DNA of 57,781 nucleotides, counting the filler, from Platydemus manokwari (taxonomy: Eukaryota): NCBI GenBank assembly GCA_037951405.1. It is 5 parts of 5 records of this genome, joined end to end, with 100 filler letters (N's around TTAATTAATTAA, not from the genome) between each part and the next. Parts side by side here need not be neighbours in the genome. Positions count along the whole stretch, not along the records: positions 43,683 to 57,781 come from JBBMOY011533634.1; 4 more parts are not named here. One strand, 5' to 3'. How positions within the stretch are numbered: the stretch's first letter is position 1; each line of letters begins with the position of its first letter. Both the position numbers and the translations under genes were made by a program. Shown here piece by piece: positions 1 through 57,781 of this stretch. The notes under the pieces were generated by a model. It was not told the origin of the DNA. It made no database searches and saw only the letters and a program-made list of their open reading frames with translations.

Positions 1-475
1 TATATTCTATTTATCATTTTGAAAATGTTTTAATATAAGAATTATATTTTTATTTTCAAATCTGATTTTGCTCATCTCTATATGTGACAGCTATTGTAAA
101 ATGTTTTTAATTTTTTTTGCCTTCAAAGAGTTTTTCAATTTTTGATCAAGTTTGTTTAAATAATATTTGATGTTATAAATGTTTTAATTTACAAATTACA
201 AAGAATCTTTTTGATATTGCATAAGTATTATCTAATACGGTGATATTCATCAAGCTTACCATTTTGATTCCTGATACTTAATTAAAAATCTTTTCCCTAA
301 ACATTATTTTATATAAATATATTGAACTTCTAAGCCTTTGTTCAAATAGATTCTAAAGTATATTCTAAAATATATTCTAAATATACTCTAAGTCTAAAAA
401 ACAGTATTCATATTGAAGATGGGTCTGTGGTATTAATGAAATTTAATTTATCTATGCATCAATAACAATTTAGAT

Positions 476-824
476 CAGTGGTCTTCACACTTTTGTGTTG
501 CGACACACTTTACGAATCCAAAATAAAAATAATAGAGCAAAACTTTTTAATAAAAATTTTTTGGTAACTTCAAGAATTAAAATATATTTGATAATAATAA
601 TGATTTTGCATTTTCTGACTTAACAAATCAAATCTTGGCTCTATTTCGTTGATGGCTGGTCTCAATACTAATTTCAGCTCTTTAAAATTATTTAAAATTA
701 AACTTCTCATATTTAAAGAATATTTTCTTATGATTACTCTAATATAACTTTGGAATTTCTCACGACTTCCACAAAATATTTCGTAACACATTGGCGATTC
801 CCACTCCCATTTTGAAAAACACTG
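476..824 (-). mobile_element. Non-autonomous hAT (Buster/Charlie-type) deletion derivative
   Basis: Imperfect TIRs: CAGTGGTCTTCACA at 476, and the right end reads CAGTGTTTTTCAAA on the minus strand. Perfect 8-bp TSD ATTTAGAT (468-475 and 825-832) with central TA. Internal minus-strand text LRPAINEIEPRFDLLSQKMQNH resembles the Buster transposase C-terminus. Confidence 0.82.
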
Positions 825-952
825 ATTTAGATTATTTAGGAAAATTTCATATCATGAATCCTATTTTCCAGTCTAACATTTTATTTTTTAATAACTTTAA
901 GGAAACTGATGTTATTATATTGCCATACTCATCATATCAATTCGATATATAG

Positions 953-1075
953 CAGGGGTGGCCAACCGGTCGATCGCGATCGACTGGTCGATCTTGAAGC
1001 CAATTTTAGTCGGTCGCGTGAGATGTTATTCAAATGAAAAGTCGATCTTACGTACACAAAAGTTGGCCACATCTG
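953..1075. mobile_element. 123-bp hAT MITE
   Basis: TIRs CAGGGGTGGCCAAC / CAGATGTGGCCAAC (12/14). TSD ATATATAG / ATATATAA (7/8). Subterminal palindromic GTCGATC repeats. Confidence 0.75.
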
Positions 1076-4000
1076 ATATATAACACAAAGGATATGAAAT
1101 GATTTTCTAAAAATTTCTAACAACTTCATCATTTTGGTAAACATTAATAAACAAATTCTAACGGCTTTCTGATGTCCTTTCACGATTAATAAATTAAAAA
1201 GCTAATTAACCGATGAATTTTAAAAAATTTCTATATCAAACAGGGAATTTGTATAAATATATAAAATATTTTACCTCCGTCAGAATAAAATGAACAACAA
1301 TGATCCGGATTATTAATTGAGTCGTCATAATTTTCAAAATTTTCAAGGATTAAATTTCGTAAACATCCTTATTTCATTTATATTATGCCAATAAGATTGT
1401 TTATCATAAATTCAAATAATATTTTGCGCTGACAAATTCCGTTCAGTAGATTCTAACAAACATCATTGGATGCTAACGAATGATACCGGATATTTTCAGT
1501 CATAGATTATTGATTTGAATGAAAATAGAATGTCATGGAATAAACCGATCATTTAAAAATGAAATCATTTAAAATGTTAATGAAATAAAAAATATTTAAT
1601 TTGAAGGATAGAAAATTTCCGCATCAATCAATAATAGATCAATAAAAATCGATATGATTAATAAGGGTAAATTAATTTGTTTTCGTATTCCAGGTTATTA
1701 TTTTATTAAATCAACTCAGGGTATCGTATTTTGGAATGAATTTGTTCTTATTTTACTTATATGCTTTATCAAAATCATTTAATTGATCTTTTATTCTTTA
1801 TAATCGCATCATCTGCTTATAACATGGTACTTAATAATTTCTTTACTTCACTCTTCTTTCCTGGATAGAACTAGCACAGTACATACAGCCACGGTATTTC
1901 GATACAAAGATATCATCTCCTTCGTGGATTTATTAAAATTCTGCGAGAATCGAGTCAAATTTGATACACGATAATGTTTCTATCCATCCTCGTATCAGAT
2001 ATATATATATATATTTAGACCTCAACTTTCATGGACTATTGTACAAAACCGCTTTCTATCTTCTTGACTTGATGTTATGACATTTTCACTAAAATCTATC
2101 ATGTCCGTGTATCTTCATTTTAATTCCTTTAGTAAACGTTATTTTAAAATCACAAAATCTATTTGATGTTTCTGCTTCCATTTGAAGAGCCCAGATCTTC
2201 AAATTCTTTTAATTGTGCTATTATTTCTTTTTTATTTTTTCGCTTTGTACGTATTTGAATATGATATATCGGATCTGTTATTCCGAAGTAATTTCTGATG
2301 AATCTTCGAAAATATTCTCCATTTTGAAAGAATTCTCTTACCTCCTTTATATAAAATAATTTTGAAATTTCTGTATTTTTATCACATTATTCCGACTGGC
2401 TTTCATTTATTTATTCGATTCCACTAGTTCAACGTGTGTGACTTGCAGTTTTATTAATTTAATTTTTATTAATTTTTAACTCTACCTTCTATGATGGTCA
2501 GAAATATTTCAGGCACCAAATTCTCTAAGATAAATACAGCATTTTGTGAATAGTAGATCAAAAGTACCAAACCGATGTTCAAATAAAATTAGAAAGAAAT
2601 GATTTTCTAATGGCAATAATCTTTATGTGCGCAATCTTTCATAAGGAATGTTTATGTAATTTTTAATATTAGATGAAATGATATTATATTTCGGAAGCAG
2701 TCTCTGATTTGCATTATTTATTTGCTGAGTTCTTCAATTATAAATTTAAATGATAAAATAAATATCTTTTTATAAATTTAATGTGTATATTTTCGATGAA
2801 AGGAAGAAATAAAAATTCGGTATAAACGTAATATACCTTTATTTTGTGATAGTTAATACTTTAATTCTGTTTCTTTGGTAATGGGATCTCAGTTCTCGAT
2901 GTCATCGGCCTAAATTGTTATAACTAATTGATTATTAGAATTCTTCGGATCCTGTTTACCATCTTCTGAAATGATGGGTGCTGGCAGACAGTAAAAATTT
3001 CATAATGTCCCCATCTTAATGTTCCCAAAATTTGATAATTTTATAAATTAAAGATGTTTTAAAGGAAGATTTTCAATTATTTGGATTTTTAATGAAACAT
3101 CATATCTGACCCATCTGAACCATTTATGTTTATCAATAATCGATTTTAACAGGAATTCACTAACTTTAAATACCAATTATTTATTCTGTTTATTGCTTCT
3201 ACAGGAATTATTTGCTGCTGATTCTCACATTTATTAGTAAAAGTTAAATCCAAAGAGTAGTGATAGCGATACATATGAGAAATAATGAATTCAAATACAG
3301 CGAAATCATTGGTTAAGTTATAAATTATAGAGTGGCTTTAAATTCAGCAGTTTAAATTCAAGGCCCTATTTAATACTAATGAGCATAAAAAGTTTCGAAA
3401 CAGATTTATTGATGAATTGGCTCTCACAATTGCAAATAATTTGTTTCAGTAAATCATTGTAACCTTAATAATTTTACAAGAACATTTAACTATGAATTGT
3501 GATAAATTGTAAATAATTAATGAGTGAGACAATTTTCATTCCTCGGCTTACTGACAAGAATTAATTAATATCCATTCAAATTGCAGCATCAAACAAACAA
3601 AGGTGTTTATCATGAAATGGATTTTAATTTGTTTCTGTCATCGATGTTAAACATCGGTCATTCGCGTTCTTCTAAAAATAATTATGAAAAATGATGGAGC
3701 AGTAGTAGAGCAATCAATGAGTTCAAACATTAACATTTCCGTTGTAAATATCACTATGGCAGTTTCTTTGGAATGCAATGATTTCATTATAATGCAGAAA
3801 ACATAAATATTTTGTATTTAGAGAAATGATTTCCCAAGAATCTTTTCGAAAATTTCCTGAATAATATATAAATATCGTAAATGAGGAGTTTCATTAAATA
3901 TAAAAAATAGAATATTTAAAGGCAAACCATAGATTATAAATAGAATAACAACACTATAGATTTATCTGAAAACTGGCACGAAACATAAAATATATTTAGT

Positions 4001-5877
4001 AAATATAAATAAATCGAATGAAATAAATTAATCGCAAACTGCTAAAAGAAAGAATAACAGGTTTATCTAGTCAGCTGACACAATTTGAATCGTATTTCTA
4101 CACAATAATAAATTATCATTTAATGGGGGATCATCATCCGAAAGTTGAATACAGAACAAAAGACAGCCAAGAAAACGGGTTGTCGGAAAAATCACATAAA
4201 GGTCACAAAATAAAATAAAGATTACCCACGATAAAGATTAACAGTTGTTCGTGAAATCCAAATTCTTTTATAGGCTTAGTGTGTGGATCCGCTTTATGTA
4301 CCAGAACTTTATTTTCCATTTGATAAATTCTTTCATATATCGATATGTTTGCAATTTCCCTTTTATCTCTCGCGCTATTAGTGAATATCAATATTTGTTC
4401 CCATTTGTTGGTATGTGTCAGTCAATTATTGACTTCTAAATCTGATTGGCTATTGACACGTGCGTTTATTGAACAAGTTTGTATAAAGCCTTCGAGGATT
4501 GTTTTTATAGTTTCCCTGAAGATTTTCCTTGTTTTTGTGATCTATATTCTTTAATTTATATTAAAAAATTATTTCATGAAAATATATATTGTTATGAAAA
4601 CCCGATATAACCGAATTTTCAAAAAAACTTATGATAAAATTGATTTGTTTATTATTTTTTCTGAAATAATAATTTAAAAGTATCGAAAAATATTTACTTA
4701 AATTTATTTTGTATAGATAACTTCAAAAATTAAATTGATGAAGGAAATATTATTGAAAAGAAACGACATATAATAGATTTCACCAATGTCTATTTATAAT
4801 ATAATAGTACAAAATATATTAAAAAAATTTGATCCTCATGAAGGAAATATTGATCTATCGATGTATTGATTTATGCTGAAATCAAATTTATAAATAATAA
4901 TTCAAGATATTTGTTCGCAGCTTGATAACGTCATTTATACAGAGTTTTATTTTATAATTAGATATTAATCGTGAATTATCTGCAGTGATAATTATTTAGC
5001 TTTCAATGCATTTTTGTCTTGTGGGCAAAACTAATATAAAAAATGTAATTATGTATCATCATGTGTTGAGAAAGAACACGAGTGTTTTATGAGATTTGAG
5101 AGATACAATAGGAAATAACAAATTTCCTATGTTAATTACTTAATTGCCTTATATTCTGAAATATGAGATATATATTAGAAAACCAGAGCAAAACGAGAAT
5201 GACAAATGATATAACTTGTCTCTTGAATATCAATTTAAAGTTATATTTTATTTTATCTTCAAATATTCTCCGGACTATTTGATTCATTTCGTCCAACTCC
5301 ATGAAGATCAATAAATGGTGCTAAATTTATTTTTCAGCTTAGAAGTACGTGATGATTTAATTACTGATAGCAAATTGTACCGCTATTATAATATTATTTC
5401 AATAAAATCTGAATAGTTACAACTAAATAATTTTAAACTGTCTTTTGTGAGAGATATTTCAAATTTACAAAGCACTTTGTGCAAGAATAAAATACTGAAC
5501 TCAAAAAGTGATGAGCACTTGGTTATGTTTAATGGAATTTGCTGGCCATATAAATTTCAAATGGTTGAAAGATGAGGATTTCTTCTTTAAAATGCAAATA
5601 TCTACTCTTATCAACAACTATATTTTAAAATTTATTTTTGAAAATTGGACGAAAATGTATTGACTTTGGACAAAAATAATTTATTGATTCTATATTGTGA
5701 CTTTTGAAGATTTATTCGAAATTAATTCATAAATATTACAAATTTAGTCACAGTTTATTTAAATCACAAACAGACCAGATCCATAGACAAGAAAATTTTT
5801 TTGAAAATTCAAAACAAGAGAAACATTTTATTCATATCAATGTTTTATCGATTTGGTTTGTTGTTGTCTTGTGATAG

Positions 5878-6765
5878 TTAAAGAGGTTTAATTAAATTTT
5901 GACGTCGTAGAATTTTGCTTCTCAAGAATCCATTATTTGATAATATTATTGCAAAATTAGTCAGACAATTCAAAAACGTAATAGAAAAGACCGAATAACT
6001 TATTTTGTTGTTAGAATCGAATTGTATAATCAATATAGGAATCATCAATACAATATAGATAGCAGAGGTTTGAAATGATATTAGAGTTAACTTCACAATT
6101 TTCTTCAGTCTTTCATGACCATTTTTCTGACAAAGTGATCGCGATTTCTTGGCAAATATTATCGAAATAGCAGTATAAATTACAATATCAAATAAACCTA
6201 AAATCGAAACATTGATGGTACAATGATATTGGAGTATTATGATGACCACAGTGCTTTTCAAACATTGGGAATTTACCAAGATGTATAGTCTAGAAATAAA
6301 TTCGATCAGTAGTTCGAAGAAAAATAAATAAATGAAAAATATTCGTAAAACCATTTTCTTATTCCACCATAACGATATAGGTTGGATTATAGCAAATAAT
6401 CTATCTAATGCCATCAAATCAAATATCAGCAGCTCGGCAATGTGAATTGTTCGATTCATTATAAATCTCATTTCGATAAGACTACCATGGTCGTTGAAGA
6501 GATACTTCAAAATAAATAAGTTTATAAGCTGTAATGAAGGTGTAATCATGTTCAGGATGGCCATTATTTTACCAATGAATTGAAAAGTGGTTCGTTTACC
6601 GAGAAGTTTGATTGTGTATTTCTGATAAAATATCATCAACAATAAATTCATTGAAAATCCAACGGTAAACAAAGGGAAATAGATGACAAAGTGATAGGGA
6701 GATGTTTTGAATTTGAAAATCGAAACATTCAAACAACCCGAATAATTTTCGGGAAAGAAACTCAT
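5878..6765 (-). CDS. Divergent single-exon rhodopsin-like (class A) GPCR / chemoreceptor, 295 aa
   Basis: Uninterrupted 295-aa ORF in very AT-rich DNA. About seven hydrophobic segments. TM3 motif MALDRLFAI (DRY variant), basic ICL3, TM7 FLNCLTNFAII (NPxxY variant), N-terminal N-glycosylation site NYS. Confidence 0.8.
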   Translation of the reverse strand: MSFFPENYSGCLNVSIFKFKTSPYHFVIYFPLFTVGFSMNLLLMIFYQKYTIKLLGKRTTFQFIGKIMAILNMITPSLQLINLFILKYLFNDHGSLIEMRFIMNRTIHIAELLIFDLMALDRLFAIIQPISLWWNKKMVLRIFFIYLFFFELLIEFISRLYILVNSQCLKSTVVIIILQYHCTINVSILGLFDIVIYTAISIIFAKKSRSLCQKNGHERLKKIVKLTLISFQTSAIYIVLMIPILIIQFDSNNKISYSVFSITFLNCLTNFAIILSNNGFLRSKILRRQNLIKPL

Positions 6766-7379
6766 TCTGACAACAAAATTAAAACATGTGTATTATTTTT
6801 GTTTAAATATAACAATGGTTAATTATGATTGGTCGAAATACGATGTATTGGCATTTTAAACATTCAAAGACTCAGTAACTTTTCCATAATTATATTAAAG
6901 TCAAATTCAAAGGAAAAGTTCAGGAAATATATTAATAGATTAGATGTATCTACTTATCGTGCAATCATAAATTTAATGGTTCATTCGGGATAATCTTGTA
7001 ATTAATTGATTTATTGATATCCACACAATTTGTATGGCATAATAATTGGTTTTTCATAAACTTTTTATTCATCAATATTATCGTTGAAATTTGTGAAACA
7101 AATCATAAAACTTATAATTGTAATCAACAAATTGGATTAAATATTTTAGTTTGAAAACAATAACAAGGGAAAAAATAGATAGAAAACGTGAATATTATTA
7201 CATTTTCGATTAGTTAACCATCCGTGAATAGCTTTTGGTTCTCAAAGCAAATATAATTGAAACAACTGACAAAATGAGAATATTAAAGCCACAAACACAG
7301 TGGAACACTAAATTGACAATAAAATACTAATACGTTTTAAAAATGTCAGCAAAATTATCTCATCTGGGATTTGAATTCC

Positions 7380-7795
7380 AACATACTGGATAACTATACC
7401 GTTCGATTTATAAGTCTCGGTCTCTAAGACTAAAATAAAGCAATGCTTGATTAAAAGAATATTTGAAACGTTTTAATTTTTCTTCCTTGAGATATCTGAG
7501 AACAGAAGTTTGTAAAGTCATACACACTCGAGCAGTGTCTCTTTGATTTGTGCCATAATTCTCTTTTACGAAATATACTACCTCACCCTTCAGGACTTCA
7601 TCAGGCGGCCTGCCTGATCGCAATCTAGTCGATAAGTTTCCAGTTTCTTCAAACTTTAATTTCCAGTATTGCACTGATGTTGAAATGTTGAAATCCTTGG
7701 CAAGCTTTGCCACTACTCTGATACTTTATTTGCATAGCTAACTATAAACACTCTATCCGCAAGTGAAAATTTAACATCACCACTTGCTTCCGTCA
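7380..7795 (-). pseudogene. Tc1/mariner-superfamily transposase relic (N-terminal HTH region)
   Basis: STSVQYWKLKFEETGNLSTRLRSGRP is a typical paired-HTH plus GRPR-like linker. Frameshifted upstream, no catalytic domain, no TIRs found. Confidence 0.55.
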
Positions 7796-8222
7796 TATTA
7801 TAATAAAGTAACTGATTAATAAGAAAAAAGAAATAAAGCACATTAATCAGTGAATAATAATTAATATCAATGAGTACAAATATGTGAGTATAAATTATCT
7901 TGTGCTTTGTTGTTTTATTTTAGTTTTAGAGACGAAGTCACAGGGTATAATAAAAAAACAATTTTTTGTTCCACCACAAAGCCAGCGGTTGAATAATAAC
8001 GAGTAATCCTATTAGTGACTAAAATGTGGAAAATTCTCATTTCTGCTATATAAATGGATTCATTTATTATGGGGTTTGTTTGCTTGGTATCAAATGTATG
8101 ATTGCTTGACAATGAGATCAATAAAGTGCAATAATGCAAGTAATGAATCAGTTATAACCATAGCTTTTCTAATTAACTCATATGATGGACTTTTTCCAAG
8201 TAGTCTTTTATATCATATAATC

Positions 8223-8600
8223 CAGTGGTTCTCAATCCCGGAGTCGGGTTCCCAAGTGGGATTGGCAAACATTTTCGAAGGGGTGCCCGAATTATGGTAG
8301 GTGTACAAACCATTACATGTGAAAAATGGTGTTTTATGATGCTGTTAAATAAATCGTTTGTGATGCTGATTAAACTACTTCTGTTCACAATTGCCTTGAC
8401 TACTGAAGTTGAGTATTTTATAGGTAATGTTATTAACTGATAATATTATTGTTACAAGTAATTAATTACTTCTTGTAAATCAATAAAATGTTTCAAATTG
8501 GTTTTATTGAATATGGAGAGTTATGACTTATTTTTAGTAATATTGATTTTCTTTGGGGTCACCTCTGATATAATCAATAAAGAATTGGTTGAAAATCCAA
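8223..8600. mobile_element. Degenerate hAT (Charlie-like) MITE
   Basis: Left end CAGTGGTTCTCAA preceded by ATATAATC. Only a decayed right end (GGGGTCACC...GGTTGAAAATCCA), so the right boundary is approximate. Confidence 0.4.
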
Positions 8601-9320
8601 TAGCAAATAGAGGGCAATATATTGAGTAATAATACAAAATTAATGGTCTAGAATTAAAATATAAATTAATACAAATTATGTTATTGGCTGAGTCAAGATA
8701 AAAAATAAATAAAAATAAATCCGTTTATAATCAAGAGCAAAGTAATATTTAATTAATACTTGCTCAATTTATTTCAGTAAATGAGATTTTATGAAATGTA
8801 GAGATTTCACATACATTTATGATAAGTGGTTTTTTCGAAACAATTTTCAGAAGCAGTGACATTTTTAGAAATATGATTTGTTTATATTTCTTAATTTATT
8901 TACTTAAAGTCAATATTGTCTATCGATAATTATTAAATCAATAAACACAACATTTAATTTAAATCAATATTAGATCAATAAATAAATAATATGATGGTAA
9001 AGTAGAAAAAGTTAATCAGAAAATAAACCATGGGGATTTAGCAAATATTTTATCTCAAGATATTCCAATTCATTATAAAAATTATTATTATTAAATCATT
9101 ATTATTATTAAATTATTATTATTAAATTATTATTTTTAAATTATTACTATTATTATTATTATTAAATCAAATACATTTTTAATTAATGAAAACAAAGAAA
9201 AATATTTATTACATCAATAGTCGATTCATTAAATTCAATAAATTATATCGATAATTATTTTTTAAATATAATATTACCAATTATTGTTTGATCATCAATA
9301 CCCTATTTTCAAAATACCAA

Positions 9321-9420
9321 NNNNNNNNNNNNNNNNNNNNNNNNNNNNNNNNNNNNNNNNNNNNTTAATTAATTAANNNNNNNNNNNNNNNNNNNNNNNN
9401 NNNNNNNNNNNNNNNNNNNN
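9321..9420. other. Assembly spacer with artificial TTAATTAATTAA linker (same spacer at 18255-18354, 30081-30180, 43583-43682; plain N gaps at 38146-38284 and 41014-41172)
   Basis: Exactly 100-bp N blocks with a centred 12-mer that encodes stops in all six frames. Confidence 0.95.
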
Positions 9421-9625
9421 CTTTGCCTTTTCTATATTCTATTTCCATTTCGAATATTTCTAGCTCTGCTTTCCATATACAATATTGTGATGTATTTAGA
9501 GAACCCCAATTAAGCAACTATTTCATAGTTATATGATCAGTTCTCACAATAAATTTCTTACCTTATGGATAATGCTTAAATATTTTCGCAAACACAAGAT
9601 GGCTAGCAACTTTTTTCAATATTAA
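9421..9625 (-). pseudogene. Ty3/gypsy RNase H fragment
   Basis: Frameshifted minus-strand translation LLAIL...FAKIFKHYP*GKKFIVRTDH, matching the gypsy ELLA...HF.HYL.G..F.V.TDH pattern. Confidence 0.55.
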
Positions 9626-10743
9626 CGCTACGGCTTTGTCAATATACTTATTTATTATACTTATTTATTATTTTTTTTATTCAGTTTTGTATTTGGCACA
9701 GAAAGATACATCAATATCCAAAACATATTCCTTTCTTTGCATAGTAAACTTAGAATAGGTTGAAATAAATTTTAAATTTGTGCAAGAATGTAGTTGTTAT
9801 ATTGTTCCACTAAGATTTAGTCTCTTTCTTCAGTAATTTGTATATTGGTTGGGTAATTATTTATAAAATGTATATAATAACCACATAATGACATTGTTTT
9901 GAATTGGTTTTATTACCCCCAACCATGTATTTACATGTTTGCACGCTGTTTTACTCAATCACATGTCCGCAATACCTAATTTCTCATCTTAAGAAAAAAC
10001 ATTTCTTTGGTGACATTTTCAACCCATCTATTGTGTTGTGGGGTGAATTGATTATTTTGACCTTTCCGGATAACCTGAAATAAATCAATCGCCACAAAGA
10101 TTTTTTAGCATTAGTTAATAATTTAATTATAAAAATGTAATTGGATACTAACAATGCATATAAATAAAAACTACGATTCACTGTGATCGATTCGTATAAT
10201 ATGCAGATAATGACTGTCCATTAACGGTATCTCCATTTCTGTCGACATTTTTATCAAAATTATAATTAATTATTTGATAATTCACAGTATTTATATTTTT
10301 TTGATAACGGCACTATTGTAATTGACATTAGATGCTTAATGGATTTGTACGTTTATTGACAATCGATTTTATGAATGTCATTGAAGCGATTTGGTTGTTC
10401 TGAATGTTAGAGATTGGTTTGCTTAAGTTTAAACATTTATAACCTAATTCTACCACATTCTACATATATTTATTCCATTTGAGACATCACTTTTTCCTAT
10501 ATACTACACCAATATTTTCTTATATCTTATATATATCATTGTTTATAACTTTTTCCAAAAACTTATTAATTTGATATAAATTAAATTCTAATAGATAATT
10601 AGAATATAGATGATAATAAAACTATATACATAATAAAATTACAGTAATAATTAATTCTCAACAATTAATCTACAAATTACCAAACTAATTATATAAAATA
10701 TTACAATAAAATTAAATTCAAATCCAAGTTGTATTTATCAAAT

Positions 10744-11688
10744 TTATTCTTGATTTTCGGCTCTCAAAGCAGCAAGATAATTTTCTTTCTTTTGCTTAAC
10801 TCTATCACGTTTTTGTTTAAGGTTCATCTTAGATTTTTTGATAATTTTAGGACCAGTGTATGGTGTTTTAACCTCCTTTTTAGGAGATGGATCATTACGA
10901 ATAGATTCATGAGTATCTTTAATGATTTTCTCAAGATTTTCGGCATTGACTCCAGCTTCAGTATATTTACTGAATTGCTTGTTATAATCAGCTTCATTTT
11001 CTTCCAAAACACTCATATATTCAGAAATGTGTTTTCCCAAAATTCTGTTTTTATGAGCTTCAGCGTCATATTTTTGATTTTCCTTATCATAACCTGGGAA
11101 ACGTTTCTCGTTGTGTGGAATGTTTAAACCACCATCAACTGCTCCTTTCAAAGCACCAAAAATATTAGCTCCGGTAGATGTTCTTTTTAATCCGACATCG
11201 AGGTAAGCAGTGAATGGGCGCTTATTTTCATCAATTTCGAGTTCGACTTTGTTACCATCGACTTCAGTGGTTCCTTGATATTTGGAATCCATACCAAGTT
11301 TCTTTAATGTACGTCTGGCCAAGAGAAGACCAGTGGCATAAGCAGCTGGGTAACTGGTTAATCCAACTTTCATTCCATAACGTGGCAATTCGTGTGAATA
11401 GGCAGATGCAAAAACTTTATCACCATCTATTCTAGCATAAACAATTTGACAAACGATGTCTTTGTTTGTGAAACGGACAACCATTCTGTATTTAGGAGTG
11501 TTATACTTGTTCTTGTCTTGCCAGATCAATCGTTTACGGGCATAATAATCAGTTTTTCCTTCTAAAAAATAATTAAAATAAACAAACTTTCATTTGAATT
11601 ATGTAGTTATCATACCTCTACGCCTTCTGAACCTAACTTGAAAACGCTTGAAATAAGCTTTATTTTTGATAACCTTAACCAACGTCAT
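10744..11688 (-). CDS. RPL5: 60S ribosomal protein L5 (uL18), 2 exons: 11688-11616 and 11561-10744
   Basis: Spliced translation [50 protein letters not shown]...[15 protein letters not shown]. The 54-nt GTATG...TTTAG intron (11562-11615) restores the frame. Confidence 0.97.
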
Positions 11689-12113
11689 GTTTTAAAAATC
11701 TTTTTGTATTTTATATATTGCCTACAATTAACTAATTAAAACAAATATTTATTCATATAATTTTTTTAAAAAACTTATTAGAATTTTTAATTAATAAGTT
11801 AAAATTTTAAAATGGTAAAACAGTTTAAGGCAGTAAAATTTTTAGCCTCTTAATTTTATGAGAATGATATATTTGTGAGTGTTTATTTTTGAGAATTAAG
11901 ATTTAACACGTTTATAGGGACTTAAAATAAGAAACATCTTGGAAGTTGAAAACTAATATAACATTAAGATACATACTAGTTATGTTTGAATAAGATTTTG
12001 TAATTGTAATGGCAGAGTAGTGAATTAACAACATAACAATCAAATGTTATAATAAATATATATTTGATATGAATACATTTTATGTTTATTAACAAAACAA
12101 TAATTTAACTGTT

Positions 12114-15100
12114 TTAATCAATTTGAATCTCTTCAATTTCTGCTGATATATGATTCGCTTCTTTTTCGACGAAGTGACAAACAATGACTTCACTTTCGCT
12201 GTTGCTATTATTACTGTTTAAAGAAAATCCTAAAAATTCAAACTGCGTTGTTTCTTTTTTATTGTTTTTCAAATTTTTATTAGAATCCATTACCTCAGCA
12301 TCTCCACGTGGAACTATTAAGCAAGGACTAGATAACACACTTTTATTGTCAGACAAATCATCCTCTTCACTTTCACTTGTACAAAATACATCAAGCTCAT
12401 CGGAAATAGAATCAAGGGGTTCATTTATATTCTGTTAATATAGTTTTTATTTTTGGTCTAATAATGCAAATAAAATTATAAAAATATAATGCAAAGTAAC
12501 AAAAACAAAATCAATAAATTCTGTCTATGTTAAGAGTGATATAAATATGATTTTACGTTGAGGATCAGATCAAATTATTATTATGTTTACAATGTTTTAT
12601 GTTATAAAGTCAGTAAATAACAATCACTTCATTTATTCCAGGTAATTATAGTCATTAAAAAGAAAGTATTATATACAGATAAAAATTATACTTTAATCTG
12701 TAATTTCAATTACAAATTATATAAAATTTCAAACCTGATCATCATTTTCCATTAATATCGACTTCAGACTATGGTTAATGGAACTAAATATAAAGTGTGT
12801 TAAATTCTAAAATAATTTTTGAAAATCATTTATGAATATTATTTTTGTAGATAAGAACTGATCTATATCTGACCTAAGAAGGTAATCATTCCTTCAACAT
12901 ACACCACAAATCCACGGATTTATAAATTGTTTATCTTAGGTGTTAATACCGGGTTGTATAGAAATCAATGCATTATTGCGTCGATCGAATAATGTAGAAA
13001 CCAGAAAAATAATATTTTTTATAACACGTACCGAATTTAAATAAGTAATCCAAACTATTACAATCCATAATGTCCTTATGATTTACATTGAATAAAAAAC
13101 AGCCACTCTATAACTCACTTTTCCTTTCATAAAATGAAATACATTCGAGCTTTTTGAAGAATTAAGAAAACAACGAAAAATAACGGAATACAAAACTGTA
13201 TTATACAAATAAAACTTGTATTACCATTTTGTCTTTTTACGTTCATCAATCATTTTTAATTTAGCAAGCAAGTCATTTTTTTGGGCATTTTCTTCATTGA
13301 TACATTTATTATCTATCGTTTTTTCTGATTGCATGCTTCTCCGTACAGCTTCAAATACTTCTGAGAATCTACTTATGATTTAATAAAATCCTTGAATTTC
13401 AAAATGAAACTTTTTTTCGGATTTCTCATCGATCTCAGATATTTCAGACGGTGTATCTCCGTAGAAAAGTACTTTTGTCGTTTTCTTGTTTTCTTCCATC
13501 TCTTTAATAATTTAAGATAATCAAATATCATAACTATTCAAAAAATTACTTTTGTCATTATTTATATCGAATTGTGTGGTAATGTTTGAGTTTTGCTTAT
13601 TTTTTTTCGCTGAGAAATTATTTTTCGTCTTCTAATTAAAGAGTTTATTTTTACCAATAGAATAAATCAATTACTGAAATTGAAATTCTTTGTGCTTGAT
13701 CATCTAAATCATTGGTATATTTAGTCTCATCTTTTTTAATAGCTGGTTTCAAAGGAAGGACTGCTGCAATCTTTGGTACTGAAAAATTAGAATCATCCAA
13801 CTCAGATGTTTTTCCTTTTCCACTTGACAATCTATGAGGAGCTCTAACAACTTTTTTACTATAAATATTTTGCATTTCAAGCAGTTTAGTTTTTTCCTGA
13901 GAAGTAAACAGTTTATAATTAATATAATTAATGGCAACTCAAGAATTTTAAAATAATTCGAAATCAGTAAAACATAACTTTCAGAGATGTTGCTTCATCC
14001 TCTTTAAGAATTTTATCCATCAATAATATTTTTTATGATAAAAAAGACTGAACAGAATAAATTAATTTGTTTTTGTACATTTCTATTTGAGTACGACAAA
14101 TTTCGTAATAAATACCTAGGCAAGCTTTCATCTGTTTTTAAAATTAAAGAGTAGAATAAAGTTTGTATGATAATCTTATATCTTGAATGTTTATAAATTC
14201 ATCTCAGAATTTAAATTTTAAAAAATGTAGTTTTCTGGCAATCAAATTGTTTTTTGTATAAGGAATACGTTCTTTAATTGAAAGCTTTAAATCAAATGGA
14301 AATGTTGACGAAACAGGATCATATTTTCTAATATGTTTAGTTATTTCATATACTTGTTAGGAACAGAAGTTTAGAATCCTCACTGAATTTTTAGACTAAT
14401 TTATTCCATAATATATTAGGTTACAAGGATAGCTTTTGTTAAAAATTTTGGTATGCATCGCATTTATCTCTTAAAGATAATTAATCTTGTTGAATTTTTA
14501 AATATTAATTGTTTTCAGTTATATTTATTCATTCTTTAAACTTATTCTAAGATTCGCTTACCTGGAAATGCTTTTTATTAAATATTTTCAAATGATATTT
14601 TCTTTGTTACGGGAATATGATACAACACCAAACTAGAACAATGTAGAATAATTGTTTGGGAGTTATTGTTTGGATAAATCAAATTGGCCTAATCGCATTA
14701 TAGGACATCACTAACTACCGGAATCGTTAAAGTAGTTTTATTTAAAAATCAAAATTAAAAACAAAGGGAAGTGCTAATTAGTGGAAGGTTAAACAAAATA
14801 ATGATACATTTTGTAAAATATTCCTAGAGAAACAAGCTTAACCACTGAAATTAATCTTGTTATAATTCTTCTGACATTAAGAGTACATAATATGTTTCTT
14901 AATCCCAAGTATATTTTCAATTAATAAAATACTTAATAATATAATTAAAAATAGAAATTCATCTCACGTTTAAGCTACAACGAATATTTTTGAGTTCGAC
15001 AAGGACATCTGAATATGTTTGCTTTAATTCTTTATATTTATTAGCTTCTGTACTCATTTGATAACTGTGTTTTTTAGACATAAGTTCCATGCTTCTTTCT

Positions 15101-16215
15101 AAATCCTAAAATGCAAAGACTCTATTAAAAAGTCAATACATTACCAATTAAAGTATTAATAATAATAATATTACAAATAATTTATAATTCAAAAATTTTG
15201 CAATGCTATTTTGGATTAGCATGTTTTCAAAAATTAGCAGATTCTTTACATATAGGATTTATAAAAATGGTGGGTTTGAAAAAATATTGAAAAAAAACGC
15301 TTGTTAGAAGAAAAGTTGGCCTGGATCTGATCAAATAAGTTCATTTGTTGACAAATTGATTCAAGGTTGTTGAAGAAATGACTTTCAAACAATATGTAAA
15401 GAAGATTATATTTAGAAACTTTTTAACTGCATGATAATGACCCGATCATATTTCATCACTAGATCTTAATTATTTAGAAAAACTATTAATCGAAACCTCA
15501 CTTTTTTATTCATGGCTGAATTAAAAAGTGCACCTTATGTATTTAATACCAATTTAGGTAATAGTAAGCAGTCTTAAATAAAAAAAATACTTTTATTAGT
15601 GATTTAATAAATTTTCATTCATTCTGTTTCTAACTTATCATTCGATTTACCTTTAAAATTATATCTTTTAAGTGTAAATTATTTAAAAGAAAGATTCGAA
15701 GCACGTGTACAGAAATGCTTAAAGTTACCATACCGTTTTATAATTTTAATTTGTGATTTGAACATATATGATGCTTTATCAAACTGAAAAAAACAGTTTT
15801 AAAGACTTTTATATTTAAATTCTGTTATTATATGAGATATAATAATTTAAACGTCAGACTTAAAACATTAAAAATTTTTTATTGATAATAAATGTTAAGC
15901 TAGGTTTTAAAAGACAAATTCAAATAAAATTATTCTATGTACCGCATTCTTCTTAACTTCTGCTTCTATTAAATCATTTAGACTTAAAACTTTCTTAGAT
16001 AATTCTTCCCTTTCTTTAAGTTGTTTGTCATCAACAAGGGCTTTCAATTTCTCAACCTTTTTCTTCATTTTAGCCAATTCTAACTCCAAATCCGACTTCT
16101 GTCTGTTGCAAGCATCCAATTTCTCTTTTTTACGCCTTAGTTGCTCTTGCAAAGAATGTAATTCGGAGTTGTATCGTGATATGATACTAGGCACATCTGC
16201 GTCTCGACTATTAGC
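12114..16215 (-). CDS. Lebercilin (LCA5/LCA5L)-like coiled-coil ciliary protein, multi-exon, 5' exons missing
   Basis: In-frame GT-AG exons 16215-15943 (DVPSIISRYNSELHSLQEQLRR...DDKQLKEREELSKK), 15105-14968 (DLERSMELMSKKHSYQM...) and 13896-13675 (EKTKLLEMQNIYSK) follow the lebercilin domain (…HNNEITALKERLRK…LPERDDL…EKERELDIKNIYSNR). A later exon has KNDLLAKLKMIDE. The last exon ends at the TAA at 12114. Boundaries of the small 3' exons are approximate. Confidence 0.75.
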
Positions 16216-16645
16216 CTGTAAGAAAAGTTGTATTGATTGTTAATGATAATATTATACAATATATGAAGTTGATTTTGACAAAAGCATAATTTTTATAAAA
16301 AAAATGTTCGTTGTTTGAAATTCTCAACATTATTTTGTATTTTTTTTTATAAATGTCTTAAAAATATATGCTTTGATTAATTATTTATAATTATTCATTT
16401 CATCATTCAATTTTTTAAAATTATTATGAAAATAATGATAATATTAAAGAATATTAATAATAATATTCTTGAAAAATCATTCTTATTTAAATCTGGTGGT
16501 AGATAAAATTAATATTGATGAATTTTTTTTCTAAAATCAAACTCGGAACATTTTATGACTAATTGCTTTATCATTTTTAAACATATTATAAATAAAATTA
16601 TAATTTAAAATTTACATGAAAAATAAGACGTATTTAAATAAACTA

Positions 16646-17988
16646 TAGCATTGGAACGAAATTCTTGTTCGATAGAAAATAATATTTATTTAACCAGTAA
16701 AGACAATATGAAAATTGGAAATATAAACAAAACATCAATTGTCCGTAAATCAGAAAAATTCAATGTTTTATGAAGAAATGCTTAGTTTAAATGCATTATT
16801 AAATTCTTTTTAATTTCTATCTTATAATTAAAAATTGTTTCATAAAACTATCCTTTAAAAATAATATTATTTTGTGGCATTTGATGAAGTTTAAGCGAAG
16901 CTACTTAAAAAAGCTGACGTATTTCTTGTGGAAAGATGGGGTGAATGCCCCAGCATTTGAGAAGAAGATTAACTCCGTGCTTAGCACCTGTACTGTGTCT
17001 GCGAGAAACTGCCAGCGAATAATTGCAAAATTCATTGTTGGTAATTTCGTCGTGGTTGATGAAGAGAGAAGTGGATGATCATTGGTTAAAGATGATGTAG
17101 AGGATCGAATCAAAAAGTTTCTGACATACGACAAATACGCTGCAGAATATGGCAGAAGACCTGTCGTTGTCTCACACAACAGTGCTTCGACACTTGCATA
17201 AAATGGGAGAACAGTATTTGGCGAACAGATGGCTACCACATTTTTTCTCAGAAGAATATTTGGTGAATTTTTAGCCATGTACCAACGGAACGACTTTTTA
17301 TCCCAACTCATAAAGGTATAGGGGTATGGGTACATTGGAACAATACCAATCGATTTGATCACGATCGACGGTGCTGGTGATCAACCAACAACATAAATTC
17401 GTCGATGTTTGCAGCACAAAAGCACTTTGCAACTATTTTTTGGGATGTGAAAAGAATTCTCCTGTGTAATGTACTTCTTCAAGGAAAAAAAACATAAACC
17501 AAGCAATTTACTGAACTCCGGTGAACAAGCTCGTAGATGCGATCCGAGAAAAGAATTTTGAAAAGTTCCATTTCCTTCATGATAAGGGTCGACAGCATAC
17601 GGCACGTTTAACTCAAAATAAGCTTAGTGAGATCGGTTTTACGGTAATACCGCATCTACCATACTCCACAGACCTTGCTCCTTCAGACTATTATCTGTTT
17701 TCTCCTATGAAAAATTCGGTTCGTAAAAATACGTATCACTCCACTGAAGAGGTGAACGATGATTTGGAAAAGTGGTTCGCTTCAAGATCTCCGGAATTCT
17801 ATGAAAACGGCATAAAACAACTTCCAGAACACTGGTAAAAGTGTGTGGACCTTAAAGGTGACTACTATTTTCAACATTCCAGATTTACAGACGAATGATG
17901 TTTAGTTTATATTTCTCAATTTACATATTTTCTGTATAGATTAAATAAATATTATTTTCTAGCGGACAAGACTTTCGTTCCAATACTA
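16646..17988 (+). mobile_element. Full-length (1.34 kb) mariner DD34D element with disrupted transposase
   Basis: About 48-bp TIRs: TAGCATTGGAACGAAATTCTTGTTCGATAGAAAATAATATTTATTTAA versus the right end read on the minus strand, TAGTATTGGAACGAAAGTCTTGTCCGCTAGAAAATAATATTTATTTAA. TA TSDs at 16644-16645 and 17989-17990. Confidence 0.95.
16872..17898 (+). pseudogene. Mariner transposase pseudogene
   Basis: DEERSG in the N-terminal part. HDKGRQH...HLPYSTDLAPSDYYLF with exactly 34 residues between the last two catalytic Asp. C-terminal FYENGIKQLPEHW*KCVDLKGDY. Multiple stops and frameshifts. Confidence 0.92.
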
Positions 17989-20149
17989 TATTAGAGATTT
18001 GATAATATTACAAAAAAGATACGGACGGGGTGAAAAGTTGAAATATAATAAGAATGATATAAGATTTAAATAGAAATAGTTCATCTTATTTTCTACACTT
18101 TCCTACATGTACCGGAATTATAGTAACACTCTAAAATACATTTAAAAATCCAAGGACTCAAAATTGGATTGAAAGAAGGGGGATAAAATTTATTTAGCAT
18201 AAACATAAAAATCTTCACGATGCGGTGGCACAAGTCCTCACATCTTTTTATAAANNNNNNNNNNNNNNNNNNNNNNNNNNNNNNNNNNNNNNNNNNNNTT
18301 AATTAATTAANNNNNNNNNNNNNNNNNNNNNNNNNNNNNNNNNNNNNNNNNNNNTATATATATGTGTGTGTGTGTGTGTGTGTATTAATCAACTTTAGTC
18401 GTGTACCGCCATGCGAGTTCACCATTCATGCATTACTCAACCATGTAATTCAATGAATAATTCAACAATATTCATAATTCAATTCCTGATTCTTATTTCT
18501 TCATATTTCGTACAAGAACTGCTTGAATTGGCTTTATATTTATCCTTTTTCGAGAATCCAATTTTCGTTAGTTGTGTTTCTTACAAATTATTCATTAAGA
18601 TTTTGAAATTAAGGTTTTCTAAATATCATTTAATATCAGAATTGCTTGAATAATACGCGGTGAATTTTCTCAAATTCAAACTGTGAATGTCTTAAAATGA
18701 ATTAAAATTTTAAAAAATATAATCGGAATCTTTATTATAATATAAATTATAAATTTTATTCGTTGAAATGATTTAGTTAAAAATAATTCGCGTATTTAAG
18801 CTTTCAATTTGTTTGCAATGCGTGTTTTTTCGTCGATAACTCATTTGGATACTATTTTTGGAATCTCAGTTACATTAAATTATCAAAGAAAGGTTGACGA
18901 TATAGATAAAATATAGTGAATGTATAGATATTATACCAAATAGAAATTTTTATATAGATATATCTACAGAATTCCATTCAGAGATAATTCAGAATGTGTA
19001 GAATATCAATGATTTTGAAGACTAGTAAATTGGTGGATATTAAAATTCGTTAAAATTAAATTAAATTTTAAAATAATAAATAATCAGTTTTATTTGTTTA
19101 ATTAAATTGGTTAAATATACTTTTATATCTTCTGACTTTTCGGTGCGAGCGGTTTGATAGTATGATTACGATTTGCATAGATGCCAAAAGACTGAAAAAA
19201 TTAAACGTAAAATTTTAACTAAGCAAACTAAATAACATTGGTGGACGAGATTTTATTTTTGATTAAGAAATACAAGATTGGCATTTATTAATTTATATAC
19301 GAATATATAGTTGATTAATAATATGAGCATATATTTTAATATTGGAATGTGTAATTCGATTTTTCTTATACGTGCGAAATTATCACTCTATCTTATTTTG
19401 ATGTTGAATGAAACACTGGGGAATAATGGAATAAATTATAATTAAAAATCGTCTATGGCTACTCAGTAAATCAAACAGAATAGTTTCTAACCAAATTATC
19501 ACTCAATAAATAAACCAATATAATCTTTTTATCACCGATAATTTATTGCAAAGTTAACGAAGTATAAATTCACTCATTATCGGCAGAAGAAGACGTAAAA
19601 TTCCTATCAAATTAATTCGTAGATTAATTTAGCAGCTGTTTTTTGCATAATACATCAGCTTGAAGATTTCTAGTTTGTTATACTTTGAAACTCAGTGAAT
19701 AATATGTTTTCGTTATTCTACAATGGCAAAATTGATTGAATCACATAATTATTTATCATGCTTTGTAAAGCTAAAAAAATATAAATCTTTTGCTTTAGTA
19801 ATATATAAACAACATATAAGATTGTAAAGTTAAGATTTGTTTCCTATTTCTTGTAGACGTCTTCGTTCTTTTGCCACTGTTTGTTAGTATTTATTTTATT
19901 GAGTTATCATTTTTGTTGATAATGCTTGGCTGCTTGTTCATGGTTTCAATACTCGTACCATTGCCCATTCATGTATTATCGTTTGCAATACTATCACTAT
20001 TTCCGATTTTCTCTACTTGATTATAGTTTCTTGGAACAATTTGTTGAGCTTCTCGCTATAGAGCTTATATGTTGATTCGTTTGTTTCTCGAAAATCTTGA
20101 AAAGGTCTACAAATTTTTACCAAATTGTTTTTAAAAACGGATTTCCAAC

Positions 20150-20800
20150 CATTACTGTATCACCAATTGATTATTCATGGGAACATTTCTCTCGGTTATA
20201 GTATTTTGCTTCATTATCTGAATCTTATTATACTTCTGCATTTCCAAATTTCCTCTATGATGATTCATAAACTTGTTCATAGTTTTACTTTTATATGACC
20301 TTGTCTCATTAATAGATATCCGTGGTGTTCTACCGAAACAAACTTCGAATGGTAAATACTTCACTAATTTGTAGGTGACATCAGTAATCCATATTCAACG
20401 CGCGTAATTACATCATTCGAGCATTATGATCTTTCATAATATTAAAAGTTTTATCAATTTGACTGTGGATGATATGTCGAAGCAAATTTTATCTTTATTT
20501 TAATACTGATACATAATCCAAATATTAATGTCGATTGAAAATGTGTTCCGTTGTTCAAGTCTATACATTTTGGAGCTCCAAATTTGCTTATTCATTATTT
20601 CCATTTTTTGCCTGAGCTACATTTTCTGCAGTGATCTTCTTTAATGAGATAAGTGACAGATATTTGGAAAAATAATCTTACGATACATTGTATAACAAGT
20701 TTCCTTGCTTTATTTCAGGATATGGGCCTGCAAGAAAATTTTTGATAGACTTCGACGGCTGTTGTAATGATGTGATAGCCGACTTTTCTCATTGTACATA
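20150..20800 (-). pseudogene. Ty3/gypsy integrase relic
   Basis: Minus-strand fragments GPYPE...DYFSKYL...ITAENVAQA, FGAPKCI.LNNGTHF, KFASTYHPQSN and LPFEVCFGRTPR. Confidence 0.75.
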
Positions 20801-23199
20801 GCAACAAGAACTTTCTTAATAGAATCTAAATCACCTGTGAATTCTAAATTGGATTTAATCTCATTTTTTACACTTAATAAAAACATTTAATAAAAACATG
20901 GTTTTCAATTTTTCAGGAATTTACATGGCTTTGATTTATTTGTCAACTGATGAAAGAAATTCTTCCTCATCTGCACCATAAAAGTAGCCGGTTTCTGAAA
21001 AATACGTCGCGCTATTTGCAGATCTCTTTGTTAAATACATTTGGATGGGTTGGTATTTTGACTGGTTCTTAAGGATCTTCGATAACGGGTATGAAGACCT
21101 CGCTATCGGTAAAATAAAAATTAGTATTATCTAAAGACTTTAATCAGTTGATGACTGAGTCCTTCGCGATGATATCTAACACTGATCTCGAACGCTGTAA
21201 TATTAAATCAATCAATCTCCTAGACCCAATTGATCGATATACAATAATATAATTTAAACTAACTCAAATAATCGAAATTAAATCCAATGGATCGATATAA
21301 TTTACAATGTTAAGATGTTAATGTTGATAATTAATTGTGTACTATTACAAACTCAAATAAACATAATGATCGTTTTTGTACAAATATATTTTAAGAAATA
21401 AAACAAACAACCCAGCAGAAAAATTTAAACAAAAAATATTATTCAAATAGCTGGCACGTTGCCTCAGCAAGTAGCCAGCAGAGTCCGAAGCGCACGGAGG
21501 AAAGATAAGCAGAACAGAGAAGAGAAATGGTTGGCAAATTTAACTTTATTAAAGCTCATACAATTATGATAAAAATTTTATTTTACTTAATGATTACTTG
21601 TATGAAAAATGATAACTAAAATAAAATACTGCTTACTCCAATATAAAAGTTAATCTAAATGACGAACAAAAATAGATCCTTGTAAGAATTAGTCCTCTTC
21701 TCTATCTACAAGGCCGCTCAATTTAATATAAGATTCTTCCGATTGTTTATCTCCAATTGTTACAATTGTGATTATCGTAATAGTTGTAGTTATTGTGGCG
21801 ACCGGCTCTATTTTCAGCTCGGTATTTATACCTCGCTGTGCCGGCATCCGCCTTCTATTTTTGGTAACATTGTTACCGTCGACAATTTAATTTGCATTTG
21901 TCGACATTCCCTGAATATTTGTTTCGATTACAAAGCACTTTGATTAATATATTTTGTTATTTATTATGACTTATTTATTTGTTATTGCTTATTAGATATC
22001 CGTTTTATTCTTTATTTTTTCAATTATTAAATATTATATTCATTATTTATTCTTGTTATTTTATTTTATTATTATTTATAATTTTCCACTTTCTCTTCCT
22101 CATTTAATTCCCCCACTTCGCTACATTACATAAATTAATAAAAGTCAACAGCATAACAGCTTATATAGATTATTCACAAAAATATTTTTTTTACAAATAC
22201 CATCAATAAAGTAATATAAAATCCCAGAACAATATCAAGGATGTAAATATCAAATCAATGCTGGATTGGATTAAGGGTTAGGATTTAGTTGATGATTGGG
22301 ATTCTGTTTTCGGCTAGATTGGTGCGTCCATAATCAAAGGCTTTATTATGTTATTATTATTGGCGTTATTATTATTCTTTTTTTTTATATTATTATTGTT
22401 CTTATCTAATTGCAAATATTATTGTTACTACACTCTTATGTGTTACAAGATGTATTTAAATACAAATATGTTTGGTTTTGTTGGATTGATTTTGACCTAC
22501 TTGGGTCTGAAAGTTTCCATTCGTGACGTCAATAGTACAATATACTAGTAAAATATCTAGCTTTATCTAATTGGAAAAAAAAGAAGAACAAAACTAAACA
22601 ACAAAATAAATAAAAATAGTAACATCATATTTAATATTATCTTATTAGAAAAATAAACATAATAAGGAATACATAACAAAAGAAAATAAATATAGTAACG
22701 ATCATTATACCGTATAACTAAATGAAATAAAAAGGCGCCATCGTATGAATGGCACCACGAAGAAAAACTATATAAACAGATGATAATTTAAGTTAACCAC
22801 CACAATGATAAGCCACAAGAAACTGCTGCTAACTACAGTAACAGGTTACAGGAAGAAACTACTAAAAGCCCCCAAATTAAATTAACCAATAATAAAATAC
22901 AAGAAAATGTTACTGTAATTTATTCGACTAAGATTACACTGAAGCTTTTTCTCTTAATTAATTTCAGTTAACTGAATATTAATTTTGCTATTTGTCATAA
23001 GCGTTGCACATCTAAATATACTTATTTCAATATAATTTTTTTGCTATTATAATACTTCTAAAAACAACAATTTTATGGGATATAATTTATAATATAATTA
23101 AAGATATTTTTCAAAATTTTTAGGTGGGTCATCATTAAAAGCCATTGTTTCATTTGAATATTAATTAATATTGAGTTCGTCTATTTTGAAGAGCACATA

Positions 23200-25300
23200 T
23201 TTTTGTTTTCCCCCAAATTAATTAAAATTATAAACGTTTATTATTTTTTTAAATTAATAATAATTTCTCTCAATTTTCCGATAGCTTTTATATTTTTCAT
23301 CTTTTCATCAAATTATCTTCCGAATTAAACTCTAATATCTTTACTTCTAAAGATAGAAAGATAGAATTTGTGGATAATTTTTCCTCCTAACATTAAACAT
23401 ATTCTTGTAATTATAATGCTAATATTATTAATTTACTTTCCAATTCTCTATGATTCAATAATAAATGTAGGAAACTATGATCTGTATGGAAAATTATGTT
23501 TCTTCTCTGTAGTTACATAATTACGAAAGAAACATTCGTTAACAAGATGTTCATCATATCTCGAATGTCGCAATTGATCCAATTAATCCAAGAGGTACAT
23601 AAAAACTTTGCTTGTTGTGATTTCTTTAATTTTATCTTCCATATAAAATTGATAACCATTTTGTAAATTACTAAAAATCTTTTACCTTTTACAGTCTGTG
23701 TAATGTCATATTTATCATTCATAATGGAAACGTGCATATTTTTCTGCCTTCATTTATCTTTCGATAGTCTAAACCACAGGTTGCCACACGTGATATTAAA
23801 GATTACCGCAATCTGATTTTGTTTTATATCAAGAGCCACTTCTAATGACAGTCTTTGGTCAATATTCTAAAATGTTGTGTTAAAATTCTCTATTATGTTA
23901 AATGGCCAAATGTGAATGATGTTTCGACTTCACAAGTATCAGAGTAAAAAACAATTATATATTCTGGAGAACAAAATCAAAAATAGACGACATGCAGCTT
24001 TTTTGAAACTTGATTATTTCTATTATAACATGATTTCCCAAAATTCAATCATAGAAAAAACCCTATAGAAAATTTTTGAATTTCGACTTTCTTAATATAG
24101 TACAGCTTCTGAACAGCACTGTGCATAGTAAAGAATTCTGTCTTTTATTAATACCAATATAGCGTAAATTTTGTTGATAAGTGTTTCATACTTGGTTTAA
24201 ATCCATTAAATTTCTTTTTATTTTTTACTACCATTGCCTTGAAAGTATCATTTATTATTTCATTTTTTTGCTAATTATGTGATCCTCCTTCTCCTCTGGT
24301 TCACTGAATTCAAATGATACCAAGTTTTTATAAATCATTTTTCCATTATTTTTTCACTTTGTCGTTATGATTGCAAGAGTAACTCTTTTATTTCTATGAA
24401 TAGTGGGTTTTTACCTATCTTTATATGTGTTGGTTTTCCACTTTGTATTTATTTGTATTAATTTTATTCCTTGTAGGTTTGTATTTGAAGTTACTTCTTT
24501 GTGCTCTTTATTCTTGCAGATACGGCAAACATTATATGGCTCCTTTGTATGGACATTCTTCATACTTTTTATGGTTTTCGACAATTTTTTGTTATCGTAA
24601 TTAATTAAAATAAATGTTTTTGTTGAAATAGTGTTTCTTAACGAAAGTTCCATTTTCATTTCTCTATTTCTTATTTTTTGGAAGTTTTTAAATTTCAGTT
24701 ACATTAGCTCCAGTCCTTTTACTTACGAGAACCCACACCACAATCGATCGGTTATTTCTCAGTCAACTGGCGATATTTCATGAAATTCTTCTGATATTTT
24801 TAATAAATGAAACGCATATTCTCCAATAACTTCATCTTTTCCTGCTTTCTTTGTGATAATCACTGCTTACTAAAGCTTTTTTATCGTATATTTTTAATTT
24901 CAACTTTTTATGAACAATTTTCCTATTGGGTATTTAATTGTATGTGTTCCTAACCATCTGTGTGAAACAGTGTTCAGCATATGACCTCATAGTCATAACC
25001 ATATCCTTGGTCATCTCTTATTTTCTTCGATCAATTACGAAAACCGCAAGAAATCTACTTTATAAATTTCCACCGATTATCTTCATTTGATCATCATGGT
25101 TCACTGATTATCATTTCCACTATATCCGTTTCATGGGAAAATTATCCGAATTTCTTATCTCTATTTTTTATTTCTTCTTATACAGTTTCTTCTTATTCTT
25201 CTTTAACTTGAATTCTCATTAAAAGTTGTTAACCGTCGATATAATTAGTTTCACTTTTACTCAAATCTAGCCTCTCCAAGATACCTAACATTCTTGTTTT
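23200..25300 (-). pseudogene. Highly decayed gypsy-like gag/pol relic
   Basis: RNase H end motif IFHTDHSFLHLLLNHRELESKLIILAL*LQEY at about 23400-23495. The rest is stop-riddled coding-like sequence, so boundaries are approximate. Confidence 0.45.
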
Positions 25301-25638
25301 CATCTGACCGTAATATATATTTTGATTTAATATCTCATTCGCATTGTCTTACTTGGAGGTCACTAAAATCTCAAAGTTTAACGCAGACGTTGATTGCTTA
25401 AGTATTTAATACCAGAATACTATAAATAAGAAATAAAAAGTAATAAAAATCATATTAGAAAAATGTAATTCACAGTAATAATTTATATTATGGCAATATT
25501 AAATTTTTATGAATTCATCTAATTTATCTTAGAATTTATTGGTAAATCAATTAGCTCAAATATTAAACAATTAAATCAATCTTTTATAATGGAATAGATA
25601 TCTGGGAAATTTTAGAGAAATGAAATAAATAAAAATTT

Positions 25639-28163
25639 ATGAAAATCATTAAAAAATCTATTTTTTTAATTATTTTTCTTATTCAAATTGAACAAAGGAT
25701 ATTTGAATTAAGTGACGAAGAAAAAGAACTTATGCTTAAAGTTCATAATGAATATCGAAGGTATGTAAATCCGACTGCCAGAGACATGATGTATATGGTA
25801 AGAATGATTGATTTATTAAAGACTTTTGTAATATTACGTTTTATTATTAATCTGAAATTTGAAAATTGTAGAAAATTGCATTATACACACTATATAATTG
25901 CGCTATTATTTCCACTTAATTTTCATTTTGTTGACATGCGTTTTCAAGTTTTCCACTCACGTTTAATAGTGTTCATGATCTATCTTTGTTATTTGTAGAG
26001 ATTATATGAAGAGTTAAAGTGTAATAAATGTGGTCATAGGCGGTTCATATAATAACTGAGAATACCTAGTTACAATTAAAGTCATAATTTGAGGATTAGA
26101 TTATACATCGTTAATCATTATGACTTTATTCAAACACTGTGGGATTATTTAATATAGATACCAATTTCGCCTGTGCTAGTGTAGTCAGCCTAACGTCACT
26201 AATGAAGAACAGTAATAAATCCAATTTTATATCTTAGATCCAAATAATGTATTACCATTTGTCCGAATTTTTTAAAGTTGATGTTTGATATACATTTTTA
26301 TGATAGATCCCAACATTATCAATATGTTTGCTTCAATCCACTCAGGCATTTTCTTAGAATTTTAGGTCCCGATATAATGCTCATTTAAATATTAAAGGTG
26401 CGATATCATCCTACTATTTATGAAAATGTTCTCAGTTCTTCTCAGATAATCGTGTTAAAAGCTTGAAATCTTGATAGGATCAATAGCATCGGATTCTTTT
26501 AATTTCATATGACGAAAACTACTCAGAATATGTTTTCTACATAGATTGTGCCTATGACCTTATCTTTCGCAAAATTTCCATCGTTATCAATACTAAGCTT
26601 TTCAATCATCGAAGAACTCTGTATTAAAACCTGTGCAGAGAAGTTATCAATAAATTAAAAATTATTATAGTTATTATTAATATTAATAATATTATGATGA
26701 TTTATATTATTTATTGTTATTTAATTTCCAAATTTTCGAAAGAAATAAAATAACACATTCCAGAAATGGAATGATACATTATCAAAATTGGCACAGAAAT
26801 GGAGTGCAAGATGTAAATTTGAACACCCAAGAGAAGATAATCAAGAATATGCAAATTATGGCCAGAATCTCTATGAAGTGACAACAAACGAAGTAAACAA
26901 TTCGATAGATCCACTAGATGCTCCAAAACACTGGTCTGATGAGTTGAAAAATTATAAATATCCATCAACATGTAATGGTGTCTGTGATCGATATATTCAA
27001 GTATTTCAACATCAAATTTAATAAATTATTAACTCACAATGTTAGATGATTTGGTCTGAAACGACTGATTTAGGTTGTGGTCAAGCGACTTGTCCATTAA
27101 CTAAAGATTCTGTGATGTTTTTGATTACTTGTCAATATTGGAAACGGTGATTATTTGATGTTTAATGCATGATAAATCTAACGATTTCTTATTTGTTAAC
27201 ATTAGCCACGCAAAGATAGTATTGATTGATTTCCATAATTTGAAAATCTAGTGAGCAGTTTGTGAGCACTTCAAACTGAATTAAAATTTTTAAGACTTAA
27301 TTTTGTATTTTCTATAAAATTTAATTCTGTATGAAATATTTCTGTATACAATTAAAATTATTTATTTAAATAATTGTATTTAAAAAATAAGTTGGTGTCA
27401 TGACTTTTCAGCTCGTTTTTAATGTGTGATTTTTAAAATAGTAGCCATTTTTCATGGTGACCGTGCTTCAGGATTCAATTCTGAGAAGATCGATGACTGA
27501 AAATTATGAAAAAGAAGGGAAATGATGTTGAGACTATACAGAGAATATATAAAGATGTAGAATAGATGTAAAGAAGAAAATATAAGTTAGATATAAATAA
27601 GATGTAGAAATGATATAAGGACGATTTAGAGAAAATATAAAATAGATAGAAGAATTAGAAAAATTTATGTAGATGCAAATGTGAGTATTCAATACAATGC
27701 CAGTTAAGAATACAAAGAAAATCAAAGATTTTAAAGAAAGGGGGACGTGATTAGATTTTATATAAGATTTAATTTTTTATAGAATATTTTTGTATAAAAT
27801 TTAAATAATTTGTTTAAATAATTGTATTTGAATATATTTTGGTGTCGGGATTTTTTATTTCGTTTTTAATTAGTGGTTTTTTACATAGTAGCAGCTTACG
27901 CACTTAATAAAATCAGAATAATTTTTCAGCAGTTAACTTTTATTTTTTATGTAAAATTTTACGGTTTCTATTTGACTTTTAGAGGAAATTTAGATGATCG
28001 TTCTCCGTATAATCCAGGGAGACCATGCTCGAGATGTCCAGACGGTTATTACTATTGTTTAAACAATATGTGTACCAAAACATCAATGATGATCAACAGT
28101 TATGGAATTAAAATAAACATTTTCATTGTGATGTTCTCTTTTCTAAAGGTCCATCAATTTTGA
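25639..28163 (+). CDS. CAP/SCP superfamily secreted protein (GLIPR1/PI16-like); exons 25639-25797, 26764-27000, 27046-27146, 27983-28163
   Basis: Signal-peptide-like N-terminus, then MLKVHNEYRRYVNPTARDMMYM|KWNDTLSKLAQKWSARCKFEH, YGQNLY, CDRYIQ|MIWSETTDLGCG, CQYWKR|GN...PYNPGRPCSRCP. All junctions are GT-AG and keep the frame. Hydrophobic C-terminal tail. Confidence 0.93.
27290..27895 (+). mobile_element. TRIM-like miniature LTR retroelement (tandem LTR-PBS units) in CAP intron 3
   Basis: About 120-bp diverged direct repeats (about 27325-27447 and 27770-27893), each containing a PBS-like TGGTGTC (27393, 27840). A purine tract AAAGAAAGGGGGA (27733-27745) lies immediately before the second repeat. 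The internal region is non-coding. Confidence 0.45.
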
Positions 28164-28457
28164 TTTATCATTTTTAACTTTTCTCTTAAAAATAAAGATT
28201 GAATCAGTTTTAAAATAATTCTGATGATTATTAATACAAATATTCTTATCGTTAATATAATTTGTTTAAAATGAATTATATTTGACATTAGAAATTATTG
28301 GAAATTATAAATAATTAATAATATTTATAATTTAATTTTAATAATTTAGTAATATTTATTATAAATCATTTTTAGTTATTATTTTGTTTTTAATAATAAA
28401 ATAATTTACATTTTATTTTTATTCAAAAATGTTAAACTGATTGAGATTATTAGGATT

Positions 28458-28944
28458 GGCTTAAATTAAGAAAAGCGGTCCTCTGACCTACTTTCGTAAT
28501 AATGAATTTTCGCGCATGAGATAATTTTAGAACTTAATTTTACATATAATTTAGATGTTTGATTTATTCGTATAATTCAGTTAATATCTCAGGATGTCTA
28601 ATAGCGACAGAATATAGTTTCAAAACCAAGTTCCTAATCTAAAATTGTAAAAATTGAGAGTATCTCTCAAATTGCTTCTAATGTTAAAAAAGGGGTCCTA
28701 ACTAGTTTTCAATGAATTGTAATTCGACCTACTTTGATATATTTTTCAATTAATCAAATTTTACGATATTTTCAGGCTCTAGTGTATATAATATTTTATA
28801 TCAAACAACTTAAATTCTTGATATGTACTTAAATAAAAAATTCAAAATATTTTTAGAGTTTAATTAAATAAACTATATAAATTTTTGCAATACATTCAAC
28901 AAATTTAAAAATTAATTTTAGGATCTCTTTTCTTAACTTTAACC
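28458..28944. mobile_element. Non-autonomous DNA transposon with GG-terminated ~25-bp TIRs; a second copy of its right part lies at about 43683-43772
   Basis: GGCTTAAATTAAGAAAAGCGGTCCT versus the right end on the minus strand, GGTTAAAGTTAAGAAAAGAGATCCT. The block TAATTAAATAAACTATAT..ATTTTGCAATACA.TCAACAAATTTAAAA is shared by 28861 and 43701. Confidence 0.5.
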
Positions 28945-29274
28945 TAGATTTTAAAAAAGAAAATGCATTGGTTGGATTGAAATTCTATAATTTGTTGACA
29001 AATCAAACTTGAAAGGAAAAAACACCAGCTAACATGACAACCACTCATTTCAGCACACACATGGACTGATTCATGTCAGAAACATATTGACGTGCAGAAT
29101 GTTTTGAATCATTTGTTAAGAGCTGATGGTGATATTTTGAACATTCCAAGTTGCTCACATTATTAATTGCCATCCATGATAATGATAATAATAAATGAGA
29201 AATATCAATAAATAATTCGAACACAATTGATTATAGATCTAATTCTTTGTTTGTATTTGTAAATTTCTGTTCAG

Positions 29275-29980
29275 GGTGGTTCTTCATTTGAATCTCTAAA
29301 CATGGCAATATCTGGCAGTAAATCAACACCGTTGCCCATTGCTAGTGCCAATAGAACTCAATTCACTATTAAAATGGAATCCATGGAAACCAATCATTCT
29401 GTGAAAAAAATCCAGCAAATGTTTCTATCGAAACCGGATCTGGTAGAAATCAATACCAAAATCATCAAACAACTTCTCGTATCAGCGATCTTTCTTGGTA
29501 AAATAATAAATTTCAATTTTCATTTTGATGTTGACGGGTTTTTTTTTATTAGAAAAAATTCTGAAAATCAATAATATTGATTTTGTCTGGGATCGATTAA
29601 TTGATTGGATAATACTCTGTATGAATTGGCCTTTCAGAATGAATTTGATCATCAATTTTCTCGTCGACGAATTTTCCACAATCAATCCAAAATCGAGCTT
29701 GAAAAAGTTGCACGAAGATATCATGGAATATTTAAAATTCGAAAATCTCAACAATAAAGATTTCCTTTTATTAGCTCAAGATGATAAATCTTTGGAAATA
29801 TTTGCAACTTATATAACATCGGAGTCTTTCACAAATTTGAGTATTGATGAAATCAAAACCTTTACTAAACATAGTTCTTTTCTAAATCCGTACGTCCAAT
29901 CAGTTATTATAGGTGATTTTATTTTCTGTTTAGATTATGTTGTGCCGATATTTTGTTGGACGCTATTTTTTAATATTATG
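29275..29980 (+). CDS. Partial spliced gene of unknown function (exons 29275-29497 and 29553-29980)
   Basis: TTCAG acceptor at 29274. A 55-nt GT-AG intron joins two stop-free frames in phase (…AIFL-E-KILKINNIDFVWDRLIDW…). Donor GTGAAG at 29981, followed by a microsatellite and a gap. No recognisable domain. Confidence 0.55.
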
Positions 29981-30042
29981 GTGAAGTTTCCTAACCAAAA
30001 TTTTATAACAGTAATAATAAGAATAACAATTATAATAGTATT

Positions 30043-30077
<35 letters not shown>

Positions 30078-31689
30078 TAANNNNNNNNNNNNNNNNNNNN
30101 NNNNNNNNNNNNNNNNNNNNNNNNTTAATTAATTAANNNNNNNNNNNNNNNNNNNNNNNNNNNNNNNNNNNNNNNNNNNNAAGACTATCAAAAATCCGTA
30201 AAAACAATTACAATATTATGTAATAACAAGACTTTAAAATCTAAAAAATATTACAAAAACTCATTTCGACATGTAAACAAATTATATAAATTTTATAAAA
30301 CACTTTTCTTAATGAATTTTAAATATTAATTCCAGTATTATCAAAAGGAATCTTAAAGCTAACATAGTTATACAAAACATAACCAATATAAATGATTTAC
30401 AATTTAAAATTATTGTTATTATTAAAAATCTTATTTTTGTAAAGTTTACAAATTCTGAACTCTCATAATTATTTAAGCAAATTTAAAACGCCTAAGAAAT
30501 TATTTAATATAATTATACATTTAACTAGAGATTTGTTAGTAATCTCATCGAATGTAAAATAAATTTATATTCATTTCATATTTCAAATAGCTTGATTAAT
30601 TTTTTACATTCTAACTTTATTCTAAGTTCTTTTAATTGATTAATACCTTATCCTCGTATCAGTAGAATATTACCATTTTAATCCAAACCTATTTCATCTG
30701 CAATTAATATATATGAAAAAGTTAGTTAATTTACAAAACAAATCATTCACAACTCAAGCCACTTAAATTCTCTAGGCTCACGAATTATCCATTTGGTTTT
30801 GTTTACAAAGAAACTATTTTATTACCTTTTAAAGTAAAATCTTGTGATTATTGAGAATTCAAAAATACGGCAAACTAAACAAAATGGCCAGAAACCATTA
30901 CAAAACAATAAATTTGATCAAAAATAAGTATATAAATAACTTTATATAATTTATTGAAATATTTAAACAATTCATTATTTCTCATTTATTTGACTTTCAA
31001 TTCATATTTTAAGAGAAATAATTAGTTTATATTTAATTTAATAATTTATTATTTTCTTAAAAATTAAAAAATCATTTTCAATCAATAAATATTGTAAAAA
31101 TAATAATTCAAAATTAATAAAAAAAAAGTATTATGGAGATTGTTTTGAAATTAGTTATTTCACTATTTTTGTATGCCTATCAAAATTATGTTACATTACA
31201 CGTTTGATTATGGATTAAAAGTTGGTAATTAATTATATAATATTTATTTCTATTTTAGTTGAAATTGAAAGGCTAACTAATAACTAATTTACAATTAATA
31301 AATCACAACACTATTCTGTTACTTCTCGTTTGCGTCTGTTTAAACGGTGTACATACAAATACGGTAAATAAATAATAATGAATGCCACTAAATGAAAGCT
31401 TCGTAATTTGATAGAGCAAGCACAATTAATAAATAATAATATCGAATGTCTGATGTATAAATTTCACAATTATTTATAGTCAATATAATAGTAGATGTAA
31501 ATGTATAATTTGATGTAGTAAATATTCCTGTCTCCGAAAATTTTGAAATACTCATACAGTAATAGATAAATCCGTGAGGAATGATATCACAAAGAAATTG
31601 GTTAAATGATGTTATAAGAAACTGCATTTTAATCACTAAATAAAATTAATTCTACGAATTAAATTAAAATTTAGAAAAAATTCGGCTAT

Positions 31690-33000
31690 ATATTAAATTA
31701 TATAAAGATATTTTTTAGCGGATTAAATTTGAAATCGATTTGTCTCTCGGTTGAAAAAGCTTGTCTAACCTAGTATCATTAGTTGCTACTATTTTGAAAA
31801 TATTGTAATATCATTTGTATAATGTTTAAGATTTTGGGATCGATAGTTTACTTTATTTCGATATCTGATTCATACTTTCACTTGTTATAAATCTCTTGGA
31901 GTTCTCACAACCCTTGGGTATCTACTTAACCTAATATTATGGTGTTTTTTCGCCTTAATCAACTCCAATCCACGTATCAAGACGGGATGAACAGCTCTAG
32001 ATATTGATATAATGATTTATATTATTTTTAATCCTTAACTGCCTCAACTTTATCTTGCCAAAAAGGTGATTACTTGATTTTGATGATGATAATATTTACA
32101 GAAATGATTGTGGAACCTAATGGCACTTTTCGTTTTAATGCTAAAACTAAATTCCGTGATAAATACATGTCTATTAATATAAATTACTGCGATTATACAG
32201 CGATAACAATTATTTTACAAATTACTGCTTGTATACACTTAATAAAAATTAGGTTTCACAACTACTTTATACACATAAACGACAAGGTGCTTACAATTCC
32301 GGAAAAGCTCTGGTTAATATCTCTCCCACTCGGAGTAAAACCAATTACACAAGTTGTTTGGGATTGACCCTATAAATAGGAAGAATATGCGGTTGTTTAT
32401 AAATTATAGATCATTTTATATTTATGGGATCTTTCTTTATCTTCATATGGAAAGGATGTTCTTCCAGAGCTAGTACTCGGCTGGGTCGTAATGCTGATGT
32501 AATGTATTATCGCGCTTCGTATAAAATAGCTGTGTTGATACTGTTAATGTGTCAAGGTGTTGTTTGCTAAGTGCAGTTACTCTGCGAATATTTATTTAAT
32601 ACAATGCATATATGTTTTTTGCACTGGAATTTATTTAAGCAGAAAGAAATTCTTAGCAAATAATTCAACTACGGCAGAGAGAAATTCTCTGTGATTATTA
32701 AATACGTAGCTTTTTATTTAATGAGTGGATGTTTATTTAATGCATGACTATTAAATTTATTCTAGCTGTATATTTTATCTATAGTGCGTGATAATACATA
32801 ATGGGTTATTTCTAATTACTATTTTATGAGCATTTTTTATTATAAGGAAAATTTTTAAAAGGTTTTAAATTGTAATATTTTAAGGGTTATTTTAAACGGG
32901 TAATATAATATTATTTTGGGTATAATTTATATTGTTTTTGCAACAAAAAATTATTCAATATTATGTTGGGATTTTGACACAACAATTAATTCACTTTGAA
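31690..33000 (+). repeat. Unclassified interspersed repeat family, copy A (decayed ORF plus conserved non-coding tail)
   Basis: 32263-32392 aligns with the reverse complement of 51561-51697. 32623-32790 aligns with the reverse complement of 33333-33417 and 51205-51336. Boundaries approximate. Confidence 0.6.
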
Positions 33001-33149
33001 AAACTGTGAGCTACAGTGTATAAATTTTTATAACTATGCATGACGATACGTATAAAATGTGTATTAATTTTTATTGTAATTATTTTTATTTAATCAGTAT
33101 GAAAACGAGATTGAAATATTGATATTTATAATAATTATTGTTTGTATAT

Positions 33150-34330
33150 GTATAAAATAATAATATCAATTAAACCCACCTAGATCAAGTCCATTGAAAT
33201 TCCCTAAATAATAAATTAATTTATAAAATATCAACACTAAATAAGATATCGAGCAATAACAGCGACTAATAAATTGCAATATATTATCGCGCACATAAAT
33301 TCTGTTACAGAATAAAATAATCACTCGATTCAATTTAATCGAGAGATATTTTCTCTGTGTAATAAATTTATTCAGAGAGAATTTCCCTTACCAGCGAATA
33401 AATTCTATCGATAAAATAATAAATTCACTGACATTAGATTTAGTCTGTGAGTGATTCCATCACTGAAGTCGCAGTTACACGGCCATCAATTATCGTACAC
33501 TGGAGAAGCTATTACTTCACATTTCAATAAGTGCACAATAAAAGAGCATTCAGTGCGGAAGGACGGGATTTTTATATGCCCAGTATCTTAAAGTGAGACC
33601 CCCAAGTAAGATCTATTCGTGTAAAATACTGGTCAATATTATATTACGTTTCGTATTATTATTTTATTATCGAGTTTTGATTCAAAAACCCCTCTTCAAT
33701 GTAATTGGTTCTATTCTGCTAATGGGAGTATAGTGTAGCATTAAAACCAATTTTATTATTGTAATGTTTATATTAATTGTTGTATCGGTGTTTTAATAAC
33801 AAACCTTAGTGTAGCAAAGTGTGTTATCAATTGGAGTTTTGTTAGATAGATCATATAGGCAATAAGATAGTGTATAATTTGAGACTGATATCATTAAAAT
33901 CATCAAGATCATTGTTGCCGATCATACTATCTCCATATAAAACTGATCATGAGGTAAAGAAAGAAAACATAAGGTTTGATAGATTGCACATTGGGCTTAA
34001 TTAGGACTCATTGAGACTGATCAAGACAATAGTGATCTTCAAGGAGTTAAAATTAGAGACTGATAATAGTAAAACAAAATACCACAATCACGTGAATTAT
34101 TCAAATTTTATTTCAAACAGAATACTTTTATACATCGATGCAATGGTGGGTTGAATACACAATATCAAGGATAAAGATTAAATAACATAACGAAGTCAAC
34201 ATCTCCAAATAATTGTCATAAAGTCGATTTTTTTTCAATACCCTTAGGTAAGACGTTTGTTCGTTATTAACCCATTGTTATCCATCAAAATTAAAGCCGG
34301 TTGATCACAATATTAAACAACATGGATAAA
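33150..34330 (-). repeat. Unclassified interspersed repeat family, copy B (inverted, tail-to-tail with copy A)
   Basis: ATTTAATCGAGAGATATTTTCTCTG...GAGAATTTCCCTTAC...AATAAATTCTATCGATAAAAT (33333-33417) matches 51248-51336. The ORF part is only weakly similar. Confidence 0.5.
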
Positions 34331-37300
34331 ATGAACAAGGACTTCTAACTAGTATGATAATATTCATTTCACTTTATTATTTTTTTCAATTATAATTTCT
34401 CAAAATGGGATTCATTTGAAAAAAATTAATTTCCGAATCTTAGTTCACTGTATATTAACCGAGAAAATTTCGTACAACACTGTCCAAAACGACCAACAAT
34501 AACAACAACAATAAAACAGCAACTTATCTGATAATTAAATAGATGATTAAATATTATTAAAGTATTGCGGATTTGGTTTTATTTAAGTTTGATCTAACTT
34601 AACCTAAAATACAATATACTTGCCTAAAATATCCAACACAAAACAACTTATTGTTTCCTGACCCTGGATTTGGGAATGAAGGTAACTATTGTTCCAGAAA
34701 AAAATTATATTATTATCTGTAGACAATAGGATGGAGTGATTCTTACACGCATTCTGTTATCAGCTCCAGAAACAAAAGGAAATACAACTTGATTTGTTCA
34801 TTATTTATCTGAATTTAAGATTCGATCATGTTAGCCCAATATTTTTAATATATACTGTTTGATATATTCTATAATATTTATTGTAATTAATAATCAACAC
34901 AATGAGAGGTTACAATTCAAGTCGTGGATTTCAAATTTTTAAAATCAATAATTAGTTTCGATTCTATTGTCATGCGTCGCCAGTCTTCGAATAAAATTTG
35001 TGACAGACTGTCATATTTATAATAGAAAAGCATGTTCAAAATGAGCTCATAATATATGTTTAATTAAATCATTTCTCATGAGCTTCTAAAATGTGGTGAT
35101 TTTTGTTTTTATCCATGCTCCTTATATGGTCTAATTATCTTTACGATTGCTTTTCACTTACACCGTACTTAAGTATATATTATACCATATTAGTTTTCAT
35201 TCCCTTAAAAATACTATCGAAATTAAATTCATTCTAATGTAGTCAAATTATTGTTTGACAGGTATTCGAGGTCAAAAATAAATTTCTAAAATATTTTAAA
35301 AAACAAATTTCCTTTTGTAAGTTTAACTAATTAAAATTTTTGACAAAATATTAATCCATTGTTACTGGAGTTATATTTTAACTTACATTACGAAATATTG
35401 CGTTTCTTTCCGATTCAAGTATTATATAAAATCGAGGACTGTCATACAAACTAAATAAATAACTGATATCTAGTTCAAATTGTCAATCCCATGTTTAAGA
35501 GATATTTCAATAACAATTGTATGGCTCAAAATAAATTTTAAAAAACCTATAATCAAATAATGAATATTGATTTTTCAGGAAAAATAATTTTGAATAAATA
35601 ATAATTACGAATTTAAGTGAAAATCTTCCAAATAAATATCTACAATCGCATTTAGCAACTATCAATCCGGCTTTGTTAAAAAGCGAAATAATAAATATTT
35701 AGAAATACAAAAAAGTTAATTTTTTCCATTCAGTCCAGTTAATCAGTCAAGGTGGGAGTTAAGTTAAATTTTTATTCGATTATAAGCTTCGGGCAAAAAA
35801 TTTAACTGTAAATAGTCGAGCAATTTTACGTTCTAATGTGTGAGCCGGTACTATTTTATAAGGCAATAATTGAAATTGAACTAAAATTCAGGACACCAAA
35901 TTATATTTAAACACAATCATTCAAATTAATTAACATTTTATAAAAATCTAATTTCAAAATTTTTCAAATTTCAACTTTTTAGAAATCCTCACAGTAATAG
36001 CTATGGCGTTTGATTTAGTGGAATTCGAATCACAAATCTAATATTGTTAACATCGATGATATCGAAATGATATAAACTGATGTGTGGCACAAGCAAACTA
36101 TTGTTGGGTGTTTCAAAAATATTCATTAAGAGGTAACAAGAAGATTAATTGTGTGGAATATTATATTTGATATATGTGGTTGATAAGTATAAACGAATTT
36201 TTCGACCACTGGAATTCGTTATTCATTGTTTGAAGTTGTATAAAAAGCTGTGATATTAAGCTTTAAGTTATTAATATAAATATTTATACGATATAAGCAG
36301 GAGTAAGGACAATAAATTTTATTTTCTACTTTCAACGGTACTTTAAGTATTTCTTGTGTTTTGAAGTTGGATTACGATGTTCTGTGATGGGTCCTTTATT
36401 GGATGAAAGGTTACTAAATTGGTTTAACTGGCCCTGGCTTTGGTAAAAAATACCTTTATGAAAAATAAAAAGGTAAGAATATTCTATTTGAATAAGATTT
36501 CAATAAATTAATGATAAAACGTATCCCTTACGAGGAGCTTCATTGACAAAAATAAATATAATGATCAGAATGTCAAAATTAAATGAAATAAAACAATGTT
36601 TAATAACTATAGTTTCAGTTCTGTCTTTGTGGATTTTTTAATGAAAGGTTTTGAATGAATTCTTAACTCCGTGGGTTTATAAGGAAAGGTTTGCGGAAAT
36701 GAAAATTCAATGAGGTTGTTAATTGGTGTGACGTTGTTATTCTCCCAAAGGTCTAGTTAAATAACCATGACAACAACCTTGTTTGCATGGTTACATTAGT
36801 ATTTCTTTTTTAGAAACAGAAGTAATAATAATAACATATTTAGCAGATTTTTGTTGAATCATAAAAATTCCTTCGTATCTAAAAATAGATTATATTAAAC
36901 CTATAAATGAAACAAATAATTAAAAGATCTAAAAATACTGGACAATAATGTTTGAACTTAAAAATAGTACTACAAAAAATACCAAAATAGAAAAAAGGAA
37001 AAACATAAATCCAATTCATATAAATAGAATTACAAAATAGCAAAACGACTCCTAAAAAATTTAACACTTAGTTATGTCTTCACTGTGCTTAGTTATTTTT
37101 CTTTTAGTGCATTTCAAGTTTATTCCATTAGGACAACTTGAAATCCCAGATGGTTTTATGTTCGTGATGCATATCCAAATATTTTGTGGAGTAGTTCTTT
37201 TGTGTGTTTCAATTATTACAAGGTGAAGCTCCTGTGTTTATTGAGGAGCTTATTTATTCATGTTCATTATTTTCTTGGTCGATTTTAGAGTAATTAAACC

Positions 37301-38419
37301 AATTATAATTATAAGTACCAATAATGACAAATGATAATAAGCGATATGAGTTATTTGTTCCGAGTGGAAATTTTATATTTTTTAATTTCGTGAAAGTCCA
37401 CACAACTTTGTTTAATAAAGCATCACTTGCTGATGAATTTTATCAATTAAAATAATTAGGTAATACATTAATTTATTTATAAATTATGATTAGTTTTGCT
37501 TGTTATATCAGGTTATTATTGTGCACTTAACTTAGTTCAGTCAATATTTATATCAATAATTGCCGATTTTCTAGATTCAGTAAACATGGTTGCTTTATTT
37601 GTATATAATTATGTTTGGTTCGGTTATTTGATAATCGAAAGTTGTCAGATATGCATATCTGACAAAAAACATTTACTTTTTTGTAATTATTTAATTTGCC
37701 TTCACAGATCAGCAAATTTGCTAGATATTTATAATTTTGCTATTTATTTAAAAGTATTAAATATTTTATCTCTACATATTCATTTGGAAATTGATGAGAT
37801 AAAATAATAATAGATATGGATTAATAAAAATAATAATAATAATTATTATTAATATGAAATATATTAGAGCGAATCAAATAATTAATTGTATATATTAAAT
37901 ACAAAAACCATTTAATCCCAATCTAATTGGTATTGAATTAATTCCAGTTACCAAAAATAGAAAATACTAATGGAACACACGAGTAATAAATAATGCTGAT
38001 AATAAAAATATCTAATATTAATCAGCTAAATTATATATAAAATAACAAAAAACTCATGAGGAATTTTATAAATTTTTTTAATAATTTCTACTGAAATAAA
38101 ATATTCATCCACAAAATGTTGAATAACATTGTCGTGATAAAATGANNNNNNNNNNNNNNNNNNNNNNNNNNNNNNNNNNNNNNNNNNNNNNNNNNNNNNN
38201 NNNNNNNNNNNNNNNNNNNNNNNNNNNNNNNNNNNNNNNNNNNNNNNNNNNNNNNNNNNNNNNNNNNNNNNNNNNNNNNNNNNNGAAATGCAAGATAAAA
38301 GGAAAGATTTATACTTGTAGAACAAAAGAAATATGATGCCATGTGAAGATTTCGACATTTTCAAATAAACCACTGTTGGTGTTGCTCAATTTTGAAACTT
38401 ATGTAATCATTATTAGGTA

Positions 38420-38960
38420 TTATGAATAGATTTAGTAAACCAGTAAGTTTAATATCACTAATTGGACAAGATGAGACTTGCATATTTAACTTAATTATCA
38501 ATGGTTGGAATTATAGGTGCTGTTCCACTTACTCGATACTCACTATCGTAGTAAAGGTTTTGAAGACAAAAAGAGGAGAGAGTCGGCAATACATTTTGGA
38601 ATAATACAAGGTTTGACTTCCCATTATCAACACCAGTCAAATGCTTTTGCCGAAAGAATGACCAGAACAGTTTGAAAGGTGCTTCCGACGACGGTGACAG
38701 CAGAAAAGTAGTCTTCCCATAAATTCATTTCCCAAATTGAATTTATCATCAACAAAACGTATTAGAGATCAATTCAGTATCCACACTTCAAAATTTTGTT
38801 CCGAAGACGAATTTATATCCATGGTTGCGGGTAAATAAATCAAGTTATCGTGGGAAGATCATTATAAGTATTGAAAACCAGCTCAAATAAGTGGTCATAA
38901 ACTCAGGAAAATTCGATATTGAAAGGAAAGATGGTCAAATTTTAATCATCGGGGAAGATA
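38420..38960 (+). pseudogene. Ty3/gypsy integrase relic
   Basis: LTSHYQHQSNAFAERMTRTV*KVL matches the T.PYHPQSNG.AER.NRT motif. Disrupted. Confidence 0.6.
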
Positions 38961-39219
38961 TTTCAGCAAATAAGGATAACCACACAAAATAAAGAAGAAA
39001 TTTAATAACCGCAACTGAATTATGTATTTACAATCTAGTTTTCGTGAGTTAATTTTTGTTTAAAAGCCCTTTTATTTTTACCTTCACTGATTTTGACAGT
39101 GTCTCAAATCAATTTAATAGGCATGAATAATTTATTATTTATTGGGTTATCGGTTGGTGGAGTATTAAAAATATAAAACCATGGTAATACAATCTAGGAA
39201 TTGGTAATCATTTTTAATA

Positions 39220-40590
39220 AATTAATAAAATCAGAGCTGTGCATAATTGTTCCTTAGGTTTCCAAAACTTTCCTCGAACTATGTAGTCCACTCTAATTTC
39301 TTTTTACTATCAGTCATCATCGCATATAACGGAGCTGTAATTAATGGGTAGTCTTTGATAAATCATCTGTAATAATTGCATAATCCTAGAAACGACCTCA
39401 ACTGGGTTTTGTAACCTGTTTTTATTACTTCTCAAATTTCCTTTGATAATTATTAGATTCTATACCTTCTGCAGTAACCGTGTGACCCAGGAAATTCAAT
39501 TTTCTTGTTCTAAAAGCACATTTTTTGGAATTGATTTTCAAACCTGATGCTTTAGTTAACCTGAATACCTTGTACTGCTTCTCATTGTGTTTCTCTACTG
39601 TTCTTCCATACACTAAAATATCTTCAAAATAAACAAGAACGCCTTTGTAAACCAAATCCTGGAATATGGTATTTATTGACTCTGAAACGTTGCTGGCACA
39701 GTAAATAGTCCAAAAGGTAGGCCGTTAAAACAGAACTAATCAGTTCTAGTATTGAACGCATTTTCCAACTTAGAATCTTCTTCAAGTTTGACCTGATAAT
39801 ATGCTTGGCACAAATTTATCGTGGAGAAAACTGTCGCGCCATACAAGGAGTGCAATAACTTCTCGGTTTGTTCGTTTAATTTTCTAAAGTATAAACACAT
39901 AATGATCGATCCATCTTCCTTTCCAAGCGCTTTTGCAAGGTGTTATCACATTACTTTCGAGGAGATTTTCTATAAATTCTTAAATTTCGATTTCTAAATT
40001 TATTGTCTCTCTTCTTGGGTATTAAGCAATGGGTTCCTCATTTATTCAGATCTCATGCTTTACCAAATCTGTTAGTCCCAAATCGAACCGAAAAGCCATA
40101 AAAATTGAGCCATATTTTTTTTAGACTTATTCAATGAAATATCATTCTTATAAGCAATACTCTTCATTGCTATTTTGATTCTGTCTTGGTCGCTGTATTT
40201 CTTTCCCACGTCCTTGGCATCAATTGATTCTATCCCTGTAAGGAATATTCCACAAGTCTTCATCATATTAACTCCTCCGATAAATCCTGATGAAATTTAT
40301 TTTTACTACAATTATCTCGTTTGATAGAATTTTGTTCTTCCAAACTAATGGGATCCTTAAATTCCATAGAGACAATTTGTGTATATTGGAGAATACACCA
40401 CCCAATCGAACATCAGAATTTTTATTCTACGGCGCCCCAATGCGTCTCCAATTGCTCTCATTGATCACTGTTATTGATGCACTATAATTCCGTAACATTT
40501 CAGATTTGCAAACATTTTCTCATTTTCATCTCGTTTGGCTCTTGTAAGAGCATTTATTTCGACGTAGTCGGCATTTAAAACATCATTGGT
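39220..40590 (-). pseudogene. Ty3/gypsy gag-protease-reverse transcriptase relic
   Basis: Zn-knuckle remnant (CFKC), protease-like ASITVINESNWRRIG, and RT motifs FSTINLCQAYYQV, LPFGL..VPATFQ, VLVYFEDILVY (decayed YLDD), LNFLGHTV, LRSFLGLCNYYR. Confidence 0.9.
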
Positions 40591-42144
40591 TTCCATCAAA
40601 TTTAATATTTAAAAATCACACGTCTTTTTTCGAATATTTAAACAAATCTAATTGTAATCTAACTCATTGTATTATATTCAATATTATATTCAAATAAAAT
40701 CAACACATAAACTGTCAATAATTTGAGGAGAATAGGAATACATAAATTTGATATAAATATAAATCGTTGTACAAAATTACACATTTCGAATTAATTTCTC
40801 GAAACCAATAACCAATTTAAGAATTAGTAAGCCGATATCAATGGGAGGAAGGTTCCAATGTGATGTGTTTCTCAATTTGGGTTGAGATCATTGGCATCAT
40901 TGGAAAATTCTCATACATGTCACAAGAATAAATATAAATGTAGTTGCCAGTAATATTGACATAGGAAAAATGATAATATACAATTATATAAGACATAATC
41001 ACATATTGATTTGNNNNNNNNNNNNNNNNNNNNNNNNNNNNNNNNNNNNNNNNNNNNNNNNNNNNNNNNNNNNNNNNNNNNNNNNNNNNNNNNNNNNNNN
41101 NNNNNNNNNNNNNNNNNNNNNNNNNNNNNNNNNNNNNNNNNNNNNNNNNNNNNNNNNNNNNNNNNNNNNNNNNCAATAATGATTATTGATAAAAAATCCA
41201 CCTCAAATCTTAACTTTTCTGTATGAATTTAAATTTATTTCAAAAAACCTAATTTAATCTAACATTTCATTACATTAGTTTTTCACGGCATGAATTGCGG
41301 ACGCATTTTTCCCCAATTGTTCGAAGTTAGCTAATTAATCTCCCCAAACAATATGTTCTATCTTAAAAAAATCTCATTAATTTATTCCATTAAAATACAA
41401 ATGATAAAACATCACTCTTATTTTTAATCGATTCGACAACCTTTTCGTCAACATATAGATTGGATAAAAAACGTAAAAATTTTTACTCGAACAAAATAAT
41501 TTTTCACCAAGTCGTCTCCGGTTTTTTGGATTAAAAAACAATCATAAAACGCAAATTTAAACGAAGAACAAACGATTGTTTTGCTCTTTATAATTCGTTT
41601 TTTTTGAAACTTTCTATTTATAATTGATTTTAGGTTGGTTTTTTTTTCTGAGAAATTATCTTAATAACTTTAATTTGTTTTTCTTTACTGTCGTTCTTCC
41701 AAAACAAATTCATTTGTTCTTTATTCGGTGATAAAACAAACTAATTTTTTTGTCAATTAAATTACCAATTATTTCCAATTTGTTTATTGGTTAATTGATT
41801 TAAACAAAATATATTATTTCAGGAATAATGTTAAAATCGATAAAAATCTTTGTTATTTGTTAACAGGAAATAATATTTATATGTTTGTTTTTAATAATAT
41901 CTTTGAAAAGGAGCTTTGTACAGAAAACGGATTATTTGTTTTAATTATATCACCATTTTATATAATATATTTTTAATCGATATTCGGCACACAGATAATA
42001 CATCTTCTCTAGAAGTAATGATATCAATATCATCACAACGTTTAATAATATAAAAATCAAGAATCTGATATAATTGAAGCCAAACATTGTAAAACTGGAA
42101 TACCATCAAAGAAATCAAAGAATTTTAACTGCAAAAATAATAAC

Positions 42145-43244
42145 ACTTCAATCACTCATGGGCTCTCCTTCATTGTTCAATACTTCTTCCCATCTTTTCA
42201 CTCGTTTGTTGATTCCATTTTGCCAAAAGATGTTGCTGAACTAATTCTCAAAATAATTCTTATTTTCGATACTAAGACCCCTCATTTCATTTGAAAGGCA
42301 GCGGAAGAGATGGTAATCCGTCGGAAATAGGGAAATGTTGAAGAACCCCCAACCTTACGTTTGGAGGGCCATTATGACAGCTTTTGTGGTATGGAGGAGG
42401 AACATCTGGCCTTTGTCGATACAGTTTTTTTGATTAATTGTCTCATGGACTCGATGGAATTGGGCTTTATAGAGATTCTTCTCTACTATAATGTTCTTTT
42501 CAATACATTCTAAATCCCACCATATTCAAATCTTCGTCTTCATCGGTGCAAGTCTTGCTTGATCATGGGGTTAGATTTCTCTCCAAGACTCACTTACTCT
42601 TTCCTTTGCTTCATATTCACATAGACACACCATTTCTCGTCTCCAGTGACGATTCTATTTAAAAAACGTTGCCTGTGGCCATGGGTTCCTTGGTGTCGAG
42701 TGAGATTTTGAGCAGCGATGAAAAGCCGCTTATCTTTCTGTTTTTGGTTAAGTTCGTGCGGGACCTAAACTCCAAACTTTTGAGTGAAACCCAGTGACTG
42801 ATGTTGGTACGAAATTATCGCAAAATAATAATTCATCTTTTCGCTCAATCTGCATGTCTGGAGGCCATCTTTCGTCAGAAGTTCAATGAGTTGGTCTTCG
42901 TACATCTCGATTGGTTTTCCAGAACAAAGACCGCCATTGAAGTCGAAAACATCGTGTTTGAACCTCACAAGCCTATCCCGATATCTCAGCTATAGCGTTC
43001 AATTCATACATGACACAAATATCTCTGGTAGCTTCATTAGGCACTAGGAAGGATGTGTCGAAAATTCAATTTTTGTCGACTTGACAATCCATTTGACGGT
43101 TCTAAAATAAGAGAAAAATTAATACCGGCACAAACGATTACTTTAATCTTGTAGAGCCTTTCTAATGGTGTATTGCCAAACATCAAAAAGTCTTTAGAGA
43201 ATAAACAGTTTCACGTAACTGCGGGAACTTATGCAACAACCTAA
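42145..43244 (-). mobile_element. Second mariner element (3'-truncated, disrupted transposase)
   Basis: 5' TIR TTAGGTTGTTGCATAAGTTCCCGC ending at 43244. Motifs VPHELNQKQK, FLNRIVTGDEKWCL, PTDYHLFR, GINK..KRWEEVL. No 3' TIR found. Confidence 0.9.
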
Positions 43245-44028
43245 AATTTTTCCAAAGCGTATTTTACAAAATAGTTTCTGCTAGCAAATGCGCTTGATGG
43301 AATCTTGAAAACTCATCGACAACAATTTATATGTTAGAGATCAAATGACATTTCATAAACATTCTAAAGAACGATTTTTAATTATACAAAATTAAAGATC
43401 GTATAACTGACAAATATCTCGTAAAATCGATATTATTATTATTATTATTATTATTTATATATTTGTAAAAACTGCTTATATCCCACATCTATTGATCTGC
43501 ATTATCTTATTTCCTGAGAGAGATAATAAAATATGAAATTAGTTTGTTTACATTTATGTATTCACAGATTAGATTTCTATAGNNNNNNNNNNNNNNNNNN
43601 NNNNNNNNNNNNNNNNNNNNNNNNNNTTAATTAATTAANNNNNNNNNNNNNNNNNNNNNNNNNNNNNNNNNNNNNNNNNNNNAAATATTTTTAAAGAATA
43701 TAATTAAATAAACTATATAGAATTTTGCAATACACTCAACAAATTTAAAATTTCATTTCTTGACTTTAACTCAAAAATAGAAATGAATGGAATAATTATC
43801 AAATACTCTACTACTCTTTTCAATAAGTAGTTTCAATTCAATAATGCAGATATATTAGCTAGACATCCATCTGATCCAATTCATCAACACTTCAATGACT
43901 CCCCACCTCTATCAAAATTATCAATAAAATTCATCGCACAATAATAAATGCTGAGAATTTTTGTGAAATATTTTCAAATCAATCAATTTGAATTCAAATC
44001 AATATCAATCTATATAATCAATCAATAC

Positions 44029-47000
44029 CTGAGATGATGCATTGACAAATTCTTCCTTTTTCATATGAGCCAAGTTCTGTAATCGAACGGATTCCTTATA
44101 AATGGCGCTATCTTCAACATTAAACTGTTGGGCATTATTGAATACAAGATCCATGTCATTCAATGTTTGATCGATATCTTGATAGAGATTTTTCTATGAA
44201 ACAATTCATTAATCAATTATCGTCCAATTGATTCAAACAACTTTTATTTTAGCTTTCACCATTAGAAGAGACATCGGTTCAAGAATCTCGAGATAATAAT
44301 CAGGATACATTCTGTGACAAATCAATACAAATCGATAATAATACTAATAATGATAATAATAATACTAATAATAGTGATAATACTAATAATAATGATAATA
44401 CTAATAATGATAATACTAATCATAATGATAATACTAATAATAATGATAATACTAATCATAATGATAATACTACTACTAATAATAATAATGATAATAATAA
44501 TATCAAATCAATAACTTTTTAGATGGTAACTTCATGAATGGAGCACAGAGATTGTTGCCATTGTTGAGAGTGATGCTTGTAATGGCTTTATAAAGCTGCC
44601 ATTGTGGATAACGATTATCACTAACGGGAATTTGAAGATCTTCATCAATTTCAACACAACTTTCCAATGTATCATCTTGTTCTTCACTGTCAAATTCATC
44701 ACTATCCTTAGGTGATTCCATTTTAGCATATTTATCCGTAATGTTTAAAGGTATCTTCCTTTTACGACCTCTGCTAATAATTATCAAATATCCATATCGA
44801 AACCATCTAATATGATATCACCTTCGAGGTTTTTGATTTTTAACTCCAGTCTCAATTTCTGTTCGTTTGGATTTGATAATTTTTTGTAATTCTACGGCAT
44901 GCTAAATTCAATTTGACATGTCATTATACATATATTTCTCTCCTATCACCCATTATACCATACCTGGAAAACTTCTGATTTGGGCTCGTTGAAAACTTTG
45001 GCATTTTTTATCATCAATTGAAAATCTCGTTCTATATCATCGATGGTCAAATAAACGCCAGATTTTATTCGTTTCGCTATTATTCTCAGATCAATCGGTT
45101 CTTTAATGATTTCCAAATATTGTGGGTACGCCTAACATGGAAATATTTTATTATTTAATCAAATGGATTGGGAATCATGAGATACGTTTAAAGTAACACA
45201 ATTCAAAACAATATCAGCCTCCTTAAAATAGGAAATAACTTAAAGCCAAATGCACAAATCATAATCTAAATTAGAAATTAAGCATATTTTCATAATTATC
45301 TATTATGGTATCATTATCAAGATTGAAATAATTAATTAATTATAATTTTAATTAATGGATCAACTGAAGAATCTCACCATAGACTTGCTCAGGTGGGAGA
45401 TTCTTCAATTGCACATATTCAATAAATCTATTGTGCTTTAAACATCTACTTATATTAAATCTCGTTTGTTTTAGTTTAATTAATTTTAAATACTCTAATT
45501 TATTCAAGACATACTTCTTTCTTTACTTTATCAGTTTTCAATTGGTTAAAACGCCACAACCTTTTAGCAAGTGAGCTAAATTGCACAGATTGTGGTCAAG
45601 AAATGAATTTTTACACTCATACATTTTGCAATATCCTCAATAAATAAATTTGATTAATATTTGACTTATTTTGATTATTTTTTATTATTTTTGGGTGGAG
45701 ATTCTTCAATTGATCCTAATTAATTAATATAATTTTAATTAATTATAATTATAAGTTATAATTAATTTATAAATGTTCAATATTTAATTTCGATTATATC
45801 GATATTCCTTATGACTTATTCAATTGTTTATCTAAACTGATTTGATAATTTGAAATCAATCAATACATTTTATTGATTTTCTGGAAATTAATGGAATAAA
45901 ACATTTTAATAAAAGATATTTTATTTTTGAAATATCGCATTTTCAAAAATAAAAATCTAGTAAATTCTTATCGTACGAATTTTCAAACAGGAAAATCTTT
46001 ACAGTTTTTATTTGCTATGGGAATTTGCTTATATAAAGAACATGTCCAGAAAAGTCTGTAGGTCTTAAAATTGAGCTTAGAAATCATAGCAATGGTGAAT
46101 AGGGTTTTGCAAAAACTTTGAAATCAGCCTTGAATAACGAAAACTTTGTAATCGCATGCTGAAATTTCATTTTTCATCGAGATGGGTTTAAAAAGACCCC
46201 CCCCCCAAAGCACATATTTAATATAAAACCCCATCTAAAGGACTTAATAAATATAATTTAATTTATACTGATTTTACTAGTTCCCCAGTATATCCATAGC
46301 TTTACCATTTAAATTAAAGGTTTTTAATCAAGATATAGCGAACCCCACCAATCACATCTATCAAAATAACCTTGTAATATTTTCAATCAAATTTAAGGAT
46401 TGCTTTTATAAAAATTAAGATTTTATTTTTCTTGCCATAAAAATCCCAAAATCAATAATTTTCATAACTTACACTGGAACCAGTAAATCATATATGATAA
46501 TCAAAATATTGCATCAGATCTAATAATAATGATGACAGAATGATGATATCGAATGATAATTGACAGAATATTGTCACTGAATTTATTCAATCATTGGTCA
46601 ACACACATCTAATCAAATCAGGAGTCTGATTGATGTGATTATTATATCAGTTCAAGAATGCCTCGAAACAGCCAACACCAGTAACGAGTTCTTATTTCAC
46701 GCATTATTTCCACAATTAAACATCTCAATTCAGTGTGACCTCTATTTTGTGAGGTCGATTATTAATTTTTAATTTATTTAGGCCACCATTCATCAATAAG
46801 TCGAAGCTTTACGATATTTATCAAGAAAAATTAAAATTAATTTCTTTTAATAAAAAAAAACTAGTTAAAAATTCTTAATAATATCAAAAAATAATAAAAA
46901 ATCGATTTTATAAATAATGAAAAAATTGTCTTTAAATTTTCATTAGGCTTAGTTTTATGGTAAAAAATTACATTTCTCGATGGTAAATATGTGAATGTTG

Positions 47001-47788
47001 GAGCCAGATCTTTACCATCTTCCGTTTTCTGGCTGACAACCGACGTAAAATAGGCTTCGAGAGGATTTTCCGAATAATTGCTGCTGATCTCCGACGTGTT
47101 TCGAGAATCATCTGATGTCGATAAAGATATTTGATCACTCATACCATCATCAATTGAAATTGCTATTCGTTTCCTTCCTCGTCTCGAACGACCTTCGGCA
47201 CCTACAATGAATAACATGCCAATTTTAAACTTTTGCTGTCGAACTTATGTTACTGCTTTCAGCTTTAGCGTCGGCCTTTATGGCAATGTTTCGTTTTTCT
47301 TGTTCAAATGCGTTAGATAATAAAATCGAATCCTGGTATTCTAAAGACGAAGGAGAATGGTAAGTTTTAGCATTTTCCATTAACTGTTCGATATCTATTT
47401 GAAAATCGTAAAACGTTTCATATTCATCATTTTTGATTCGTGATTGGATTTTAATAATATCAATGGGTGTCTCGATCACATCATAATAATCCGAAGCTGT
47501 ACGCTTATTCGGTAATCTGATAAATGAGTCTGCAATTAGATGCCCGTCATCGGCTTTAGCATTTCGTAACTTGTCCAAGATTTCTTGACAATGTGTAACC
47601 TATTAGAAGTGAGAAGTAGTACCAACTAAATTTTTTACAATTACTTCTAATCTAGAATCAATTGTTTTTCGTCTTTTCCTAGTGGAAATAGTACTAGATG
47701 CAGATTGAATAGAATCTTCATTGTAATCTGTAATTGATACACTTTCGTCACTTATACTTGAACTTCGTCTACTTCTTTTGAATGGCAT
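44029..47788 (-). CDS. PBRM1: Polybromo-1 / BAF180 (PBAF subunit), 5' part with bromodomains 1-3; runs toward the gap at 43583
   Basis: In-frame GT-AG exons 47788-47645, 47599-47254, 47201-46972, 45131-44964, 44901-44822, 44773-44516, 44311-44242 and 44193-44029. Three tandem bromodomains: FIRLPNKRTASDYYDVIETPID, LPSRNAYPQYLEIIKEPIDL...NAKVFNEPKS, FMKLPSKKMYPDYYLEILEPMSL...NAQQFNVEDS. Confidence 0.92.
44333..44500. repeat. Compound (ATA/CTA/ATG)n trinucleotide microsatellite in a PBRM1 intron
   Basis: Directly visible. Similar simple repeats at about 9080-9165, 18355-18383 (TG)n and 30005-30080. Confidence 0.9.
45357..45716 (+). mobile_element. Merlin (IS1016/ISXO2-like) deletion derivative in PBRM1 intron 3
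   Basis: TIRs GGATCAACTGAAGAATCTCACC / GGATCAATTGAAGAATCTCCACC and a perfect 8-bp TSD TAATTAAT. Extra inverted TIR copy at about 45393-45411. Internal NWLKRHNLLASELNCTDCGQEM resembles the Merlin transposase N-terminal Zn finger. Confidence 0.75.
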
Positions 47789-49609
47789 TTATTAACCTAT
47801 AAAATAAAATAGAACAATGAATTACAAAACTACAACAAATAATTAAAATTAATTAATCGCCATTTATTATTTAATGTACATTTTTAAATTAACAAAAAAT
47901 TCTTTTAACATATCTAAACAAATCGTATAAATGTAAAGGTTATTCATAAAAATTAAAGTTTTGGCTTAGTTACGTTAGCTTTTGTAAAAAATTAAAATGT
48001 AAAATCTTTTAAATATTTATTGTGAATTAATCATAGATTTCTCAGAATAATCTTGAATTTTTTCATAATTCAATAAATTCAATATTTATAATTAATTTTG
48101 ATATCTTTATTTTTTATATTTAATTAAACATCCTCAAAATTTGGAAACAATTTTTGAATGGATTCAAAGTTATTAGGATTTTTAAAATGTAAATCTCGCA
48201 TTACGTGGTAAATCAATTGTAAAAAAAGCCTTGTGAATAAGTTTAATTTAGATAGTGAAAAAATAAGTCATAGATTTAACCCAATAATAATTAAGAAAGG
48301 ATGTATAAACATACTAGTATAAATAGAGTGCTAATATTGAGTAAGTTTTACGAAGACTAGATGAAAAGTTATCTGAATTAATAATAGGTAATTTTAAATG
48401 AATTTAAAAGGACTGATTTTATTTGATAGACAATTTATATAACAACAATTGTGTAAATCTTAATACTTATTTCCAAATTGTAATGAATACTAAGACAGTC
48501 TAGATTACAGTAATATATTAGTATAAATTCTATATTTAGTAAATTTTCTGGAACACTTTAAAAGCACCAGTAATCACGGTAAGTCCCTTACCTCATCTCT
48601 TTTTAAAAGTCTAATATTTTCATTTTATACATTGAATTTCAAGTTCAGATAAGAGGCAAAATAAACAAGGTAGTTTAGGAAGAATTAAAAGCTTTTTCTA
48701 GAGGTTCCGATAACAACACTGTCATCTCCATAAGCTAAGGCCCACAAGAAAAGAGATAGATCAAGTTTCAAGGTTACTTGAAATTAATGAAAATGAAGCT
48801 CTCAAAATTGTTTAATATGATTATTGAATTCTAAATTTAGCGACTTTTAATATTGACAAATAATAAATTAACACTACTAACTGTTTTCAGCAACTAAGGC
48901 TGATTGAGGAATTTTTTAAAGCATTCGTTAGTTCTTCAAGAATTATTGGTTTGAAGTAAGAGTTGTTTTTGAATCTCATTAGGTTGGGGAAAAGCTAGTA
49001 GACTTGGGTGCAGAGTGGGGATAGTAAATTGATGTTAAAGTGATAGTAAAGCAATAATTGCAGGTTAAGATGGAACAGCAGGAATTACTTGAGCAATTAC
49101 AAGTTCTATTAATCAAGTAAGATAACCTAAAGAACATATTTTAAAACATGAAAAGTGAAAGAAGTATTAAAGCAGCTAAAATATAGTGTAGGAACTACTA
49201 AAAATAGATATAATGATAATGCTGCGAATTGACAAAATCAACAACGTAACAATCATTTTGACAAATAATTCGAGCATAATAATAACTTATGTGGAACAGT
49301 TTTGGTTGACTTAACAATTTCGAAACATTTGCTGAATTTTGTGCATAATTTGTAAACATTTATGCAACAATTCTTATTGTAACAATTTCTATTTTTGTAA
49401 AAGTTACAATTTTACCTTCTGAAAGCTGGAACGAATATTTTTAAATGGTTATTTTATTCTTTATAACTTCTGGACAAATTAATAATAAATAATAATGATA
49501 ATGTGAACACGGTTAATAGGTTTAAGAAAAATTATAATATTTATAATATTTCAAGGATTTAATAGTATAAAATATCTGAATGGTTTATAATTTCTAATAT
49601 CAATTTGCA

Positions 49610-50156
49610 GTAGGAATCTTACTTATTAAATTTAAAGTTAAGGACCTTCTGAATAAAATAAATTGTATCGAATTTAACCAAACAGTAGAACAATTAAAAC
49701 CCGTTTCTAAAATCGTATAAATAGAGGGTCAAACATCAGAACCTTGCCCATTGTCTAGAAATCACTAAGCTCATTAGTTAACTGAAACCACTAGAGAAGT
49801 CTATCTTTCATATTTATCAGAAGCCATTCATATTTGCCTTGTAAAACTGTTTAGAATAGGCATCAATTGGTGCAGTAGTAAGAATTAAAATAAACACTAA
49901 CTGGTGCTCGAATTGTTACGAATAGTGAAGTTTGAAAAATTGAAAAATTAAAGTTACAAATCGCTAAATTAGTGAAATTAGAAATCGTTGGGATACGAAT
50001 AGATAAGGCAAACGAAGTTGATAAATAAAAACCAAGGAGCTATCGATAAATTTAATTTGAGAGAAGGAACTATTGATAAATTTATTTTGAGCCAAGATGG
50101 TATTATTTACAAATTGAAATTGAGCCAGACAGATTTTGATAAATTAGATAATTAAT
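49610..50156 (+). pseudogene. Decayed ORF ending in ~10-aa tandem repeats (QGAIDKFNLR-EGTIDKFILS-QDGIIYKLKLS-QTDFDK)
   Basis: About 30-bp tandem repeat at about 50030-50150 that keeps the frame. The upstream frame is interrupted by stops. Identity unknown. Confidence 0.3.
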
Positions 50157-50370
50157 GCGGGCTTGATAATTCATGGCGTGAACCGGAGAGCTAGTTTAGC
50201 GACGCATTATAAGTAACTTCGGTACAGATGCTAATAAAACCTAATTTATAATATTTTATTATTAGCTGAGAAGTTGTAAATTTATATAAAATGAAAAATT
50301 AAATTTATTACTCTGAAATATGTTTTAGGGTTTGAAAATAAAATTCAACTGAAAACGAAAATATATTTCT

Positions 50371-50660
50371 GATAATACAACAATAAATATTGAATGTTCA
50401 TTTGCAAAATGGAAGTATTGTTTCGGATACAAATCATGATATACAAAAAGTTCAGTTACCATTCTTGACTTTTCAGTGTTTCACCTTTTTATCAATGCGT
50501 TGAACTAGTAAACCAATCAATTTATTTTCTATTGACAACAAAATATATCGGAGAGATTACATTTAAAATTACTAATCAAAATAATAATTTAATTGATTTT
50601 AGTTTTCAAGAAATATATTGTGGAGCCACCTTCAAATCATCCGAGTCACTTGAGCAATAA
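50371..50660 (+). pseudogene. Polinton/adintovirus minor capsid protein (penton, PX) C-terminal relic
   Basis: Frameshifted translation INIECSFA/NGSIV.../VSPFYQCVELVNQSIYFLLTTKYIGEITFKITNQNNNLIDFSFQEIYCGATFK, matching the PX pattern I.C.L..GS..../V.PGY...E.P....Y.P.....I..I...ITDQ....IDF..E.I.....LK. Confidence 0.65.
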
Positions 50661-50999
50661 AGGAAGGATGAACAGCAAGAATAAAAAAATTTTGAAATAA
50701 AATAAGAACAAAAGTAAAATTTTAAAAAAATATACATAAAATTTGTTTAATTGTATAAATTATCTCATTGACTTCAAGGTTATCGGAAAATTCAACCAAG
50801 ATGTAAACGTTGAAATCACATCATGTCTAAAAAAGAATAACCACAAATAATATAATATAAATTGTTGAGTTTTGAAATTTTTGGCAATAGAAAACTGCAA
50901 TAATCAGACAATAATGGTGTGTATCACTCTGCAATCTTTTATTACATGTATAAAAGTATTTCATTCATGAAAAAATAATGAATAACATTTATATGTGAA

Positions 51000-52100
51000 T
51001 TCAGAGAAATTATACGATCAACTGAAATAGAACATAATTTGTTATAATTAAAACCCCAATTAATAATCCCCATAATTAATAAAAATCCGATATTAATATG
51101 AACAAATTAAACCCATTAAAATTACCATGTAATAAATTCACTCATTAAAACAATGCGCATAGTGAATTTGTCGTTGGAATAAACAAACAGAATGAATTAT
51201 AGAGCACATCAAATAAATATCCAGCTAGAATAAAATGATAGCCACGCATTTAATCGCAGATAATTTATCTCTGTTATAGTGGAATTAATTGCAGAGAATT
51301 TCTTACTGTCCCAATAAATTCCGATACGATAAAAATATACCCTGCATTAAATAAGACTTGTAGAGAATGTCTAAGAATGACTCACCGCTGCCTATATAGG
51401 GCAATGGCTGCAATAATTATATGCAAGATTGTTACATAAAACCCAGAAAGCTAAATTCAAGATCATTTACTGTCGAGATTAGGATTAGAAAATGCCCATC
51501 ATTTCTATTGGAAGAACAAACATTAAGAATATGCATTTAAATTCATATATTAGTATATATCGCATATTCTTCGTATCTATACAGTGTAACTCAAATTACT
51601 TGAAATAGACACTTCCCCAATATCACGAAGTGGTTTCTTGGTCTACGATCTTCTACCCTGAATTGTACATAAATCCTTCATTTATGTGTATATAAGTAGA
51701 ACTAAAATAATTTAATTGTATGAAAGTATTAAATTCTTAACATTTTGTTGTAAAGAATATTTTTTGCTAAAATTAGTTCTGATATTCATTTAGCATTTAG
51801 CTTTCATAGGATTCATAAATTCACCATTAAATTTTTCAATATAACTCTCACTACCTTTTTGAAGTTGTCCAGGTGCATTATTAAATCTGTTAAAGATTGT
51901 CGAAGTGGTTTTATAGTAATTATAAATTCAAATTACAAATGTACAATTTGTAAACTCTATAACTAATACTATAATGATTATCAGAAGGATTTTAATCAAT
52001 AATTATATTGACTCAAAAATCTTCAACTTATCTGGACTCCAAACAGATAAGAGGTTGTGGTCGCTTGATCACTCGTTTAATATAATAAAAATAATATTTA
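51000..52100 (-). repeat. Unclassified interspersed repeat family, copy C
   Basis: Homologous to copies A and B. The decayed ORF reads QKG...NIRTNFSKKY...TYIHINEGFMYNSG...IDTKNMRYILIY. Confidence 0.6.
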
Positions 52101-53977
52101 AAGGTATAAATGATAATGTACTAAAATGCAATGAATAAAAGTAAAATAGAACAAAATAAAATGTATTGACGATCAAAATTAATAATCTGAGTACAATAAA
52201 TTTTAATTATATAAAGCGGTGTTCGCTATTGTGGGAGCAAAGAGTGTAAGTCAAAAAAACAGTAAAGGGCGTACCGCTTAGGTGCTCAGGTAAGCTTCTT
52301 GTGACAGAAATGAAGGTGGGGATCTTTAAGTGTAACTTATAGATTTTAGAAGATCACAAGGCTAAAACTAGTCGTGAGTCGAGTTTTAATTAAACAGTGA
52401 ACAAATCTACTTGTAGGATGCATAATAAAATTCTTTAAAATCTGTGGATCAAAATTGGCATGTAATTATATAATAGCTTCGGAATTGAGCTTCGTCAAAA
52501 TTTTCCTACAATTTTATATTGAGTCGAAATCGTGATAAGTCAAAGTGAGATGATTGTTTGTTGCTCTCTGCTTTTGTACTACTTTGTGGATTATTATGAG
52601 TTATGTATCTTTGTTGCTATTTTTGGTATTATTCAATGCTTAGTAGCATATGTTACTAATTTTAGTATATGTACAGCATATGTAACTATTTTTAGTTCTA
52701 GTTTATATTAAATTTTGTTTATATGTTGCGCGTGGTTGTTGATTTATTATTGAATGATGGTTCGTTTTTATTTAATTATTTGGCGCGATTTAACCTAAAC
52801 TCACTGGTCCTAAAGGGGCTTCAACAACTGGTATTGGAGACCAAGCTGTTGGAAATCAAATTTAATATGTTGCGTTCAGATTGTAGCACAGAGAATGCGT
52901 TGTCTCTCTGGGCCTAGAATGATATGAGATTCAAAATTAATTTGATATGTGAAGTTTACAATAATTCGAATCGTTAATAATTATAATTGTAGTGAGAATA
53001 AAACTTGTGTTTTCAAAAATATTTATTTAAGAAAATGAGGATAACAATTAATATGAAAAATGAACACAAAAATTTGAGCTAATATCTCGTACCTCGCCTC
53101 AGCGATTAACGAGTAATCCGGTATACGGACGGAGATTGTTACTGATACGGAGAGAAGATGTAATTTATAGAGTCAATAAATTCATATAACTTTAATTATG
53201 TTCATGCTATTAAAATTATGATTAAATTAAGTTATTAGACAAATGAATGATAAAATTGTGCAGACAAAAGCTGAAACCTTACTGTGCTTGTAGTGGCACT
53301 CTGCGGAATTCCAATATATATAAGAAAAATCCTCGGACAGCTGTCGATTGTTTCGAATATCTGCTTATCAAAATCCAAATGCGATGTCGTCGACAATATA
53401 GCTTCTATAATTTTCTTTCTGCAAAGAGTTATTCAAACCAGCTGCGCGTGTATGACAATTAACCTGTATCCGCCTTACAAAGATCACAAATGTCGATAAT
53501 TTTGAAATATGTCAATGATGATTAAATCAGCGTTTTTTTTCGGCTATTCTGTTTTCTCGCACTTCTGATTTTTTGTGGTTTCAGTCGTGTTGTGTGGTTT
53601 TTATTGTGGTGGTGCTATGATCAACGTCGTTATTTAAGAATCATAAATAAAATACAATTTATATAAATGATAATAAAACGCTAATGTTTATTACTAGAAT
53701 AAAAGTAAACGACCAAAGCAAAAGCCAATGTTTATTAATTAGAGCAATTAATTAGTTATTGATCACGTTAATCAGTTATGGATCACGATCGTCACGATAA
53801 TTGCATTGTTGGCACAATTGACTGTTATTGTTGATGGGATTCAATATTTGTTTTATCGACAGCAGGTCAGTCCACACTCAGGTTCAATGTATATTTTTAA
53901 GGGTATAACATATGTACAGATATTAGCAGGGTGTATATGTTTATAGGATGTTTGTAGAGTGCGTGTTAGAAGAGCAT

Positions 53978-54110
53978 TGTATGTTAGAAGGATATTTATA
54001 TTAGTAGGGATTTTGAGTAAATGTATGTTAAAAAAGGTATTTATATTAGTAGGGATTTTGAGTAAATATGTTTGTAGGGAGTTTGAGGGTGTATAGAGTG
54101 AGGGTGTATA
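53978..54110. repeat. 44-45 bp tandem repeat (2 copies plus partial) and a doubled GAGGGTGTATA; candidate Polinton subterminal/TIR sequence
   Basis: TGTATGTTA...TATTTATATTAGTAGGGATTTTGAGTAAA at 53978-54021 and 54022-54066. Confidence 0.7.
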
Positions 54111-54114
54111 CCCA

Positions 54115-56135
54115 ACAAAACGAATCTAAAATTCTTGAATCTTTCAAGCTAAAGCCTAAGAAAATTTTTACCTTTATGATTATATAAGGGGGAATAATTT
54201 TAGAGAAGTAGATTCTCTATTAATGAGAGAAAATAATGTAAATAATAATATTTCTATTAAACATGCATCCTTCTTTTCAAGCATAGATCAATGTGGAATT
54301 TCGGATGATGATTATGAAATTTTTAAAAATGATTTTATAAATTTGAAAGAAAACATGCTGGTTTACATGAAAACAGATGTATTATTTTTAACATATTTCT
54401 TTGAGAAATTCAGAGATACCTGCTTGGATCATTATGGGATAGATCCTGCCTATTGTTATAATACAACCGGATTATCATGGCAACTGGTTTAAAATATTCA
54501 AAAGTTAAACTAAAATATTTTAAACCAGAAAAATATAATCAATTATTATTAATCGAGAAAGGAATTCATGTAGGAATAAGTTTAGTTCATGGAAATAGAA
54601 AAGTCATTTCAAATAATGGAATAACAAATAAAAATTTTTGATAATTATTATGAACCAGAAAAACACGAATGGGATCAAATAATTAATAATTTTAAAAAAA
54701 GGTAATTCTAACATGTCGCATTATTTTAAGGAAAAAGTGTCTAAATATTATAATGCTAATTCCTTATATGCAACATGTATGTGTTCACCACTACCAACGG
54801 GTGAAATTGAAGAAGTCGATACTATATATGAAAGGACAACTTATGATGAAGAGGGATTTATTTATAAGGTTAATATGGATTATCCAAAAGAAATTCATAA
54901 CAAAACCAAATATTTACCGCTTTGTCCGGAGAAATTTAAAGTTAATGATAAACTATTATCAGACTTTCAGTTAAACAATAGATCTAATGTTCTAAAAGAT
55001 GGAACTGGGGTTTATTCAGAAAAATTAATGTTAAATAAATTTAATAAAAAAGATTATATAGTAGAAGGTTCTCTCTTAGATTATTTCTTAGATCAGTGAA
55101 TGATTTTAACAAAGGTTCACAAAAAACTTAAGTTAAAAAAATCCAGATGGCTAGAGGGCTATATTATGCACAATACAGAGCAAAGAACTCTAGCTAAGAA
55201 GAGAGGGGACAAGTTTGGGGAGGAATTCTTTAAACTTTTAAATAATTCCTTTTATGGAAAAACGTAAGAAGACGTTAGGAAAAGATTGAATATTTCTATC
55301 CTTTCATAAGATAGAGAATTTCAATTGCTAACGTCTAAAATGACGTTTAAAAGGGCAAAGATATTCTCCCCACAAATAGCAGCACTTCATATGAAAAAAC
55401 CCACGATAAAGTTTGATAAATTTAATTATGTGTGTTTTTTCATTCTGGAATATTCTAAATTAATTATGTATAAATTTGTTTATGATATTTTAGATAAATT
55501 ATTTAAGGATAAATATAAGATCCATTTCGGAGACATCGGCAGTTTATTTATCGAATTTATTTTGGATTTTAATGAAACATGGTAAGATGTAGAGGATAAA
55601 TTAAAACCATATATAGGAAATGATTAAGGAATGTTCAAAGATGAAGTTCCTAATGAAACTATGAAAACTCAATATTTTATCTTATTTACAACAAAATGAA
55701 GTTGATTATGATAAAATATTAGTAGAACAACCTACAGGAAAAATATTAGATGATTTTAAGAACAAAATGAATGGCTGTAGGAATTATAATAGAAAACAAT
55801 TAAAAATATTAATAGATGATTATAAAAAAACATTAAATCCAGAAATAAAAAATATTTTAAAAAATACTATAATAACATTATTTAATGAAATAATAAACGA
55901 ATATAATAGGGCGTTAACTGAGAACATAAGAACAGTTAACCGTGGCTTAAGGTCTAATCTTCATAAAATTGAAGTTTACGAACAGGAAAAAATAGGACTA
56001 TCACCATTTTACGATAAGAGACTTATCGAAAATTATGGGATATTGACCTGGCCACAAGGTCATCAAATAAAATGTGGTGTATGTGGTGAATGGGTTCTAA
56101 AGCTAGAACAAATAAAAGGAACTCATAATTGTTGA
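54115..56135 (+). pseudogene. Protein-primed family B DNA polymerase (pPolB) of Polinton type, 5'-truncated, with stops and frameshifts
   Basis: VYMKTDVLFLTYFFEKFRDTCLDHYGIDPAY (exoIII region), YNANSLYATCM..PLPTG (motif A), FKLLNNSFYGKT (motif B), IHFGDIGSLF (decayed YxDTDS), GMFKDE, KIGLSPFYDKR. Confidence 0.93.
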
Positions 56136-56308
56136 TAAACTTTGTTAATTACATTGTTAAAATCTTTGTGATGACATTGTTGAGAAAGTTTGTTAATTAA
56201 GAAAGTTCGTTATTTAGATATTTAGTTTACGTTGTATTTATTTAGATAATTAGATTGAAGATGGTGGGATAAAAACTAAACATTGGTCTAACCACTGTAA
56301 ATAATTAT

Positions 56309-56820
56309 TTATAATCTCTGTCTCTTTAACATATTCACTTTAAAAATTTTTGCTTTTAATATTTGATTATTTATCATTTTTAAAATAATTTTATTACCTT
56401 TTCCTATGTATTCTCTAGCTTCTAACGGTTGAAGATTTCTCCAATTGAAACATTGATAAATATTTTGTTCCTTTGTTAAATCAAATTTAGTTACAAGTAA
56501 AACTTGATCAATTTCCCAATAACTTCTATAATTATCCCAAGACATATTTTAATTTAATTGATATTCTATCTATCTTTCTAATTTATCAATTGAACAACCT
56601 AAATATTGCACTGATTTATAAGATTTATTATCAATTAAAGAATTTCGAATATTATTTGATATACTTTTTCTAAATTTATATTGTGGATCAGATTGGTATC
56701 TATTGTTCTGGTATTCAACTTGTTTTTTGTGAAGACATGATTTACATTGATTTCTAACAGGGTAAAAGTCATAAATATTTTTAATACATAAACAATAAGT
56801 ACGTTCTTTATAACTTTTTA
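56309..56820 (-). pseudogene. HNH/endonuclease VII-like nuclease with N-terminal Cys cluster (phage/NCLDV type)
   Basis: A single frame with two premature stops: ...RNQCKSC...YQSDPQYKFRKSISNNIRNSL...YLGCSIDKLER*IEYQLN*NMSWDNYRSYWEIDQVLLVTKFDLTKEQNIYQCFNWRNLQPLEAREYIGKGNK. Confidence 0.8.
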
Positions 56821-56882
56821 AACTCGCTTTAAATCAAACCTTTATTTAAAACACAACTAATATTATTCTCCCCTGTCTTTGT

Positions 56883-57517
56883 TCAGAAAAATTTCTTATC
56901 CATCCCTTCGGTAAAAATAGTAACATTATTTGGTTTTCTTAGATCAAGGAAAGAAGCTTTCAATATTTTAATATAATTAGTATTTGTAGGATTATACCAT
57001 TTTGTTCTAATTCCCCAAGTTTTTTCTCTATCATCCCTATAAATTCTGCTTCTGTTTTTCCTTTTATGAATTTCAAATTTTTAAATTTTTCTGATATTAA
57101 TGTTATTTCTTTTTCATTTATTTTTTTATTATTATTTACCAGTGTAATTATTGATTTACATAAAAAATCAATTTTATTAATAGAATTTTCAATACTCTGT
57201 TTGTTTTCTTTTCAAATCCTCAAGTTTTTATTAAATTTTTTATTAGTTTCACCAATTTCTTTTTTAATTTTATCAACTTCAAATTTTAATTCATCCCTAA
57301 TTTTTTCAAGATATTTCATATTAACAGCATCTGTTTCATTTTCAGGATCACCCAGGTTTGTTATTTTATAATTGTTTAACTCTAAATTACCCTTCATACT
57401 ATCACCCCCATTATTAATATATTTTCTATCATAAATCCGTTCTTTAGTAAAAAGCATGTCTTGAACATCTATCATATTGTTTACTGAACTACTATCAAAC
57501 TTATGAACCATAGACAT
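56883..57517 (-). pseudogene. Polinton accessory gene with fibre/adhesin neck-like motif followed by coiled coil (intact ORF 57212-57517, probable frameshifted continuation)
   Basis: GGDSMKGNLELNNYKITNLGDPENETDAVNMKYL followed by heptad-rich EKIRDELKFEVDKIKKEIGETNKK. Confidence 0.55.
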
Positions 57518-57543
57518 TCTTTATAAATATTTGCAGATATTTT

Positions 57544-57780
57544 TTAGTGTAAAATTCGTTGAAGTATTCGTTGAAGTTGATTTGTCATATTATAAATAAT
57601 ATAATCAAATCTTAATCCTTTATCTCAACAATATAAAACATACATAGATAATTGTCCACATAAGTTTCCTTCGGTTTGTATTTGAATTTTATTATAGGTT
57701 AGTTTGTCTTTATGAAGAAAATTATAAACTTCTTTAGTTGGTAAAATTCCATAAGGATCGAAATAAATGTTATGAGATCG
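57544..57780 (-). pseudogene. Adenain-like (C5) cysteine maturation protease of Polinton, C-terminal half; absent from the ORF track
   Basis: RSHNIYFDPYGILPTKEVYNFLHKDKLTYNKIQIQTEGNLCGQLSMYVLYC*DKG, matching YFD.(F/Y)G..P..E...YN..Q.Q....CG with catalytic Asp, oxyanion Gln and Cys. The catalytic His would lie outside the window. Confidence 0.82.
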
Positions 57781-57781
57781 G

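What the first reader, a model, noticed from the sequence alone, without database searches (positions are those of the whole stretch)
53900..57781. Endogenous Polinton/Maverick (adintovirus-like) virus fossil with replication and virion-morphogenesis genes
Seen: an intronless, tightly packed cluster in an otherwise intron-rich genome, with pPolB on the plus strand converging on a minus-strand run of protease, fibre-like gene and HNH nuclease. Established: pPolB together with an adenain protease and a penton is diagnostic of Polintons/adintoviruses. Inference: this compact-genome invertebrate was infected by a virion-forming polintovirus with an unusual accessory set (stand-alone HNH nuclease plus a neck-motif fibre), which may be an undescribed lineage. 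All core genes carry stops, so this copy is inactive.
Basis: partly seen in the sequence, partly recalled or inferred. Interest (0 to 1): 0.8.

Follow-up and report, generated by a model that had tools for sequence, protein, structure and literature searches.

The report
Decayed Polinton-like virus fragment in animal genome
The last 3.7 kb of this piece is a dead, truncated remnant of a Polinton/Maverick-type virus-like element lying next to an ordinary animal gene: half a DNA polymerase gene, a nuclease gene, a fibre gene and a possible protease tail. It is an ordinary kind of genomic fossil, with a slightly unusual set of accessory genes.

Summary
[quoted passage not shown] The best match in 1.8 billion proteins has E = 4e-33, and tblastn of that same protein against the piece gives 2.6e-116. 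On the - strand, converging on it, lie three things. The first is an HNH/endonuclease-VII-like gene (E = 1e-29 to an unnamed relative whose family matches PHROG 1035). The second is a short fibre-like gene with the neck motif of phage tail fibres (PHROG 2710, 2.4e-9). The third is a 78-codon tail, cut by the piece's edge, that looks like a cysteine protease by eye only; no tool supports it.

All genes are broken. The polymerase has at least three frameshifts and at least six stops, and it lacks its whole N-terminal half. Integrase, capsid, penton, ATPase and terminal repeats are not in the piece.

Polymerase relatives occur as multi-copy genes in a spider mite, a sea spider, an octocoral and an alga. 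In the alga the relative lies beside an rve integrase, which is the Polinton signature.

Verdict: a degraded fragment of a Polinton/Maverick-class element, so a new member of a known kind. The "undescribed lineage" idea is possible but untested. Low to moderate interest.

The parts
54097..56135 (+). [quoted passage not shown] The gene is broken: at least three frameshifts and at least six in-frame stops. Its N-terminal half is absent.
   Evidence: The big search with one 128-aa piece found 563 proteins at E<=1e-3, best 4.3e-33. The hits are Pfam DNA_pol_B_2. tblastn of the hits back on the piece matched the + strand only, in three frames, corresponding to residues ~616-1210 of a 1228-aa relative and 142-747 of a 777-aa relative. 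Four pieces taken apart each match 34-118 relatives, and 13 of 56 strongly conserved columns differ in the window. The window's own Pfam hit is weak (E = 0.004).
56250..56926 (-). Free-standing HNH / 'endonuclease VII'-like (His-Me finger type) nuclease gene. It is broken: at least one frameshift and at least three in-frame stops. The upper bound is uncertain.
   Evidence: The word search found P0162 at E = 1.2e-29 (74-76% identity) and three more relatives near 50%. tblastn against phages gave 3e-11 and weaker hits, one of them annotated as endonuclease VII in Pseudomonas phage PS-1. The relatives match PHROG 1035 'endonuclease VII' at 1e-8 to 1e-24. There was no Pfam, NCBIfam or PDB hit. The window differs at 3 of 15 and 4 of 25 columns that are invariant in the relatives.
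56960..57517 (-). Short fibre-like gene of about 185 codons: an N-terminal part, a 'neck' motif shared with phage tail fibres and trimeric adhesins, then a K/E/N-rich stretch. It carries at least one in-frame stop. No head domain was recognised.
   Evidence: PHROG 2710 tail fiber protein at 2.4e-9, plus 19 further PHROGs that are mostly tail fibre families. Klebsiella phage tailspike adaptor at 3e-4. PDB matches to VompD (0.0035) and to phage fibre proteins (0.03-0.6). Pfam YadA_stalk (0.007) and Phage_T7_tail (0.11), both below cut-off. The word search was blank.
57544..57781 (-). 3' tail of a gene cut off by the edge of the piece. It may be the C-terminal part of a cysteine protease, with probably one in-frame stop.
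   Evidence: This rests on reading the translation. The order of an acidic residue, a Gln and a Cys recalls clan CE (adenain/Ulp1-like) proteases from memory, which is a lead and not a test. There was no hit in Pfam at E<=10, PHROGs, NCBIfam or the PDB.
53890..54096 (.). Boundary zone at the left limit of polymerase homology. It is made of short G/T-rich repeats and includes a 45-bp tandem duplication at 53978-54067. It is not a recognisable terminal inverted repeat.
   Evidence: Tandem repeat and direct repeat D4. The sequence was read. No inverted partner lies within the piece.

Best explanation
This is a dead, left-truncated fragment of an integrated Polinton/Maverick-class (polintovirus or adintovirus-like) element in the nuclear genome of an AT-rich invertebrate.

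Shown:
- It holds the C-terminal half of the element's protein-primed DNA polymerase.
- On the other strand it holds an HNH/endonuclease-VII-like gene, a short fibre-like gene and the cut-off tail of a further gene.
- All four are disabled by stops, two of them also by frameshifts.
- The polymerase lacks its N-terminal half.

Inferred for the living ancestor:
- The polymerase copied a linear genome by protein priming.
- The fibre formed a trimeric spike attached through its N-terminal part and neck.
- The nuclease was a selfish homing-type or DNA-processing accessory gene.
- The tail gene was the capsid maturation protease.

The fragment does nothing today, and nothing suggests that the host uses it.
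For: - The polymerase piece finds 563 relatives (best E = 4.3e-33), many of them 1100-1300 residues long and matched at ~750-900.
- Those relatives are Pfam DNA_pol_B_2, several with an upstream Endonuclease_7 domain.
- They carry names from Tetranychus urticae, Nymphon striatum, Paramuricea clavata and Heterosigma akashiwo. Some form clusters of 10-39 members on megabase contigs, as mobile elements do.
- The Heterosigma relative lies 1.4 kb from an rve integrase and close to a free-standing GIY-YIG nuclease.
- tblastn shows collinear matches in three frames with stops.
- Conserved columns are eroded: 13 of 56 in the polymerase and 3-4 of 15-25 in the nuclease.
- The genes are tightly packed and converge.
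- GC is 21-27%, like the host flank.
- A host bromodomain gene with introns lies on the same piece.
- Published Polintons and related viruses include tail-fibre-like genes and HNH additions (PMC10748475, PMC8502044).
Against: - None of the other defining Polinton genes (rve integrase, double jelly-roll capsid, penton, packaging ATPase) and no terminal inverted repeat is in the piece.
- The protease reading has no tool support.
- Pfam DNA_pol_B_2 does not by itself separate Polinton polymerases from those of linear plasmids, bidnaviruses or adenoviruses.
- The fibre-like and nuclease genes have their named relatives in bacteriophages, so they might not belong to the same element as the polymerase.
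- The gene order of the closest relatives was not examined (step referred).
Confidence: 0.75

Rival explanations
1. It is a remnant of a different pPolB-bearing mid-size DNA virus: a polinton-like virus, a virophage-like virus or another 'MELD' virus. Such a virus need not carry an rve integrase or adenovirus-like virion genes, and here it was integrated by accident or by another recombinase.
For: Only the polymerase links the fragment to Polintons. Fibre genes are reported mainly in non-animal MELD viruses and in oomycete Polintons (PMC8502044, PMC10748475). No integrase lies in the piece.
Against: The one relative whose surroundings could be read lies beside an rve integrase. Relatives are multi-copy in animal nuclear genomes, as Polintons are.
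Confidence: 0.12
2. It is two unrelated insertions side by side. One is a truncated Polinton polymerase. The other is a separate block of fibre-like and HNH-like genes of bacteriophage origin, acquired by horizontal transfer, for example from a symbiont's prophage.
For: The fibre-like and HNH-like pieces have their only named matches in phages. No relative of either was found in the Heterosigma element.
Against: The spacing is tight and the arrangement convergent. The AT content is equally low (21-27% GC) and the degree of decay is similar. A further virus-like gene tail lies on the same strand. Nuclease and fibre accessories have precedent in Polintons (PMC10748475).
Confidence: 0.08
3. It is an assembly chimera or contaminant: virus-like DNA from an associated organism wrongly joined to host sequence.
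For: The junction zone at 52200-54096 differs in composition from both flanks and ends in short repeats. Several relatives in public data carry bacterial bin labels that look like mis-binning.
Against: The genes are heavily decayed, as expected of old germline insertions and not of a replicating contaminant. Their base composition matches the host flank.
Confidence: 0.03
4. It is an endogenous bidnavirus-like element or an organellar linear-plasmid remnant, both of which also carry pPolB.
For: Pfam DNA_pol_B_2 covers those groups too. One distant relative is labelled 'NS1' in Nymphon striatum.
Against: No parvovirus-type NS1 or capsid, and no phage-type RNA polymerase, gave a family hit among the ORFs scanned. 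The flank is a nuclear gene with introns. The full-length relatives are 1100-1300 residues long with an Endonuclease_7 domain, and in one case lie beside an integrase.
Confidence: 0.02

Closest known systems
Polinton/Maverick elements (polintoviruses; adintoviruses in animals)
   Same: A protein-primed family B polymerase of the same sequence family. The relatives are multi-copy in animal and protist nuclear genomes and, in one case, lie next to an rve integrase. The genes are compact and intron-free. The fragment is integrated and decayed, like many endogenous copies.
   Different: Only a 3.7-kb fragment is seen. There is no integrase, capsid, penton, ATPase or terminal repeat in the piece, and the protease is unverified. 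It carries a free-standing HNH/endonuclease-VII-like gene and a phage-type neck-motif fibre gene, which are not part of the usual core set.
pPolB2-type Polintons of oomycetes, nematodes and molluscs (Jeong et al. 2023, PMC10748475)
   Same: Those Polintons have nuclease additions (an HNH or VSR domain inside the polymerase), and the oomycete ones have a tail-fibre-like gene. Full-length relatives of the window's polymerase likewise carry a His-Me-type (Pfam Endonuclease_7) domain upstream of the polymerase domain.
   Different: Here the nuclease is a separate gene on the other strand. It has no detectable similarity to the domain inside the relatives' polymerases. The part of the polymerase that would hold such a domain is missing. 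Whether this polymerase belongs to the pPolB2 clade was not tested.
Phage 'endonuclease VII' family, PHROG 1035 (for example the Pseudomonas phage PS-1 gene next to the small terminase)
   Same: The C-terminal 50-65 residues align at 34-46% identity. The window's closest relatives match the PHROG profile.
   Different: The window copy itself scores below threshold. It differs at several columns that are invariant in the relatives and is broken. It lies in a eukaryotic virus-like element and not beside a terminase.
Phage tail fibre / tailspike adaptor N-terminal region and the necks of trimeric autotransporter adhesins
   Same: A ~35-50-residue neck motif matches PHROG 2710 (2.4e-9), a Klebsiella phage tailspike adaptor (3e-4) and the solved VompD adhesin fragment (0.0035).
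   Different: It is only about 185 codons long, with no recognisable receptor-binding or enzymatic head domain. It shows no similarity beyond the motif, and no relative was found by the word search.

Membership tests
Polinton/Maverick (polintovirus, adintovirus-like) element | [quoted passage not shown] | tested here: met
   Only the C-terminal ~600 residues are present, and they are broken.
Polinton/Maverick (polintovirus, adintovirus-like) element | Retrovirus-like rve integrase | tested here: inconclusive
   No ORF piece in 43683-57781 gave an rve hit. The element runs off the right edge and is truncated on the left. A relative's polymerase in Heterosigma does lie beside an rve gene.
Polinton/Maverick (polintovirus, adintovirus-like) element | Adenain-like (clan CE) cysteine maturation protease | tested here: inconclusive
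   Only a cut-off tail is present. Pfam, PHROGs, NCBIfam and the PDB were all blank. The resemblance is by eye and from memory only.
Polinton/Maverick (polintovirus, adintovirus-like) element | Double jelly-roll major capsid protein, penton protein and FtsK/A32-type packaging ATPase | tested here: inconclusive
   None was found in the piece. The space between the polymerase and the edge is filled by the nuclease, fibre and tail genes. They may lie beyond the edge.
Polinton/Maverick (polintovirus, adintovirus-like) element | Terminal inverted repeats and a 6-bp target-site duplication | not testable with these tools
   The left end is a truncation inside the polymerase gene and the right end is outside the piece. 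No long inverted repeat lies within the piece.
HNH / His-Me finger nucleases (PHROG 1035 'endonuclease VII') | Sequence membership in the family | tested here: met
   The link is indirect. The window piece matches P0162-P0165 (E = 1.2e-29 to 1.3e-8) and phage genes. Those match PHROG 1035. The window piece itself only reaches 0.09 on PHROG 28061.
HNH / His-Me finger nucleases (PHROG 1035 'endonuclease VII') | Intact catalytic motif and beta-beta-alpha-metal fold | tested here: not met
   The window differs at 3 of 15 and 4 of 25 columns that are invariant in the relatives, and the gene is broken. The fold could not be checked: the model of relative P0162 had pLDDT 47. There was no Pfam HNH or PDB hit.
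Phage-type trimeric fibre | Neck or adaptor motif followed by a shaft | tested here: met
   for the motif. The shaft-like K/E/N-rich stretch is read and is an inference.
Phage-type trimeric fibre | C-terminal receptor-binding or enzymatic head | tested here: not met
   No family hit lies downstream of the motif, and the reading frame is only about 185 codons long.
Bidnavirus-like or linear-plasmid pPolB elements | Parvovirus-type NS1 and capsid, or a phage-type RNA polymerase and an organellar setting | tested here: not met
   No such family hit was found among the scanned ORFs. A nuclear gene with introns lies on the same piece.

The most novel reading that the evidence does not exclude
The fragment may come from a lineage of animal Polinton-type viruses that has not been described. 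In that lineage a phage-type neck-motif fibre and a free-standing endonuclease-VII-like nuclease would be regular parts of the genome, lying between the polymerase and the protease. That would point to fibre-mediated attachment in an animal polintovirus, and to gene exchange with tailed phages.
Probability: 0.3. Interest if true: 0.45.

Novelty: new member of a known kind. Interest (0 to 1): 0.25.

Why it matters
Endogenous Polinton/Maverick remnants are common in invertebrate genomes, so the fragment itself adds little. If the gene order seen here recurs in other copies, it would add an animal-associated lineage with a phage-like fibre and a stand-alone nuclease to the known accessory genes of these elements. 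That bears on how such viruses attach to cells and how they trade genes with phages. For annotating this genome, the practical point is that 54.1-57.8 kb is a decayed mobile-element fragment and holds no host genes.

Tried and rejected
**Searches that gave little or nothing**
- Pfam on ten and then four ORF pieces gave only a weak DNA_pol_B_2 hit (0.004). The nuclease and the protease tail gave nothing.
- NCBIfam gave nothing useful.
- PDB sequence searches with four pieces, and with a profile of the nuclease relatives, were blank.
- The word search with the 128-aa polymerase piece was blank and so was the one with the fibre piece. Its length window excludes full-length relatives.
- The AlphaFold model of the nuclease relative P0162 came from a five-row alignment. 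Its pLDDT was 47, so it was unusable and no fold search was made.
- The N-terminal part of the nuclease found nothing in phages.
- tRNA and Rfam scans of the piece found nothing.
- The repeat search found no terminal inverted repeat.
- A search for the missing polymerase N-terminus anywhere in the piece found nothing.
- The window's fibre, nuclease and protease pieces found nothing in the Heterosigma element.

**Readings considered and rejected**
- A variant genetic code in which the stops are sense codons. The host exons read through in the standard code, and the polymerase also needs frameshifts.
- A fibre-nuclease fusion protein. The two share a frame, but relatives of the nuclease are stand-alone proteins.

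- To build references for 'pieces apart' I worked out, in my working, piece bounds that coincide with breaks. The tool calls carry them. They are not repeated here.
- In my working I also recalled motif patterns of polymerases, clan CE proteases and HNH nucleases from memory. None of them was used as a query or as evidence.
Full report
**Setting**

The piece 43683-57781 is AT-rich, about 27% GC, with little variation. Its left part holds an animal gene on the minus strand. Three separate exons between 44008 and 47578 each match the Pfam Bromodomain family, at E = 7.8e-18, 1.3e-14 and 6e-4. They read through in the standard genetic code and are separated by introns. About 6 kb without any convincing reading frame follows. 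No tRNA and no Rfam family is present.

**The polymerase**

Translating the + strand of 53500-56200 in three frames shows polymerase-like stretches spread over all three frames. Taken alone, the window's pieces barely register in family libraries: Pfam DNA_pol_B_2 at E = 0.004 on one 55-residue piece and a PHROG DNA polymerase at 0.026. PDB sequence searches were blank. So was the word search, because of its length limit.

The exhaustive search with the 128-residue piece then gave 563 proteins at E<=1e-3, the best at 4.3e-33. Many are 1100-1300 residues long and are matched at about residues 750-900. Five of eight hits tested reach Pfam DNA_pol_B_2 (E = 1e-15 to 1e-21), and five of the eight carry a Pfam Endonuclease_7 domain upstream of the polymerase region.

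- **Extent.** Run back against the piece with tblastn, the hits match only the + strand between 54097 and 56063. The matches are collinear, in three frames, and correspond to residues ~616-1210 of a 1228-residue relative and 142-747 of a 777-residue one. The reading frame runs on to 56135.
- **Missing half.** Nothing in the piece matches the first ~600 residues of the relatives. The gene has therefore lost its N-terminal half.
- **Breaks.** What remains has at least three frameshifts and at least six in-frame stops.
- **Erosion.** It differs from its relatives at 13 of 56 strongly conserved columns.
- **Closest relatives.** The nearest proteins are 53% (P0001) and 45% (P0167) identical.

**What kind of polymerase**

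Names attached to the relatives come from Tetranychus urticae, Nymphon striatum, Paramuricea clavata and Heterosigma akashiwo. Two further names are bacterial bin labels that are probably mis-binned. Several clusters have 10-39 members on megabase-scale contigs, the pattern of a repeated mobile element.

I looked up surroundings only for the algal relative, since that is not a virus of animals, people or crops. There the polymerase lies 1.4 kb downstream of an rve integrase gene and near a free-standing GIY-YIG nuclease ORF. A polymerase paired with an rve integrase is the defining pair of Polintons. This supports the Polinton reading and argues against a linear plasmid, but it rests on one distant relative (about 34% identity).

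**The minus-strand genes**

Translations of 56100-57781 show three readings in a row.

- **Nuclease.** The 78-residue piece matches an unnamed 128-residue protein at E = 1.2e-29 (74-76% identity) and three others near 50%. It also matches phage genes (best 3e-11), one of them annotated as endonuclease VII and placed next to the small terminase gene of Pseudomonas phage PS-1. The relatives fall in PHROG 1035 'endonuclease VII', at 1e-8 to 1e-24. Pfam, NCBIfam and the PDB do not cover the family. The window copy has at least one frameshift and three stops and departs from its relatives at 3-4 invariant columns. A structure model of the relative was too poor to use.
- **Fibre.** The 101-residue piece matches PHROG 2710 'tail fiber protein' at 2.4e-9, along with many other tail fibre PHROGs. 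It also matches a Klebsiella phage tailspike adaptor at 3e-4 and, weakly, solved adhesin necks and phage fibres. Only a neck motif of ~35-50 residues is shared. The rest of the ~185-codon frame is K/E/N-rich and has no recognisable head domain. It carries at least one stop.
- **Protease-like tail.** Only the last 78 codons are visible before the piece ends. No library recognises them. The order of a few residues recalls clan CE proteases, but that is memory and not a test.

The fibre and the nuclease share a reading frame. I take that as chance, because the nuclease's relatives are stand-alone proteins.

**Left boundary**

Homology to polymerases stops near 54100. Upstream lies a zone of short G/T-rich repeats with a 45-bp tandem duplication. 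Before it, 52200-53900 has a composition unlike either flank and gave no family hit. I cannot say whether this is another mobile element, debris, or the terminal region of a deletion derivative.

**Comparison with what is known**

Tail-fibre-like genes are reported in oomycete Polintons, and HNH or VSR nuclease domains inside the pPolB2-type polymerases of oomycete, nematode and mollusc Polintons (PMC10748475). 'Fiber' genes are drawn in related mid-size viruses of non-animal hosts (PMC8502044). A free-standing nuclease of the PHROG 1035 type next to a neck-motif fibre in an animal element was not found in the papers I read. I searched only a few, and absence there is weak evidence.

**Verdict**

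The best explanation is a decayed, truncated fragment of a Polinton/Maverick-class element (confidence about 0.75). It is a new member of a known kind. The accessory genes give it some interest, if they prove to be regular parts of a lineage.

**Limits**

Broken genes were searched piece by piece.
- Two slips in my working are declared under 'tried and rejected'.

Noticed in passing
window 44005-47788, minus strand: A host gene with at least three bromodomain exons separated by introns (a polybromo-like, multi-bromodomain protein). Its apparent first coding exon faces the element across about 6 kb.
   Followed up: partly
window 44335-44502: An ATAATA-type microsatellite with a 36-nt higher-order period, lying inside the host gene region.
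   Followed up: no
window 52200-54096: This stretch has higher GC (0.31-0.32) and G>C, T>A skews unlike both flanks. No ORF in it has a family hit. It ends in a 45-bp tandem duplication exactly where polymerase homology begins. Its origin is unknown: another repeat, or the terminal region of a deletion derivative.
   Followed up: partly
proteins P0019, P0026, P0029, P0030, P0033 (relatives of the polymerase): Full-length relatives carry a Pfam Endonuclease_7 (His-Me finger) domain upstream of the polymerase domain. It shows no detectable similarity to the free-standing nuclease gene in the window.
   Followed up: partly
L003 6270-13384 (Heterosigma akashiwo contig): An algal element with a free-standing GIY-YIG nuclease ORF, an rve integrase and a pPolB in a row on one strand. 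This is a precedent for stand-alone homing-type nucleases in this polymerase lineage.
   Followed up: partly
proteins P0020, P0186, P0187: These polymerase relatives are filed under bacterial metagenome bins (a cyanobacterium, Desulfosporosinus). They are probably mis-binned eukaryotic or viral contigs.
   Followed up: no
L001 10-1297 (Pseudomonas phage PS-1): The phage relative of the nuclease lies directly upstream of the small terminase gene, the arrangement known for HNH proteins that assist DNA packaging. Whether that role carries over to the eukaryotic element is open.
   Followed up: no
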